Source: Candidatus Hydrothermarchaeales archaeon
Lineage (GTDB): Archaea; Hydrothermarchaeota; Hydrothermarchaeia; Hydrothermarchaeales; JAZGAD01
Length of the DNA stretch: 64,000 bases
Reading direction: 5' to 3'
Assembly: GCA_036444275.1 (NCBI GenBank)
Contig: JAZGAD010000048.1
Span: forward strand, 92 to 64,091
The first letter of the stretch is position 1. Each line of letters starts with the position of its first letter. A program made the translations under genes and the position numbers. The notes beneath the pieces were generated by a model. The model searched no databases, was not told the origin of the DNA, and saw nothing but the letters and a program-made list of their open reading frames with translations. Shown here piece by piece: positions 1-64,000 of this stretch.

Positions 1-3000
1 TACACAGTCCCGTCCACCAGCCACACCAATCTGGACGTTATGCATGAAAGCCGTCATATTCGAAGGCGCAGGCGAAGGCTGGTGGCAGCTCTTACACGTA
101 GAATCATTACCAAGGTAGCTACTGCCCGAGTGATTCTCGTAGTAACCCGGGTTTACGTTATAAAACTCGCCAGTATCATTAGTAATCTCAGGAGGCCTCG
201 GAGAGAACACGTCACCCTTATAGTAGGGGCTCTCGTTGTAATGGCAACTCCTACACCAGATAGAAGTGTCGTTTATGCTGCCATTGACCGTCCCAGGGAT
301 TATGGATACATTACCAAGGCCCGTAGCATTATGCTTCGTATCACCATGACAATACCAACACGAGTCATTAGTCTTCACACCATCACTGTCATTCCAATAA
401 CTACCCCATAGGTTGCCCGCTGACTCGTTGTTGCTATGATTAAAGACCAAGGGAATCTTGGGAGGGGCTGTCCCATTCACTTGGGTTATCGTGGTGCCCT
501 GGTGACAAGAAGCGCAGTTGGCAACACTGCTGTTATCATAAGCGTCAGAGTAAGTGCCGTCCTGCTCTATGTATCTTATCCCGTGGATCTGCTTCTGGGG
601 GGAGGCAGTATAATTAATAAACAATTTTGGCCTACCGTTGCTGCCGTTTCCTGCTATGGTGAAGTTCTGAGATGAGTTGCTCTCGTCCAGCGCCCTTACC
701 TGGAAGGCCGCATAGCTCTGGCCGTTAGTCACTGCTGCTTGGACGATGCTGGTGACTGTGACGTTTACCTCGCCCAGGGAGGAGACATCGAAGGTACCTC
801 CAGTGCTTAGGGTTCCTCCACCATGAACCGTATCATTGTCAGCCCCATCCTGAACATCTTTGGAGCCGTTGACGATGCCTATCTCGCCTCCAGGTCCTGC
901 AACCGTGATGTTGAGGGTTAGGTTGGCCTCGGTTATATCGGCGCCAGCGGGGATGGTTGAGATGTCGAACTTGACGTAGTAGCGGTAGACATCCTTGGTG
1001 GGTGGTGGTGCTGCAGCTGCTGGACCCGGGATGTACTCGAAGTAGACGGTTAGGTTTATAGTTATAGCCTCGTTGCCCGAAACGCCCGAAGCAGTGCACT
1101 TGATGTACTCCAATGCGCCGCCTTCGCCGTCGCCCTCCACGTAATTTGTCACCCCCCCCGTGGAGTTTATCCATTTGTAACCTACGGTATTTATAAGGGT
1201 CCACCCAATAGTCTCATTGTCGGTAGCATCGTCATTGGAGTGGATGCAGGTCAAATTTTCATCTCCATCTATGGTGCCGCTGACAGATTCTACCCCTATC
1301 ATGACTGCATACTTGTACGTGGTGCCTGAGTAATTTACCGTGGCACCATTAGTGTCGTTGATATTTAGATATCCGCTAGCAGGGACAACTAATTGACCGC
1401 CTTGACCAATTATATAACCGTCCGCCACAAGCGTGGATTGCCAAGTCGCCGCCGTAGTAGTGATGTACTGCAGGCCTGTGGTGTTCATCTTCCCAGTGGA
1501 GTCGTTGGCCCAGACCTGCCACTCCACCATTGCACCGACGGTATTGTTGAGGGTCTTGGTTATGTTGGAGTACTTGGCGTCTCCTCCGCCGAAGGGATAT
1601 GTCTCGTTCACCCATGCTCCGGTATTATTGGTCCCGAAGACGTAGGAATCCAGGGTCCCGTCGTCCTGCCAGTAGACGGAGAAGAGGGTCGAGCTATTCG
1701 CTATGGTGTTGTTGGACTGGTTCTGGGAGAACCACGGCGGGTTTACATCTCCCACCGAGGATACAGTCAAACTCTGCAACGTAGTGTTGCTATCGATGTT
1801 GCCTACAGTATCGTTGGCATAGCTGGCATTGAAGTAGAAGGTGCCCTCGACGGAGCTAACGTTCACCTCCACGCCGTAGGTGTCGCCGCTGGCACACGAG
1901 GCAGAAGTGAGCATCGTCAGGTTTGCTAGAGTACCATTGGAATAGGTTATCACAGCCCATACATCGTCTATCTGCCAGTTGTCTGTCACCGTAGCATTGA
2001 GGCACACGTAGGTCCCCGGCGATACGGTTCCGGACTCATTTATGAACTTGGATATCATCACCGGGGGCACTTGGTCAACGACATCGAAAGTCATGATATC
2101 CGTAGCGTTCCAGTTGGATGTGGTTGCGTTGTCCCTGTACCATATCCTCCAACCCACGGTTGTCCCTGGAGCAACTGAGGAATTGCTCCAAGTGAAGTTG
2201 CTCCACGTCCATGTTGTTACATTACCCAGATCCATGGGCGAACCATAACAGCTTGCTCCGCAGGTCTGGTTATTCCATGTCCCACCTGATTCGTTGGTCT
2301 CCAGCTGCGCCTGCCATAGGCCGTTGTCATCGTTGCCCTCTGCGGAGAGGTTGACGGCACCGCTGACATTTATCGTCGAGACATTCTGCCCTTGATTCTG
2401 CCACGTGGGTGGGTTGTCTGCTGATGTCTGAATCGTCACACTCACTGGGTCAGCGAAAGTGCCCTCAGTCCCGCCCGCCTGTAGACTATGAGCTGCCGGT
2501 GTACCACTGGCCACGAATGTGTAATTGATTACCACAATGGCATTTTGTCCAAGAAGCGGTATGTTGACGCTACAATCTGCATTTACACTGCATCCGGTGG
2601 GATCGCACTGGACTATAGTAACTTGACTTGAACCTGTACAATAGAAGTCCGCCACCCCCTCTGAGGTGGTGTTTATCATGAGTCCATCGTCCTCCATCCA
2701 TACATCACATGAAGGATCGCAGGCAGCACCACCGCCGCCCTGACCTTTGAGTCTACTCGAGATGTTGACGTTGTTGTTTTGGTTTACCGGATTAGGGCTT
2801 GCCGTGGGGGCACCATCATCTTGCACAGTTGTGTCGCTCGCAATCATCCACTCCCTAGCTTCCTTCCAGCTGCCTATCTCCAACTTCCCAAGGACGTAGA
2901 ACTCCGGCGAGATGTCAGGCGCGTCGAACTCGTAGGCCAAGATGTATGTCTGACCTTTCTTCAGTTGCTCTCCCCAACTGAGGACCTTCGTATCCCCGAT

Positions 3001-6000
3001 CGTCTTTACCTCCAACCCTTCTTGAGGCGTTATCTCAAACGACGAAGGCACATACTCTCTGATAGGACCGCTGTAATCCTCATTGGCCTTGATCATAAAA
3101 CTCATCGTATAGGGCACGAGTGGATATATCCTCGTTGGACCATCCCTTGCAACGTCGAATGGAATCGATGATTGAACCTCAAACTCATCCACGATGCTCC
3201 TTTCCCCATCCTCCGTTATAGCCGTCAAATCCATCCGATAACTCCCAATGCCCTTAACCTTGTAGTTAGTGTAGTAATCAGGTAGATCGGTCACGCCGTA
3301 GTATGAACACTCCTCCGAAACAACAATACTCCCATCCTCTGTGCTCAGGGTCGTCTCAACGCCCATGGGATCAGTAATCGTCAACACTACTTCGGCATCA
3401 CACACCATTCTACCTTCATCATCAAGAACCGCTATGCCTATGAAAGCCTCCTCAGTGGGCAGGTAGATGCTCTTGTGCGTATTAATCGCCAAGACACCCC
3501 AGGTGAAATCCTGCTCCTTAACAGTCGTAACTCCATCCTGCGTCGTTTCGACCCTCAGTGTGTACAAGCCCGGCCTGAAAGCCCTCCCCTTATCCAGCTT
3601 GACCCTGAATCCCTTTTCAGTTTCCCTGACTTCTTCCTCAAGCTTCAGCTCCTTTCCACTTGGACCTATTAACGTGGCACGAATCTTTCCTCTGCCGGTC
3701 CATAAAGTTCTCAAACTATTCTTACGAAGGAGGATGTCGAACTCTGGCTGTTCATTAGCACCAAAATTATTCCTCTCTGTTATCAAATCTATGGGTACCT
3801 CCCTCGCCCTATCCTTAGGGGTATACACCTCCAGAGTATCTGAGAAGAAGGATGCCCCCTTCAAGATACTGGACAAGAAAGATGACACCTCGTCTCTCAA
3901 GCTCAATCCATCGAATCTTCCCAATTCCTGCCTCTGGGGTAGGGTCTGGTATCCTGCCTCGACCTGAGACGTTCCCCTGCCTGCAGGCGGGTCCCCTACC
4001 CTCGCTGTTGCAGGGGACTCGTTTCCGGTATATGTACCGCTACTGTTCTTTGTGACCCTGTCATAGGTTATGTTGAAATAAGCCGCACCTCCTCCAGAAG
4101 CACTATACACACCCGGATCAGCGTGGCAGGATGCACACTCCAAGGTATTGCTGTTCCACTCCGCTACGCCATGCACCTCCTTTCCACCGTGACAGGCCTT
4201 GCACAGCGACGAATTGTACATACCACCCGTATCCTTGAAGGGAATTGTTAGAGCTGCATCGTGAATCCTGCCCGCATCGTGGCAAGTAGAGTTGGTGCAG
4301 TAAGGTCCGCCGGTATTATTTGTGTGGTTGCCCAGGTTTATGTTCACAGTGTTCTCCATGGCATCTGAAAAGGCGGTTGTGGAGTTCTGATGACAGTATG
4401 CGCAGTTTGTGGATGCAGCATCTAGGTAAAGCCCGTCACCGCTTTCGTGCCTCTTCTTCCCGTAGTGGGAGGCGCTCACGTTGCCGCCGTCATAAGTTGA
4501 ATATATCGTGAAGGAACCAGTATCAGGATCATTGACCGCGCTTGCCAAGAGGATCATCTCGGATTTTCCGTAGTGACAGGAGACGCAGGAAAAATTCACG
4601 TCCCCAGTGTATTTGGAGACATTGACATCCGTGGCATTGTTAAAGTGCTCCGAGACGTTCTTCGCACCGGCATAGTTCCCATAGTTAGCGCCGCCCTCAA
4701 CGTGGCAGTCGTAGCAGGTCCACGGATTCTTGTACTCAGCGGGATGGCCGCTGCCTGGATCATCTCCTGTACCATGGCATGCCCAGCATATCCTATTCCG
4801 CGGGTCAACCCCAGCATCCACCGAGCCGGAATTGAGGTTGTTATGTATCGCGTTTGAAGAATTTATTGCAGAGATGTTAACATGCTTCGGAGCAGAACCG
4901 CTCAAGTCGTGGCACTGCGTGCAGTTCCTCCCTCCTGCAACGCCAATCTGGACGTTATGCATGAACTCGTCCATACTGACCGGGCTGCCTATCGTATGGC
5001 AGTCGTCGCACTTGCTATCATTGTAGTTGCCATCACTGAAGGAGTGGTTATAGTACCTCGGTACGCCTATGTTGTTCCAAGAATCATTAGTTATCTCAGG
5101 CGGATCAGGCTCCAGGGCAGCCTGAGTACTTGTATAGTTACCATCATTTTTATAGTGACAGCTACCGCACCAAGTGCTCGTGGAGAAGCCTGTGTTATTC
5201 ACAGAATCCGAGCCCTGGGCACTCGAAGCATTCCCCAGTGCATTAGTATCGTGCTTCGTGTCACCATGGCAGAAGCTGCAGGCTGAAAGCTGGTTTCCAG
5301 TAGTCCAATAGGGATCGCCAGGACTCCATATCCCGCCCTCGTCAGTTTCGTTGTTGCTGTGGTTCATTGGCGAGGGAATCTTGGGTTGCGTCGTGGTTTT
5401 GCCGTCAGCACCGGTGCCCTGATGACAAGTGGCGCAGTTGACAGCGCTGCCGTTACCACCATACGCGTTGCCAGAGCTCTGCAGGTAGCTCCCATTTATG
5501 CCATGGATGTCCCACCCGCCCTTTGAGGTATTCGTATGGCACTCCGGACAGCTAACACCACCAATAGAACCGCTGTGATTTTGGCGATCAGTATGACAAC
5601 TCGTGCACAAGACGTAGTTAAACTGGGGCTTCGTCAGGTCAGCGTCATGCATCCTGCCCTGGTTGTGGCAAGTGGAGTTGGAGCAAGTAGGACTCCCCGT
5701 CCTATCGGTATGATTATACATGCCCTTGCGATTCGTAACAGCCATGACGTCGGAGAAGGCAGTCGAAGCATTCTGATGACAATAAGTGCAAGAAGTTACA
5801 TTCGTGCTATTCTCCACATACCTGAGGTCGTCCCCTCTCTTCTTGCCGTAGTGGGAGACGTTGGAGAAAGAGCCGTTGCCACTCCCCCCGCTGTCATCTT
5901 CGGTGAAGGTATTCAGCATCTCGGTCTTGTTGTGGCAGGCTATGCAAGAAGAGTTTATGTCCCCTGTGAGCTTAGAAATATTGAGATCGGATGCATCGTT

Positions 6001-8664
6001 GTAGTGCTCGGCAACCGTCGGGGCGTTGCTTACATTGCTGTAGGGTGCAGTGCCGTTGTGACAGTCCCAGCAAAGATAGGGTGGATCCCGGTTCTTGTGC
6101 TGAGCCTCGCCGTTGGTGACGTGGCAGCCCCTGCATGCTCTTTCTATGGACTCGTTCCCAGAGGCCTCGCTGGCGTTGTTTATCCACCTGTGGATGGATT
6201 CGTTGAAGGCCGTGAAGTTCACATCCGGATAGGTCTGTGCATCGCCAGTCCTATGGCACTGAGTGCAGGTCTCACTCCCTCCTTTGAGGTCGAGCTCTTC
6301 CTCGTGGAAGGACTCACTTACCTCATCGTTGTGGTGGCAACCATTGCAGGTCGTCCTTCCCGTGTGGTCTTGCCTCGCAGCTGTACCATTATCGATGGAA
6401 GGACCTACGCCGTAGTCGTATCTAACCGTGGCAGTTCCCCTGTGGCAACCTTCACAATCAGCGGTGTCTGGAGCGGTGTTGGGGAGGCTGGTGTTCTTGC
6501 CGTAGTGAGAGACGTTGGCCAAGAGGTAGTTGGTGAGGGTGTTGAACTCCGTTCCCCCTGTATCCCCCAGGTCGTTCCTGTGGCACCACTCGCAGGTGGC
6601 GTTTCTCTCCGTCTGCGAGTTCCAAGAGGTATTGGTCATGAGGTAATCTGAATCGGTTTCTCGGGCGTCGAGGCTGGAGTCTATGCCCTTGGGGAAGTGC
6701 TCCTTAACCGTTGGAGCAGAAGGATATGTGCCCCAGTTCGGACCCGCATATACTCCTGTCACATTCAAATGGCAGTCGGGGCAAGTCCACGGGGTCTTCT
6801 GCTTATCCGGGTGCCCGCCTTCGACGGGCTCGCCGTCGGTGTCGTGGCATCCCCAGCATATCTTGTTGGCATCATTAGTGGTGCCGGTGGTTGCATTCTG
6901 GTTCAGCAACCTATGATTGGCCCCAGAGGCGTTTACAGAAGAAAAGTTGATACCCGTGTTGGAGGAGGAGCCACCCGATGCGTCATGGCAGTCGGAGCAG
7001 TGCTCGGTGGCCGTAGAGTGCGTGCCATCATTTAGAGTAGCATCCACTTGCATGCTATAGCTGTGAACGGTGAATTTGCTCTGCCCGTCATCGGTATGGC
7101 ATTCTTCGCATGCCAAGGTATCAATAATATAAGTTGTGTTGTCGTGGCACGTCTTGCAGGTGGAGTTCACGGTGCCGCTGGATCCGGTCATATTGAAGGG
7201 GGTCATGTTCGCCTTGCCAGTGACCACCCGATCAGTTGCATGGAAATTCGTATTTATAGTCTTGGTGCCGTTGCTCGAATAGCTCTTTATGGTCTCGTTG
7301 TTGTGGCAGTCGGTACAGCTCAGGGTGGAGTGACTCTCATCTATGTCATAGATTGCGCTGCCGCCATCCTCATGGCAGTTGGTATCGGAAATGCCGCATG
7401 AAGTGGGCTTCGAAGGAGTAGAATGGGCGGTGCTCATATGGCAGTCCTCGCACGTCTTGCTAGAGCTCCCGTGGTATGTGTTAGAAGAGTCCCATCCCGG
7501 TATATCTCCTGTGCCGTTTATTTGAGCCACTCCCCACGTTGAGGTTGAATTGTGGCACTTGTTGCACGCTGGGATGGTAATGTTGTGTGCTTTTTGTCCA
7601 CTGGGTACGTGGCAGTCGCCGCAGTTCGGACTGTTGCCGGCGGATACGTTGTGGTCCACCGCCGCTATGGATTTCGACGAGCTAGAACCATGGCAATAAT
7701 CATCTTCATCAGAACCAGCTCCCTGACTCCCGCAGGTTGTGCTCCATGTGGTTTTGTAAGTAACATTGTGACCGTGACCGTGGCAGTCCTCGCAGTCCTT
7801 GCCAGCATGCAGGCCTGTGGTGTTGCGTGGGGTTATGGTGTGGCATTCATAACATTGCCTCACGACAGGAGAAGTGGCTCCCAAAGCGGTCCCTGCCTGA
7901 TGGCAGTCGTTGCACTGTGCACCAGCAGTTGTTCCATGCTGATTATTTGTGCTGGTGACCGCGGGCATGGCGTCGTGGCAATTGGTGGTGCAACCTATAG
8001 TATCTGTCCTCGGAGTGGAGGTCATTTGGGCAGAATCATCCAAGTCATAGGTTTGTACACCATGGCATCCCCAAGTGGCCGTGAGTGAGTACGCACAGCC
8101 AGGAATTGTCTCGGGATTAAAGTCTATACGGCTTGGATTCCCAAAGGTGTTGTCACCGTCCTCTTGGTCCCCCGCCAGTATCTCTGCCTCGTAGTCGAAT
8201 CCGTACTCCTTCCAGAACCAAAGCCGCCGGGGGCCGATGGGGTTGCTTCCGGAACCAATGGTAATATCAGCGCTTCCTGAATTAAGAACGGCTACCAAAG
8301 GGCTGGTAATATTTCGCCATCCCGGAAATCCTCTCTGATTGGGGTCGTCCCAAGCTGCCATTCTCCACTGGGGCCAGGAGGTGTCCCCGTGCATCCCGTG
8401 GACCCACTCAGGGAAAGAAGCCGCCGGGGCCCTGTCAGCCCCCGGGTGCAGCACATTGCCAAACTGCAAATTGTTAGGGGTGGTGGTGCCGGCTTTATTC
8501 TCCGTGACCAGGTGGCACTTTGATCCCTGGCAGCTGGCGGAGGTGATATTTACCTCCGCGTTAGGTGCGGAAATATCATATCTGCTGAGGGCAAAGGCGC
8601 CCGGGATTAGTAGAACGCTCACTATTAAAACGGTCAGTATCCCGATAGCGCAACGTCCTATCAT
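1..8664 (-). CDS. Giant extracellular multiheme cytochrome c (>2888 aa, 3' end beyond window)
   Basis: Hand translation from ATG at 8664 is open to position 1 with no stop. N-terminal signal peptide MIGRCAIGILTVLIVSVLLIPGAFA. 37 CxxCH motifs, 7 longer-spacer CxnCH motifs and many N-x-S/T sequons. Absent from the ORF track, probably because no stop codon lies in the window. Confidence 0.95.
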   Translation of the reverse strand, partial: MIGRCAIGILTVLIVSVLLIPGAFALSRYDISAPNAEVNITSASCQGSKCHLVTENKAGTTTPNNLQFGNVLHPGADRAPAASFPEWVHGMHGDTSWPQWRMAAWDDPNQRGFPGWRNITSPLVAVLNSGSADITIGSGSNPIGPRRLWFWKEYGFDYEAEILAGDQEDGDNTFGNPSRIDFNPETIPGCAYSLTATWGCHGVQTYDLDDSAQMTSTPRTDTIGCTTNCHDAMPAVTSTNNQHGTTAGAQCNDCHQAGTALGATSPVVRQCYECHTITPRNTTGLHAGKDCEDCHGHGHNVTYKTTWSTTCGSQGAGSDEDDYCHGSSSSKSIAAVDHNVSAGNSPNCGDCHVPSGQKAHNITIPACNKCHNSTSTWGVAQINGTGDIPGWDSSNTYHGSSSKTCEDCHMSTAHSTPSKPTSCGISDTNCHEDGGSAIYDIDESHSTLSCTDCHNNETIKSYSSNGTKTINTNFHATDRVVTGKANMTPFNMTGSSGTVNSTCKTCHDNTTYIIDTLACEECHTDDGQSKFTVHSYSMQVDATLNDGTHSTATEHCSDCHDASGGSSSNTGINFSSVNASGANHRLLNQNATTGTTNDANKICWGCHDTDGEPVEGGHPDKQKTPWTCPDCHLNVTGVYAGPNWGTYPSAPTVKEHFPKGIDSSLDARETDSDYLMTNTSWNSQTERNATCEWCHRNDLGDTGGTEFNTLTNYLLANVSHYGKNTSLPNTAPDTADCEGCHRGTATVRYDYGVGPSIDNGTAARQDHTGRTTCNGCHHNDEVSESFHEEELDLKGGSETCTQCHRTGDAQTYPDVNFTAFNESIHRWINNASEASGNESIERACRGCHVTNGEAQHKNRDPPYLCWDCHNGTAPYSNVSNAPTVAEHYNDASDLNISKLTGDINSSCIACHNKTEMLNTFTEDDSGGSGNGSFSNVSHYGKKRGDDLRYVENSTNVTSCTYCHQNASTAFSDVMAVTNRKGMYNHTDRTGSPTCSNSTCHNQGRMHDADLTKPQFNYVLCTSCHTDRQNHSGSIGGVSCPECHTNTSKGGWDIHGINGSYLQSSGNAYGGNGSAVNCATCHQGTGADGKTTTQPKIPSPMNHSNNETDEGGIWSPGDPYWTTGNQLSACSFCHGDTKHDTNALGNASSAQGSDSVNNTGFSTSTWCGSCHYKNDGNYTSTQAALEPDPPEITNDSWNNIGVPRYYNHSFSDGNYNDSKCDDCHTIGSPVSMDEFMHNVQIGVAGGRNCTQCHDLSGSAPKHVNISAINSSNAIHNNLNSGSVDAGVDPRNRICWACHGTGDDPGSGHPAEYKNPWTCYDCHVEGGANYGNYAGAKNVSEHFNNATDVNVSKYTGDVNFSCVSCHYGKSEMILLASAVNDPDTGSFTIYSTYDGGNVSASHYGKKRHESGDGLYLDAASTNCAYCHQNSTTAFSDAMENTVNINLGNHTNNTGGPYCTNSTCHDAGRIHDAALTIPFKDTGGMYNSSLCKACHGGKEVHGVAEWNSNTLECASCHADPGVYSASGGGAAYFNITYDRVTKNSSGTYTGNESPATARVGDPPAGRGTSQVEAGYQTLPQRQELGRFDGLSLRDEVSSFLSSILKGASFFSDTLEVYTPKDRAREVPIDLITERNNFGANEQPEFDILLRKNSLRTLWTGRGKIRATLIGPSGKELKLEEEVRETEKGFRVKLDKGRAFRPGLYTLRVETTQDGVTTVKEQDFTWGVLAINTHKSIYLPTEEAFIGIAVLDDEGRMVCDAEVVLTITDPMGVETTLSTEDGSIVVSEECSYYGVTDLPDYYTNYKVKGIGSYRMDLTAITEDGERSIVDEFEVQSSIPFDVARDGPTRIYPLVPYTMSFMIKANEDYSGPIREYVPSSFEITPQEGLEVKTIGDTKVLSWGEQLKKGQTYILAYEFDAPDISPEFYVLGKLEIGSWKEAREWMIASDTTVQDDGAPTASPNPVNQNNNVNISSRLKGQGGGGAACDPSCDVWMEDDGLMINTTSEGVADFYCTGSSQVTIVQCDPTGCSVNADCSVNIPLLGQNAIVVINYTFVASGTPAAHSLQAGGTEGTFADPVSVTIQTSADNPPTWQNQGQNVSTINVSGAVNLSAEGNDDNGLWQAQLETNESGGTWNNQTCGASCYGSPMDLGNVTTWTWSNFTWSNSSVAPGTTVGWRIWYRDNATTSNWNATDIMTFDVVDQVPPVMISKFINESGTVSPGTYVCLNATVTDNWQIDDVWAVITYSNGTLANLTMLTSASCASGDTYGVEVNVSSVEGTFYFNASYANDTVGNIDSNTTLQSLTVSSVGDVNPPWFSQNQSNNTIANSSTLFSVYWQDDGTLDSYVFGTNNTGAWVNETYPFGGGDAKYSNITKTLNNTVGAMVEWQVWANDSTGKMNTTGLQYITTTAATWQSTLVADGYIIGQGGQLVVPASGYLNINDTNGATVNYSGTTYKYAVMIGVESVSGTIDGDENLTCIHSNDDATDNETIGWTLINTVGYKWINSTGGVTNYVEGDGEGGALEYIKCTASGVSGNEAITINLTVYFEYIPGPAAAAPPPTKDVYRYYVKFDISTIPAGADITEANLTLNITVAGPGGEIGIVNGSKDVQDGADNDTVHGGGTLSTGGTFDVSSLGEVNVTVTSIVQAAVTNGQSYAAFQVRALDESNSSQNFTIAGNGSNGRPKLFINYTASPQKQIHGIRYIEQDGTYSDAYDNSSVANCASCHQGTTITQVNGTAPPKIPLVFNHSNNESAGNLWGSYWNDSDGVKTNDSCWYCHGDTKHNATGLGNVSIIPGTVNGSINDTSIWCRSCHYNESPYYKGDVFSPRPPEITNDTGEFYNVNPGYYENHSGSSYLGNDSTCKSCHQPSPAPSNMTAFMHNVQIGVAGGRDCV

Positions 8665-10197
8665 TTATCCCCACCAACAAATCAATACAGAAATGGCCTT
8701 TCCCATCGGTCTTGCCACCCGCCGCCTAAGGATGAAAATCACCAAGGCGAACATGGCTAAAAATTTCAATACACTAGAACCTGAACCACTGAAAGAGGAT
8801 GGGAAGTCTCCTGAGATAGACACGCTAGCGTTTCCCCTGCCGTCTACCCAATACTGATGCCCATCTCCTGCCTTGACAGCGATGTAGTGGTCCCCGGGAT
8901 TTGGAGAAGTGAAGTATTCGCCCCAATTGGCCCCGTTCCAATTCATATCAGCCTCGTAATAGTATCCAGGGCCACTGACATACATAGTAACGGTGGGTTC
9001 GTTGGTCGTAGAACCCGTTACGGTTACCCCTGCATTGTCTTTGACAGTAGCATTCACTGCGATTGGACTGTTGGCCTGGCTTCCGGTGGTACTAATTGAA
9101 GTAACATTTAACCGGCCCCTTACATACAAAGCGAAATCTGACTGTAAGTTAGTAGTAGTGACAGTGACGTTCCATTCGCCCGGATCATCACCTGTGCTCC
9201 AATCGTAGGTATAGCTCGAAACACCTTTAATAGGCGAACTCATGCTAGCGCCATTAACAATTGTTTGTCCTGCACCATCCTTTATTGTCACCGTAGGAGT
9301 GATAGTACTGGAAGTGTACCACCAACCGCAGTCCTCCTCCCAGTAATCCTCTCCTCTCCCAAAAATCTGAATCTTTTTTCTGCCATAGTCATAGTATTCC
9401 CTATCCGCCGAACCGGTGAGCCTCTCCGTATACCCCTTATATACCTGTTGCCAACCATAGCCTCCGGGACCAGTGCTCTCCACGGTCGTCGGGGCGGAGC
9501 CGGTGGTGTACGTGATATCTACACTTACATAGTCGAGCTTATACCACTTCTTTGATCCGCCGGAAGAGGGGTTATTAAAATAGACTCCCATGTTTGCAAC
9601 ATCAGTTAGTTGATCGCAAGTTGCGGAAACGTCAAACTGAATGAGTCCTACTGAAGGGTTATAAGACGTTGAAGTATATTTAGAGGAGCATTGGACTTCA
9701 ACTTCCATGCAGTTGGTTGAACAGGGCTCTACTTCGCCAACGTCAATATTTACCACAACCGAAGTCGTAGTGCCGTAGCCAGCGTCCAAGGCATCCATAA
9801 ACAATTGAAGCTTTTCGCCGCCGCCATCTTGTGTAAACTCGTTAGCGCCGTCGTCGTCGTTAATATCTGCAAGAGTGCCGCAAGCAGTTAAAGAGCAGAG
9901 ATGTAACTTACTCACCTGCAGAGTTACATCTGTAGCCTGAACTACACCGACACTCAAAAAGAGGATTGCCAAGATGAACACTATCCTGACATACCTCAAC
10001 GTATTTCCAACTGCTACCGCCCTTCTGGAATGTAACATAAGCTCTCCAAAATATCTTAAGATATTTACACACTTTGTAAATTTGGGAAATATCTTATATG
10101 CCTGGATATACGCAACGAATCTTCCCAATATAGAGACGACAGCATGGATTAAACTAGCTATAATCATCACAGCATTTAGAGCATTCCTCTCCTTCAT
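8665..10197 (-). CDS. Secreted/surface protein with Ig-like beta-rich domains and C-terminal membrane anchor
   Basis: 510-aa ORF with signal-like VRIVFILAILFLSVGVVQA (true start may be downstream of 10197), S/T/G/Y-rich body, and a C-terminal TM helix followed by RRR. Its stop abuts the cytochrome ATG. Confidence 0.8.
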   Translation of the reverse strand: MKERNALNAVMIIASLIHAVVSILGRFVAYIQAYKIFPKFTKCVNILRYFGELMLHSRRAVAVGNTLRYVRIVFILAILFLSVGVVQATDVTLQVSKLHLCSLTACGTLADINDDDGANEFTQDGGGEKLQLFMDALDAGYGTTTSVVVNIDVGEVEPCSTNCMEVEVQCSSKYTSTSYNPSVGLIQFDVSATCDQLTDVANMGVYFNNPSSGGSKKWYKLDYVSVDITYTTGSAPTTVESTGPGGYGWQQVYKGYTERLTGSADREYYDYGRKKIQIFGRGEDYWEEDCGWWYTSSTITPTVTIKDGAGQTIVNGASMSSPIKGVSSYTYDWSTGDDPGEWNVTVTTTNLQSDFALYVRGRLNVTSISTTGSQANSPIAVNATVKDNAGVTVTGSTTNEPTVTMYVSGPGYYYEADMNWNGANWGEYFTSPNPGDHYIAVKAGDGHQYWVDGRGNASVSISGDFPSSFSGSGSSVLKFLAMFALVIFILRRRVARPMGKAISVLICWWG

Positions 10198-10275
10198 CTG
10201 ACGGCCTCCTCTTCAAGGACTGTATGTAGACCCATTCTTTCTCCACCTGTTAGTTTCAAACTTTTCAAACCTGGA

Positions 10276-10611
10276 TTAGACATTTATCTCACCTGACCCG
10301 ATCTCTCTTTTAGCCAGCTCAGCGCCTTCATAGACATGCTGCCACCCATACCCACCAGGACCTCTAGATTCCACAGTAGGAGCAGCATATACTCCCTCCC
10401 CAAAACTAAACAGACTGAGTAACATAGCCAACGCTAGCACTATCTTTAATGTTCCTCGAATCCTTACTTGCCGGTTAAGCTTTCCTTCCCCCTTTCCTTC
10501 CCCCTTTCTTTCACCTACTTCTACATCCTTCTCTATAAGTATAATTCCTAGAGGTACTAAAGGCTTATTAGAACTACTTATTTCACGTATTTCTTTAAGC
10601 TTATAGCCCAT
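10276..10611 (-). pseudogene. Truncated paralog of the 8665-10197 surface protein
   Basis: A signal peptide followed by APTVESRGPGGYGWQHVYEG matches APTTVESTGPGGYGWQQVYKG in the neighbour. The ORF ends about 15 codons later. Confidence 0.6.
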
Positions 10612-10969
10612 TTTTACCTACCTTTGCCACACTACCCTTTCGTTCTTCCAGTCCTGCCATACGATCCAATTTACCATTGCAAGACCCTATCATCCTAGCA
10701 CACTATTACGAACTTATTTTCCTCCTTTTAATCTGTAAATATTTGGCCGGGAGAGTTCCTAAGGGATTCTTTGTCATTTGAATTTAGGTATACTAAAATT
10801 CCCTTCCACAGATTGCGCCTTGCCATCTGCTCCACGCAGCCCTACTTACTCCTTCCTTCTATGCCACCCCAGAAGTCTTTGTAGTCTTCTCTTATCTTTT
10901 GGAAGTACCTCCTATTTAAATTTGCGTGACATATGTGTCGATTTTAAGGACGCAGACGTAAACGCTAAA

Positions 10970-11110
10970 CTACACGAGCTCTGGGCGTCCACACGCACTT
11001 CCACGAGTTTCACCCTTAGGGATGCCTTCAATAGCGGCCTGTGAAGTGGTTGTTAAGAAGGCATAGACGAAGACGTTGGTATCAATCAAAAAGGTCTGGA
11101 TACCTCTTGC
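10970..11110 (-). pseudogene. PIN-domain toxin remnant
   Basis: The frame reads TFLIDTNVFVYAF (11057-11095), a typical PIN N-terminal motif, but has no start codon and stops early. Confidence 0.4.
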
Positions 11111-11198
11111 TTGCTGAATTAAATGATGATAGAAGAGTGGGCATGGTTAGCGTGAGCAGGAATTTAAACGTTAAACGCTTGAAGTAGATAATGTCTCA

Positions 11199-12512
11199 TC
11201 AAAAAACTATGCTGCAGGAAATAAAAACTGGGATAGGTATAGCCTTTACATCGTCAAAGTCTTTCCATTGATTTTTGCTTAAGAGGATTTTATTTTTAAG
11301 ATCAATTTTCGGAAAGTCTTTTTTATCAACCTTGCCGTACTTTACCTCTATTCCGGTATTATTGACTATAAAATCAACTTCTTTCCTGCCGTGAAAGAAG
11401 AAAGTTTCTCTATTTCTCTTTAAATACTCCCCTACTATCCCTTCTACCAGGCTGGGCTTCTTTTCAGCTGAAACATCGCTGGCGCCGAATGCATATCTGC
11501 TGAAAACCCTGAAAAGAAAGGGGTCAATAAAATAAACCTTTCTTTCAGCCCTATAGACAGGCAAATTCCTGCTTAAATCAAACTTAAAATAGTTTCTCAG
11601 CAAGAAGCATTTTTCCAAAAACTCCAAGTACTCCCTTACAGTCACATGGGAGCCAATCTCCATCTCTTTTGCCACAGAATTCAAAGAAAACCTGCTGCCG
11701 TAGTTTTTTATAACTCCCTGAACAACCGATTTGAATATTCTTTCGCTCCTGTCCAGCTTGCTGATATCTCCCAAAATCCAGTTGACATAGGTTTCATATG
11801 TTTCCTCTTTTATACCCCCGTTTTCCATCAGCTGAAAGGCGCTTAAAGGAAAACCTCCACAGACAATATATCTCTCAAAGAGCTCTTGCAGCTCATCTAT
11901 GAAAGGGAGAAGCTTGAAGGATTTATCAAAAACTTCCTCTATTCTGGCCTTTGCATCTTTCAGAGTATTTTTCAACTCCCCGCTCCCGAACAAAAGGCAG
12001 AATTCCCTAAAATTTAAGGGGAGGAATTCCCTGAAGTTTATCTCCCTTCCCGGAAATCTTTCCTTTTTTAAGGTAGCCGAAGTAGAGCCGGTGATATACA
12101 AATTTTTCATGCCAGAGTCAAGTAAAAATTTTACTGCGGCTTCCCAGTCCCTGACAAAGGTTATTTCATCTAAAAATAAGAATTTCTCCCCTCTACCAAG
12201 CCTATCAAATAGCCCCACAAGCTCGAATATATCTTCTTTTTTCGAGAGCGGCTCACAAGAGAAATAAAGAATATTGCTTGAAGCCGTATTTTTAAGTAAA
12301 TCAAGGATCATAAGCTTTAGAAAAGTGGTTTTGCCAACTTGCCTGGGCCCGATTATTAAGAAATTGCCTTTTTCAAATCTCTGTATAAGCTTGTGCTTTC
12401 TTGAAAGCGCCTGCAAAACTTTTTCATCTTTTTTAATCTCCTCTCTATTCTTCCACCAGGAGTTCTGCTTTGACAAGAGCTCAACATCCATGGCTTGATT
12501 ATCCACTGTCAA
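11199..12512 (-). CDS. AAA+ ATPase (AAA_14 / DUF4143 family)
   Basis: Walker A GPRQVGKTT, Walker B FLDEI, ITGS, GGFP, KVYFIDP and a C-terminal EVDF...IEVK nuclease-like motif. Confidence 0.9.
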   Translation of the reverse strand: MTVDNQAMDVELLSKQNSWWKNREEIKKDEKVLQALSRKHKLIQRFEKGNFLIIGPRQVGKTTFLKLMILDLLKNTASSNILYFSCEPLSKKEDIFELVGLFDRLGRGEKFLFLDEITFVRDWEAAVKFLLDSGMKNLYITGSTSATLKKERFPGREINFREFLPLNFREFCLLFGSGELKNTLKDAKARIEEVFDKSFKLLPFIDELQELFERYIVCGGFPLSAFQLMENGGIKEETYETYVNWILGDISKLDRSERIFKSVVQGVIKNYGSRFSLNSVAKEMEIGSHVTVREYLEFLEKCFLLRNYFKFDLSRNLPVYRAERKVYFIDPFLFRVFSRYAFGASDVSAEKKPSLVEGIVGEYLKRNRETFFFHGRKEVDFIVNNTGIEVKYGKVDKKDFPKIDLKNKILLSKNQWKDFDDVKAIPIPVFISCSIVF

Positions 12513-12560
12513 AATATATAAATTTTTTGATAGTCACTATCAAATTTGTATATACTTTGG

Positions 12561-12789
12561 TCAGAAGAGTGTCATAGTTTCAAGGTCATGTGCGATTAGT
12601 TTGCCAAACCAATAACTTCCAATGGCCAAGCCAGACATGAACCAGGTCAAAATCGTGCTCACAGCATAGATAGATATGCCAAAGATAGGTAAGCTGCCTG
12701 CTCCAAACTACCTCGTAGATGAGGGCTGAGACATTCGAGAGTGTGAACCCGAAGAGAAGCACCTTGTCTTTATATTTCATGAGGATCAT
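12561..12789 (-). pseudogene. Frameshifted N-terminal fragment of a fused MFS/spermidine synthase-like membrane protein
   Basis: SALIYEVVWSRQLT continues in a shifted frame as IFGISIYAVSTILTWFMSGLAIGSYWFGKL, the family consensus, then stops. Confidence 0.75.
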
Positions 12790-12983
12790 CTCAAAGGGAT
12801 TCTATTACGAGTAGAGTAGTAATTGATGGCCCCGGTATCAGTTTGACTGCTCTTTATTACATTAAAGATAACCATTTGGAGGTATGGCTTTTAGGGACTT
12901 ATAAGGATAATGCATAAACAAAAACAAAATATCCTGCAATAGCATTTAATGATAATATTTAATATGAGATTAGAGCACGCTAA

Positions 12984-13301
12984 TTGGGTAGGGTTCCTTC
13001 AAGAAAAGGGGGGATAACCAGCTCTGGAGCAACCGCACTTGGAAATGAGAACCTAGGTGATGCTGAAGAATTCATACTACTCGCCAACCGCGAACTCGAC
13101 GCTGTAGAAGCCGAGTATTCCCTGGTAAGGGCAAAGTACGATGCAGCAAGGGACAACATACTCACGTATATCGTTGCGAGAGCAGTACGGGCTAAGCATA
13201 GGCTGAGCGACATAGAGTTGGAGAGACAAGTGCTGGACGATTTGATGAAGAGGACGCAGAAGAAGTACTACAGGGAGACGGCGATGAATAGGCATAGCTG
13301 A
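12984..13301 (+). CDS. Hypothetical coiled-coil protein (start uncertain)
   Basis: 105-aa ORF with E/A/R/L-rich helical composition. Confidence 0.45.
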   Translation: MGRVPSRKGGITSSGATALGNENLGDAEEFILLANRELDAVEAEYSLVRAKYDAARDNILTYIVARAVRAKHRLSDIELERQVLDDLMKRTQKKYYRETAMNRHS

Positions 13302-13328
13302 GGCAAGGATGACAGGCTACCGAATCGA

Positions 13329-13444
13329 TCTAGGACACTAGAGATAGACGAGCTGGAACCACTGCTAAAGGCAAAACAAGAGAAGTTTAGATCAATGCAA
13401 ATACTCGGAGCACTGCGTGCCTCCACTTTATCTATCTAGCTTAT
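13329..13444 (+). repeat. Direct repeat copy 1 (~112 bp) left of the PIN TA module
   Basis: gacactagagatagacgagctg...gcactgcgtgcctccact...ctagcttat recurs at 14508-14619 with a few mismatches. Confidence 0.95.
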
Positions 13445-13623
13445 TTGAATTTTCTGATTGTTGATTGTTGAGTAACTCAACAATTGCTAAAAATTTGTTA
13501 AAAATAGGCCTATAAAAGATTTCAGTGTTTACAAAATAAAAAATAACATTAAAATTAAAAGAGAGTATAATAGTCCCAAAAAAAAACTACTCTCTTAATT
13601 GGGCGAGCGAAGCGAGTCTTATA

Positions 13624-14051
13624 TTATATCTCCTTCAAAAATTCATCAGGACTTTTAAAAGTAACTCTGTCCTTGATTTTCATCCCACTAAGGCGCCTAT
13701 TTGCTGTCACAAAAACATCACACATAGCATGGATACAAGCCGCAATGTGAGGAATATCATCGGCATCGGCTACAAGGGGCTTAAACTCTTCAAGGTTTAG
13801 TTCTTTGATTTTAACAATTTCAAGTTGAGAAATCGACATGATCATCTGCCTCATTTTTCCAGCTGTGTCTTTCCCATATCGCCGTTTGATATTTAGTATA
13901 ATTTCTTCGGTAGAATAGTCAGATATCACGCAGGTGAAATCCCCTTTTAACGCATTTATAATAATCTGTGAAGAATAATAATCTGTGAAGAACTACTTTC
14001 AGGATGATCTAATGCCAATAGAAAGACATTCGTATCAAGGTATGCCTTCAT
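13624..14051 (-). pseudogene. PIN-domain (VapC-like) toxin disrupted by a 17-bp tandem duplication
   Basis: Starts MKAYLDTNVFLLAL at 14051 (ATGA overlap with the antitoxin). TAATAATCTGTGAAGAA occurs twice at 13959-13992. Removing one copy gives a 136-aa PIN protein ending DADDIPHIAAC...FVTANRR. Confidence 0.85.
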
Positions 14052-14263
14052 TTAAAGTGCTTCCTGAAAATCTCTTTCCGTGTCTCTTTTAGAGATGCCA
14101 GTATCTCTTTCTCAGAAAGCATGGCCCCACCTGACGCCTTGGCTGCCCTCTTGACTTCTCCCAGCAGGTCCTCGGGCGTAATCTTTCCCCTCTCAAGTAG
14201 GCCTTTAAGAATAGTCGGCTCTTCTAGGGTTATCGGAGACGATTTCTTTGCTACAGTTTCCAT
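14048..14263 (-). CDS. Putative antitoxin of the PIN toxin
   Basis: 71-aa ORF (METVAKK...) upstream of and translationally coupled to the PIN gene. Confidence 0.65.
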   Translation of the reverse strand: METVAKKSSPITLEEPTILKGLLERGKITPEDLLGEVKRAAKASGGAMLSEKEILASLKETRKEIFRKHFK

Positions 14264-14507
14264 ATAAATCACATTTATCTCTGTATAGTAACGTTTATAA
14301 ATTTCGCGGCTTAGAACATAAGCGCTTCCAGCGCAACTATGTACAATTTCCTGTGCTATGAAATTCGTACATTTCGTACATGCCCGGACGGATGCTTTCC
14401 CTTCTCGGGGTGCGGATGCAACTTGGAACAACGTGAGGCAAAGTTAAAAGGAAAAAAGGGGCGAATGATCAAATATCATTAACTTTTGAGACATTGCCAG
14501 CTACCGC

Positions 14508-14619
14508 TCTAAGACACTAGAGATAGACGAGCTGAAACCAGTGCTAAAGGCAAAACAAGAGAAGTTTAGATCAATGCAAATACTCGGAGCACTGCGTGCC
14601 TCCACTCTATCTAGCTTAT
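14508..14619 (+). repeat. Direct repeat copy 2 right of the PIN TA module
   Basis: Near-identical to 13329-13444. Confidence 0.95.
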
Positions 14620-14713
14620 GAACATTTTTGATGTTTGCTCTAGAGAAATGAAACCTTAAATACTGCAGGTTTACAGAGCCACCCCTCTACCCATTTACCA
14701 TCCATGAAATGGG

Positions 14714-15247
14714 TTATTTAATGGCCTTAGCGATCCTTTCTGGTAGGGAATCTAATTTTGAATCTATACTCCCCAAAGAATCTATTATCACTCCAGTATT
14801 AGCCTCAACCCGCTCAGTATTAGCCTCAATCCCCTTCAATCGTTCATTACCTCGCTCAGTATTAGCCTCAACCCGCTCAGTATTAGCCTCAATCCCCTTC
14901 AATCGTTCATTACCTATATCTAGCTTTCTCGAAATCTCACCGAGTTCCTCTACCTCCAATCTCGCAAAGCTAGGTGGGAGTGGAAATTCAATTGAGATCT
15001 CTTTCTTTTCCAAACTCTCAACGAAAATACCGGATGGCAACTCTTCTTTGATCTGAATATCTTCTAAGAACCTGTTCAAAAAGTCCTCATGACCCTCGCA
15101 TATGATTTTAACAGAACCGTCAACATCATTCCATGGGAAACCCTTGAGATTGAAAAGCTCCGCTGTGCCTTCCACCCGCTTTCTATACCCTGCATCTTGG
15201 ACCTGCCCTCTGATGACGACATAATATCGTTTAACCCTGTCTCCCAT
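14714..15247 (-). CDS. Acylphosphatase-domain protein with coiled-coil tail
   Basis: IRGQVQDAGYRK...LKG..WNDVDGSVKIICEG matches acylphosphatase motifs. The tail has a 63-bp tandem duplication. Confidence 0.8.
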   Translation of the reverse strand: MGDRVKRYYVVIRGQVQDAGYRKRVEGTAELFNLKGFPWNDVDGSVKIICEGHEDFLNRFLEDIQIKEELPSGIFVESLEKKEISIEFPLPPSFARLEVEELGEISRKLDIGNERLKGIEANTERVEANTERGNERLKGIEANTERVEANTGVIIDSLGSIDSKLDSLPERIAKAIK

Positions 15248-15701
15248 CGATTCGCACCGCTTTACGATTGGCTATTATCACATATAAATATAGCGAGGAA
15301 GCAGTACCAATGCGCATGCTGGCCGCTGTTCCAAAGAATGGGACACTATATGGAGGGAAATACTAGACTACCATCTGCATTATACCTCAAGCCCCCCTTT
15401 TCAACAATCAAATACTCAATTCCTCCTTACCAGAATCAAGCTGAGACACCAACTCATCCCTTTCCATTGAGACAAGGGGCAAAGTGAACTAAGCTAAGCT
15501 ATTCCTCGACAACCTCTTCGCCCTTGTCGTAGTTGCTGCAACTGTTTCTGGAGTAAGTGTATTTGGATACTATAGGCTTCTAACTGCTAGGAGGAGGAAA
15601 AATTCCCTTCTCGTCTTGGTATCAAACTTTGTGTCCACGATAAATGGTTTAATAGCTCCATTATGCAGTGAATGTATCAAGAAGCTGAGGCTAGCTTGAT
15701 C

Positions 15702-16223
15702 CTATAGCTTCTCAAGTTCTTCTTTAATCACGCTGTAGTCTTTTGGGCTTATCCTCCAGCCAGTTTTGACCATGCTTTCAAAGGCGTCTATCACCTCTTT
15801 CTTGCTTATCATTTTCTTTTTGTAGAGAACTATGAATAGATATACGCTGCCCCTCGCCGGGATATTCAGTATCCTGCTTATTTTTCTTGCTGTGTATTCA
15901 TCTACTATCGCCGTAGCATTTTTCTCCTTCGCAAGGGCTAGGACTTCTGATTCTCCCTCATGCAGCGGCTTCAGCTCATTGGATGCAGCACTTTTTACTA
16001 GATCAAGAAAGTCTTTATCTTCTACGTCCGCAATAACTATCGTGCCGTTCTCTATGAGCTTTTCTATCACGTAAGAATCTGGAGCGCCTTTTTCCTTTCC
16101 ATGAACAACAACAACATTATAAACTTCTCTTGGAATCGCAAGATCTCCAAGCTTCTCAAAGATATTGCTATAGCCAGCCCTGACGATGTGTATCAGCGGG
16201 CTGGCGTTTAAAACAAACTTCAT
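15702..16223 (-). CDS. PIN-domain protein (DUF3368 family toxin)
   Basis: FVLNASPLI, LHEGESEVLALA and IVDEYTARK motifs. Confidence 0.85.
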   Translation of the reverse strand: MKFVLNASPLIHIVRAGYSNIFEKLGDLAIPREVYNVVVVHGKEKGAPDSYVIEKLIENGTIVIADVEDKDFLDLVKSAASNELKPLHEGESEVLALAKEKNATAIVDEYTARKISRILNIPARGSVYLFIVLYKKKMISKKEVIDAFESMVKTGWRISPKDYSVIKEELEKL

Positions 16224-16519
16224 CTCATCCCTGCTTTAATATCTTCTAAAACGTCCTCTGCCCTGATTGGCAGGATTATCCCTTTTTCTTCTAGGAGGTC
16301 TAACATTTCCCATATTGTTAGGTCTGCGATCTTGGCAGCTTTCCACAAGGTGGTTTTACCCTGCTGCAATAGCTCTAAAGCGTATTCCTTTTTCCACTCT
16401 CCTATCCCTTTCTTTAATAATTTCCTTAGAGCTGTTGATTTGTCCAGCCCCTCTGTTTTCACAACAACTTCAAACTCCTTTTCTATATCCTTTGGGATTC
16501 GCACAGCTACAGTCTTCAT
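16220..16519 (-). CDS. UPF0175 family antitoxin
   Basis: RHH-like N-terminus plus ALELLQQGKTTLWKAAKIADLTIWEM. Overlaps the toxin start. Confidence 0.85.
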   Translation of the reverse strand: MKTVAVRIPKDIEKEFEVVVKTEGLDKSTALRKLLKKGIGEWKKEYALELLQQGKTTLWKAAKIADLTIWEMLDLLEEKGIILPIRAEDVLEDIKAGMR

Positions 16520-16703
16520 ATATATTGTTTGCAAATATAACGAATGTAAACATTATAAGATTCAGGTCTCAAGGTGTTGGAGGATAACAAAAACATTTTT
16601 CCGAGATATGTGTTTGATAACTATACGTGGTTCGTGGAATAGAACCTACAAACTAAAATATAACCCACAAATTATTTAATTCCAGTTCTACTGTATAATA
16701 GCA

Positions 16704-18620
16704 ATGAGGGCCCTAACGATTGCGCTTGTACTCCTACTGTTATCTCTCCCAGCAACATATGCAGGGGACCTCGACGTAGCCCGTGAAGCTGGGAAGGAGT
16801 ACGCGAAGTTCCGGGAAAGGATAGCTGTTGAAGGCCCATTCTACGTAGCTGGCCAGCCTTACTATGTTCTGGATTACGTTTCTAGAGAAGGTGTCAGGGC
16901 ATCACTTGTCTATGATTATAGTGCAGGAGAATTCATCTCTGGAGAGACTGCAAGCAAGGTGCTGGCGACCCGAGATTTGAAGAGCCTCTTGCTCTGGGAT
17001 CCGCTCTTCTATGCCATTGGCGACGCCGATAAGATCCCGCTTGCAGCTAGATATGAGACACAGAACGTCCGCAACTTTGCAGAGTTCGCTACTCTGAGCA
17101 AGGAAGAGAGAGAACAGTTAGAGCAATTCCTTGCCGACTATGAGCAGACCGCCAGGGATATAGCAGAAGTAAGCAGGATCACCAACTCTATGCTCTACCC
17201 AAAAGGCATAGAGTTCATCTACAGGAGGTCATCCCCATATATCACCATCAACATCAGAGATACAGCTACCGAGGGACACTTCTCATACGAGGGCTTCAAG
17301 GAGTTGATAGATTCATATAACACTGTTTATTCTGATTATCAACGCCTGATATTAGACTTGCGTGTGTTCGCAGGAGAGCTTGAGGAATACCTACCAGGCG
17401 AGACGATAAGGGAAAAATGGGAGGTGGAGATGACCAAGGAGAGTCTTCTGACAGAGGTATCTCTAGCTGGGCAGAACGCGCGCTTACTTAAGGGGGAGAT
17501 AGACGTGCGAAATGATATAGCATCATGGCCTTACAATGAAACAATAGGCACCCCTGAAGAGGTAGGTCGAAAGGAATTTCCAAAGGGCTTTTTAATTCTA
17601 TGGATACTCCTAGCTGTTGCAGCCTTGCTGTTCTACTTCAGGAAACGCCCGCCTGCAATACTGCTTCTAGTAGTGTGTGCAACCCTAGTAGGGACCTTGG
17701 GTCAAGCTCTCGTGGAACCTCAAATCCCCAAGCCTGAAGAGTTAATCTCTAAGAAGATAACCGATACAAGCGCAGTGCCGGTAACAATACTGGCGGAAGG
17801 CGTAGACGAGAGTACGATAAGAGAACTCCTCAAGGGTTTCCCTCTCCTCCTCGAGGGTCAGGGAGTCTATATCAGGGGGCCGTACTATTACTACGGCAGG
17901 CCCAACTACCTCTTTGATGTGGTTGAAAACAATGTATCCACAGGCTTCGCGTTCCTCATCGATGCCACTACCCTGCGTTTCGTTGGGGATCAACGCATGG
18001 CATTCCAGCTCTTTAAGGCAATCTTCTTATCAGACATGGTGCAGCGCCAGCCTCTCTACACGGGCGTGGACCATGAGGCTATTGCAGATACTGCAGCCGA
18101 GTCCGCACCACCCCTAGATGTGTTCTTAGCGAACCTCTCGACGAATATCGAGGAAGGGCAGACGCTGGAGACGAGCCTCGTGGAAAAGCCTGATTTTGAA
18201 ACAGTAATGAAGCTGACAAAGAATTACATCAAAACCTTCATGCTCCTGCATAACCTGGAGAAGCTTACATCGCCAGAGGAAACGAGGAGTATGACCCAAG
18301 GATTCTCTGAACAAAAAACTGCCATCGAGGCATATGCCAGAGCCATGAGGGGCCTCTCAGCCGACGAGTACCTAGAAGCGAGAAGGGCCCAGTATATAGG
18401 GCGCAGTTTGAATAGGCTGCCCCTGATGAAAAAGCTATCAGCGATGGGGATGTCACCAAGTAGAGCCCAAGTTGTGCATGACCTGACGAGCGACCTCCTC
18501 TATGACAACATATTCCTATGGCGCTTGGAGAAGCCGAGAGATCCAAACCTCTTCGCCCGCCTAGCCTTTAAAGAAGGTACATTTACCCTACCGGGGACAG
18601 CGAACGTCACGCAGAGTTAG
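16704..18620 (+). CDS. Hypothetical membrane-anchored secreted protein with two related halves
   Basis: 638 aa with an N-terminal signal peptide, a central pair of hydrophobic helices and a repeated GPxYxxGxPxY motif. Confidence 0.85.
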   Translation: MRALTIALVLLLLSLPATYAGDLDVAREAGKEYAKFRERIAVEGPFYVAGQPYYVLDYVSREGVRASLVYDYSAGEFISGETASKVLATRDLKSLLLWDPLFYAIGDADKIPLAARYETQNVRNFAEFATLSKEEREQLEQFLADYEQTARDIAEVSRITNSMLYPKGIEFIYRRSSPYITINIRDTATEGHFSYEGFKELIDSYNTVYSDYQRLILDLRVFAGELEEYLPGETIREKWEVEMTKESLLTEVSLAGQNARLLKGEIDVRNDIASWPYNETIGTPEEVGRKEFPKGFLILWILLAVAALLFYFRKRPPAILLLVVCATLVGTLGQALVEPQIPKPEELISKKITDTSAVPVTILAEGVDESTIRELLKGFPLLLEGQGVYIRGPYYYYGRPNYLFDVVENNVSTGFAFLIDATTLRFVGDQRMAFQLFKAIFLSDMVQRQPLYTGVDHEAIADTAAESAPPLDVFLANLSTNIEEGQTLETSLVEKPDFETVMKLTKNYIKTFMLLHNLEKLTSPEETRSMTQGFSEQKTAIEAYARAMRGLSADEYLEARRAQYIGRSLNRLPLMKKLSAMGMSPSRAQVVHDLTSDLLYDNIFLWRLEKPRDPNLFARLAFKEGTFTLPGTANVTQS

Positions 18621-18785
18621 GATGTAGTAGTCGTACCTAACTTAGACTCTACCCTCTTGCTGCATCTTCCATTAGGGAGAAACACCTTCCCGTAATTCAT
18701 GATAGAGTTACGTGCAACGTAGCAAAAGAAAGGGCATATTAGGCTTTATTAGGCGTTATAAGAGTTTTAATAATTATTATTAATG

Positions 18786-18800
18786 ACAAAATTTATAAAT
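18786..18800 (+). promoter_or_regulatory. Archaeal BRE/TATA box of the fpo/nuo operon
   Basis: acaaaaTTTATAAAt about 25 nt upstream of the nuoA ATG. Confidence 0.55.
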
Positions 18801-18823
18801 GGGTTTCACCCTCCGGTGTTCAT

Positions 18824-19204
18824 ATGACTATTTACGAATATTACATACCAGTAGCCATATTCATAATTGTTGGATTGCTTTTCCCGATTGCTGCGATGGT
18901 GTCCTCCTGGCTTTTTAGAGTCAAAAATCCCTATCCTGAGAAGCTCACGACCTTTGAATGCGGTGAGATACCAATTGGCAATGCACAGATCCAATTCGAC
19001 ATACAGTATTACATGTTCGCAATCCTCTTCGTAGTGTTTGACATAGAGACTGTCTTCCTCTATCCATGGGCGCTGGTATTCCCAGAACTCGGGATGCTAG
19101 CTGTGCTCGAGATGATCCTTTTCATCGCTATCTTAGCACTCGGCTTGATATACGCCTGGAAAAAGGGAGTCCTAGAATGGATGCCCCTTACCTGGAGGGA
19201 TTAA
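18824..19204 (+). CDS. nuoA: Complex I-like subunit A (FpoA/NuoA)
   Basis: KLTTFECGE, YYMFAILFVVFDIETVFLYPWA, YAWKKGVLEW. Confidence 0.95.
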   Translation: MTIYEYYIPVAIFIIVGLLFPIAAMVSSWLFRVKNPYPEKLTTFECGEIPIGNAQIQFDIQYYMFAILFVVFDIETVFLYPWALVFPELGMLAVLEMILFIAILALGLIYAWKKGVLEWMPLTWRD

Positions 19205-19732
19205 ATGAAGGTTCCAGTGGCCTTTGCAAAAAAAGACGACCTCTTGAAGATCGCAGAAGACGAAGATAAGAGGTCCGCTGTCGTAGAAAGCATGAAAAAC
19301 GGCAGGGACTACCTTATCAGGTGGGGGCGTAAATCATCATTATGGGGGTATGCCTTCGGCCTCGCCTGCTGTTCAGTAGAGATGATATGTTTTGGAGCAG
19401 CGAGGTGGGACGCTGACAGGTTCGGCGTGATCTTCAGAGGCTCCCCTAGGCAGTCAGACCTCATGATCGTGGGGGGCACTGTAACCAAGATGATGGCACC
19501 CCGCATAAGGCGTTTGTACCATCAGATGGCAGAGCCCAGGTGGGTAATCGCCACTGGAGAATGCGCCATAACAGGCGGCCCGTTTTGGGATTCCTACAGC
19601 ATCGTAATGGGCACAGATAAAATAATCCCAGTAGACGTTGTTATCCCGGGTTGCCCAGCTAATCCAGATGCGCTTTTCGACGGCATAATAAAATTGCAGA
19701 AGAAGATAATGGAAGGGGACGCTGGAAGGTGA
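19205..19732 (+). CDS. nuoB: Complex I-like subunit B (FpoB/NuoB)
   Basis: [28 protein letters not shown]. Confidence 0.95.
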
Positions 19733-21405
19733 ATGAGGTAATAGATGCGCTGAAGATGCGCTTTAAGGAGGATATCCTCCATATATATGAGCAAAGAGAG
19801 AAGAGGATAGTTGCTGCCGTAAAGAAAGCAAGCATATTAGATGTCTGCAGGTATCTAAAAGAAGAGCTGGATTTTGATCATCTCTCCACCATTGCAGCTG
19901 TTGACCGCTCAAGGCTCGTCTCTGGTATAGACCACGATGGAAGCATGATGTATCGCAAGGATTTCGAGGTCACCTATCATATCTGGTCCTATTCCAGGCA
20001 TACGATAGTCGAGTTGAAAACCATTATACCATGGAATTCCCCAAAGCTGCCTTCAGTTACTCCAATATGGAGGTCTGCGAACTGGCATGAGCGGGAGCAT
20101 TATGATTTGATGGGCATAGTATTTGAGGGGCATCCGAATCTGCGGAGGATCCTATTACCACAGAACTGGAAGGGCCATCCGCTGAGAAAGAACTATAAAC
20201 TTGCTGAGAGCTCCTGGTTTCTAGAGAAAGATGAAGCTGAGTCAGAGGGAAGTGAACTCGATGAGCAGGTGCCTTATTTCGAGCTTGATGATAAACTAGC
20301 AGATAAAGTGAAAGAGGCGCAGGTCTCGGAGATGATAGTCAGATGCGGTCCAGTGCATCCCGGCATACATGGGCCTTGGCTGATAAACCTTAAACTTGAC
20401 GGCGAGATCATAGTCGATGTTGATATTCAAATCGGCTACATACATAGGGGGCTGGAAAAGATTGCCGAGAACAGGACTTACCAGCAGTATCTGCCGGTTT
20501 CTGATAGGTACTGCTGGCTTACAGCGATATCGAATAATCTCTCCTATGTGCTTGCAGTCGAGGACTTAATGGATATTAAGCCGACTGAGAGGGCAGAGTA
20601 TATCAGGGTGATCGTGCTGGAGCTCAACCGGCTCGCGAGCCACCTGATATGGCTGGGTGCAATGGGCATAGATCTAGGCAACATCTCAGGGCTCATCTAT
20701 CCCTTCAGAGAACGGGAATGGATGCTCGATCTCTTGGAGATGGCCTCGGGTAACAGGATGAACTACAACTTCGGAAGGTTCGGGGGAGTACTCTTCGACT
20801 TGGATGAGAAATTCATAAAAAAGGCGAAGAAGACCATGGAGATCTTCATGCCGAGGCTGCAGGAATATGCGGACTTCTTCAGCGGCAGTAGGATATGGAG
20901 GGCTAGGACGCAGGGTGTAGGTGAACTAACAGCAAAGGATGCAAAAAATCTGGGTGTCACAGGGCCGATGCTCAGAGCTACTGGTGTAAAGGCTGACACG
21001 AGGAAAGACGATCCTTATGCTACCTATGAAGAGATCGACTTCGAGATTCCAACGAGGAAGGATGGCGATGCATTTGCAATGTATGAGGTAAGGATGGAAG
21101 AGATGAGGATAAGCACAGAGATAATTGACCAAGCCCTAGATAACCTCCCAAATGGCCCTTACCAGGAGGAAGTAGGAAGGGTTGAACCCAGTGGAGAGGC
21201 CCTCAGTAGGATAGAGGAGCCGAGGGGGGAGATCGCAACATACTTGGTCGGCGACGGTAGCGACAAGCCGTATAGGCTTAAGGTCCGGGCAGCAGAGTTT
21301 GTTAATATATCAGCGCTGCCCCACCTCGTGCGGGGATTTAAGATCCCTGATTTAATAGCAATCATAGGAGGCATGGACCCATGTCTTGGGGGGATAGACA
21401 GGTAA
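19729..21405 (+). CDS. nuoCD: Fused complex I-like subunit C/D
   Basis: [32 protein letters not shown] (C), then [18 protein letters not shown] and EEPRGE (D). No complete NiFe CxxC motifs. Confidence 0.95.
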
Positions 21406-21439
21406 GTAGGAGATAGGCGAGGCGAGGTTAGGAGGAAAA

Positions 21440-22567
21440 ATGGGACTTTATGCTGAGGACATGGATCGGCTCTACCATGGGAGAACCGCATTTATCCAGC
21501 TAGTCGTGGCTGCTGCTACGATGGTTGTAGCTCTCGTTGGCGCCTCTTTGCTTGTAAGCTATATCGGGAGCCTTGCCCCTCCCTGGTTTTGGGATAATCC
21601 CTGGATCAGAGGCATTATAGGAGCGATTTTGTGGGCAGCGATCGCCGGTGTAGGCGGTCTGTACTTAACATGGCTTGAAAGAAAGGTGATGGCGAGGATC
21701 CAAGTAAGATACGGGCCGAATAGATGGGGAAAATACGGGCTCCTGCAACCGTTTGCAGACGCCATTAAATTACTGACAAAAGAAGATGTGATACTGGATG
21801 CAGCGGACAAAGCGGTCTTCAGAGCTGCGCCTATCGTTGCCTTTGCGCCTGCATTTCTAGCATTTGCAGCTGTCCCTGTTACCGCGGAGCTCATTGTTTC
21901 TAGAACTGATATAGGTATCTTATTCATAATCGCCGTGAGTTCTCTAACTCCTATAGGCGCTATCATGGCTGGATGGGGGCCAAATAATAAATGGAACCTC
22001 ATAGGAGGGATGCGCTTCGCAGCCCAAATGATAAGCTACGAGGTGCCGATGGTACTGGCGATCATAGGCCCGATAGCCCTTGCACGATCCCTTAACGGCG
22101 TAACGATAGTCATGGCACAGGCTGGCTACTGGTTTGGATTTATCCCAAAGTGGTATGTCTTCCTCCAGCCCCTGGGCTTTCTCATATTCCTCATAGCGTT
22201 CATGGCAGAAACCTGCAGGATACCCTTTGATCTTCCAGAGGCCGAAAATGAATTGGTCGGTGGCTGGATAACCGAGTACAGCGGCATGAAGTTTGTCATG
22301 CTCCTCCTCGTCGAATACGTTCATTTAATCGCCGGCGGCGCCTTGGTTGTGGTGTTGTTCCTAGGGGGCTGGCAGGGGCCATTCTTGCCTCCTCTGGCTT
22401 GGTTTATGATAAAGTTGCTAGCTGTGATTTTCTTCATGATGCTGGTTAGGGCAACGCACTTCAGGACGAGGATAGATCAACTCCTTGCTTTGGGCTGGAA
22501 AGTACTCCTTCCACTAGCACTTCTCAACATAGGCATAACAGGAATTATATTGGCATTGACGGTGTAG
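21440..22567 (+). CDS. nuoH: Complex I-like subunit H
   Basis: ERKVMARIQVRYGPNR, GLLQPFADAIKLLTKE, RIPFDLPEAENELVGGWITEYSG. Confidence 0.95.
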   Translation: MGLYAEDMDRLYHGRTAFIQLVVAAATMVVALVGASLLVSYIGSLAPPWFWDNPWIRGIIGAILWAAIAGVGGLYLTWLERKVMARIQVRYGPNRWGKYGLLQPFADAIKLLTKEDVILDAADKAVFRAAPIVAFAPAFLAFAAVPVTAELIVSRTDIGILFIIAVSSLTPIGAIMAGWGPNNKWNLIGGMRFAAQMISYEVPMVLAIIGPIALARSLNGVTIVMAQAGYWFGFIPKWYVFLQPLGFLIFLIAFMAETCRIPFDLPEAENELVGGWITEYSGMKFVMLLLVEYVHLIAGGALVVVLFLGGWQGPFLPPLAWFMIKLLAVIFFMMLVRATHFRTRIDQLLALGWKVLLPLALLNIGITGIILALTV

Positions 22568-22570
22568 GAA

Positions 22571-24247
22571 ATGGTATTAAAACCCACGATAATAGGATTC
22601 AAGCACCTCTTTAGAAGACCGGTGACGATACAGTATCCCTTCGAGAAACTGAAGGTCTCAGAGAAATACAGAGGCGTACCAGCTGTGAATCCAGATGCAT
22701 GCACTGCTTGCGGTAGGTGCATAGAAGTATGCCCCAATGACTGTACCATACTTGTAGATTGGGAGGGTGGCCAGAGAAAGGGAAACCAGGTGCCGAATTT
22801 GTATACCTCACGCTGCATGTTCTGCGGCCTATGCGTTGAGGTCTGTCCCACTGGAGCACGAGTGAGTACGCGGGAATATGAGTTGGCGGAGTATACGCGA
22901 GAAGAATCCCTCTGGAGTCCTGAGCGTATGCTACCTCTCGTTATAGATAGAACCGTATCACCTATCGTTAAGGCACCAGAAATAAACGAGGATGAATGTG
23001 TAAACTGCTTGGAATGCAAGCGGATCTGCCCTGAAGATGCGATTTCGAATATCGATAAAGGTGACAAGAGGACGCTCGTGATAGACTATGATAAATGCAC
23101 CTTCTGCGGGAAATGCATAGACATATGCCCGCCTCAAGCATTGAGATATGCGGAGAAAGAGATTAAAGAGGGCATGAAGCTCGAGTGGAAGAAGAAGATA
23201 CCGGTTAAGGACATAGAAGTCAAAAATTACTTCGAGCTGCTAAATAAGAAGGTGATAGAGTCCAACTGGTGCTCCCACTGCACTGCATGCATAGTGGCAT
23301 GCCCAGTCGAGAGGATAAAGGGAAAAGACGTGGAGATATACGAGGACGAGAGTATTGAGTGCAGCGACTGCAGTCTCTGTGTTCGTTCTTGCCCAAGATA
23401 TGACTACGAGAATCCAAATGGTCTAGGCGATTATCTAGAGGTATTCTCAGCTGGCTCAAAGAGGTTCGTAGGCCAAGATGGAGCTATGGTAACAGAGCTA
23501 CTAACGAGTGCGATGGAGATGGGCATCATAGACACAGCTATCGTGGTTTCTGGAGACAAGCACTGGCACCCGGTGCTTAGGATTGCGCACACACCTGAGG
23601 AAGTAACCGCTGGTTTGAAGACCAAGTATGCCCTGGCTGACGTTCTCTCTATTTTGAAGCTTGCTGACAGTCAGACTAGAAAGGGTATTGGAATTGTGGG
23701 TACGCCGTGCCAGATAGAGGGCTTTAGGAGGCATGCCGAGAAGACCAAATTCTTCACATCAAAAGTAAAGCTGGTTGTAGGCATCTTCTGCTTTGAGAAT
23801 TTCTATTACAAGAGGTTCTACGAGGACTTTCTAGGCGGACACGGCATAGTTGCAAAGGATATAGAGAGGGCTGACATGAAGAAAGGCGTGCTCACCGTGG
23901 ATACAAAAGACGGGAAGATATACGAGTTCAAGGTCGCCGAGTTCGAGCACTATGCACTGCAGGGCTGCATGATCTGCCAGCACTTCATCAACATGACCGC
24001 TGACATTTCTGTGGGTGGAAGCGGATCCGAAATGGGTTTCAGTAGCGTATTCGTCAGGAGGGAAAACGTGACGCCCATAATAGAGTACATGAGAGAAAAG
24101 GGTTATATCGAAGAAGCTGGGGAAGAACAGATGGAGAAGGTTTTGAAGGTGAATAATTTTATGTGCAGGTTTAAGATTAAGAAGCATCCGATTGAGCCCT
24201 ATCTAGAGGCAAGAGGTAAAGCAGGAGTCGTTGCAGATGGCAGCTGA
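22571..24247 (+). CDS. NuoI fused to an extra 2x[4Fe-4S] ferredoxin and an FpoF/FrhB F420-binding domain
   Basis: NuoI N-terminus VTIQYPFEK..KYRG, six CxxCxxCxxxCP motifs, and FrhB motifs GQDGAMVT, VGTPCQI, GIFCFENF, GCMIC and ADISVG. Confidence 0.9.
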   Translation: MVLKPTIIGFKHLFRRPVTIQYPFEKLKVSEKYRGVPAVNPDACTACGRCIEVCPNDCTILVDWEGGQRKGNQVPNLYTSRCMFCGLCVEVCPTGARVSTREYELAEYTREESLWSPERMLPLVIDRTVSPIVKAPEINEDECVNCLECKRICPEDAISNIDKGDKRTLVIDYDKCTFCGKCIDICPPQALRYAEKEIKEGMKLEWKKKIPVKDIEVKNYFELLNKKVIESNWCSHCTACIVACPVERIKGKDVEIYEDESIECSDCSLCVRSCPRYDYENPNGLGDYLEVFSAGSKRFVGQDGAMVTELLTSAMEMGIIDTAIVVSGDKHWHPVLRIAHTPEEVTAGLKTKYALADVLSILKLADSQTRKGIGIVGTPCQIEGFRRHAEKTKFFTSKVKLVVGIFCFENFYYKRFYEDFLGGHGIVAKDIERADMKKGVLTVDTKDGKIYEFKVAEFEHYALQGCMICQHFINMTADISVGGSGSEMGFSSVFVRRENVTPIIEYMREKGYIEEAGEEQMEKVLKVNNFMCRFKIKKHPIEPYLEARGKAGVVADGS

Positions 24248-24731
24248 TTTAGCAGTATTTTTAATAATAGCTCTGATTACGATAGTTGCATCTGTTTTAG
24301 TTCTAGAATCCAAAGAGATATTCCATGCCGCATTATTTTTGGCCTTATCCTTCATTGGCGTAGCCGGATTATTTGTACTCCTCGGGGCTGAATTCCTAGC
24401 TGCTATCCAGGTTTTGATCTATGCAGGGGCTGTGATTATACTGGTCTTATTTGCAATCGTACTGACGAAGAGGGACAAGGTAGGAGCGGGACTGGAAGAG
24501 CATGACAGCAGCTTGTTGAGGTTCGTAATAGCTGCGGCGTTTGTATTCCTACTGGCGCTGCCCATTGCAAGTGTCGCCTGGCCTACCCACATGGTGGTTG
24601 AGTTTTCTACAGCCGCAATAGGGATTTCGATGTTCACAGAGTATGTTATCCCGTTTGAGATAATATCATTGGTATTGCTAGCTGCTTTGATCGGCGCGGT
24701 TTTTCTTGCGAAGAGGGAGGATGCATCGTGA
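24237..24731 (+). CDS. nuoJ: Complex I-like subunit J
   Basis: AEFLAAIQVLIYAGAVIILVLFAIVL, PFEIISLVLLAALIGA. Confidence 0.93.
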   Translation: MAADLAVFLIIALITIVASVLVLESKEIFHAALFLALSFIGVAGLFVLLGAEFLAAIQVLIYAGAVIILVLFAIVLTKRDKVGAGLEEHDSSLLRFVIAAAFVFLLALPIASVAWPTHMVVEFSTAAIGISMFTEYVIPFEIISLVLLAALIGAVFLAKREDAS

Positions 24732-25036
24732 TTCCACTCCTCTATTACTTGCTCCTATCGACCGTTCTCTTTGGAATCGGAGCCTACGGGGTCATGACGA
24801 AGAGAAACGCAGTACGCGTGCTGATGGCGATCGAGATAATGATGAGTGCAGCGACGATAAACCTCGTGGCCTTCTCGGCGTATATGCCACACTTAAATAT
24901 ATCTGGACAGATATTCGCATTGTTCGTAATAGCAATTGCTGCAGCTGAAAGCTGTATTGGACTAGCGATATACATCCAGCTGTTCCGTGTCTACGGCACT
25001 ATTGATGTTAGAGAGATGAGTACCCTGAAGTGGTAA
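24728..25036 (+). CDS. nuoK: Complex I-like subunit K
   Basis: LMAIEIM, GQIFALFVIAIAAAE. Confidence 0.93.
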   Translation: MIPLLYYLLLSTVLFGIGAYGVMTKRNAVRVLMAIEIMMSAATINLVAFSAYMPHLNISGQIFALFVIAIAAAESCIGLAIYIQLFRVYGTIDVREMSTLKW

Positions 25037-25050
25037 TAGGAAGGTTTGAC

Positions 25051-25149
25051 ATGCCTGAAGCTGAAGTGATACATTCGCTAAGACCGTTTACCCCACTGCA
25101 ACTAGCGCATACAGCTGTTAAAGAGTTCTTGCACATCGGAGGATTATGA
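25051..25149 (+). pseudogene. 32-aa in-frame deletion remnant of an MrpD-like subunit
   Basis: MPEAEVIHSLRP and FTPLQLAHTAVKEFLHIGGL match the N-terminus (MVAEVVQSIRP) and C-terminus (YTPFRLTHAAVRQFLHMPALF) of the 38180-39682 protein. Confidence 0.75.
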
Positions 25150-25550
25150 TGAGAAAGATAAGAAAGAAATTGGCTACAACAAATGTTGCAAAAAAAATCT
25201 TTGCCATTGCCCTGGTATTTATCTTTATTTCAATCTTACTCTCTCCTGCATGGGCGGTCAGCTCCTCAACTTCAGAGCTTAAAAAGTCTCATGGAGAAGG
25301 CGGTGTTCAGGAACCTGAAGGTGTTATGAAGCATGGAGAAGCTGTAGCTGTAGAAAGGAAAGCTGAAGTCCACGAGGAACGCGATCATGAGGTAGCAGAT
25401 CATGAACACGAGGCGGCTCACGAAGAGCCCTGGTGGAGATTTCGTGGATTTGAAGCCGTTTTTGCGGTCTTCGCCTGCCTTTATTTCTTTTTGGCGGTGA
25501 AGGGGCTACCCTTGATACTGGAAGACAAATCGATGGGCAGGAGACATTAG
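25146..25550 (+). CDS. Small membrane protein with His/Glu-rich loop (Mrp-operon-type accessory)
   Basis: N-terminal TM/signal, HEERDHEVADHEHEAAHEE, then a WWRFRGFEAVFAVFACL TM helix. Confidence 0.75.
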   Translation: MMRKIRKKLATTNVAKKIFAIALVFIFISILLSPAWAVSSSTSELKKSHGEGGVQEPEGVMKHGEAVAVERKAEVHEERDHEVADHEHEAAHEEPWWRFRGFEAVFAVFACLYFFLAVKGLPLILEDKSMGRRH

Positions 25551-25553
25551 TAG

Positions 25554-27761
25554 ATGGATACCATAATCCTCCCGGCACTGATATATATTATAGGTGCGTG
25601 CTTGATCCCCTTTTTGAAGGGGAAGACCAAGAAGGCTTTCCTAGTCTTAGTACCTTTGATAGTCCTAGTAGAGGTACTCTTGATTAAGGCGCCTATGACT
25701 GGGTGGCGTTTTTCCTATCTAGATTTCACTATCACCCTATTCTACGCCGATAGATTGAGCATGTTGATGGGGTACATATTCAGCATCATAGGCTTCCTGT
25801 GTATCCTCTACTCCCTCCATGTCGAAGATGATCAACATCACGTCTTCACCTTCCTCTATGTGGGCGCCGCATTGGGCGTCGTATATGCCGGGGACTTCTT
25901 CTCCTTCCTGGTGTTCTGGGAAATAATGGCCATCACCGGTGCCGGGATCATATGGGTAAAGAGGGACGAAAAGGCGGTAAAGGCCGGGTTTAGATACGTG
26001 ATGATGCACGTCATAGGTGGGGCCGTGCTGATGGCGGGCATACTGGTGCACTATGCTTCTACCGGTTCCATCGTCATGGGTCCAGTGGAGTCGGGTATAG
26101 CAGCGGCTTTGATCCTCTTTGGAATCGGCTTGAATGCGGCATTCATCCCGATCCACACATGGCTGCCTGATGGCTATCCCTCTGCCCCTCTCACTGGGAG
26201 CATCTTCCTCTGCGTATTCACCACCAAGAGCGCGGTCTATGCCCTCGCTAGAACATCTCACGGCCCATCCATGTTCGTCGCTTATATGGGGGGTTTGATG
26301 GCGGTATACGGCGTGACCTTTGCGTTGATGCAGGGCAATGCAAGGAAGTTGTTGTCCTACCACGTCATCAGCCAGGTGGGCTACATGGTGGCGGCCGTGG
26401 GCATAGGAACCGCCATCGGTGTAAATGGCGCCTTCTTCCATGTCTTCAATCACATCCTCTACAAGTCCCTCCTCTTCATGTGCATAGGCGCCGTCATCTA
26501 CCGCACGGGCATAGAAGATCTCAAAGAGCTCGGCGGACTCGCGAGAAAGATGCCGATAACGACTCTAACTGCCATCGTCGCAGCGGCCTCCATTTCCGGT
26601 GTGCCCTTCTTCAATGGTTTTGCGAGCAAGGGTCTGATATTCGAGGGCGCCCACAACATACACGGTCTTTACATACTCCTGGAGATAGCGGCAGTGGGCA
26701 CCTTCCTATCCTTCTGCAAATTCATCTACTTCGGGTTCTTGAGGAAGAGGGATGTAGAGCTCGATGTCAGCGATCCTCCTTTGCATATGTCCCTCTCCAT
26801 GGCGATAACAGCCTTCATGTGCTTTTTCATCGGCGTCTATCCCCCGTTGGTAGCTACTATATTGCCATTCGAGACGCCCTTCCACTATTACGGGTTGGGA
26901 CACCTCTTTGGCGCATTCCTCCTCCTGGGAACCACAGCGGTGATCTTCTGGAAAGGGAAGAATCTATTCGCGCCCCACAAGTGGGTGATTCGCGATTTTG
27001 ATCGTATCTATAGAAGGGCCGCCACCGGCTTCTTCTGGTTATGCAATGTCCCGGGGGTTAAGATAGACAGGATGATAAACAGGGGCTACGAGGGCGGCAG
27101 CAGAAAGCTGATGACGGTCGCCATACCAGCGACGGAATTCGACAGGGTGATAGACAATGCCTATGTGGGCACGGGTAAGAGGCTGGTTGAGACAGCTGCG
27201 CCCGCTACGGAATTTGACAGGATGATAGACAAGGGATATATTAAAACCGGTGAGAAGCTTGTGGATGCAGTTGGTCCCCCCGCTACGGAATTTGATAAGA
27301 TGATAGACAAGGGATACGTAGAGACCGGCGAGAAGTTTGTGGATAGCATCGGCCGTGGTAAGGTGAGATACGAGCCTGGAGAGTCTGAATTTTTCGACGT
27401 GAAAAGTGAGGAGGAGTTTCGGTTGTTTGGGAGATACTCTGTTACCATTCCTAGTTTTGGGGAAAGGATGCCTTTGAAGAAGAGCGAGGGGATCTTCTTT
27501 GAGTTCACTAATCATGTAGCCGCATTTGACCTGAAGGTCATCGATGGGGTTGTAAATCTATGTGGCATGGGTGTCTGGGGCATTTCAAAGATATCGGATA
27601 TATTCGATATAAGAGTTGTCGATGGTACTGTGAATGGCATCGCTGATGCACTTCGTGTGTTCGGGAGCAAGCTGCGGAAACCCGAGACAGGGATAATACA
27701 TGACTATGCAAGTGCAGTGATAATGGGAGTAATCGCTTTGGGGATAGTAATACTAACCTAG
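25554..27761 (+). CDS. Antiporter-like subunit in the NuoL position: MrpD-type core with NuoL-type C-terminus
   Basis: Core WEIM, HTWLPDGYP, FTTKSA, LSYHVISQVGYM. About four ~25-aa PATEFDRxID repeats. C-terminal VIDGVVN...VVDGTVNG...LRKPETGIIHDY. Confidence 0.85.
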   Translation: MDTIILPALIYIIGACLIPFLKGKTKKAFLVLVPLIVLVEVLLIKAPMTGWRFSYLDFTITLFYADRLSMLMGYIFSIIGFLCILYSLHVEDDQHHVFTFLYVGAALGVVYAGDFFSFLVFWEIMAITGAGIIWVKRDEKAVKAGFRYVMMHVIGGAVLMAGILVHYASTGSIVMGPVESGIAAALILFGIGLNAAFIPIHTWLPDGYPSAPLTGSIFLCVFTTKSAVYALARTSHGPSMFVAYMGGLMAVYGVTFALMQGNARKLLSYHVISQVGYMVAAVGIGTAIGVNGAFFHVFNHILYKSLLFMCIGAVIYRTGIEDLKELGGLARKMPITTLTAIVAAASISGVPFFNGFASKGLIFEGAHNIHGLYILLEIAAVGTFLSFCKFIYFGFLRKRDVELDVSDPPLHMSLSMAITAFMCFFIGVYPPLVATILPFETPFHYYGLGHLFGAFLLLGTTAVIFWKGKNLFAPHKWVIRDFDRIYRRAATGFFWLCNVPGVKIDRMINRGYEGGSRKLMTVAIPATEFDRVIDNAYVGTGKRLVETAAPATEFDRMIDKGYIKTGEKLVDAVGPPATEFDKMIDKGYVETGEKFVDSIGRGKVRYEPGESEFFDVKSEEEFRLFGRYSVTIPSFGERMPLKKSEGIFFEFTNHVAAFDLKVIDGVVNLCGMGVWGISKISDIFDIRVVDGTVNGIADALRVFGSKLRKPETGIIHDYASAVIMGVIALGIVILT

Positions 27762-27777
27762 ATGAAGGAGGAATAAT

Positions 27778-29250
27778 ATGTTTCCTATACTGTCTGCGAT
27801 GATTTTGTTGCCCTTGGTGGGCGCATGTGTAGGCTACCTTATAGGTAGAAAGAATGTGAGGACTGCGAAGTTTTTTGATGTAGCAATAATGCTTTTGACC
27901 TTTCTAATATCAGTCATAGCATATACACTGATTGACTTTTCAAAGCCTGGGTATCACCTCTTGGAGAGCATGCCCTGGGCGAGCTCCCTGGGCGTATCCT
28001 ACACCCTAGGCGTAGACGGCATTAGCTATCCCTTGGTGCTACTCACTACCTTTATCTCTATACTCGCGATGGCCTCGTCGTGGCATATAACCGATAGGAC
28101 GAACACGCATTATGCACTGTTGCTCCTGTTGGAGGCAGCCCTCTTAGGCGTCTTTGTATCGCTGGATCTCTTCCTATTCTTCATCTTTTGGGAGGTCGTC
28201 TTGGTGCCGATGTATTTCTTAATAGGGATCTGGGGCGGACCAAGGAGGGAGTACGCAGCTATAAAATTCTTTATATATACGCACCTCGGAGGGCTTTTTG
28301 TCTTGCTTTCAATCATAGCCTTATATTTCAATACAATCCCACACACTTTCAGCATGATCGAGATAGCGAAGGTTGCGCCTGGATTCTCGCAAAGTTTCCA
28401 GACCATTGTGTTCGCTGCCTTGTTCTTCGGTTTTGCGATAAAGCTCCCGATTTTTCCCTTCCATACATGGCTGCCGGACGCCCACGTAGAGGCACCTACT
28501 GCAGGAAGCATACACCTCGCGGCACTTCTCCTAAAGATGGGTGGCTACGGCTTAATACGCATTGGAGTTATGATGGTACCAGACGGTGCTAGAGCTCTCG
28601 CTCCAGTCATGATTTTGTTGGCTGTGATAAGCGCCTTCTACGCAGCATTCTGCGCTATGGCGCAAAAAGACCTCAAGAAGATGATCGCCTATTCCAGTGT
28701 AAGCCACATGGGCTACGCCCTCCTGGGTATAGCTACATTCAACATCATAGGTATAACGGGCTCGATCTATGAGATGGTGGCACATGGATTAATAACAGGG
28801 ATGCTTTTCTTCCTGTCAGGCATCATCCACGACCACGTCGGCTCGAGGAACATAGAGGATATAATAGGTTTCGGGAAAAAGACGCCGAAGATTACGTTTG
28901 CAATCGTCATAGGGTTCTTCGGTGCTTTCGGTCTGCCCGGCCTAGCCGGATTTGTAGCCGAGTTCATGATATTTGTCGGCGCCTTTGAGGCATTCAGGTT
29001 TATAGCAATAATAGTGGTCTTCTCGATTCTCTTCACAGCGGGATACTTCCTCTGGACGCTGCAGAGACTCGCCTTTAGGACGCCGCTTCCAACACTTAAG
29101 GAGCACATCGAAGACCTGGAGTTCTGGACCGAGCTGGTACCTATCGCTATGACAATATTCCTTATAATCCTGCTTGGAATCTACCCCGCACCACTGCTGA
29201 ACATGATGGACACCTCGGTTAAAGCCCTGGTCGCTGTTCTTGGGGGATAG
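27778..29250 (+). CDS. nuoM: Complex I-like subunit M
   Basis: FWEVVLVPMYFLIGIWGG, HTWLPDAHVEAPTAGS, LLKMGGYG. Confidence 0.95.
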   Translation: MFPILSAMILLPLVGACVGYLIGRKNVRTAKFFDVAIMLLTFLISVIAYTLIDFSKPGYHLLESMPWASSLGVSYTLGVDGISYPLVLLTTFISILAMASSWHITDRTNTHYALLLLLEAALLGVFVSLDLFLFFIFWEVVLVPMYFLIGIWGGPRREYAAIKFFIYTHLGGLFVLLSIIALYFNTIPHTFSMIEIAKVAPGFSQSFQTIVFAALFFGFAIKLPIFPFHTWLPDAHVEAPTAGSIHLAALLLKMGGYGLIRIGVMMVPDGARALAPVMILLAVISAFYAAFCAMAQKDLKKMIAYSSVSHMGYALLGIATFNIIGITGSIYEMVAHGLITGMLFFLSGIIHDHVGSRNIEDIIGFGKKTPKITFAIVIGFFGAFGLPGLAGFVAEFMIFVGAFEAFRFIAIIVVFSILFTAGYFLWTLQRLAFRTPLPTLKEHIEDLEFWTELVPIAMTIFLIILLGIYPAPLLNMMDTSVKALVAVLGG

Positions 29251-29252
29251 GC

Positions 29253-30680
29253 ATGAATTACCTTCTAGTAGCTCCAGAACTTATCCTCGCTTCTTTTGGC
29301 ATAGTAGTACTACTCCTAGATCTATTCATAAAGGAAAAGAAACTGCTGACCTACTGGACCCTGGCTGGATTACTGACAACTCTTTTAGCGGTGTTCTACC
29401 TGCTCGGTTCCAGTGGCTTGATCTGGAACGGTATATTGATTATAGACTCGTTTTCCCTGTTCTTCAAGATCGTCTTCCTTGTTGTCGCCATCCTCGTGAC
29501 CCTCGCGTCTGCAACATACATCCAAGACGGCGATCTAGGAGAATATTTCACGCTTATCATCTTTTCTACTCTGGGGATGATGTTTGTCGCCTCCTCAGGG
29601 GAGCTGATCACCCTCTTCGTATCCCTCGAGCTCGCCACCGTGCCGACCTATGCCTTGGTGGGCTTCTTCAAGAAGGATCCTCACTCAAGCGAGGCTGCCA
29701 TAAAATACTTCATCATCGGCGCACTCTCATCTGCGATAATCGTCTTCGGCATGAGCCTAATCTATGGTGTAACCGGCTCAACGTACCTCTACGAGATCTC
29801 TGCTGCACTAAGAGAACCGGCGGTACAAGGCATGTACAACCCGGTCTTGCTTCTTGGGACTATCCTGCTGGTCGCTGGTTTTGCTTTTGAGATTGCTGCC
29901 GTGCCCTTCCACATGTGGGTCCCGGATACATACCAAGGAGCTCCGACCACAATCACGATTTTCATGGCAGCCCAGGCAGAGGCAATGGGGTTTGCAGCGA
30001 TTTTCAGGCTCTTTGGAGTCGCACTTGGGCCATTACAGCTCAACTGGCAGTCCCTCTTCATGGTTCTTGCCGTGATGACGCTGCTCCTCGGCAACCTTGT
30101 GCCACTAGTGCAGACGAGTGTGAAGCGTTTGCTGGCCTATTCCTGCATCGGGCATGCTGGCTACATTCTGATTGGCTTAGCGGTTGCCACACCCCTCGGA
30201 TTCACTGGCGGGATGTTCCATGTTTTAACATATGCATTTATGAAGGGCGGGGCTTTCCTCGTTGTAACCATGGTCTCCTACACCCTCCTCGTGGACGACA
30301 TCGATGATTACGCTGGACTGAGAGATAAGGCACCGCTTACAGCGTTTTGCATGCTCATATTCCTTCTTTCGCTCGCTGGAGTCCCACCGCTAGCTGGTTT
30401 CTGGAGCAAATTCATTATATTCTCAGCCGCAATAGAGGGGGGCGTAGCATGGCTTGCCGTATTGGGAGTTATAACAAGTGCTATATCCCTATACTACTAT
30501 GCGAGGATCATAAAAGCTATGTACCTCACCCCTACCGAGAAAATGGAGAGGATTAAGGAGCCGAAGCCCCTGCTTCTTGCCATGCTGATCGCACTAGCAG
30601 GCACTATTTTAATCGGGCTGTATCCCGAGCCTATATTGAAGTTCGTGTCAAGTGCAGTACAGAGCCTGCTCTTCTATTAA
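29253..30680 (+). CDS. nuoN: Complex I-like subunit N
   Basis: EAAIKYF, PFHMWVPDTYQGAP, KRLLAYS, SLAGVPPLAGF. Confidence 0.93.
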   Translation: MNYLLVAPELILASFGIVVLLLDLFIKEKKLLTYWTLAGLLTTLLAVFYLLGSSGLIWNGILIIDSFSLFFKIVFLVVAILVTLASATYIQDGDLGEYFTLIIFSTLGMMFVASSGELITLFVSLELATVPTYALVGFFKKDPHSSEAAIKYFIIGALSSAIIVFGMSLIYGVTGSTYLYEISAALREPAVQGMYNPVLLLGTILLVAGFAFEIAAVPFHMWVPDTYQGAPTTITIFMAAQAEAMGFAAIFRLFGVALGPLQLNWQSLFMVLAVMTLLLGNLVPLVQTSVKRLLAYSCIGHAGYILIGLAVATPLGFTGGMFHVLTYAFMKGGAFLVVTMVSYTLLVDDIDDYAGLRDKAPLTAFCMLIFLLSLAGVPPLAGFWSKFIIFSAAIEGGVAWLAVLGVITSAISLYYYARIIKAMYLTPTEKMERIKEPKPLLLAMLIALAGTILIGLYPEPILKFVSSAVQSLLFY

Positions 30681-30792
30681 TTTGCCTACTCCACTCACTA
30701 ACTTTGTATATCACCACACCACCATAGGAATCCAAGAATACGTTTGAGACCCCATACCTATCGAAGTAATTATGCGCATAATCCGGGGTTGT
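30566..30792 (+). repeat. Direct repeat copy A left of acr3
   Basis: The nuoN 3' end plus ~110 bp matching the 3' end of the 32130-34148 gene. Recurs at 32052-32228. Confidence 0.9.
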
Positions 30793-30922
30793 AATAATAG
30801 AAATTCGCGGACAGTTGTTATACTAACAGTTAAATCTCCGTGACATGTAAGTTGATTGACATGTCAGGCAATGATGGTAACGGCTAAATACAAAGCCTTT
30901 CCTCAGTGTATTTAAAGAATGG

Positions 30923-32026
30923 GTGGAACATATGAGTGGTAAATATTCGCTGGGGGTTTTCGAGAGATACCTTACTGTTTGGGTGCTCTTGATGATGGCC
31001 CTGGGAACCATCATAGGCTTAGTGTTCCCGAGTGCCATTGCCATTCTTTCATCGTTTCAGATTGCCCAGGTCTCCATACCGATAGCGGTTGTCCTTTTCT
31101 TTATGATCTACCCCATGATGGTCCAGATAGATTTTTCAAAGGTGAAGGATGCTGGTAAGAGGCCCAAACCCCTTTCCCTGACCTTATTCATCAACTGGGC
31201 CGTAAAGCCCTTCTCGATGGCAGCCATCGCCTGGCTTTTCTTTAAAGTAATATACTCTGGAGTCATATCGGCAGAGACAGCCACGGAGTATTTCGCAGGC
31301 GCGGTTCTCCTTGGCGCGGCTCCATGCACTGCCATGGTCTTCGTTTGGACACACCTGGCAAAAGGGAACCTCAACTACACCTTGATACAAGTTTCGGCGA
31401 ACGACCTCGTCCTCCTGGTACTCTACGCGCCTATCGTCGGTTTCCTGCTGAAGCTCGGCTCGGTCATCGTGCCCTATAAAACAGTGTTTTACTCCGTGCT
31501 CATCTACGTGGGCATACCTCTCGTCGCGGGCTATCTATCTCGGACGTGGGTCCTTAAGAACAAGGGGGTGCACTGGCTTGAGAACGTGTTCCTCAAAGCC
31601 CTTCACAACGTGACGATCGCTGGACTCCTGGTAACCCTCGTGCTTATCTTTATGTTCCAGGGAAAGACAATTGTCGAGCACCCCCAAGATATCTTTCTTA
31701 TCGCGATTCCTTTGGCTTTGCAGACTTTTCTCATATTTTCTCTTGGCTATACGATGGCGAGGCGTCTGTGCATCAGATACCAAGATGCGGCGCCGGCCGC
31801 CCTAGTGGGAGCAAGCAATTTCTTCGAACTCGCAGTAGCCACGGCGCTTGTGCTCTTCGGCTTAGACTCGGGTGCCACTCTCGTGACGGTTGTAGGTGTT
31901 CTCGTCGAGGTGCCCATCATGCTGGCACTCGTGAGCATATGCCTCAGGACTCAATACTTATTCCAGGACGAGTGTTTCTATTCCGAAGAAAAATCAAGGA
32001 GCTGGTGGGGATGTTTGAGAGGATAG
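30923..32026 (+). CDS. acr3: Arsenite efflux transporter Acr3
   Basis: FERYLTVWV, MIYPMM, INWAVKPF, APCTAMVFVW, GASNFFELAVA, VVGVLVEVP. Confidence 0.95.
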   Translation: MEHMSGKYSLGVFERYLTVWVLLMMALGTIIGLVFPSAIAILSSFQIAQVSIPIAVVLFFMIYPMMVQIDFSKVKDAGKRPKPLSLTLFINWAVKPFSMAAIAWLFFKVIYSGVISAETATEYFAGAVLLGAAPCTAMVFVWTHLAKGNLNYTLIQVSANDLVLLVLYAPIVGFLLKLGSVIVPYKTVFYSVLIYVGIPLVAGYLSRTWVLKNKGVHWLENVFLKALHNVTIAGLLVTLVLIFMFQGKTIVEHPQDIFLIAIPLALQTFLIFSLGYTMARRLCIRYQDAAPAALVGASNFFELAVATALVLFGLDSGATLVTVVGVLVEVPIMLALVSICLRTQYLFQDECFYSEEKSRSWWGCLRG

Positions 32027-32051
32027 TTGTCGCCCATTGACCTTTGGTGAG

Positions 32052-32228
32052 GCCCTTGCTTCTTGTCCTGCTGATCGCACTAAAAGGCACGATTTTCTAT
32101 TAACAAACATCTGCCTACCCCACTAATCACTAACTGACTTTGTATATCACCACACCACCATAGGAATCCAAGAATACGTTTGAGACCTCATACTTATCGA
32201 AGTAATTATGCGCATAATCAGGGGTTGT
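32052..32228 (+). repeat. Direct repeat copy B right of acr3
   Basis: Degenerate nuoN 3' end with an internal deletion, followed by the intact 3' end of the downstream gene. Confidence 0.9.
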
Positions 32229-34148
32229 GAATTCATAGGAGTCTATCAGGATATGCGTTATATCCTCATCTTCGATTATTCTGTCAGCGTCTGATGGTTT
32301 GCTTGGTATTGGGTATGTCGGTCTCTGTGCAAAGAAATTTATCTGCCTGAATGACTGGGTCATAATCCTCGAATTCTCAGGGGTGTTTTCTCTCAGCCAA
32401 TGGCCAGCGTCTTCCAGCAGTATGTACTTTGGGCATGCATAATACTCTATAGAGTTGGTCGCAATTACAATCTGGCTCAATACACCGATTAATAAAACTA
32501 AAGCTACGAGTCTATTCTCCGTAAGGCTATCGAGGAATCTCATTCCCAGATAGATTACTGGGAAAAACGCAGCTAATATGTATCTTTCAACCTTAATCGG
32601 CCACATAACAACTGGCAGAATCGTTAATACTAACAGAAGGACGTATAGGTTATTATCAGTCCCAACTTTTCCCTTTTTAAATTTAAACTCTCTCAGGATC
32701 TCTAAAATGGCTAGAACGAGGAATAAATGTAAAGGCCAGGTGTTAAAGGAGGGGCGAGCGATAGCGAGAAACTCTCCTATATTTACGCTGATATGCGATA
32801 GGTAGCGAGTCGAGTGTTCCACAAGAGGCGTTCCATGATTCAAAAGGGACCACACACTCCAAGGAAGCATAATTAATATGCCGGTTATTAGCGACAAAGC
32901 AAGGGGTTTTTCTCTTTTGACTAAACCATGGAAAATAATGGGCAGTATATACAGTAGTGCAATATACTTTGTCATAAAGGCGAGCGCCATAAAAACCCCT
33001 AAAACAAGATACGCATGTCGAGATGCTTGCCTATTATGATGGTGAATGTCTTCATAGATTAGGTAGCAGATCATTACAAACATTAAGACGGGTATATCTC
33101 TCAGGACATATACAGAGGATTTGTAGATCAAAGGGATAGAGAAGAACAACAGGGACCCGATAAAGGCATATTGGGGGCTGATTTTTTTGTTAAGTATGAA
33201 ATAGACGGTTAACACTAAAACAGTAGCTATTAGTACTGTAAGGAGGTATATTCCCTTCTCACCGACCACGCCCAACATGACCGCCAGAAGTATGGGGAAT
33301 ACTGGTGCAACATCCCCCGGGGCGCTGTTGAAACTGTATTCCCTGTTATTGACTAAAGAGGATCCAAGAGAGGCGTATAGCCCACCATCGTAACTGAGTC
33401 CGCATTTGAAGGAAAATGGAACCAATAGAGAAAAAGTCAGGAGCGCTAAAAGCAGCGGATATAGTATCTTCAAGGGCAATATCGAATCTAACACTGCAGA
33501 TATGGATTTTTTTCTTATGATAAGCACAAGAAAAATGGAGATTACCGTGAAAAAGAATATTAAGCCACGTAATATCTTAAACATGACCTCATGCTGCTTG
33601 GATTGATACTCTATAAATCCCTCGGAATCCATTGAGGATCTATAGAATTGGGATGCCTTCCCGTAGTACCTGTATGCATTTAGATAATCCTTCTTCTGGT
33701 AGGATTTCTCCCCGAGTTCAGCGTATATAAAGGCTATTCTGCCCCTATAATGCCTAGCCGCCTTTGTGTACCCCATACGTCTATAGATGGGGAGCGCCTC
33801 AAGGTAGTACTCTACTGCACTTAAGTCATCTCCGCTTTTCCGTTTCTCCTGAGCTAGTTCCACATATATATGGGCTACTATATCTCGGTAATGTAAAGCC
33901 TGGCCTAGAGCATTCGTTTCCTCGTATGCAGCTGCTGCCTTGTTGAAGTCCTCTATCGCACCCAGCTTATCCCCAGTTTCATATTTCATCTGAGCTGAGC
34001 TAACATAGTCTTCTGCCTCATTTGGAAACGCCCAAGAAACTTCTAGCGTCAGAAAACAAAACAATGTGAAAAGCAGCAAGACCAAGGTTTTATGGGCTAG
34101 CCTATTTTCTTCCATCACAATCCCCTTCGACCTCAGTATTGCTGGCAT
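32130..34148 (-). CDS. TPR/SNAP-like repeat domain fused to GT-C (PMT/ArnT-like) glycosyltransferase
   Basis: Signal peptide and helical repeats (AIEDFNKAAAAYEE, AVEYYLEALPIYRRMG), then YDGGLYASLG, PVFPILLA, RDIP, ALAFMTKY and ERYIL across many TM helices. Start probably MEENRL. Confidence 0.75.
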   Translation of the reverse strand: MPAILRSKGIVMEENRLAHKTLVLLLFTLFCFLTLEVSWAFPNEAEDYVSSAQMKYETGDKLGAIEDFNKAAAAYEETNALGQALHYRDIVAHIYVELAQEKRKSGDDLSAVEYYLEALPIYRRMGYTKAARHYRGRIAFIYAELGEKSYQKKDYLNAYRYYGKASQFYRSSMDSEGFIEYQSKQHEVMFKILRGLIFFFTVISIFLVLIIRKKSISAVLDSILPLKILYPLLLALLTFSLLVPFSFKCGLSYDGGLYASLGSSLVNNREYSFNSAPGDVAPVFPILLAVMLGVVGEKGIYLLTVLIATVLVLTVYFILNKKISPQYAFIGSLLFFSIPLIYKSSVYVLRDIPVLMFVMICYLIYEDIHHHNRQASRHAYLVLGVFMALAFMTKYIALLYILPIIFHGLVKREKPLALSLITGILIMLPWSVWSLLNHGTPLVEHSTRYLSHISVNIGEFLAIARPSFNTWPLHLFLVLAILEILREFKFKKGKVGTDNNLYVLLLVLTILPVVMWPIKVERYILAAFFPVIYLGMRFLDSLTENRLVALVLLIGVLSQIVIATNSIEYYACPKYILLEDAGHWLRENTPENSRIMTQSFRQINFFAQRPTYPIPSKPSDADRIIEDEDITHILIDSYEFTTPDYAHNYFDKYEVSNVFLDSYGGVVIYKVS

Positions 34149-34488
34149 CGTATATAAACGCTAGAACCAATAGCAGTACAGTAAAAAGATCAAGTAAAGT
34201 CATGGGTTGAATTACGACTCACAACCAGGACAGAGCATAGGATTTAATGCTGTAAGATCAAGTAAATCAAATCACAAATCTTAACTATTAATAATGGTAT
34301 AATTAAGTTTTTATAGTGCCATCAAATATCGCTACTAAAAGAGCATTTGGGGGCATACCGTGGACCAAAGGACAATTTATACCCTGGACAAGAGGATAGT
34401 TTTTGTTATAGGGATACTGACGGCGATATTCTTAGCGGGTAGAGCTATACGAATAAAAATGTACACCGACCTAAAGAAGAAGCTGTGA

Positions 34489-34968
34489 TTAATGCATGTG
34501 TTTGTGGCTTTCGTGCTCTCTAAATCCATAGACCATCAGTAGTAGAGAGATGACAATCATTATGAGGAACCTGCTGAATCCTACTATCGTGGGCTCGTGA
34601 TAGTGGGCAACGGCAGGCATTAGGGAGATAACGATTGCCCCTGCTGCAAATATCCCGATTGTAAGGATATATCTTGATGTTTCATATTTCGTCTCTTTGC
34701 CATGCTTCATTTTTTTAATGTTCTTTATGTACTGCACTAGGTATGCTATAGCTAGGAAAGCAAACAACCAAAAGAACCAGTATACGAAAGGCGCCCCATG
34801 TTCTTCCTCATGCACTTCTCCTTCTCCATGTCCTACCTCTCCAACTTCCTGCACCTCTACCCCACGGGTGGGCTCGGTTTTAGCCGCTTCACTGGCACTC
34901 GCTGTTGCAAACAATCCTACAAATAAGATCACATATATACCAGCGAGTATCAACATCTGTCTTTTCAT
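34489..34968 (-). CDS. His-rich membrane protein at the end of the Mrp operon
   Basis: 159 aa from MKRQMLIL, with a signal/TM, GHGEGEVHEEEHG, three TMs and a C-terminal HESHKHMH. Confidence 0.75.
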   Translation of the reverse strand: MKRQMLILAGIYVILFVGLFATASASEAAKTEPTRGVEVQEVGEVGHGEGEVHEEEHGAPFVYWFFWLFAFLAIAYLVQYIKNIKKMKHGKETKYETSRYILTIGIFAAGAIVISLMPAVAHYHEPTIVGFSRFLIMIVISLLLMVYGFREHESHKHMH

Positions 34969-34976
34969 AGCATCAC

Positions 34977-35267
34977 CTAGAATATGCACTCCTTGTGCTC
35001 TTTCTTTGTCAGAGTGTATGTCGCTGTGAAGAACAGGACAGCAACGACGACTTCTATTATGTGTCTGAATGCATCCATCGGTTCTGGGAAAAACCCTACT
35101 AACCCTATGAAGTCTGAGAGTAGCATTAACGTAGCGCTGGCTAAAGCCATACACGTTAGGAACCAGAAACCACTGTGCTCTGTTCTCCGATAGACTCTAA
35201 CCGCTAGGTATGTTGTAAAGGCAAAATATAGCGCCCCAGCCAGCCCGAAGATTACGTGCAGCTCCAT
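34977..35267 (-). CDS. Small 3-TM membrane protein
   Basis: 96 aa MELHVIFGL..., translationally coupled to its neighbour. Confidence 0.7.
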   Translation of the reverse strand: MELHVIFGLAGALYFAFTTYLAVRVYRRTEHSGFWFLTCMALASATLMLLSDFIGLVGFFPEPMDAFRHIIEVVVAVLFFTATYTLTKKEHKECIF

Positions 35268-35573
35268 CTATGACTCCTCCTTTGGGCAGCATGTATCCAA
35301 GAACTTCACCGATAGGTAACAGCTTAGAGAAAAGGATATGCCCGCTAATGCGTAGAGGCCATGCTCCAATAATAGCCAAGAACTGTTCGCGTAAAGATCC
35401 CCCAAGATCTCGGTCATTCGCCCCATTAATATTGCTATAAGCCCGCCTGCATAGAATAACCCGCGTTTTTCATATCTCTTGCTGCCTGCGATAGTCAGGA
35501 AGGCAAACGAAAACAATAGGAATATTGCCGCGATGCCAGCAGATGCCAAATCCCATATCAGGTGCAACTCCAT
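35268..35573 (-). CDS. Small 3-TM membrane protein (paralog-like of 34977-35267)
   Basis: 101 aa MELHLIWDL..., with an SD-like AAGGTGGT upstream. Confidence 0.7.
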   Translation of the reverse strand: MELHLIWDLASAGIAAIFLLFSFAFLTIAGSKRYEKRGLFYAGGLIAILMGRMTEILGDLYANSSWLLLEHGLYALAGISFSLSCYLSVKFLDTCCPKEES

Positions 35574-35686
35574 GTTATGTTACCACCTTTTGCCTTTCCT
35601 CATATCTAACTGTATTTAATATTTTCTCTATTCTTATTCTTATTCTTTCTTATCTTCCTTCCTCTTTCCCTTTCGTTATTCCTTTT

Positions 35687-38161
35687 TCACATCGTACCTA
35701 GTGCTGTTAGCAGGTATATGGTAAGCATGGTTGCCATTATGATAACTGCAATACTAATACCACTGATATTCGGTGTCTCATACAACAACTTACGGCTTTT
35801 TTGCTCAAATTCCGCTGCTCTATTCTGGAAGCCCGGTATCTCCTCCTCTCCAAAGAGTAGATCAAAGGGATATGAAAGCATTGCATATGGATATTTGGCC
35901 ACCGTGATTACGTCCTCACCTATTTCCCTGAAGAAATCCTCTGCATTCTGGTCGAATATCGAGACCGGCTCCCTAAGGTACTTGAATCTTACTTTCACCC
36001 CCAGAATCCTGTCCTGTATGTCCTTTGGTAGGCTTGAAACCTTGATGAATTCTTTACCTCTCTTTATGTATAAATCATCTATGCTATCAAACCTTGTCAT
36101 GGGTGACTTCGCTATCTCAATAAACTTTCTACCGCGCTTTATATACAAGTATAACATGCCAGACTTTCCAGGTGGACCGACTGCATCCACAAGCTTCTCA
36201 CCGGTTTTAACGTATCCCTTGTCTATCATCCTGTCAAATTCCGTAGCGGGCGCAGCAGCCTCAACCAGCCTCTTACCCGTGCCCACATAGGCCTCATCTA
36301 TCACTCTATCGAATTCCGTAGCAGGCACAGCTACCCTCATCATCTTCCTACCCGAGCCCACATAGGCATTATCTATAACCCTGTCGAAACTCGTAAACGG
36401 ACCCATGCAAAGCCCTACCAAGGCACCGGCAGTCCGGCCATACCAATAATCAACCCCCAACCAACTCGGCAAGTGGATGTGGAACCAACCCTGCTTTATC
36501 CCAAGGGCATAGACAAGAGCACCTATAAACAAGCTGACGCCAATACCTAAGAGGCTATGCACAGTCCACACGTCTATATAGGCCAACTCCTCTACGAAGA
36601 CCCCGCCATAGGTATAGGCAGAGGCAGCGGGAATCAAGAAACGGTCAACCAAGAGATTCGGCAACACACCCAAGAGGAGTATCACAGAGGCAAGGCCGCC
36701 CATAGCAATCTTCATAGGCAAGGGAGCATCCCTAACCTCGCCGAAACGCTCATCCTTCTTACCCAGGAACGTGAACGTAACCAGCTTAATAAACGAGGCA
36801 GCAGTACCGCCGCCCGTGACTACAAATATGAGTTCAGCGAGATGCAGGGAATTCATGCCAAGCAGGGGAATCACCACGCTAGAGGCCTCCTTAGCCTCGA
36901 TGATAGCATCATGCAGGATAGTCTTACTCGCATAGCCATTGAAACCAGGCACACCAACAATACCAGCGGCTGCAATCACCATGACCAAAAACGTGAAAGG
37001 CATATCCCTCCACAGGCCGCCCAACTTATACATGTTAAGCTCTTTGGTACGATAATAGACAGCGCCGACGCCAAGGAACAACAAGGCCTTAAACAAGGCA
37101 TGGTTAATGATGTGGTAGACACCACCAGCAAAGCCAATCACACCCCCATAGCCGAGGTAGGCGCCAACGCCAATACCCATGAGTATGTATCCCATCTGGC
37201 TTATACTATGATACGCCAGCATACGCTTAGAATTCTCCTGCAACAAGGCCATGCAGACAGCAAAAAACATAGTCACAATACCAATCCAGATCATCCAATA
37301 ACCAATAACAGACGTAGCATCCCAAGCACCACTAAGAGAAAACGCCCCAATGCTAGGCGTGAACATCATGTTCACCACCCTAACAATACCATAGGCACCG
37401 GCCTTAATCATGACGCCAGAGAGCAAGGCACTAGCAGGCGAAGGAGCAACAGGGTGCGCCTCAGGCAGCCAAATGTGCACAGGAAACATACCAGCCTTCA
37501 CGCCAAAGCCCAGTACCATCAACCCAGCTATCGCATACCTCCACGAGCCTAGGAAAGCCAATTCCTCTGCCAAAGGAACAAGAGCGAGAGAACCAGTATA
37601 GATATAGATTAGTACAATGCCAAACAAGAGCGAGAGGCCACCCCCAATCCCCATGAACAAGTATTTCCTACCGGCACGCATAGCCGCAGGCGTCTCAGTG
37701 TGTACAACTAGGACCCAGGAGCTCAGGGTAAGCAGCTCAAAAAAGATGAACAAACTGAAGAGGTCACCAGTCAACAGGACGCCAAGGTCAGCGGCGAGAG
37801 TAAGCACAAAGAAGGCGTAGTACCTATCCCTAGCGTGTTCATGCGTCATATAACTGATAGAATAGACCGCTACAAGAAGCCAGACAAAAGAAGTGACCAG
37901 GGCAAAGAGGAAGCCAGTGCCGTCAACCCAGAAGCCAATGCCAAAGATCATGAGGCTCCCCAAGTCGTACCCGACGACACCGCCGCCACTTATAACGGGG
38001 TACATAGAGGCAACAAGGACGAACGAAGCGAGGCAGATGGCTACGGCAAGGGCATCTCTAAGGCGTTCGGAACGCCTGCCCAGTGGATACAAAAACAAAG
38101 ACCCCAACAAAGGCACAAACACAGCCAAAGCTGGCGTTATTGATATTTCCATGGGTGTCAT
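35687..38161 (-). CDS. Mrp antiporter MrpA/D-like subunit with repeat-extended C-terminus
   Basis: FFELL, VKAGMFPVHIWLPEAHPVAP, IKAGAYG, KRMLAYHSISQMGY, plus PATEFDRxID repeats. Confidence 0.9.
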   Translation of the reverse strand: MTPMEISITPALAVFVPLLGSLFLYPLGRRSERLRDALAVAICLASFVLVASMYPVISGGGVVGYDLGSLMIFGIGFWVDGTGFLFALVTSFVWLLVAVYSISYMTHEHARDRYYAFFVLTLAADLGVLLTGDLFSLFIFFELLTLSSWVLVVHTETPAAMRAGRKYLFMGIGGGLSLLFGIVLIYIYTGSLALVPLAEELAFLGSWRYAIAGLMVLGFGVKAGMFPVHIWLPEAHPVAPSPASALLSGVMIKAGAYGIVRVVNMMFTPSIGAFSLSGAWDATSVIGYWMIWIGIVTMFFAVCMALLQENSKRMLAYHSISQMGYILMGIGVGAYLGYGGVIGFAGGVYHIINHALFKALLFLGVGAVYYRTKELNMYKLGGLWRDMPFTFLVMVIAAAGIVGVPGFNGYASKTILHDAIIEAKEASSVVIPLLGMNSLHLAELIFVVTGGGTAASFIKLVTFTFLGKKDERFGEVRDAPLPMKIAMGGLASVILLLGVLPNLLVDRFLIPAASAYTYGGVFVEELAYIDVWTVHSLLGIGVSLFIGALVYALGIKQGWFHIHLPSWLGVDYWYGRTAGALVGLCMGPFTSFDRVIDNAYVGSGRKMMRVAVPATEFDRVIDEAYVGTGKRLVEAAAPATEFDRMIDKGYVKTGEKLVDAVGPPGKSGMLYLYIKRGRKFIEIAKSPMTRFDSIDDLYIKRGKEFIKVSSLPKDIQDRILGVKVRFKYLREPVSIFDQNAEDFFREIGEDVITVAKYPYAMLSYPFDLLFGEEEIPGFQNRAAEFEQKSRKLLYETPNISGISIAVIIMATMLTIYLLTALGTM

Positions 38162-38179
38162 ACTCTATCTATGCTCCTA

Positions 38180-39682
38180 CTAGAATAGTGCAGGCATATG
38201 TAGAAATTGTCTAACAGCTGCATGAGTTAATCTGAATGGCGTATACGGCACGTTTACAAAAATCCCGAGAGCTATTGTAGCTATTGCTAATACAACTGCA
38301 GGCAATATTAATCTTATTGGTGCTTCATCATATTCTGTTATTCCGTCATCAGGCTCTTCAAAGAAGCCATTGTAGATAATGGGGAGATAATACCCAGCAT
38401 TCAGAAACGCACTGATCAATATCACGATTACGAAGATAGGGTGCCCTGCCTCAAGGGACCCTATAGCAATAAACCACTTTGTTATGAAGCCCGTTAGGGG
38501 CGGGAAGCCTATTACCCCCAATGCACAGATGGAAAAGGTCATCATTGTTATGGGCATACGTTTTCCGAGGCCGCGCATCTCGCTTATATTCTTTTTTCCG
38601 GTATGCACAAACATCGCACCTGCAATGAAGAATAGCCCACTCTTCATGATAGCCTGGTGAACTATGTGTATTATACCGCCAGTTAGGCCGTTTGGGCTTA
38701 ATAGCGCTACCCCCAAGACGACGTAGGAGAGCTGACTCACAGTCGAATACGCAAGCCTCAACTTCAGATTATTTTGTCTAAACGCGTATATTGAAGCCAC
38801 GAGTATCGTTATCGTTGCAACATAGGCGAGGATTATACCGAGGCCGAGCTCGCGCATGAGGTCCACACCAAATATATTATACACTACCCTAACGATCCCA
38901 AATACCCCTGCCTCTACTACTGCAAGAAGAGCGTTAGCCGGTGTAGGCGCAACCATAGATGTGGGGAGCCACCCATGCAGGGGCATTATCGCTGACTTGA
39001 CGCCGAAACCCATTATATACACCAAGAAAAGCAGACGCAGTGTATTCACCGGGGCAGTGCCTGCCAGTATGCCTGTCTGGGACAGCGTTACAGTGCCGGC
39101 CAACACATATGTCATGGCCATAGCACCTAAAACAGTTACCCCCCCGAATAATACATACATCAAGTATTTTCTACCAGCGCGCATCGCCTCTTCTGTCTCA
39201 TGGTGTATTATCAATGGATAGACACTTATTGACAACATTTCGTAGAATATGAACAAAGTGAACATGTTGCCGGCATAGGCTATGCCATTAGCCGCTGCAA
39301 TAGACATTGCAAATGCCGCATAAAACCTAGTCTGGTTTCGCTCACGCATACTCCTCATGTACCCTATTGTGTAGATCGCCAAGAGGATCCACATAGAGGA
39401 GGACAAGAACGCGAAGAACTGCCCAAGAGCATCTACCCTGAACTCCAGTGTAAGCATCGGGGAAATCCTAATTAGATTGGACTTATATTCTATTATGGTA
39501 CCCTGCAAAGTAGGCGGCAGCAGTGACGCAACAACCCAGAATATGGATAACGCCGCACCCATAGTCCAGAATTCTCGTAGGTTTTTGCGCTTTTCGCCTG
39601 ACAGCAATATTAGGAAAGCACAGATGATGGCTCCCAGCGGAGCCAACGCAGGTCTAATAGACTGGACTACTTCAGCTACCAA
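38180..39682 (-). CDS. mrpD: Mrp antiporter subunit D-like (3)
   Basis: FYEML, VKSAIMPLHGWLP, RLAYSTVSQLSY. Confidence 0.9.
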   Translation of the reverse strand: MVAEVVQSIRPALAPLGAIICAFLILLSGEKRKNLREFWTMGAALSIFWVVASLLPPTLQGTIIEYKSNLIRISPMLTLEFRVDALGQFFAFLSSSMWILLAIYTIGYMRSMRERNQTRFYAAFAMSIAAANGIAYAGNMFTLFIFYEMLSISVYPLIIHHETEEAMRAGRKYLMYVLFGGVTVLGAMAMTYVLAGTVTLSQTGILAGTAPVNTLRLLFLVYIMGFGVKSAIMPLHGWLPTSMVAPTPANALLAVVEAGVFGIVRVVYNIFGVDLMRELGLGIILAYVATITILVASIYAFRQNNLKLRLAYSTVSQLSYVVLGVALLSPNGLTGGIIHIVHQAIMKSGLFFIAGAMFVHTGKKNISEMRGLGKRMPITMMTFSICALGVIGFPPLTGFITKWFIAIGSLEAGHPIFVIVILISAFLNAGYYLPIIYNGFFEEPDDGITEYDEAPIRLILPAVVLAIATIALGIFVNVPYTPFRLTHAAVRQFLHMPALF

Positions 39683-39696
39683 TTCATCACCTCAAA

Positions 39697-41175
39697 TCAA
39701 AGCCCCAACAACTCTGCAGCAGGGTGTATCAAAGCCAAGGGGATATTCGGGAGGATTCCAAACAACAATACGCCTAGTGCCAGCAGGAGTATTGGGATCA
39801 GCATTACAAGGGGTGCCTCATCTATCTCTATTTCCTCGTGCGCCTCCCCGAAGTACGCCCCTATGATGATCGGCATGTAGTACACGGCATTCATCATACT
39901 GCTGATTAGTAGGACCGCAACGAAGACTGCGAGTACCGTGCTGCCCGCATCCATCGCTCCTAGGAGCAGGTACCACTTGCTTATGAATCCAGCTAGTGGT
40001 GGAAAACCAATCATAGAGAGCGCGGATATCGAAAATGCAAGCATGGTAAGGGGCATCTTTCTACCAATACCTTTGAAGTCATCTATATGCGTCATCCCTG
40101 TCTTGAATATCAGAGCCCCTGCGCAGAGGAAGAGGGCATCCTTCATCAACACATGGTTGAAGAGGTGGAGTATGCTTCCCTCTAGGCCTCGTTTAGTGAG
40201 GAACATTGATCCCAAGATTACGTATCCAATTTGGCTTATGGAGGAATATGCTAGCATACGCTTAAGCACCTTCTGCGATATCGCCACGGCTGAGCCAAGG
40301 ATTATGCCCATGCCGGCGAGTATAGCTACTGGCACAGCGATGTTCATCTGGCGGATCAGTTCGATGCCGAATATGTTGTACACCGTCCTGATGATCCCGA
40401 ATGCACCTGCCTTTATCATCACCCCTGAAAGCAATGCACTGCACGGCGCGGGAGCGACAGGATGCGCATCAGGCAACCAGATGTGCATCGGGAACATCCC
40501 CGCCTTTGTTCCGAACCCGATTATGTAGCACACGAATATTATATATGTTATGGTGCCCTGATACTCCAAGAGCCCCAACCTATTCAGGTCCAGTACATCT
40601 GCTTGTATATATGTCATGACCACAGCGAAGAGCAAGAAGAGGCCGCCCCCAATACCCATGTATAAGTACTTCTTTCCAGCAGTCATAGCCTCCTCGGTCT
40701 CCTCGTGTATAACAAGTACCCACGATGCTAGGGCGAGAACCTCGAAGTGCACGTAAAGGGTGAAGAGGTTCTTCGCGAAGACGACGCCGAGCATGGCGTG
40801 GAGGGTCAGGATTAGGAAGGCATAGTACCTATTCTTAGCATGCTGAGGCTCCATATATGCTATGGAATATATCGTCGCGAGAAGCCAGGCGAATGCACCG
40901 ACAATGCCGACTACCAGCCCAAAGGGATCAGCCATGTACTCGATGGCGATAGGGGAGATCGTGGACGGTAGGACAATAAACTCTGGTACAATGCCCTGCA
41001 ACACCCGCGGGATCAGAGCCAAGAGCGCCAGAAAGGAGATTGCAGCAGTAACCACTGCTAACTTGTTCCTCAGACTCTCAGACCGCTTTCCAGCGAAATA
41101 AATTGGCACCGCCATGAAGGCCGGCAACCAAACTGCTATAACGGGCAATATAGAACTTCCAGTGCTGAATGTCAT
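39697..41175 (-). CDS. mrpD: Mrp antiporter subunit D-like (2)
   Basis: KAGMFPMHIWLPDAHPVAP, IKAGAFG, KRMLAYSSISQIGY. Confidence 0.9.
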   Translation of the reverse strand: MTFSTGSSILPVIAVWLPAFMAVPIYFAGKRSESLRNKLAVVTAAISFLALLALIPRVLQGIVPEFIVLPSTISPIAIEYMADPFGLVVGIVGAFAWLLATIYSIAYMEPQHAKNRYYAFLILTLHAMLGVVFAKNLFTLYVHFEVLALASWVLVIHEETEEAMTAGKKYLYMGIGGGLFLLFAVVMTYIQADVLDLNRLGLLEYQGTITYIIFVCYIIGFGTKAGMFPMHIWLPDAHPVAPAPCSALLSGVMIKAGAFGIIRTVYNIFGIELIRQMNIAVPVAILAGMGIILGSAVAISQKVLKRMLAYSSISQIGYVILGSMFLTKRGLEGSILHLFNHVLMKDALFLCAGALIFKTGMTHIDDFKGIGRKMPLTMLAFSISALSMIGFPPLAGFISKWYLLLGAMDAGSTVLAVFVAVLLISSMMNAVYYMPIIIGAYFGEAHEEIEIDEAPLVMLIPILLLALGVLLFGILPNIPLALIHPAAELLGL

Positions 41176-41315
41176 GCAGCCACCCTTCTAGTTTCTACGC
41201 AACCATGGGTAAGCCGTTCTACTTACTTATAACTTTCTATTCGTCTTGTTAATCACTCCTAAGTGATGACCTAATATTTATTATTAATTATTATAATTTT
41301 AGATTTTAGGATGAA

Positions 41316-42806
41316 CTAGAGGCCAAGTAATCTAACTGCGGGCCTGATCATGGACAAGGGTCTGCTAGCGAATATTCCGAAGGCTATGCTTGCAAGCGCT
41401 AAAATAATAGTGGGTACCAGCATGCTTATCGGTGCCTCGTCTACTTTGATCCCCTCTTCGATGTGGCCGAAGTATATATGGTTTATTACCCTGAAGAAGT
41501 ATACAGCATTAAGCAGGCTGCTGGCCAGTATAACAAATACAAATGCTAGGTTTCCCGCCTCCAAGCTTCCGAGGACCAGGAACCATTTGCTCATGAAACC
41601 TGCTAGAGGTGGTATGCCGACCATTGCGAGAGCTGCCACTGAAAAAGCTCCCATCGTTAAAGGCATCTTCCGCCCAAGCCCGCCGTAATCCCTTATATCT
41701 CTTATACCTGTCTTATAAATTACGGCGCCGGCAGCTAGGAACATGGCAGTCTTCATAACAGAGTGATTGATTAGGTGAAAGATCCCACCAGTTAAGCCGC
41801 TTTCAGTAATCAATGTTGCACCCAGGATGATATAGCCGATCTGGCTTACACTCGAATATGCCAGTAGCCGCATCACATCATTTTGCGCTATCGCGAATAA
41901 AGAACCCATGATTATTGCCGTGGCAGCGAGGAGAGCCAGTATAGTATCGATATGTGTTAGCGAAACGAAGGATATACCAAATATGGAGTAAAAAAGCCTT
42001 ATGAGGACATACGCACAGACCTCTATCTTTATACCCGAGGACAATGCATTCACTGGAGCGGGCGCATGCGTATAGGCATCTGGCATCCATATATGCAGTG
42101 GGAACAATGCAGCTTTTAAACTGAATCCAACGACAAGAAAGCCAAGCGCCCCGGCAACTATAGTCGGGTAGATAAGTCTCGCCGTCTTCAGCCTTATCGC
42201 TAGGTCAGCCATGTTAAGCGTGCCGGTAATCATGTAAAGCAGGCCTATGCCGATCAACACGAAGGTCGAGGCAATTGCAGCCATGTAGAGGTACCTGAAG
42301 CTAGCTTCAAACTGGCCCTCCTCACCCTTTTTCCCAGCGATCGGAACCAGTGCATACGACGATAATGACATGATCTCTAGGAAGACGAAGAGGTTGAAGA
42401 TATCCCCTGTAACGACCATCCCGGTGAGACCAGCCAGCAACAACATGACTAGGGCGTAGTATATGCCAATGTTCCTCTCTTCGATTCCCTTCTCGGCGTA
42501 TCTAGCAGAGTATATGACTATAAGTAGCCCCACGCCGGCAATCATCAAGGCCATTAACGCCCCGAGGTAGTCTATAGATATCTCTATACCCCACGGCGGC
42601 TGCCAGTTGCCTACGTGATAATGTATGGTACCTGTTGCTAGCACCCTGAGTGCGATATTTACAGCCATATAACAGGACATGAGCATTGCGGAGACTGCTG
42701 TGAGTACGCATAATTTTTTTTTCCGCAGTGCAAGTACTGGTATGAGATACGCCCCTATCAAGGGGGTAACCACAATCAGCACTGGAAAATGAGAAGATAT
42801 GCCCAT
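41316..42806 (-). CDS. mrpD: Mrp antiporter subunit D (1)
   Basis: GNWQPPWGI, GDIFNLFVFLEIM, LKAALFPLHIWMPDAY. Confidence 0.92.
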   Translation of the reverse strand: MGISSHFPVLIVVTPLIGAYLIPVLALRKKKLCVLTAVSAMLMSCYMAVNIALRVLATGTIHYHVGNWQPPWGIEISIDYLGALMALMIAGVGLLIVIYSARYAEKGIEERNIGIYYALVMLLLAGLTGMVVTGDIFNLFVFLEIMSLSSYALVPIAGKKGEEGQFEASFRYLYMAAIASTFVLIGIGLLYMITGTLNMADLAIRLKTARLIYPTIVAGALGFLVVGFSLKAALFPLHIWMPDAYTHAPAPVNALSSGIKIEVCAYVLIRLFYSIFGISFVSLTHIDTILALLAATAIIMGSLFAIAQNDVMRLLAYSSVSQIGYIILGATLITESGLTGGIFHLINHSVMKTAMFLAAGAVIYKTGIRDIRDYGGLGRKMPLTMGAFSVAALAMVGIPPLAGFMSKWFLVLGSLEAGNLAFVFVILASSLLNAVYFFRVINHIYFGHIEEGIKVDEAPISMLVPTIILALASIAFGIFASRPLSMIRPAVRLLGL

Positions 42807-42818
42807 CTGCCCCCTCCC

Positions 42819-43178
42819 TTAGCGCTTCCTGATCTCCCTGATCTTATCTGCATCTAGGGTCCCATATTGATCATACAGCTTCACTATGAGGCCCAGCGCA
42901 AAGGCTGTGACGCTGACTGCGACGACTATCGCTGTTAGTATGAGTGCTTGTGGCAGGGGATTTACATAAATAGGGTTCTCAACGCCGGGTATTACGATTG
43001 GTGCTATGCCGCCACGGACGCTTCCCATGGATATAAAGAAGAGGAAGACAGAGGTATCCATGATATTCATTCCGATGATCTTTTTTATCAGGTTCCTCTT
43101 GGTGATCACGGTGTATAGTCCTATTAAGAAGAGCGTTGACGAGATGAGGTAGTTGTATTGGAAGAATAGCGGCGTCAT
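42819..43178 (-). CDS. mrpC: Mrp antiporter subunit C
   Basis: NLIKKIIG, NPLPQALILTAIVV. Confidence 0.93.
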   Translation of the reverse strand: MTPLFFQYNYLISSTLFLIGLYTVITKRNLIKKIIGMNIMDTSVFLFFISMGSVRGGIAPIVIPGVENPIYVNPLPQALILTAIVVAVSVTAFALGLIVKLYDQYGTLDADKIREIRKR

Positions 43179-43601
43179 TTACTCATATTCCTCCGCTATT
43201 GTGTAAAAGAGCGTCTTCCCAGTGCTCGCGACCTTGAAGCCTATTACCACGTTAATCGCTAGGATTATACCGCCGCTGAAAAGCTTTCCAGGGCTCCCTA
43301 TTGGTATACCTACAATCTTATTTGCAAGGAAAGTGCCCCCCAAGACAATGCCTACTAGACCTATCAATGCATAGAAAAAAGTAGAGCTCTCAAGAACAGT
43401 AGACAATAGATGGTTGGCTCTTCTACGCCCTTCGTCTAAGCCGAACACCACGGCGAGTAATATCATGCTCGCCCCTATTACAGCACCCCCTTGGAAACCG
43501 CCTCCAGGGGTTAGGTGTCCATGGAAAATGATGTACAGCCCATACATCTGTATGAAGGGAATCATTAACCTAGCCGTCGTCTTAATGATGAGATCTTCCA
43601 T
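43179..43601 (-). CDS. mrpB: Mrp antiporter subunit B
   Basis: HGHLTPGGGFQGG. Start MEDLIIK. Confidence 0.92.
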   Translation of the reverse strand: MEDLIIKTTARLMIPFIQMYGLYIIFHGHLTPGGGFQGGAVIGASMILLAVVFGLDEGRRRANHLLSTVLESSTFFYALIGLVGIVLGGTFLANKIVGIPIGSPGKLFSGGIILAINVVIGFKVASTGKTLFYTIAEEYE

Positions 43602-43893
43602 CTTTTTCCTCCTGCAATGCGAGAATAGAGATAACGCCAAGGGCAGCTGTATAGAGCACAGTGGCCTCGCCTAGAGTGTCGTAAGCTCGATAGTCAGCGA
43701 TTATGCTGGCAACGATGTTCAGCGCCCCTGTCTCCTCCACGTTTTTCGTTACGTATCTCGGTACAACATGGGTGTATGCTGGTGCGTTGGGATCACCGAA
43801 TCTAGGCATCTCAGCGACTAGGGAGACGAGGATGTAGCCTATTAACAACACGAAGACTAGAGCTACAAGCCTCCTCCCACCTATCCTCTTCAT
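43582..43893 (-). CDS. MrpA C-terminal/MbhE-like split subunit
   Basis: NIVASIIADYRAYDTLGEATVL. Confidence 0.88.
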   Translation of the reverse strand: MKRIGGRRLVALVFVLLIGYILVSLVAEMPRFGDPNAPAYTHVVPRYVTKNVEETGALNIVASIIADYRAYDTLGEATVLYTAALGVISILALQEEKDGRSHH

Positions 43894-44135
43894 TCCTCCT
43901 CCCACCTCGTGGTCTTACTTATCGTTGCTACAAAGAGCATCGTCGTGATACCAGCTCCAACCGCTGCCTCGGTTATGGCTACATCGGGTGCATTCAGTTG
44001 CTGCCATATAATCGACATGACCATGCTATATGCAGAGAAAATCACCGTCGCTGCGAGCAGGTCCTTTGTGCGTATGACCTCTATGGCGCATACTACGAGG
44101 AAGAATAGAAATATCAGGTCTAGAATCCATATCAT
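43890..44135 (-). CDS. DUF4040/MbhD-like split Mrp subunit
   Basis: APDVAITEAAVGAG. Confidence 0.88.
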   Translation of the reverse strand: MIWILDLIFLFFLVVCAIEVIRTKDLLAATVIFSAYSMVMSIIWQQLNAPDVAITEAAVGAGITTMLFVATISKTTRWEEE

Positions 44136-44458
44136 CTCTTCACCCCCTTGTACTCGTCGACCACGCTTCCCTCCCATAGCTCCACGCCGCTTACATAGGC
44201 GGCTTTAGCTATAGCGTGCGCCGTAGTGGGGTTTACCCATACAATGAAGACTATAATCAGAAGGATCTTGAAGCTAGTAAAAGATAAACCGGAATAAATA
44301 GCAAGGCCTAGGAATATGGAGATAGCACCGAGGGTATCGCATTTTGTCGTTGCGTGCATCCTCGTGTATACGTCTGGAAACCTTAAGAGGCCTATGGTGC
44401 CGATTACGAAGAAGAATACCCCCATCAGTAATAATGCTAGAACGACGATGTCGATCAT
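44132..44458 (-). CDS. mrpG: Mrp antiporter subunit G
   Basis: GLLRFPDVYTRMHATTKCDTLG, PTTAHAIAKAAY. Confidence 0.93.
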   Translation of the reverse strand: MIDIVVLALLLMGVFFFVIGTIGLLRFPDVYTRMHATTKCDTLGAISIFLGLAIYSGLSFTSFKILLIIVFIVWVNPTTAHAIAKAAYVSGVELWEGSVVDEYKGVKR

Positions 44459-44727
44459 CCTGTCACCTTCCCTGTTTCCAAATATTTCGATATGGTTATA
44501 GCTGATAGGAAGTTGATCAAGGCATAGACGATGGCAACGTCTATGTAGAGGGGATGACCGTATATGAATGCGAATAGCACTAGGATAACCAGGGTCTTGG
44601 TGCCGATGACGTTTATCGCGATAAGCCTATCCGGCAAAGATGGGCCTTTTACACCCCTATAGAGACAGAGGAAGCTCGTGAAGCCGAGTATTATGCCTAT
44701 TGCCACGAAGACCGTAGCAGGAATCAT
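44455..44727 (-). CDS. mrpF: Mrp antiporter subunit F
   Basis: GPSLPDRLIA, YIDVAIVYALINF. Start MIPATVF. Confidence 0.93.
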   Translation of the reverse strand: MIPATVFVAIGIILGFTSFLCLYRGVKGPSLPDRLIAINVIGTKTLVILVLFAFIYGHPLYIDVAIVYALINFLSAITISKYLETGKVTG

Positions 44728-45239
44728 TCCATCGCCTCCAGCTTTTCCAGTCTGTCCTTCATATGCCACTTCTTCACGCCTTCAGCGGCTTCTGTCGTCA
44801 GTGCATGCACATAGTAGGTGTTATTTATGAGGTCTACAGTTAGAGTACCTGGAGTGAGGGTGATGGAGTTCGCAAGCGTAACCTTGGTGATGTCCTTGCG
44901 GAGTTTCGTCTCGAATTTCACTATACCCGGAGATATCGGCATCTTTGGGTCTAGCACGATGCGTGCAACCTGGATGTTGGCCTTTATTATCTCAAATATA
45001 AAGTGGGCTACATAGCTAAAAAGAAATAATGCAAGAACTTTCGGTCTTGGAAGCTTCTCTCCCCTCTGCACGAGAAGGTCACGGGAAAACGTAGCTATAA
45101 GCAGGGCAGAGAGGATGCCAACGAAGACGTGTTGCAGGTCAATGGTGGATGAGACGAACATCCAGAATAAAAACAGGATAGCAGATGCGATCAGGATATC
45201 GCTATTATCTCTTATACCTTTACTTCTTAATCTTACCAC
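44724..45239 (-). CDS. mrpE: Mrp antiporter subunit E
   Basis: IIKANIQVA, LANSITLTPGTLTVD. Confidence 0.93.
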   Translation of the reverse strand: MVRLRSKGIRDNSDILIASAILFLFWMFVSSTIDLQHVFVGILSALLIATFSRDLLVQRGEKLPRPKVLALFLFSYVAHFIFEIIKANIQVARIVLDPKMPISPGIVKFETKLRKDITKVTLANSITLTPGTLTVDLINNTYYVHALTTEAAEGVKKWHMKDRLEKLEAME

Positions 45240-45260
45240 AATACGGCCTCACATTATTGC

Positions 45261-46085
45261 TTAGTAGTCGACTCCGATTTTAGGCCTGGATTTTGGCTTG
45301 GGTTTCGACTCATCTCTAGGGAGACTCGCCAGCTCTGCCATCTTCAGTTTATACGTGCGTGAAAGGCTCACAGCAAACGGCAGCAGTACTGTAGCCAGCA
45401 CTACATGGAAGATATCTTGGAGTGCATGGGTCATGATGTACGCGGCAGCAAGCCTCTCGATGTCTACATACCTGCCAATCATGATGTCGATTGTTAGCAG
45501 GGAAACCAGGATGGAGACCAACGGTACGTGCACCGACAGGAAAGGATCGACTATCTCGCGGGTTTTACGAAGCAGAATTGCAACAAGGATTACTGTTGGA
45601 ATTGAAGTGAGATACAAAAAGGGGCCCTCGACCCGTACATCCCAAGGTGACTCAGCCATACTTGCCATAATTATTATGAGGGTACTCGTAGCAGCGAGAG
45701 CTATCATACCTATCTCCGTCGATATCGCATCACTATCATCGCCTATTTGTTCGCTGCTGAATTCTTTAACCCCGAGATAGAGGAATATCAATGCAAGAGG
45801 AGCAGCGATCATATGCATGTAGTGGAAGAAGTCATGGATGAAGGGCTCAGCAGAGAAATGCTCGCCTGCCTCGCCCAAGCCTATGAGGCCAATGTAGAAT
45901 ATCGCCCACAACATCGCCTGCCATGAAAATTTTGTGTCCTTCAGCATGGTGTATATGATCACAATGGCTGCAATACTCGCTAAAAACAGGAAGGTCGCAG
46001 CATAGATATGGACATAGAGTTCCATCATGCCGTGGTGCCCAATCGTCTGACCTATCAACATTCCAGCTTCATCAAAATAAACCAT
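45261..46085 (-). CDS. His-rich multi-pass (about 7 TM) membrane protein leading the Mrp operon
   Basis: 274 aa with intramembrane His in YVHIY, HDFFHYMHMIA and THALQDIFHVV. Confidence 0.75.
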   Translation of the reverse strand: MVYFDEAGMLIGQTIGHHGMMELYVHIYAATFLFLASIAAIVIIYTMLKDTKFSWQAMLWAIFYIGLIGLGEAGEHFSAEPFIHDFFHYMHMIAAPLALIFLYLGVKEFSSEQIGDDSDAISTEIGMIALAATSTLIIIMASMAESPWDVRVEGPFLYLTSIPTVILVAILLRKTREIVDPFLSVHVPLVSILVSLLTIDIMIGRYVDIERLAAAYIMTHALQDIFHVVLATVLLPFAVSLSRTYKLKMAELASLPRDESKPKPKSRPKIGVDY

Positions 46086-46223
46086 TCTCTTACCTCTCTA
46101 TCCCAAGCATTTTTTACATATTTATATTTTTTGAATTATGTCGCAAAGCCGAAATTATAGATTACTGAATTATTGAAACCCAATCAAAGTAAGGTTTAAA
46201 TCTCGTATTGCCTTAATAAGCGT

Positions 46224-48266
46224 ATGGTCTTCAGCATCTCGTGCGATAACGGCACGCTGAAGATGTTCGATAAGGTGGAGAGGAAGGTCGTCCGGTTTGG
46301 GGTGGAAGGCTGGGAGTTTACTGATAAGAGCTATTGGTTCCGCTTCCCGGTGGATGAGACATTTTCAGGTAGGTGTAAGAAGGTAGAATATGATACCCAT
46401 CTCACTTACATCCGAAGGAAGGAAGACTACGAGCTCCTAGTGCACGTGAGGAATGGTGTCAAGCGTTCGCTACCGAAGGATAAGTACATCATCGAGATTG
46501 ATGCCCATTTCAAGATCTACCTCTATGTATACTCTACCATACGCGTGGAGTGTGACAAGGAGGCTAATGTATCCCTCTCCTTCGATCCTAAGGCCCAGTT
46601 AATTTTCGGGGTTAGGTCCTACCGCCGCCGCCCAGAAGCAACGATCAGGACTACTAAGGATATCGAGGGCATCGCTAGGGCTATATCTCTGCTGTCATCC
46701 TCCATCAAAGTGGCTAGCCCAGAGAGAAGTTATCCCACACTACGGGGCCACCCACCTCTTATTGAGTTTTCTGGCGAGCCTTCTACAGATATTGAGAAAT
46801 TGGAGAGCGGGGTGGAGATCTTCTTGCCCATGAAGCTTGCCTATCTCTACGTGGCTTCGCCACTAGCATATTACCTGCTAGCAGACATAAGGTTCGGGGA
46901 GCCCAGGATCACCTGTAACAATGGCTTCCAGTACCCACTATCCAAGTTACCGAGGTTCGAGGACGAGGTCAACCAGACCCTTCAGAAGGTGTTCTTCTTA
47001 GACTGCCTGGTGAGGAATGCCGGACTGTACAAGCCAGATCTATACGAACTTAAAGCCTTGAAAGGACTAGATTTGGATATAAAGGAACTTTATTCCATGA
47101 GCATCCAGGAGCAACTACCCATATACATGGGCATCCCAATAGACAAGCTCAAGCCCTTTATGCCTACTTGGCACCTCGCCTCTTACGTTAACCCAGATAT
47201 GGATAACGCTAAGGCCTTGCCATTCTTGCTTAACAACCTATCCACTATCTATTTGGCTCGCTCTAGGAAGATTTCTCCAAGGGATGTGTCTAAGCTAAGC
47301 TTTAACGAACTCTTCAGAGGCAATGTGATAAGGGAGATAGAGGAGAAGACTATAGCAAAACCGGTGCTGAAGGAAGCCCAGAGCCATCTATGGCTGGCTC
47401 CAGAGAAGCCTATAGACGTGGCCAAGATGAATCCCGATGCCGTTTATAATCAACTTAACTTTGAACATGACAAAGGGAGGATAAGAGTTGCCTTAGTGCT
47501 GAACGACGAGGAGATGCTGCGGGAAAAAGACACGGTACAGAACATTTATGCTCAGCGAAAGGACATCCCTCTGGATGTTGAGATATTTGACTTCTTGCAA
47601 AAAGATGAATTGGCAGGTATCTTTGAGGAGGGATACGACCTAGTACACTACATCGGGCACTGTGATGAAAGGGGGCTCCAATGCGCAGATGGCTTTCTCA
47701 AAATCAAGGAAATCCAAAAGAACAATACACCTGCCTTCTTCCTCAATGCTTGCAAAAGCTACGAGGAGGGAATGGACCTGGTTAGTAGTGGCTCTGTCGG
47801 CGGAGTTGTAACCCTCTACTACGTGCCCAATGAACAGGCTTTAAAAATTGGATACACCTTCTCCATATTGCTGACCCTTGGCTTCCCTATAGAAAAGGCG
47901 ATCAGTTTATCAAAAATGGGGAGCTTGAGCGGTAGAGATTATCTGGTATTGGGAGATGGGAATTATTGCCTCATGCAAAATCCCCGACTAAATACCGTAT
48001 TTTTATTCGAAATAAGCAGTACAAAACAGGGCAGATTCCGATTACTTGAAAAGAACTGTGGATACCAAATAGGCGGATATTTTTACTCTGATCTCGATAA
48101 GAAGTGCTACCTTTTTTATAACGAGGCTAAATCGGAACTCAGCCGCTCAGAACTCTTAAAGCTACTAGAAAAGACGAAGACCAGTGTTCCCGTTATATAC
48201 GAGGACAAACTCTTTTTCTCTGAAGAAATTTCTGATATATTTAAAAATAAAAAGAAGGGAGGATGA
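46224..48266 (+). CDS. 680-aa protein with C-terminal CHAT/caspase-like peptidase domain
   Basis: DLVHYIGHC and FFLNACKSY (His-Cys dyad), GSVGGVVTLY, YLVLGDG, and SPERSYPTLRGHPP in the N-terminal half. Confidence 0.8.
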   Translation: MVFSISCDNGTLKMFDKVERKVVRFGVEGWEFTDKSYWFRFPVDETFSGRCKKVEYDTHLTYIRRKEDYELLVHVRNGVKRSLPKDKYIIEIDAHFKIYLYVYSTIRVECDKEANVSLSFDPKAQLIFGVRSYRRRPEATIRTTKDIEGIARAISLLSSSIKVASPERSYPTLRGHPPLIEFSGEPSTDIEKLESGVEIFLPMKLAYLYVASPLAYYLLADIRFGEPRITCNNGFQYPLSKLPRFEDEVNQTLQKVFFLDCLVRNAGLYKPDLYELKALKGLDLDIKELYSMSIQEQLPIYMGIPIDKLKPFMPTWHLASYVNPDMDNAKALPFLLNNLSTIYLARSRKISPRDVSKLSFNELFRGNVIREIEEKTIAKPVLKEAQSHLWLAPEKPIDVAKMNPDAVYNQLNFEHDKGRIRVALVLNDEEMLREKDTVQNIYAQRKDIPLDVEIFDFLQKDELAGIFEEGYDLVHYIGHCDERGLQCADGFLKIKEIQKNNTPAFFLNACKSYEEGMDLVSSGSVGGVVTLYYVPNEQALKIGYTFSILLTLGFPIEKAISLSKMGSLSGRDYLVLGDGNYCLMQNPRLNTVFLFEISSTKQGRFRLLEKNCGYQIGGYFYSDLDKKCYLFYNEAKSELSRSELLKLLEKTKTSVPVIYEDKLFFSEEISDIFKNKKKGG

Positions 48267-48271
48267 CTCCC
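48257..48271. terminator. Short hairpin between convergent CHAT and peptide genes
   Basis: gggag-gatga-ctccc inverted repeat overlapping the CHAT stop codon. Confidence 0.3.
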
Positions 48272-48275
48272 CCCT

Positions 48276-48395
48276 CTAAGGCCCATAGCTACCGCCGCCA
48301 GCAGCTACGATGCCGCTGAGTACCGTCAGAGTTGTAACTATTACAACTGGCAACATCGGCCTTGACAGGACAAAATCCGAAATTTTTTGCCTCAT
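48276..48395 (-). CDS. 39-aa secreted peptide precursor (not in ORF track)
   Basis: MRQKISDFVLSRPMLPVVIVTTLTVLSGIVAAGGGSYGP, with a perfect SD AAGGAGGTGA just upstream of the ATG. The hydrophobic core ends in VAA before a 7-aa polar tail. Confidence 0.8.
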   Translation of the reverse strand: MRQKISDFVLSRPMLPVVIVTTLTVLSGIVAAGGGSYGP

Positions 48396-48915
48396 GCTTC
48401 TCACCTCCTTTGCGTTTGAGGTGAGGTAGGGAAGCCCTACTATTTTAAATTCGGGAAATCCGTAAAAAATTATAACCCTCTATAAAATCAAAATATTACT
48501 TAAAAACTAGCTAAACCTTGAATGAGCGTATATTAGAATGTATATTTAAATAATAATGAGATATTATGCCCCCAAAGAATATTACGTCCCTAACTTGCCC
48601 TCTGTTGATAACTTCTGAGCATATCGTCGATGGTATTTGCTACCTCTTTGAAGTCGAGTTCCTTGCTTAAATGCTCGTCGGCTTTTGCATACTCAAAACT
48701 CCTCTTCTTATCCTCTGGATCAGACCTCACGGGAAAAATTCTTGAAAGATTAAAATAAGGGCACCCCTCCCCCATCGGAAGGGTTCCCCCCTATCCGGAG
48801 GGTCCATAACCCCCTTATCCTCATCCTTTATTATATTTTGGTAATCCGGAAAAAACTCAAAATAGCTTAAAAATTGATAAAAAGCTTTATATGCGATTAA
48901 AACATAATTTGAGAT

Positions 48916-49296
48916 ATGGGTATCGAAGAAACTGTGCGATCAATAAAAGGGCGCTTCAAAGAGGATACTATAGTGGATTTTGTGCAATTGACTAAACTAT
49001 TTGGAGAGCCTAGGTACCAGTTGCTCATAAAGAAGGCCCTGGATCTAGAGTCACGGATCTTGATTTCAGCAGCAAAGAATAGAGAGCTCTACCAGGACGT
49101 GATGAACTGGGCCGATAAAAAGGGGAAAGTAAAGAAATCAACCTTATCTGACCGAAAGCACTACCTCGTTGAACTCGGCCTTATCTCTGAAGAAGCTGAA
49201 AAGAAAGATGGAGGGAGGGGACGCCCCAGGAAGCGCCTCTGCATGACCGAGGGGAATAGACAGCGGTTTGAAGAGTTATTCGGCGAACCTCTTTGA
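48916..49296 (+). CDS. Winged-helix transcriptional regulator (TbsP C-terminal-domain-like)
   Basis: AAKNRELYQDVMNWA...KSTLSDRKHYLVELGLI...GRGRPRKRL, with TTTATA upstream. Confidence 0.75.
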   Translation: MGIEETVRSIKGRFKEDTIVDFVQLTKLFGEPRYQLLIKKALDLESRILISAAKNRELYQDVMNWADKKGKVKKSTLSDRKHYLVELGLISEEAEKKDGGRGRPRKRLCMTEGNRQRFEELFGEPL

Positions 49297-49319
49297 ATGC
49301 TGGATTATAGTAACGAAGA

Positions 49320-49394
49320 TGCCCCGGTCGGGATTCGAACCCGAGTCACAGCCTCGAAAGGGCCGCATGATTGGCCGAGCTACACTACCGGGGC
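49320..49394 (-). tRNA. tRNA-Glu (TTC)
   Basis: GCCCCGG acceptor stem, anticodon loop CT-TTC-GA, T-loop GGTTCGAATCC. Confidence 0.95.
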
Positions 49395-49538
49395 TTCAAC
49401 TATTATAATTGAAGGCGTTTTATTTATTTTTGGGCTTCCCTGGAGTTATCTGAGCTGACAAAAAAAAGGCAAATGCCTTCCTATCGTCTATAATCCTATC
49501 TATCTACCATCTAAAGTCTATCGTATGTTAGTAGAATG

Positions 49539-49611
49539 TGCAGCCGCCGGGATTTGAACCCGAGTTGGGAGCTTGGAAGGCTCCAGTCCTAGCCAGCTAG
49601 ACCACGGCTGC
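49539..49611 (-). tRNA. tRNA-Gly (TCC)
   Basis: GCAGCCG acceptor stem, GGAGC-CT-TCC-AA-GCTCC anticodon arm, GGTTCAAATCC. Confidence 0.95.
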
Positions 49612-49630
49612 GCTCTACACAGATAGATTA

Positions 49631-50857
49631 TTAGCTAGACCTCTGTTTGACTAATTCTTCAGCCAACATAGGTAAAAAGGCACCCACATCAGTCACTATA
49701 CCTAAGGCTTGAGCTGTGCCTCTATCCGTCAGCTTTGTAACCGTGGCAGGATTTATATCCACGCATATGGTCTTCACATGGGAGGGTAGAATGTTTCCCA
49801 CAGCTATGGAATGGAGCATAGTGGAGAACATGAGTGTAAGTTCCACGTCCTTCAAATTCCTCCGCATTTCCCTCTGGGCTTCAACAACATCGGTTATCAC
49901 CTCAGGCAAAGGTCCATCATCGCGAATGGAGCCAGCTAGGACGAAAGGAATCCCCTTCTGAATACACTCGTACATAACGCCACCTTTCAATTTTCCATCT
50001 TGGATAAGGTTCTTTATTGAGCCTGCCCGCATAATCTCGTTTATAGCATACAGATGATTCCTGTGTCCCCTTTCAGTGGGTCTACCTGTCTCTATATTGA
50101 GCCCAAGCGATGTGCCATAGAGCTGACTCTCCACATCATGCACTGCTAGGGCGTTGCCAGCGAAGAGGACATCCACAAAGCCCTTCCGTACCATGGTTGC
50201 TAGCGCCTCTGAAGCACCGGTATGCACTACTGCGGGCCCAGAGACCACAAGGACCTTCTTCCCCCTATTTTTAACCCCATAGACTTCCTTGGCAATCTGG
50301 CTAACAAGGGACTGCGTAGGCTTCTCAGAGGAAACAGAACTGCGCATGAACTCGAAGACTGTGTAGCCGCGGGGCCTAGCCGGCGGCTCTATCCTGATTC
50401 CCTTGCTACCAACTACAACGAGATCCCCCTTTTTAATGTCACTTATGGGCTTGCACCTGGCCTCTCCTTTCTCCCTGTTGACCGCTATTACCTTATCCAT
50501 CTCCATGTTACGAACCTGAGCCCAGTTCCCATCTAAGTAAACGTAAGTTGGATGATTCGTAGTTGAATAGAAATTCTGAGGCAGCGCCCTATCCTTTGGA
50601 GCCCCCAGTAACTCCAATGCCTCTACTTCAGGTATAGTAGCTCCAAGCTTATGAAGATCCCCCAAAATCTCGTCCAAATGCTCTCTATTCTTCCCTTTAA
50701 CCAATATCCGAGTATATGAGTGCTCGTCTTTCTTCTTCCCTATTTCAAACTGAAGCACCTCAAACTCGCCACCTAGGTCCATGATAGTATCGAAGACCTT
50801 GGGCAGGACAAAGGAGTCTATGATATGCCCCCTCAACTCTACCTCTTTGACTTCCAT
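49631..50857 (-). CDS. TIGR00300/LOR-SDH-like ornithine cyclodeaminase
   Basis: GHIIDS, FYSTTNHPT, VSSEKP, AGNALAVHD, AGSIRDDGPLP, TKLTDRG. Confidence 0.85.
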   Translation of the reverse strand: MEVKEVELRGHIIDSFVLPKVFDTIMDLGGEFEVLQFEIGKKKDEHSYTRILVKGKNREHLDEILGDLHKLGATIPEVEALELLGAPKDRALPQNFYSTTNHPTYVYLDGNWAQVRNMEMDKVIAVNREKGEARCKPISDIKKGDLVVVGSKGIRIEPPARPRGYTVFEFMRSSVSSEKPTQSLVSQIAKEVYGVKNRGKKVLVVSGPAVVHTGASEALATMVRKGFVDVLFAGNALAVHDVESQLYGTSLGLNIETGRPTERGHRNHLYAINEIMRAGSIKNLIQDGKLKGGVMYECIQKGIPFVLAGSIRDDGPLPEVITDVVEAQREMRRNLKDVELTLMFSTMLHSIAVGNILPSHVKTICVDINPATVTKLTDRGTAQALGIVTDVGAFLPMLAEELVKQRSS

Positions 50858-51005
50858 GGTATCGTCTTAATGGACTAATAAATATAAATCTATGGAATTT
50901 GAAAATTCATTCCTAGCTACTTTCCTCTGAATCTCTTCTCTCTGCCCTCAACTTTAAGTCACTGCCTTACGCATTAGTGGTAGAACCATCATAAGAGGCT
51001 GGAAG

Positions 51006-51428
51006 ATGCCTGTAGAGATATCAGCTGGAGCAATAGTATTCAGACGTCAGGAAAAGAAAATAAATTATCTACTTTTGCACTATGAGTCAGGCCACTGGGA
51101 TTTCGCTAAGGGCAATGTCGAGAGGGGGGAGGAAGCAAAGGAAACTGTGCTCAGAGAGATAGAAGAGGAGACTGGTATAAAGGACGCTAGGTTCATCGAA
51201 GGTTTCAAGGAGGAGATAAGCTACTTTTATAAGAGGGCGGGAAAGACCATTTACAAGAAGGTAATCTTCTTTCTTGCGGAGACTCTGACCGAGAGGGTCG
51301 AGTTATCATATGAGCATATTGACTATGGCTGGCTTGGCTACGAGGAGGCATTAGAAAGATTGACTTATAAGAATGCGAAAGAAGTGCTGAAGAAGGCTGA
51401 CGCTTTTCTAAGCTCGCACCCTGCTTAG
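51006..51428 (+). CDS. NUDIX hydrolase (Ap4A hydrolase-like)
   Basis: HWDFAKGNVERGEEAKETVLREIEEETG Nudix box, plus LSYEH. Confidence 0.88.
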   Translation: MPVEISAGAIVFRRQEKKINYLLLHYESGHWDFAKGNVERGEEAKETVLREIEEETGIKDARFIEGFKEEISYFYKRAGKTIYKKVIFFLAETLTERVELSYEHIDYGWLGYEEALERLTYKNAKEVLKKADAFLSSHPA

Positions 51429-52297
51429 CCTATCATCGTGCCTATTCCCTCATCAGTGAATAGCTCCAGTAAAATAGCATGCTTCGCCCTTCCATCCAGG
51501 ATATGTGCCTTTCCCACGCCCCTCTGGACAGCATCAGCGCACGCCCTCACTTTAGGCATCATGGAGCCCTTAATTATCCCTTTCCCTAATAGCTCCTCTA
51601 CTTGACTGATCTTCAGCCCCCGTATGAGGGTATCCTTTTTCTCTAGGTCTTCCATCACACCTGGTACGTCTGTTAAGATGATGAGCTTCTTTGCTCCTAA
51701 AGCTACCGCTATCTCTCCTGCGACTGTATCTGCATTGAGGTTCAAACTAGTTCCGTCTTTACCCCATCCTATGGAGGATATAACCGGGATATAACCCTGA
51801 GAGGTTAGTATCTCTATGATCCCTGGATTTACCTCCGATACCTCTCCTACTAGACCTAAATCTACTTCCTTCTCCACCCCACCGCTTACTACCTTCTGCA
51901 GAGGCTTCTTCACAGCAACTATAAGCCTGCCGTCTTTACCTGAGAGGCCGACTGCATTGCAGCCGAGGGCGTTTATCATGGAGACTATATCTGTATTTAT
52001 CTTCCCTACCAAGACCATCTTAGCGATATCTAGGGTCTCCTCATCGGTTATCCTCAAGCCCTCTATGAACTCGGGCTTCTTACCCATTTTCTCCATAGCC
52101 TTAGTGATCTCAGGCCCGCCGCCGTGCACGATAACAGGCTTCATGCCTATATAACGGAGCAGGATAGTATCTTTCACCGTCCACCGCTTAGCCTCCTCGT
52201 CCAGCATAGCATGCCCGCCATACTTTATCACCACGTAGGCGCCCTGGAACTCCTCTATGTAGGGTAGTGCCTCAGCTAAAACCTCAGCTCGATTCAT
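51425..52297 (-). CDS. argB: Acetylglutamate kinase
   Basis: VIKYGGHAM, VHGGGPEI, GLRITD, NLNADT, ELFTDEGIGT. Confidence 0.95.
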   Translation of the reverse strand: MNRAEVLAEALPYIEEFQGAYVVIKYGGHAMLDEEAKRWTVKDTILLRYIGMKPVIVHGGGPEITKAMEKMGKKPEFIEGLRITDEETLDIAKMVLVGKINTDIVSMINALGCNAVGLSGKDGRLIVAVKKPLQKVVSGGVEKEVDLGLVGEVSEVNPGIIEILTSQGYIPVISSIGWGKDGTSLNLNADTVAGEIAVALGAKKLIILTDVPGVMEDLEKKDTLIRGLKISQVEELLGKGIIKGSMMPKVRACADAVQRGVGKAHILDGRAKHAILLELFTDEGIGTMIG

Positions 52298-52359
52298 ACT
52301 ACCAAATCTCCATGTTGCATTTAAAAGGCTTTCGAGTTCAATCCTGGTAATTACAATAA

Positions 52360-53556
52360 CTAAGTAGAGTATTCAGCATTTATCCTCACGTATTCAGGAC
52401 TTAAGTCGCAGCCGTATGCAGTGGCTGTTTCCATGCCAGAATGAAGGTCCACTACAACCTTGATCTCCTTAGCCTTCATAATATCCTTAGCCTTTTTCAA
52501 TTCAATTTCCCCTCCAGCCGTGGCCTTGCCTTTGTCTATGAGGTTTATCCTGCCATTCTCTGACTCAAAGTGCAGGCTTATTTCCTCTGGGTCGAAGTCT
52601 GCTCCAGAGTATCCGATAGCTGCTATTATCCGCCCCCAGTTTGGGTCCTCCCCAAAGAAGGCTGTCTTCACAAGGTTAGAACTAGCGATCGCCTTGGCCG
52701 CTTTAACTGCATCCTCTTTTCTTCCAGCATTTCTCACCTCTATCTCTAAGAACTTGGTAGCGCCTTCTCCATCCTTTGCCATAAGCCTTGCCAACTCCCT
52801 TGTTACGAAGTTCAAAGCCTCTTGAAAGTTCTCGTCTATCTCTCTATTACCAGCTCTGCCGTTTGCAAGAAGAATGGCCATATCGTTGGTACTTGTATCA
52901 CCGTCGATGACAGTCATGTTGAAACTCTGCTTCACTGCTTCACCGAACACCTCGTCTATTCTATCTCCGGGGATTGCGGCATTAGTGGTAACGAAACAGA
53001 GCATGGTGGCATGTTTCAAATCGGGAGCGATCATACCCGCACCCTTTGCTATGCCCCCTATTTCAACCTCTTCCCCTGTACTAAGTTTTGTTTTAACAGA
53101 GACCATCTTTGGAGATTTATCAGTAGTCATTAGAGCCCTAGCAGCTGCGAGGGATGCTTCTTTCGTAGAGTTTAAATCAACCGCTACTATCCCCTGCGCT
53201 ATAGCATCCATGTCCAGCCTTCTCCCAATTATCCCTGTGGAAGCAGTCAATAAACTCGCAGGCTTAAGTCCAAGCTTCGTTGCCGCAAGCTCACACATCC
53301 TTTGTGCGTCTCTGATTCCTACCTCGCCAGTGTAGGCATTGGCATTTCCAGAGCTAGCTACGATTGCACGTATGTCGCCATTCTCAAAATGCTCTTTAGA
53401 GACTGTAAGAGGGGCAGCTTTCACCCTATTCGAAGTAACCATGAGCGAACAATTGGCCTTATCCTCGCTTAGTACTAGTGCAACTCCATAGCTCCCTTCT
53501 CTCGAGCCGCCTGCTCTAAAGCCGGGACAGCATACACCTTTTTCTGTGAGTTTCAT
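52360..53556 (-). CDS. argJ: Ornithine acetyltransferase
   Basis: SGNANA, ASTGIIG, KGAGMIAP, ATML, DGDTSTND, DGEGATK, DPNWGRI. Confidence 0.95.
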   Translation of the reverse strand: MKLTEKGVCCPGFRAGGSREGSYGVALVLSEDKANCSLMVTSNRVKAAPLTVSKEHFENGDIRAIVASSGNANAYTGEVGIRDAQRMCELAATKLGLKPASLLTASTGIIGRRLDMDAIAQGIVAVDLNSTKEASLAAARALMTTDKSPKMVSVKTKLSTGEEVEIGGIAKGAGMIAPDLKHATMLCFVTTNAAIPGDRIDEVFGEAVKQSFNMTVIDGDTSTNDMAILLANGRAGNREIDENFQEALNFVTRELARLMAKDGEGATKFLEIEVRNAGRKEDAVKAAKAIASSNLVKTAFFGEDPNWGRIIAAIGYSGADFDPEEISLHFESENGRINLIDKGKATAGGEIELKKAKDIMKAKEIKVVVDLHSGMETATAYGCDLSPEYVRINAEYST

Positions 53557-53691
53557 AACCTAACCTTTTATAACCCTCTTAGAAAAGGCTTTTGATTCAC
53601 TTCTCGCAGAGCCCCCCCCCCCAAAGATTAGAGCCATACAAATACAAATCGAAAAAATTAATATAATCGTTAACTATAGAAGCTTTACCTG

Positions 53692-53946
53692 ATGATAATC
53701 GAATACATACAAGCCGCTCTAGAAAAAGCGAAGTACGAAATGATTGAGGATGAAGAGCCATTTTATGGAGAAGTGCCTGGATTGGAGGGTGTCTGGGCTA
53801 CGGGGAAAACCCTCGAAGACTGCCGAAAGAACCTTGGAGAAGTAATCGAAGGGTGGATAATCATCCGATTAAGAAAAGGCCTACCAATCCCAGTAATCAG
53901 TCGTCACAAGATAGAGGTGCCAGAGGAGCTGGCTGCAGTTGACTAA
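53692..53946 (+). CDS. hicB: HicB family antitoxin
   Basis: YGEVPGLEGVWATGKTLEDCRKNL. Confidence 0.88.
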   Translation: MIIEYIQAALEKAKYEMIEDEEPFYGEVPGLEGVWATGKTLEDCRKNLGEVIEGWIIIRLRKGLPIPVISRHKIEVPEELAAVD

Positions 53947-54160
53947 ACTCAAACCAGTTGCTTGGAAGGAGCTGGTCAAACGCTTAAAAGAACTGGGTTT
54001 TGAAGGTCCATATCAAGGAGGAAGACATCCTTTCATGGTGAAAGGGAACCTTGTCTTAACCATTCCTAATCCCCATAAAAAACCTATTGGCACTGATCTT
54101 CTCTCAAGGATTTTAAAACAGGGCAGAATCAGTAGGAAGGAATGGCTGAGAGAGAAGTGA
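53939..54160 (+). CDS. hicA: HicA family toxin
   Basis: LGFEGPYQGGRHPFM, TIPNPH, LSRILKQ. Confidence 0.88.
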   Translation: MTKLKPVAWKELVKRLKELGFEGPYQGGRHPFMVKGNLVLTIPNPHKKPIGTDLLSRILKQGRISRKEWLREK

Positions 54161-54447
54161 CCTTGCTTTCATAATCGCATATCTCTCAGTAGAAATTAGA
54201 AAATATACTCTAACCCCGCTCTAACCCTCAATGATTGGACACCCACATTAGAAAGAGACTTTATGATTATGAACTTATTTGGACTGTTCTTGAAATGATG
54301 CGAAAGATGGAAGGGTTTATATGGAAGACTTTACGAATGAACGCCGAAAAATAAGACTCTGGACTCTATAGGACTATTTCAACTTGATTATAGATTACAG
54401 TAGTTACAGTAGTAAATAGAATAAAAGTAAGCGGTAGTGAATAGATT

Positions 54448-56667
54448 ATGAGCGGTATAGGAGTCTTTCTTTGCAAGTGCGGTGGAAACCTGGGTCTAAA
54501 CTTTAAGAAGATCGCAAAGGACATCGAAAAAGAGGAGGTAAAGGTAGTTGAGATTGTGGATCTCCTCTGCGCCGAGAAAGGACTGCCGCATCTAACGCAA
54601 CACATACGCTGGAGTGATGAGAGGAAGCTTGATAGGGTTGTGATAGCGGCGTGCTCCCGGAAGAGGGATTTGTTCGTGCGCGTGCTAGAAGCCCATGATC
54701 TCGGGGAGGACTCCCTTGACCTAGTGAATATTCGCGAGGCCTGCGCATGGCTCCATGAAGACAAAAAAGCTGCCACTGAAAAAGCACGTTTAATGATAAG
54801 AAACGCCCTGCCGCGGGAAGGATATTTTCCAGAGACCATAAAAGTCGAGTCAGATCCAGGTGTTGTAGTGTTAGGGGGCTTGGAGGGGATACGCATAGCC
54901 GAGGAACTCCTTAAGTTAGGGGCCGTACCCCATGTAGTTACCGAGAGCTATTTCAAGAAGGACTGCAGCTTATGTCTGGATTCCCAGCTCTGCAAACCCA
55001 ACCATCGCCAGTGTCTGTATGACCTCCCGGAAGTTAAGACTTATCAAAGTTCAAAGTTCGTCGATATCTCAGGGCGTCTAGGCGACTTTTCTGTGCGCAT
55101 AGAGCGGGATAAAAGCATAGACATGGGGGCCTGCGTAGAATGCAATAAATGCATAGAAGCCTGCCCAAAAAAAGCGATAACATCCCCCTCAGATGGAGTA
55201 GGTCATGTCTACATTATTGATTCAGAGAAGTGCGATGAATGCGGAGCCTGCTCCAAAGTCTGCCCCACGAAGGCTATAACCCTAGAAAACGTAGAGGAGG
55301 TCATTAAAGCCGGGCACGTGATATCCTTTTCAGATTTACCTCCAAGGGAAGGCGTCTATCTCTGCTCTGGCGATGGAGTCAATGCATATGAAGAGGCACT
55401 GGCAGCCGCTATGGAAATATGCATGCACATGAGTGGTATGTATAAGGAAAAGGTCATTGATGCTAAGCCTGAGCTCTGCGCTAATTTCAATATAAAGGAT
55501 AAGAAGTTCGACATAGAGGGCTGCACGCTTTGCTTAGATGCTTGTTCCTATGGCAGCCTCTCCTCGGGTGATCTAGACGAATTCTCATGCCAGTATTGCG
55601 GCGCATGTATAGGAGCATGCCCCCAAGGCGTTACCAGGTGGATGGACTGCCCCCAAGCTGATATTCTCAATGAGATGGAAACCCTCTCGGAAGCTAAGCT
55701 CAGCCCAAAGGTACTGGCCTTCCACTGCTCTGAGTGCGGGGAGACAATGATAAACACTGCGGGAGCTAACGGTGCTAGGTATCCGCCGGTTCTATCTATA
55801 GGGGTAAAGTGTTTGGGCAGCATCTCAGATATCCTCTTGCTGCGGGCTATTGACCTCGGTTACGATGGAGTGATTCTCTCCGGCTGCATTTCTGGAAAGT
55901 GCGCCCATGGAAATGGCGTCAAAATAGCTGCCAAGAACATCGCATTTGTCAATAAGCTGCTCGTCCTCCTCGGTCTTCAAAAACGAGTGAAGATTATTCA
56001 CAGCGACGTGGAAGACCCAGAGAAGTTCGCTAACAGCGTGAAGAGCTTCTACGATAAGCTTAAACCCTTGCCGTCAACTCTGAAGAAGAAGCCCGTTGAG
56101 TTGGATACAAAGGAGATGACCAAGCGGCAGGCCCTTATTGCTCTCATTCAGGGGTTAACAGGGAAGATAGGTGTATCATCAGGGATCATAAAGGGCGATT
56201 TTTCCTTCGGCGACCTCCAGATAGATGAGAGGAAATGCACCCTCTGTTCTGCCTGCGCGATCCAGTGCTCAACTGGGGCATTGGAAACCTCGGATATGCC
56301 TAGGACCGATGGATGGGTTCCTGAGATAAAATTCACCCACGCGTACTGCACTGCCTGCGGCATCTGCGGAGATATCTGCCCTGAAAAGGCCATTCATATT
56401 AACAAATTACTGGATATAAAGCGCTTCATCGAGATATCAGAGGAAGAGCTTAAGATAGAGTTGATAAAGTGCGAGCGCTGCGGGAGGCCCATAATGGCTG
56501 CTACTGCTTATAGTAGAATCTCCGGCGACCTAAGAGGTAAAGAGCTTGGCCTTCCAAAACTCTGCAGGGACTGCAGGGACAGGGTCAATATAGCAGAACT
56601 CCTCGGCTTAGACGTGGATGATGATAGCTTCAGGGTAATTGAGCAGGGTAAGAAGGTTGACGAATAA
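54448..56667 (+). CDS. HdrA-like N-terminus + polyferredoxin + MvhD/FlpD domain protein
   Basis: GVFLCKCGGN, VVIAACS and VNIREACAW, multiple CxxCxxCxxxC motifs, and MvhD-like AFHCSEC..KCLG..GYDGVILSGC..KCAHGNG. Confidence 0.8.
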   Translation: MSGIGVFLCKCGGNLGLNFKKIAKDIEKEEVKVVEIVDLLCAEKGLPHLTQHIRWSDERKLDRVVIAACSRKRDLFVRVLEAHDLGEDSLDLVNIREACAWLHEDKKAATEKARLMIRNALPREGYFPETIKVESDPGVVVLGGLEGIRIAEELLKLGAVPHVVTESYFKKDCSLCLDSQLCKPNHRQCLYDLPEVKTYQSSKFVDISGRLGDFSVRIERDKSIDMGACVECNKCIEACPKKAITSPSDGVGHVYIIDSEKCDECGACSKVCPTKAITLENVEEVIKAGHVISFSDLPPREGVYLCSGDGVNAYEEALAAAMEICMHMSGMYKEKVIDAKPELCANFNIKDKKFDIEGCTLCLDACSYGSLSSGDLDEFSCQYCGACIGACPQGVTRWMDCPQADILNEMETLSEAKLSPKVLAFHCSECGETMINTAGANGARYPPVLSIGVKCLGSISDILLLRAIDLGYDGVILSGCISGKCAHGNGVKIAAKNIAFVNKLLVLLGLQKRVKIIHSDVEDPEKFANSVKSFYDKLKPLPSTLKKKPVELDTKEMTKRQALIALIQGLTGKIGVSSGIIKGDFSFGDLQIDERKCTLCSACAIQCSTGALETSDMPRTDGWVPEIKFTHAYCTACGICGDICPEKAIHINKLLDIKRFIEISEEELKIELIKCERCGRPIMAATAYSRISGDLRGKELGLPKLCRDCRDRVNIAELLGLDVDDDSFRVIEQGKKVDE

Positions 56668-56788
56668 TTTTGAATTTGATTTGATTGAATTTATTTATGC
56701 TAGCTAAGGTACAAACCAAAAAATTTGTAAATGCTAATTAAAGGGTAGATTTTCCTATCAGTGTTGCATTTGGCATACGATGGTTTAA

Positions 56789-57010
56789 GATGAAATCAAA
56801 CTATTCGAGGTAAAGCTTTCAATCTTTAGGGTTACTGATAAAGGTGGTGTGTGGGAAAATAGTTTAGCCTGCTCCATAGACAGCATTGAAACACCTCAAG
56901 ATATCACAGGCGCCACGCATAAGAAGACAGATGCGTTGGACGACTACTTCATAATAGTCGACGAATGGCCGCAGGAAAAAATCAAACTCACATTGACCTA
57001 TACAAGATAA
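56789..57010 (+). pseudogene. Start-less paralog remnant of the 60721-61014 ORF
   Basis: LSIFRVTDKGGVWE...IETPQDIT..HKKTDALDDY.I.VDEWP..IKLTL closely matches 60721-61014. An in-frame TAA lies upstream. Confidence 0.75.
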
Positions 57011-57045
57011 ATATGGAAAGTTCTACGAAGGTGCCCGAGTACCTT

Positions 57046-58620
57046 TTAAAAGTTAATCGTCTCAGTGGCCATGTCCACGGGAGGAGATTTCCCTGTTTGT
57101 TCCCATGCATTGTAAACCTTCTCTCCCGCATTGAAGTAGTCCCAAGGGTTATCAATGTTTTCGTCTCTTAGGAACTCTACGAATTCCTTGGACGTGCTCT
57201 GGTACTTCAACGTTACCTTAACAGAAGTTGCCCCCACTGGAATCTCATACTCTGTAACGTCCCAATTCTGGCCATCCGCATATTCGGCTCCTCTTATGTA
57301 GGCCATTGCAGCTTCGTATTCTGCATTCGTAAAACCCCTCGGGGGAATCCGGTTGTCTTTGTAGACGTAGTTGTTCAAGGCAAAGTGGAAGGAAGGGCCA
57401 TCGGAATATCCAGGCACGTCCTTTGTGCCCGGCTTGGCTTCGTATACCTTTATCCCCTCGTCGTACGTGAGTTCACCAGTACGGATGTCATATCCCCCAG
57501 ACTCCAAGATAACATTCCCCTGGGAGTCGTAGAATACTACGTTTAGCCACATCCTCCTCCCCTCGGGATAACCGGTTGGCAACTTGTGTCCCGCTAGGTT
57601 TGTGACCTTCACCCTCAGCTTTCCATCGCTGGCCGATAAGTCTAGGGCTGCGGCGCTCTGCAGCATATCTATCGCTAGGGCTTTGGTTCGTTTGAGAGCT
57701 GCCAACGTCTCTTCGTCAAAATCATACATGAGTGCTAAGACATCCGGCATCCAAGCATTACCCCCGACGAACTCGTGTTTGTATATATCGTCCCGTAGCT
57801 TGACATTACTGGAATAACAGGCGTATCCCTCTACAGGGAGCATATGGCAGTCTTGACACTCTATACCTTCTCTAGCGAAGGCGCTGTATTTCCACTCACT
57901 GTAGGTCGTCTCCACAGGGGTAGTTAGATCATATACCGGGTTCAATATGTCGTGGCAGGTCCCACATAATTCGGATTTCGTGTGAAACTCTGAGTACAAT
58001 GTTTTGTGCGGGGCATTCGTGTCGTTATATGGGCCGCGTCTCACGTATTCTGGTGATACTACATATTGGGAGTTCGCATGGACCTCGACATCTGGTTTAG
58101 ATAATAATCTGCCGTCGGCGGATAAGGGGTCGACCAGCCTGTGGCAGAAGTCACATGATACTCCTTCTCCGAGGTCCTCCGATGTTAATGCAGAGCCATC
58201 AACGGGCTCTGATCTCCCCTCCAGCCAGCCTGTTGGTGTATGGCATCTGAGACAGTAATCCCCTACCTCAACTACGCCTTCAAGGTCCCTGTTCGAGATT
58301 GCATTCAAAGCTAAGAAGAGAGGGTCCCTTGCAGCGTGCCGCATCAGGCTACCTTTCCAAGTATCATATGGAGAGTAATCCGCATAGCCTCCATGGCACG
58401 CAGCGCACGTACTATACGAAATTATCGACTGCGAGATATCACGGGGCTGTGTCCCCGGCAGGAACACCGGACTCGTGTGCTCTGGTTCCTCGACAGCAAC
58501 AGGGTGAAAAATTTCCTCAACTGTAGCAGCAGGCCTCCTGAATACGCCGCTTCCCATCACTATTATTACAGCTGCCGATATTACTAACGCCGCTATTACG
58601 CCCAATACCCTCTTATTCAT
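57046..58620 (-). CDS. Membrane-anchored pentaheme cytochrome c (c554/c552-like)
   Basis: N-terminal TM, CAACH, CLRCH, CDFCH, CGTCH, CQDCH, and GHKLPTG..RR.WL. Confidence 0.9.
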   Translation of the reverse strand: MNKRVLGVIAALVISAAVIIVMGSGVFRRPAATVEEIFHPVAVEEPEHTSPVFLPGTQPRDISQSIISYSTCAACHGGYADYSPYDTWKGSLMRHAARDPLFLALNAISNRDLEGVVEVGDYCLRCHTPTGWLEGRSEPVDGSALTSEDLGEGVSCDFCHRLVDPLSADGRLLSKPDVEVHANSQYVVSPEYVRRGPYNDTNAPHKTLYSEFHTKSELCGTCHDILNPVYDLTTPVETTYSEWKYSAFAREGIECQDCHMLPVEGYACYSSNVKLRDDIYKHEFVGGNAWMPDVLALMYDFDEETLAALKRTKALAIDMLQSAAALDLSASDGKLRVKVTNLAGHKLPTGYPEGRRMWLNVVFYDSQGNVILESGGYDIRTGELTYDEGIKVYEAKPGTKDVPGYSDGPSFHFALNNYVYKDNRIPPRGFTNAEYEAAMAYIRGAEYADGQNWDVTEYEIPVGATSVKVTLKYQSTSKEFVEFLRDENIDNPWDYFNAGEKVYNAWEQTGKSPPVDMATETINF

Positions 58621-58938
58621 TCCTACCTCCCTTCTCTCCCTGTTCTATAGCTAATAATGCGTAATACTATGACGCATAGTACCCCCATAATAGGTCAAAC
58701 TTAAATTAACTTAAATCTTTTTCTTCTATGTACCTGAATTTCGGACTATAAAAGCGTTACGCTCTCCAATTTTTCATGGATCTCTCTGGCCTCAATCTCC
58801 GGGACCGAACACCACAATAAAACTGTCGTTAGATTTTTATACTCAGAAAATCAGGTTAAATCAGGTTAATACATGCAAAAGGTTTGCGTACGTATCCCTA
58901 GAAACATTAATTATTGAATAGTAAGAATAAGAAAGAGA

Positions 58939-59262
58939 ATGAATATGAACTGGAATATGCTTCTATTAATTGCTGGAATGCTTCTAATCTCAGGCTGCAT
59001 AGGCCAAAGTGGAGAGAGCAAAATCGAACAGGTAAGCACGCCAGCACCAACCTCTATAGATGCCAAGCCGATACTTGAGAAGAAATGCTCTGTCTGCCAC
59101 AGCTTGGACAGGATACGATCAAAGAGGAAGACCTACAGCGGATGGGAAACGACAGTAAAACGAATGCTGGACGTCAAGGGAGCTAGAGAGCGGGCTGGAA
59201 TAACAGACGAAGAAGCAAAGACTATCATTGAATATCTAGCAACTACATACCCAAGTGAATAA
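58939..59262 (+). CDS. Monoheme cytochrome c lipoprotein
   Basis: Lipobox LISGC, CSVCH, and WETTVKRM (candidate distal Met). Confidence 0.88.
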   Translation: MNMNWNMLLLIAGMLLISGCIGQSGESKIEQVSTPAPTSIDAKPILEKKCSVCHSLDRIRSKRKTYSGWETTVKRMLDVKGARERAGITDEEAKTIIEYLATTYPSE

Positions 59263-59268
59263 TGAACT

Positions 59269-59503
59269 TTATTCCTTTTTCTCGCGTCGCTTCTCTCCTC
59301 GCCCGAGTAATACGAAGAAGGGCAACATAATCAAAAAAACAATAACCAGGAATAGTATGATGCCCGAGCCGAAAAACAATACATATCCTGGGAGAGCGCC
59401 CACGACTGCATACACCCTCATCCAAAAGCTCTTCAACAAGCGGGAGGCCCTCTGAAGTCTCCCCCTTGAAATTCATCTCCATATTCTCTTCAGTCTTCTC
59501 CAT
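59269..59503 (-). pseudogene. Small membrane protein, probably frameshifted at a G-run
   Basis: The SD-preceded start MEKTEENMEMNFKG continues plausibly only in another frame (KSFWMRVYAVVGALPGYVLFFGSGIILFLVIVFLIMLPFFVLLGRGEKRREKKE). Confidence 0.4.
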
Positions 59504-59515
59504 ACTCCAACCTCC

Positions 59516-59617
59516 TTATTTCTTCTCAAATTCAGTAGCACCGCACTCAGGACACTTCTTGGGTCTGCACCTAGTATCTTTCTCATAGCCGCATCCAGAA
59601 CACTTCCATACAGCCAT
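59516..59617 (-). CDS. 33-aa rubredoxin-like (RCKP-type) microprotein (not in ORF track)
   Basis: MAVWKCSGCGYEKDTRCRPKKCPECGATEFEKK, with SD GGAGGTGG. Confidence 0.85.
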   Translation of the reverse strand: MAVWKCSGCGYEKDTRCRPKKCPECGATEFEKK

Positions 59618-59763
59618 CTTTCCACCTCCAATTATCTATTCCTAATCCTATCCTAATCTAATAATTTGGGTAAATAAAGAAACTAAAACTTCAGCCTTAG
59701 TCGCTTACCCTCTTTTTCCATTATCCAACAATAGTATATGCCTTATCTCCAACTATTGTATTT

Positions 59764-59795
59764 TTCCTTCAACTATTCAACGTAATTTTTCTATA
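59764..59795 (+). repeat. 32-bp direct repeat copy 1
   Basis: ttccttcaactattcaacgtaatttttctata, 31/32 identical to 60601-60632. Confidence 0.9.
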
Positions 59796-59915
59796 TCTAT
59801 AGTCTTTCAAGACGAAGGACAATACATTGTCAGACCATTCGGAGATACTGATCAGTTCTATACCTTCAACTTGTAAACGTTAAAGTTTTAAAATAATACA
59901 AATATTATATGTAAT

Positions 59916-60149
59916 ATGAAGTTGAAAATCAATTGGGATCATAAGCGCTGCAAGCATTGCTTGGAAAGGATGTGGCTCCGCGGAATATCGGTACAAGACG
60001 TGAGAGAAAGCATTTTGAAAGGAAAGAAGGTGAGACAAAAAGAGACCAAGCTAATAGAAGCCTTCTACAAATATTATAGTGTCGTTTACGATGAAAAAAA
60101 TTTCAAGAAAATAAGGAAAATTTACCCTGTGACTGTAAAGCTATGGTGA
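59916..60149 (+). CDS. DUF4258/BrnT-like putative toxin
   Basis: HCLERMWLRGISVQDVRESILKG, C-terminal PVTV. Confidence 0.7.
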   Translation: MKLKINWDHKRCKHCLERMWLRGISVQDVRESILKGKKVRQKETKLIEAFYKYYSVVYDEKNFKKIRKIYPVTVKLW

Positions 60150-60154
60150 TGTAA

Positions 60155-60502
60155 ATGGAAGAAGTTCTACCCTACAACTGCACCTGCGGCGGTACTTTGA
60201 AGAAATCCCATTGTGAAATAGAGTTCTTTGGGATAGATTTTGGGCTTAAAGAATGCGAAATCTGCACCTCCTGCGGCTCAGAATACCTATCCGAAGAAAC
60301 TATGAAAAAAATTGAGAAAGAGATAAAGGCCAGAAAAATCTTTGGGCTGGAAAGGAATGTAAAAGTCTCAAGATCTGGAAATTCGCTGGTAATACGCATT
60401 CCAAAAGAGATTGCTGAATTCATGAACTTGAAAAAAGACGCACTGCTAAGACTCTTCCCAGTAGAAAGCAAAAGACTTGAGATTGAAGTTCTGACCGACT
60501 GA
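60155..60502 (+). CDS. YgiT-type zinc finger + AbrB/MazE domain antitoxin
   Basis: CTCGG..CEICTSCGSEYL, and KVSRSGNSLVIRIPKEIAE. Confidence 0.8.
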   Translation: MEEVLPYNCTCGGTLKKSHCEIEFFGIDFGLKECEICTSCGSEYLSEETMKKIEKEIKARKIFGLERNVKVSRSGNSLVIRIPKEIAEFMNLKKDALLRLFPVESKRLEIEVLTD

Positions 60503-60600
60503 AATCATGTTGGAGAATCTAACTTCCACTGTCAGTTCCCTCAAGTATCGGCGTGGTCAATACTTCTGCAAGAAGTAAGGAAAATCAGTAGGTTCTATTC

Positions 60601-60632
60601 TTCCTTCAACTATTCAACGTAATTGTTCTATA
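60601..60632 (+). repeat. 32-bp direct repeat copy 2
   Basis: Matches 59764-59795. Confidence 0.9.
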
Positions 60633-60720
60633 ATTGGTGATACCATAAGTCTCATTATGGAAAAATTATACACCAAAAAATAGTTACTTGAGGAGATAAA
60701 TGTAAGATTAGAGGGTTGAG

Positions 60721-61014
60721 ATGAATCATTATGATACAATCCAGATCGGAGATGCACGTGTATACTTTGAATTTGACCTTGAAGGCCCGAGTGGGGGTTG
60801 CTCCCCAATTTCGTCATGGGAGTTGTCGATCTTTAAGGCAACGGACACGGGCGGAGTATTCGAGGGCAGTGCACTATACACTATGGACAACATTGAAACA
60901 CCCCAGGATATAACAAGCGACGTGCACAAGAAGACGGATGCTTTGGACGAGTACAGCATAGTAGTTGAGGAGTGGCCTGTGGATAGGATCAAACTCACAT
61001 TGGCAAGGAGATAA
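60721..61014 (+). CDS. Hypothetical acidic beta-rich protein (possibly a fragment)
   Basis: 97-aa ORF whose frame is supported by the conserved paralog at 56789-57010. Confidence 0.6.
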   Translation: MNHYDTIQIGDARVYFEFDLEGPSGGCSPISSWELSIFKATDTGGVFEGSALYTMDNIETPQDITSDVHKKTDALDEYSIVVEEWPVDRIKLTLARR

Positions 61015-61064
61015 TCATTAATATAAGGAAGTAAGAATCAGCTCAACAATTACTATAAAAGGAG

Positions 61065-61487
61065 GTGAGAAATTTGGTATTCTCAATAGTAGAGGGGATT
61101 ATTGCAGGCATTGTCGCAACGGTTGTAATGACAATACCGATGATGATAATGGCTGCGAAGGGCAAGATGGAGATCAGCCCTCCGAAGATGCTGGCATCGA
61201 AGCTTGGGCTAGAGAAAGCGTGGATGGGAGTTCATTTCCTAGTAGGGATAGTATTCGCAGTGCTCTACGTGGTGATTTCGAATGCATTAGCTCTGGGAAC
61301 GCACCCTATCGTTTATCCAACGATATACGCTGTTGCAGTTCCTTGGCTGATACTGATGGTTGTGATGTTGCCCATGAATAACCTAGGACTATTCGGACTA
61401 CAGAAATCAAAGACTATACCGGTAATGACATTCGCGATGCACGTACTATACGGCCTTGCTATGGGTGCATCCTTGGCATTCCTCTGA
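61065..61487 (+). CDS. 4-TM membrane protein with conserved His (DUF1440/DUF6789-like)
   Basis: GIIAGIVATVVMT, VHFLVG, MHVLYG, with SD AAGGAG before GTG. Confidence 0.75.
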   Translation: MRNLVFSIVEGIIAGIVATVVMTIPMMIMAAKGKMEISPPKMLASKLGLEKAWMGVHFLVGIVFAVLYVVISNALALGTHPIVYPTIYAVAVPWLILMVVMLPMNNLGLFGLQKSKTIPVMTFAMHVLYGLAMGASLAFL

Positions 61488-61499
61488 GAAGCGCAGGAA

Positions 61500-61866
61500 G
61501 ATACCTGACAACCGGACCCGGCGGGGACCCAAACGCAAGCACCCGAGATACAGACCTTCTCTAGAGTTAAGATATGGGCATCTGGTGAAGAAGAAAAAGA
61601 AGAATCGTGTAGTCTCAATCACATACACTCCCGTATTCGGCGATCTTAAGGAAGATGAGATCTCAGCCTCTCGTGCGGAGAGGGGGAACCTGAGCATACA
61701 GATGACCAACGGCAGGATGGCCTGTAAGACCCTATGCCTCTCCAAAACATTCCAAGACCACAAATGGGCGCAGAGCTTCAACGATGCAGTCCATAACTTT
61801 GCCAAGCATCATAAAAACCTCAGGTTGCTCAAACCAGACGGAATAAGTCGGAATACAAAAGTTTAA
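61500..61866 (+). mobile_element. IS1-family transposase C-terminal remnant
   Basis: PRYRPSLELRYGHLVKKKK..RVV...VFG...SRAERGNLSI..NGR..KTLCLSK...HNF.K.H..LR. No N-terminus or terminal repeats seen. Confidence 0.65.
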
Positions 61867-61899
61867 AAGTGGATTACCTTTAGCTGTTACACGAAGGTT

Positions 61900-63630
61900 A
61901 TGGCAAGCGCAGATTTAATTTTACTTCACGCACCAAGTGTCTATGATTTTCGAAAACATTCGATAATGTATGGCCCGGTTAGCGATTTGGTTCCTTCTGA
62001 GCCAATTTTTGAGATGTATCCTGTCGGTTTTACAGCTATTGCAGAGTATTTAAAACGGCATGGTTATTCGGTGCGGATAATTAATCTCGCGGCTTTGATG
62101 CTTAGAGATCAAAGATTTAATGCGGAAAAGAAAATAGAATCTCTTGACCCAAGTATCTTCGGCATTGACCTGCATTGGCTGGTCCATGCTCACGGAAGCA
62201 TTGAAATTGCCAAGATTGTGAAGAAATACCACCCTGATATCCCTGTTGTTTTTGGCGGTTTTTCTGCCACTTATTTTTACAAAGAGTTGATTCAGTATCC
62301 AGAAGTAGATTTTGTGATTAGAGGTGATTCAGCAGAAGAGCCGATGCATCAATTAATAGAATGTGTTATCGCAAAGCGTTTGCCTACGTCAGTTCCAAAT
62401 CTTGTCTGGAAGAATAATGGAGAAGTCCACGAAAACCCCTTCACTTATATACCCACTGATATTAATGACCTTGTCTTAGACAATACGCATATTATTGGAT
62501 CCGTGCTTAAATATCGGGATTTGATGGGGCATCTTCCCTTTGTAGATTGGCTGAATTATCCCATTGTCCCTGTGTTTACCTGTCGAGGTTGCATTCGGAA
62601 TTGTGTTACCTGCGGGGGATCGGCAACTGCCTCTAAAAATTTCTATAATAGAGATGAACCCGCTTTTCGTGACCCAGAGATTTTAGTAGAAGATATGAGA
62701 AAGATCCAGAAGATTATTAAGGGCCCTATCTTTGTTGTGGGGGACATCAGACATGTAGGGAATGACTATGTTGATCGCTTCTTTTCCGCTGCTAAAAAGA
62801 GCGGGATTACCAATCAGGTTATTATTGAATTCTTTACACCCCCTCATGCTGATTTTCTTAAAAGGTTGCGTGATGTTTTCCCCCATTACATTGTGGAAAT
62901 CTCTATAGAATCCCACGATGAGGAAGTGCGGAAAGCCTTTGGAAGAAACTACTCCAATAAAGCCCTAGAAGATAGTATAGCTCATGCTTTGAAGTACAAC
63001 TGCGAGAGATTTGACCTGTATTTCATGACCGGCTTACCCAAACAGACACCCCAGTCTGTTCTGGATTCCATAGAATACTGCAGATATCTTTATAAAAAAT
63101 TTAATGGCGACAAACGAATAATGCCGTTTATCTCGCCCCTTGCACCTTTCTTGGATTGCGGGAGTATGGTTTTCCAAGAACCAGAAAAATATGGCTACCG
63201 CTTATTTTATCAGACATTAGAAGAGCACCGGCAGGCTTTACTCCAGCCAAGCTGGAAGTATATTCTTAACTACGAGACTGAGTGGATGACTAGGGACCAA
63301 ATAGTGAAAAGCACTTACCAGGCTGCCCTAGAGTTAAACCGGCTTAAAGTTGAGTATGGAGTTATAGATAGGAAAGTAGCTGAGCAGACCGAAGCAAGAA
63401 TTTTAAAAGCTATAGAAGTAATGGGGAAGATAGATAGAATTGTAGCTCTTGATCTTGGTGGCAGCGAGCTGCAAGAAAAAATGCAGAAGCTGAGGTCAGA
63501 ATTGGAGACTGCTAGCGTTTCTAGTATTCATGACAAGAGGGAAATGAAATTACCCACCAATTTTTTAAATTTCAGAATATCTGGTTTTATTGCTCTAATC
63601 TTCAATAAGTTATGTCGGCGCTCTCTTTAG
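61900..63630 (+). CDS. B12-binding domain radical SAM protein (TIGR04190-like)
   Basis: LLHAPSVYDFR, FEMYPVGF, GIDLHW..HAHG, VVFGGFSA, and RGCIRNCVTC (CxxxCxxC). Confidence 0.88.
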   Translation: MASADLILLHAPSVYDFRKHSIMYGPVSDLVPSEPIFEMYPVGFTAIAEYLKRHGYSVRIINLAALMLRDQRFNAEKKIESLDPSIFGIDLHWLVHAHGSIEIAKIVKKYHPDIPVVFGGFSATYFYKELIQYPEVDFVIRGDSAEEPMHQLIECVIAKRLPTSVPNLVWKNNGEVHENPFTYIPTDINDLVLDNTHIIGSVLKYRDLMGHLPFVDWLNYPIVPVFTCRGCIRNCVTCGGSATASKNFYNRDEPAFRDPEILVEDMRKIQKIIKGPIFVVGDIRHVGNDYVDRFFSAAKKSGITNQVIIEFFTPPHADFLKRLRDVFPHYIVEISIESHDEEVRKAFGRNYSNKALEDSIAHALKYNCERFDLYFMTGLPKQTPQSVLDSIEYCRYLYKKFNGDKRIMPFISPLAPFLDCGSMVFQEPEKYGYRLFYQTLEEHRQALLQPSWKYILNYETEWMTRDQIVKSTYQAALELNRLKVEYGVIDRKVAEQTEARILKAIEVMGKIDRIVALDLGGSELQEKMQKLRSELETASVSSIHDKREMKLPTNFLNFRISGFIALIFNKLCRRSL

Positions 63631-63904
63631 AAGCCGGCACGGCCTTTAGGTTTTATCGAACTAGATGGTGTGGTCCCGTAACTCGCTGCGATAGTTAATA
63701 GAAAATGCATTCTACTCCAACTTCAGTCAGTGAGCTAAATTATAATATTCAACTTCAACAAGTCACTCAACCCATTTATGCATTGATTTCCATAGTTGTG
63801 AGGGGGCAAGGAATTTTCAAGCAAATAGTTTGAAGCAATAAAGGCGTGCAAGATTATTGGCACATACCCCAAAGCTTAAACGACCCATCCTATCATGACG
63901 GGCG

Positions 63905-64000
63905 CTAAATAGACTTTAATAAGTCGTATTCCTCTAGATTTTCCTCTTGTAGGTTTTTTATCTTTTCCAGAAACATTACCCTAATAACATCCTCGTCCCC
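63905..64000 (-). CDS. 3' end of a gene entering from the right edge
   Basis: Open frame GDEDVIRVMFLEKIKNLQEENLEEYDLLKSI* running from the window end. Confidence 0.35.
   Translation of the reverse strand, partial: GDEDVIRVMFLEKIKNLQEENLEEYDLLKSI

Follow-up and report, generated by a model that had tools for sequence, protein, structure and literature searches.

A conserved archaeal gene module of a caspase-fold protein, a short Gly-Pro peptide and a TbsP-type regulator: a possible peptide-gated protease switch

Background

Among described systems, the closest to the locus analysed here are the RRNPP systems (Rap-Phr, PlcR-PapR, NprR-NprX and AimR-AimP), in which the gene of a pre-peptide of about 40 amino acids adjoins the gene of its receptor. 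The C-terminal 5-9 residues of the peptide are the active part, the receptor is cytoplasmic, several paralogous pairs, each with its own peptide, are found per genome, and a DNA-binding regulator is connected to the system. A second group is that of the ligand-activated CHAT proteases (SAVED-CHAT; Craspase, TPR-CHAT/Csx29-Csx30; DdvA anti-sigma factor); in Craspase, the target of a caspase-fold protease switched by a sensor domain is a protein of transcription control. In DegS the ligand is a free C-terminal tail, the YxF-COOH end of unassembled porins, which binds the PDZ domain by strand addition; this binding is held to switch on the protease, through which a transcription factor is controlled. 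To our knowledge, no gene-encoded peptide signalling, whether between cells or inside them, has been described in Archaea.

Archaeal quorum signals and their pathways are called largely unknown in excerpts of two papers (PMC12240190, PMC13464002), and haloarchaea are stated to lack homologues of caspase genes in an excerpt of a third (PMC3615174). TbsP (HVO_2861 of Haloferax volcanii) is described in a part of PMC11023807 as a regulator with effects on gapII and on adhesion, motility and cell shape; the text of that paper makes no mention of CHAT, "synten-", HVO_2860 or HVO_2862. Our literature search found no paper on the three-gene module described below, on a CHAT domain in haloarchaea, on HVO_2860, HVO_2862, HVO_2861A or HVO_2860A, or on DUF7503 (PF24335), a family without assigned function.

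Organisation of the locus

The window, a stretch of 64,000 nucleotides of archaeal DNA, was analysed around three neighbouring genes, all of which were confirmed where the initial annotation had placed them. The features of the locus are as follows.

46224..48266, plus strand: 680-aa ORF of a caspase-fold protein (CHAT/separase/gingipain-like)
Residues 1-135 of this protein: beta-sandwich (domain assignment)
Residues ~136-410: middle domain with the RSYPTLRGHPP and DCLVRNAG motifs
Residues ~415-585: caspase-like domain
Residues ~590-680: C-terminal beta domain
47658..47660, plus strand: codon of His479, putative catalytic His in YIGHC, from its invariance and from a stretch aligned to clan CD protease folds
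47751..47753, plus strand: codon of Cys510, putative catalytic Cys in FFLNAC, from its invariance among homologues
48276..48395 (stop included), minus strand: gene of a 39-aa pre-peptide, MRQKISDFVLSRPMLPVVIVTTLTVLSGIVAAGGGSYGP, supported by homologous small ORFs and codon pattern; probably a distant DUF7503-type member, from a profile search
48279..48308, minus strand: codons for residues 30-39 of the peptide (VAAGGGSYGP), for which contact with the large protein is predicted
48400..48425, minus strand: hairpin CUCACCUC / GAGGUGAG in the presumed 5' leader, pairing most of the Shine-Dalgarno sequence
48441..48449, minus strand: TATA-box-like element TTTAAAATA, 46-54 nt upstream of the peptide ATG, read from the sequence
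48916..49296, plus strand: 126-aa winged-helix regulator with the TbsP C-terminal HTH (PF23336), without TbsP_N

To explore the fold of the large protein we compared its AF2 model (pLDDT 87.4, pTM 0.89) with solved structures. Foldseek retrieved RgpB (4.2e-7), together with SAVED-CHAT, separase, Craspase, caspase-6 and MALT1. VIA-align matched SAVED-CHAT 8tl0_A (Z 15.8, rmsd 2.9, 168 aligned residues), with further matches over residues ~320-585 to 8rot_B (Z 14.4) and 7zoq_A (Z 12.2). The matches to separase (5fc2_B, Z 14.9, 245 aligned residues) and gingipain (4ief_B, Z 14.4, 242 aligned residues) extend over the preceding pseudo-protease subdomain, at a sequence identity of about 10%. Both programs thus assign the caspase-like alpha/beta fold of clan CD cysteine peptidases, and the His-then-Cys dyad that follows consecutive strands in this clan is found as H479 (YIGH) and C510 (LNAC). 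The dyad, which had been pointed out initially, is kept in 25/25 aligned homologues and in 75/75 of a larger alignment, and Cys480, next to His479, in only 70/75; from their position, His479 and Cys510 are the putative catalytic residues.

The family comprises 435 homologues; related loci were recovered by alignment-based searches, a single-protein locus search having returned none. No Pfam model exists for it. Pfam CHAT (PF12770) had no match in the 680-aa protein at E <= 1 and matched 5 of 25 family members (best E 0.0044), none at the gathering threshold; a search of solved structures by sequence gave only chance-level matches (E 0.12). The original designation as a CHAT protease therefore holds for the fold and not for the Pfam threshold, and the protein is caspase/CHAT-like by fold only, as judged from the model. 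It resembles the ligand-activated CHAT proteases in that these are the best fold matches over residues ~320-585. It differs from them in that no clear structural counterpart was found for its sensor domains (best Z 8.2), its ligand would be a gene-encoded peptide tail instead of a cyclic nucleotide or target RNA, and there is no CRISPR/CBASS context. The N-terminal 410 residues gave middling matches to Cwp6 (Z 8.2) and galactose-mutarotase-like sandwiches (Z <= 7.6) in the structure search and, in Foldseek, to glycosidase N-domains (best 5.8e-4); no homology is drawn from these. TPR repeats were not found by Pfam, the model showing a beta-sandwich, a mixed middle domain and the caspase domain, and no PDZ domain was detected. 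There is no hydrophobic segment (maximum KD19 1.27) and no signal or membrane segment, and from its sequence the protein looks cytoplasmic.

The peptide gene is convergent with the large gene, the two stops lying 9 nt apart. In the pre-peptide, a basic N-terminus and Pro13 are followed by a hydrophobic stretch that ends in VAA, and GGGSYGP forms the tail. A strong Shine-Dalgarno sequence, GGAGGTGA at 48408-48401, stands 5 nt before its ATG, and a strong one precedes the peptide gene in all four non-halophile loci read. The leader hairpin folds at -13.6 kcal/mol (z -2.28, 4/200 shuffles as stable); a comparable CCUCCG/CGGAGG hairpin is found in front of the peptide gene of another Hydrothermarchaeota locus (L008), none was seen in L011 and L007, and a regulatory role of the hairpin is conceivable. 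TTTAAAATA may be the promoter element of the peptide gene. Rfam detected two tRNAs only between 46000 and 49700.

The window peptide matched no Pfam family at E <= 1. It aligns with DUF7503 members, P13, G38 and P39 being invariant, and has the leader motif and the Gly-Pro end in common with them. PF24335 was matched by 8 of 21 aligned peptides, and a peptide profile including the window peptide retrieved 287 small proteins at E <= 0.01; among the profile matches listed, nearly all have PF24335, and "DUF7503 family protein" is a common name. By these profile comparisons, the window peptide is probably a distant member of DUF7503.

The regulator, divergent from the peptide gene, matched PF23336 (HTH_TbsP_C) with an E value of 9.2e-14 (52 bits, cut-off 27.1), which bears out the small winged-helix protein described at first. 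It resembles TbsP in this C-terminal HTH domain and differs from it in having no match to TbsP_N (PF19138) and in scoring 36.1 bits with NCBIfam TbsP (NF047393), far under the cut-off of 300; the full-length halophile neighbours have both domains. Short equivalents occur in the Hydrothermarchaeota loci L008 (131 aa) and L011 (134 aa).

Conservation of the gene pair and of its neighbourhood

Of 301 genomes sampled from one haloarchaeal class, 277 carry the large-protein family, usually in 2-3 copies each. As had been suspected of its range, the family also occurs outside halophiles, in MAGs of Hydrothermarchaeota and Methanocellales. In a FastTree phylogeny (midpoint root), which follows taxonomy, the haloarchaeal class linked to TbsP is the sister group of the window's clade.

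We searched the homologous loci for minus-strand ORFs of at least 20 aa that end in GP-stop and lie -40 to +900 nt from the stop of the large gene. Such a convergent ORF was found in 72/79 loci of one set and 70/73 of a second, against 5, 0 and 1 of 79 and 0, 3 and 3 of 73 at control positions, which is more often than chance would give. The loci without it (7/79 and 3/73) include the Hydrothermarchaeota paralogues L001, L002 and L004. The 3' ends of the pair abut or overlap (-20 to +30 nt) in 56/72 and 67/69 cases. Over the 142 loci, the terminal Gly codon is GGC in 43, GGT in 42, GGA in 33 and GGG in 24, the terminal Pro codon is CCG in 53, CCC in 50, CCT in 26 and CCA in 13, and the stop is TAA in 73, TAG in 35 and TGA in 34. 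Since wobble bases and stop codons vary freely, the small ORF is, on this codon evidence, a real and translated gene; the Natrialbaceae tail KRVSTYGGP, too, is retained through synonymous changes.

The leader N-region is conserved across the peptides as x-Y/W-L-x-x-H/N-P-K/R, and the only invariant residues of the aligned pre-peptides are the leader Pro (P13) and the C-terminal Gly-Pro (G38, P39). The tails differ among Haloferax species (GNTGVIYGP, GNTSVIYGP and GNSTYIYGP) and also vary between paralogues of one genome.

A TbsP-type gene is present in 70/81 loci, 69 of them with the gene downstream on the same strand, including L008 and L011; in haloarchaeal class A loci, full-length TbsP-type genes come after the large gene. 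The co-occurrence in haloarchaea of large protein, GP peptide and TbsP-like regulator, stated in the initial annotation, was recovered in the homologous loci, and our comparison supports the three genes as a conserved archaeal module. The three-gene layout has limits: the TbsP-type regulator is not adjacent to the large gene in the Methanocellales loci, and TbsP occurs in 0/79 loci of the second haloarchaeal paralogue class. Because of these absences we regard the TbsP link as a lineage-limited synteny. The second class has a FilR1-like regulator in 31/79 loci, all Halorubrum-type, for which reason it was set aside as independent support. Two further candidates, a 61-aa ORF (48590-48775, minus strand) and a 274-aa membrane protein upstream, have no counterpart in 80 loci and were rejected as parts of the module.

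Predicted docking and co-variation of tail and pocket

Complex prediction, with unpaired alignments built for this analysis, placed residues 30-39 of the peptide in a non-catalytic pocket of the large protein with an ipSAE of 0.84. Across runs the values were 0.84, 0.84 and 0.82, compared with 0.00 in three controls, and the contacts agreed by at least 58%; the mark reached is attained by 58/80 solved complexes and by 2/110 mismatched pairs. The pLDDT of the peptide in the complex is 40-48, and its first 29 residues are placed with low confidence. Confident pocket contacts involve the N-terminal part (residues 40-41, 58-60, 91, 93, 97, 114 and 133), the middle domain (167, 170-173, 268-269 and 271) and the C-terminal part (589-591, 593, 609, 615, 617-623 and 631), with strand-like contacts between peptide residues 35-38 and residues 617-622. 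The prediction gave no confident peptide contacts with residues 475-515, around His479 and Cys510. Of the pocket residues, K97, P171 and L173 are kept in 75/75 homologues and G617 in 74/75. The C-terminal ~10 residues of the peptide are therefore predicted to dock into a conserved, non-catalytic pocket. Such tail binding to a non-catalytic domain would be like that of DegS, which differs in protease class (Ser instead of Cys), fold, compartment and possession of a PDZ domain.

Co-variation between tails and receptor was detected: tail and pocket gave an r of 0.759 and a partial r of 0.335 once whole-protein distance was removed. The partial value was matched by none of 500 entropy-matched random column sets (maximum 0.299) and by none of 97 shifted column sets (maximum 0.289). 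The sample comprises 142 pairs with 103 unique tails, mostly from Natrialbaceae and Halorubrum, and the controls leave some shared ancestry in it.

The parallel with Rap-Phr/RRNPP proposed in the initial annotation is partly supported, by the predicted docking and the co-variation. As in RRNPP systems, a ~40-aa pre-peptide gene lies by the receptor gene, the C-terminal part of the peptide would be active on a cytoplasmic receptor, a genome has several paralogous pairs that differ in their peptides, and a DNA-binding regulator is linked. Unlike them, the receptor lacks TPR repeats and has a caspase fold with beta-sandwich sensor domains, the genes are convergent with abutting 3' ends, the system is archaeal and many peptides lack an export signal. 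Since the receptor is not a TPR protein, we consider the module an analogue of RRNPP and not a member.

Proposed mechanism and alternative explanations

The reading that we favour, and to which we give an even chance, sees in the module a protease switch that is gated by a peptide and linked with a TbsP-type regulator. Its core would be the gene pair, that is, a cytoplasmic 680-aa protein with sensor domains flanking a caspase-fold domain, and a pre-peptide of ~40 aa. The last ~10 residues of the peptide would bind by strand addition, away from the catalytic dyad, in a pocket made of three elements: the N-terminal beta-sandwich, the YPTL of the RSYPTLRGHPP signature and the C-terminal beta domain. 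K97, P171, L173 and G617 would read the invariant Gly-Pro-COOH, and variable pocket residues would read the variable residues ahead of it, so that every paralogue would have a ligand of its own. An occupied pocket would turn the protease on or off, and the adjacent TbsP-type winged-helix regulator, which would have its promoter region in common with the peptide gene, may carry the output on to transcription. That the protease cleaves or controls this regulator, as first proposed, is conceivable. The leader of the window peptide resembles a Sec signal (VAA/G, the slash marking the start of the tail), and the free heptapeptide GGGSYGP may thus be the ligand.

How far this resembles quorum sensing depends on the leader. 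A strict Rap-Phr/RRNPP quorum system, with Sec export, a cut after VAA, build-up of the free heptapeptide outside the cell, re-import by a permease and a report of cell density to the cytoplasmic receptor-protease, seems unlikely to us, even though a hydrophobic core with 12-17 residues behind it is present in 85/142 peptides, small residues precede a tail of 7-9 residues (VAA/G, VSA/G, VSA/Y, GLA/D and AAA/N), only the C-terminal ~10 residues dock, and the tails vary by Haloferax species and by paralogue as pherotypes do. The other 57/142 peptides have no hydrophobic core; those of Natrialbaceae and Haloarchaeobius, which are hydrophilic and rich in Arg, nevertheless keep the tail. In addition, the conserved leader N-region is unusual for a plain Sec signal, and the only described quorum signal of Haloferax volcanii, the "disk-forming signal", is reported to be proteinase K-insensitive in an excerpt of PMC12240190, for which reason we also set aside the peptide as that signal. 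The earlier claim that the peptide is secreted may fit the window peptide and the 85 homologues with a signal-like leader, and hardly the remaining 57; because of these 57 and of a receptor that looks cytoplasmic, export is uncertain. If the leader were a true N-in export signal, the tail would be outside and the receptor inside, a point against the peptide-gated switch. The -3/-1 small-residue rule of signal peptidase fits 85/85 hydrophobic peptides and is uninformative given their Ala/Gly-rich tails.

That the small protein is instead a permanent subunit, a membrane anchor or a securin- or prodomain-like inhibitor without ligand dynamics, we hold to be improbable. Strict gene pairing with abutting 3' ends and the high score of the predicted interface would suit it, the hydrophobic helix could anchor, and among the fold relatives, separase has a bound securin and gingipain a prodomain as controlling inhibitor (structure entry titles). 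Our peptide, unlike those polypeptides, is predicted at a distal pocket and not across the active site, its docked tail stopping short of the active-site residues; the basic N-terminus leads one to expect the tail outside, away from a cytoplasmic partner, and diversification of the tail with matching pocket changes would be superfluous for a structural role.

It is more doubtful still that the pocket is an exosite by which a substrate or precursor (RiPP-like or a tag) is gripped at its Gly-Pro end while Cys510 cuts off the leader or transfers the peptide. The layout does resemble that of RiPP precursors, with its conserved leader, hypervariable core and invariant end residues, and VIA-align also matched the peptide ligase OaAEP1 (Z 9.4) and GPI transamidase (Z 8.6). 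In Natrialbaceae, K/E-R is retained seven residues before the end, and cleavage after Arg is a property of several clan CD proteases. Against this stand the absence of a confident contact near 479 or 510, the lack of anything after Gly-Pro to serve as a leaving group, and the neighbourhood, in which no other maturation enzyme is conserved and the neighbours vary among Methanocellales, Hydrothermarchaeota and halophiles. A chance frame, excluded by the GP-ORF counts against controls and the codon pattern, or an element of an anti-phage defence island is barely credible: CHAT proteases serve type III CRISPR and CBASS-like systems as effectors (structure entry titles) and some paralogues (L159, L163, L211 and L240) are plasmid-borne, but PADLOC models matched none of the three proteins (0 families at E <= 0.01), and the presence in nearly all sampled genomes and the taxonomy-following tree are unlike patchy defence genes.

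Significance

For the peptide-gated switch, the sequence is enough to name a ligand, a receptor pocket and candidate catalytic residues, which makes it directly testable in haloarchaea that are tractable. Pfam DUF7503 would gain a function, as would a large archaeal family that has no Pfam model; TbsP would be set in a signalling context, and haloarchaea would have a caspase-fold protease family. In its widest form, which we find rather unlikely, the module would be an archaeal pheromone system: exported DUF7503-type pre-peptides would yield Gly-Pro 7-9-mers that differ by species and paralogue and enter matching pockets of cytoplasmic caspase-fold receptor-proteases, leading to target cleavage and a reset of transcription by TbsP-type regulators. 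Such a system would occur almost throughout the haloarchaea and also in Hydrothermarchaeota and Methanocellales, and would be the first gene-encoded one in Archaea. If this is true, TbsP-type regulators would tie the signal to the shape, motility and adhesion of Haloferax, the traits named in the part of PMC11023807 cited above.

Conservation of the small convergent gene

Our analysis confirmed the three genes that the initial annotation had recognised, namely a large gene, a small peptide gene convergent on it and a winged-helix regulator, and the module is real. Its features are listed below.

Features of the module (positions in the window unless a locus is named; SD, Shine-Dalgarno)
46224-48266, plus strand: large gene, 680-aa ORF; best family match Peptidase_C25 (E 0.077, below threshold)
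48264-48278: abutting stop codons of the large and peptide genes
48276-48395, minus strand: peptide gene, 39-aa ORF, sequence MRQKISDFVLSRPMLPVVIVTTLTVLSGIVAAGGGSYGP; SD GGAGGTGA 5 nt before the ATG
48400-48425, minus strand: SD hairpin, arms CUCACCUC/GAGGUGAG, -13.6 kcal/mol, z -2.28
48916-49296, plus strand: regulator, 126-aa ORF; PF23336 (TbsP C-terminal HTH), E 9.2e-14, 52 bits, cut-off 27.1
L008 (a Hydrothermarchaeota locus), about 6175-6200, minus strand: SD hairpin, arms CCUCCG/CGGAGG

The small gene was scored in the loci of large-protein homologues as an opposite-strand (minus) ORF of at least 20 aa that ends in Gly-Pro-stop, between -40 and +900 nt from the large-gene stop. The first set comprised the best 80 of 293 relatives' loci, 79 of them with the large-gene stop inside the fetched sequence, and such an ORF is present in 72 of these 79; the controls gave 5/79 on the other strand of the same interval and 0/79 and 1/79 in upstream intervals of equal length. 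For the second set, which represents a different paralogue class (79 loci, 530 relatives), 73 loci could be evaluated and the ORF was found in 70 of them (controls 0, 3 and 3); the match at +851 nt in locus L163 is probably spurious. A third set, which in part repeats the second and takes in 13 Haloferax loci assigned to named species or strains, gave 68/69. The loci lacking the ORF are L001, L002, L004, L006, L019, L020, L080, L156, L162 and L165; in L006 the frame reads ...SAYGGPRLKL, and in L019 ...TIYSGP is there with no in-frame start codon. L001, L002 and L004, from Hydrothermarchaeota MAGs, hold extra paralogues of the large protein with neither small ORF nor regulator, and their genomes also carry a peptide-linked copy. 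The large gene is single copy in the window's genome.

At the end of the ORF, the 142 loci between them use every one of the four Gly and four Pro codons as well as each of the three stops, and K-R-V-S-T-Y-G-G-P is preserved in Natrialbaceae through synonymous changes; judged from these sequences, the small ORF is under selection as a protein. When 15 peptides representing all clades are aligned, P13, G38 and P39 are the sole invariant residues. A search with the peptide profile returned 287 small proteins, most of which, among those listed, carry Pfam DUF7503; the window peptide on its own falls below the DUF7503 model, which 8 of 21 aligned peptides match.

Two other groups of ORFs lie near the module. 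A 61-aa ORF between the peptide gene and the regulator (48590-48775, minus strand) has no family match and no counterpart among 80 loci, and is probably a non-gene or lineage-specific. Upstream, small membrane proteins (43890-46085, minus strand) resemble Mrp/Mnh-type antiporter subunits in sequence; a 274-aa polytopic membrane protein in this stretch has neither a family match nor a counterpart in the other loci.

Family and predicted fold of the large protein

No Pfam or NCBIfam model matches the 680-aa protein above threshold. Among the candidates scored we found 435 homologues at E <= 0.001. Those from MAGs, of which several are labelled Hydrothermarchaeota, show 50-60% identity; the figure is about 45% for Methanocellales MAGs and about 35% for many homologues from named haloarchaea. 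In the class to which locus L013 belongs, 277 of 301 sampled genomes carry the family, mostly with 2-3 matches each, and full-length look-alikes in the ESM Atlas are from Archaea only. The window protein lacks an acid shift (D+E 0.138, K+R 0.137), which fits a non-halophile, whereas the halophile homologues are acid-shifted. An alignment of 25 sequences displays the conspicuous blocks RSYPTLRGHPP, DCLVRNAG, YIGHC and FFLNAC, and the putative dyad residues His479 and Cys510 are kept in 75/75 sequences, the neighbouring Cys480 in just 70/75.

The AlphaFold2 model (pLDDT 87.4, pTM 0.89) matched gingipain R (4.2e-7), SAVED-CHAT, separase, Craspase TPR-CHAT, caspase-6 and MALT1 in Foldseek. VIA-align gave Z 15.8 for SAVED-CHAT (rmsd 2.9 over 168 residues, model residues 415-584), 14.9 for separase (245 residues), and 14.4 for both RgpB and the anti-sigma factor DdvA. 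On these matches the large protein is, by its modelled structure, a clan-CD caspase-fold protein of CHAT/separase type. The Pfam CHAT model is matched by 5 of 25 family members, all below threshold (best E 0.0044), and PADLOC returned no model matches. Archaea are said to be without caspase gene homologues in the available part of one source (PMC3615174).

Residues 1-410 modelled alone (pLDDT 88.1) have no clear structural relative (best Z 8.2; best Foldseek value 5.8e-4, glycosidase N-domains). Proteins of 568-711 aa at L089, L090 and L091 (genomes G087, G013 and G015) match profile residues ~3-346 only, that is, the family's sensor half joined to a different C-terminal half, and no GP-ending small ORF was seen beside them. 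By hydrophobicity the window protein has no export or membrane segment (maximum KD19 1.27); among 75 homologues two reach 1.6, perhaps as ORF-start artefacts. The receptor looks cytoplasmic.

Predicted docking and pocket co-variation

Complex prediction with both alignments and the peptide as partner gave ipSAE values of 0.84, 0.84 and 0.82, and 0.00 for all three controls; in calibration, 58 of the 80 solved complexes reached the ipSAE mark, as did 2 of the 110 mismatched pairs. At least 58% of contacts are common to the runs, with a partner pLDDT of only 40-48. Confident predicted contacts involve peptide residues 30-39 only, and protein residues 40-41, 58-60, 91, 93, 97, 114, 133, 167, 170-173, 268-269, 271, 589-591, 593, 609, 615, 617-623 and 631, with none listed near 479 or 510. 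The predicted pocket combines residues of the beta-sandwich and the C-terminal beta domain with the YPTL stretch of the signature motif. Tyr37-Gly38-Pro39 is predicted to contact the family invariants K97, P171, L173 (75/75), G617 (74/75) and Y/F170 (75/75), and the pocket residues at the variable part of the tail themselves vary.

Across the 142 pairs of protein and peptide, tail distance, taken over the seven residues that precede Gly-Pro, correlated with distance in the pocket columns (r 0.759; the remainder of the protein gave 0.725). With whole-protein distance removed, the partial correlation was 0.335, a value reached by 0/500 entropy-matched random column sets (maximum 0.299) and 0/97 shifted copies of the contact pattern (maximum 0.289). 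By eye, Tyr-bearing tails pair with D93, R133 and T271 and Tyr-less tails with H/S93, H133 and W271; as a true pairing this is just suggestive, since the two groups are largely two clades.

The adjoining regulator

Of 81 loci, 70 have a TbsP-type gene no more than 4 kb away; in 69 of these it follows the large gene in the same orientation, 212-845 nt from the large-gene stop, so that peptide gene and regulator are divergent. Halophile regulators are of the full two-domain TbsP type; those of the window, L008 and L011, all Hydrothermarchaeota, consist of the HTH domain alone. The window regulator accordingly lacks the TbsP_N part and falls far under the NCBIfam TbsP equivalog cut-off; tRNA-Glu and tRNA-Gly lie downstream of it. 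The regulator is not adjacent in the Methanocellales loci, and TbsP is found in 0/79 loci of the second paralogue class, 31 of which have a FilR1-like regulator, all Halorubrum-type. In a midpoint-rooted FastTree tree, Hydrothermarchaeota and Methanocellales form a clade that groups as sister with the TbsP-linked haloarchaeal class, to the exclusion of the second class. This tree and the patchy adjacency indicate that the core of the module is the protein-peptide pair, and that the TbsP link is old but lineage-limited.

In L013 a full-length TbsP-type neighbour (6517-7359, plus strand) has a TbsP_N domain that weakly matches FilR1_middle (E 8.5e-4), and a true FilR1_middle domain occurs in the regulator adjoining the second class in Halorubrum; a sensor fold may be common to both regulator types. 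The available part of PMC11023807 describes TbsP as regulating gapII, adhesion, motility and shape, and has no occurrence of 'CHAT', 'synten', HVO_2860 or HVO_2862. No papers were found on 'CHAT domain' in haloarchaea, on HVO_2860/2862/2861A/2860A or on DUF7503/PF24335.

Gene overlap and leader hairpin

The peptide-gene stop is 9 nt from the large-gene stop in the window, and in 56/72 and 67/69 loci the 3' ends of the pair abut or overlap (-20 to +30 nt). Convergent transcripts would thus overlap at their 3' ends, and antisense or interference control is conceivable. In the window and L008 the peptide-gene SD pairs with an upstream anti-SD-like stretch, a hairpin that may exert translational control; L011 and L007 have strong SDs and no comparable hairpin.

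Peptide tails and a proposed mechanism

The window peptide, like 85 of 142 homologues, has a basic N-terminus, the conserved Pro and a hydrophobic core, with small residues preceding a 7-9-residue tail. In Haloferax (second-class pairs at L219, L223, L227, L229, L230, L232-L234, L237-L239, L243 and L247) the leader is near-constant across species and the tails differ between them: GNTGVIYGP, GNTGIIYGP, GNTSVIYGP, GNSTYIYGP, GNSSYIYGP, GNTYVITGP, GTAGYIYGP, GGSAGVIYGP and GGSASVIYGP. Paired Cys in Haladaptatus (L151, L153, L157) and Halococcus (L236, L249) tails (…LACCGDTTNGP; …VACCGVTDVSGASACTYSGP) hint at a disulfide or other modification there.

The initial annotation had proposed a secreted peptide sensed by a CHAT-like receptor-protease. 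The features of the gene pair fit a receptor and its ligand, a part of that proposal to which predicted docking and pocket-tail co-variation lend computational support. A strict quorum reading is doubtful. The leader of the window peptide and those 85 homologues looks like a cleavable export signal, in keeping with the RRNPP design. Three features speak against export: a hydrophilic, Arg-rich character in 57 of the 142 peptides (Natrialbaceae, Haloarchaeobius), which nonetheless keep the tail, a receptor that appears cytoplasmic, and a leader N-region that is itself conserved. We do not equate the peptide with the Haloferax quorum signal, reported in the available parts of PMC12240190 and PMC13464002 as an unidentified small molecule insensitive to proteinase K. 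That the small protein is a permanent subunit or inhibitor seems unlikely, and a substrate or RiPP-like role very improbable.

We give about an even chance to a general peptide-gated switch. The invariant Gly-Pro-COOH would be recognised by invariant pocket residues and the variable residues before it by variable ones, so that every paralogue and species would have a key of its own. Since the predicted pocket differs from the active site, its occupancy may gate the protease, and the output would pass to transcription, via TbsP where this is adjacent.
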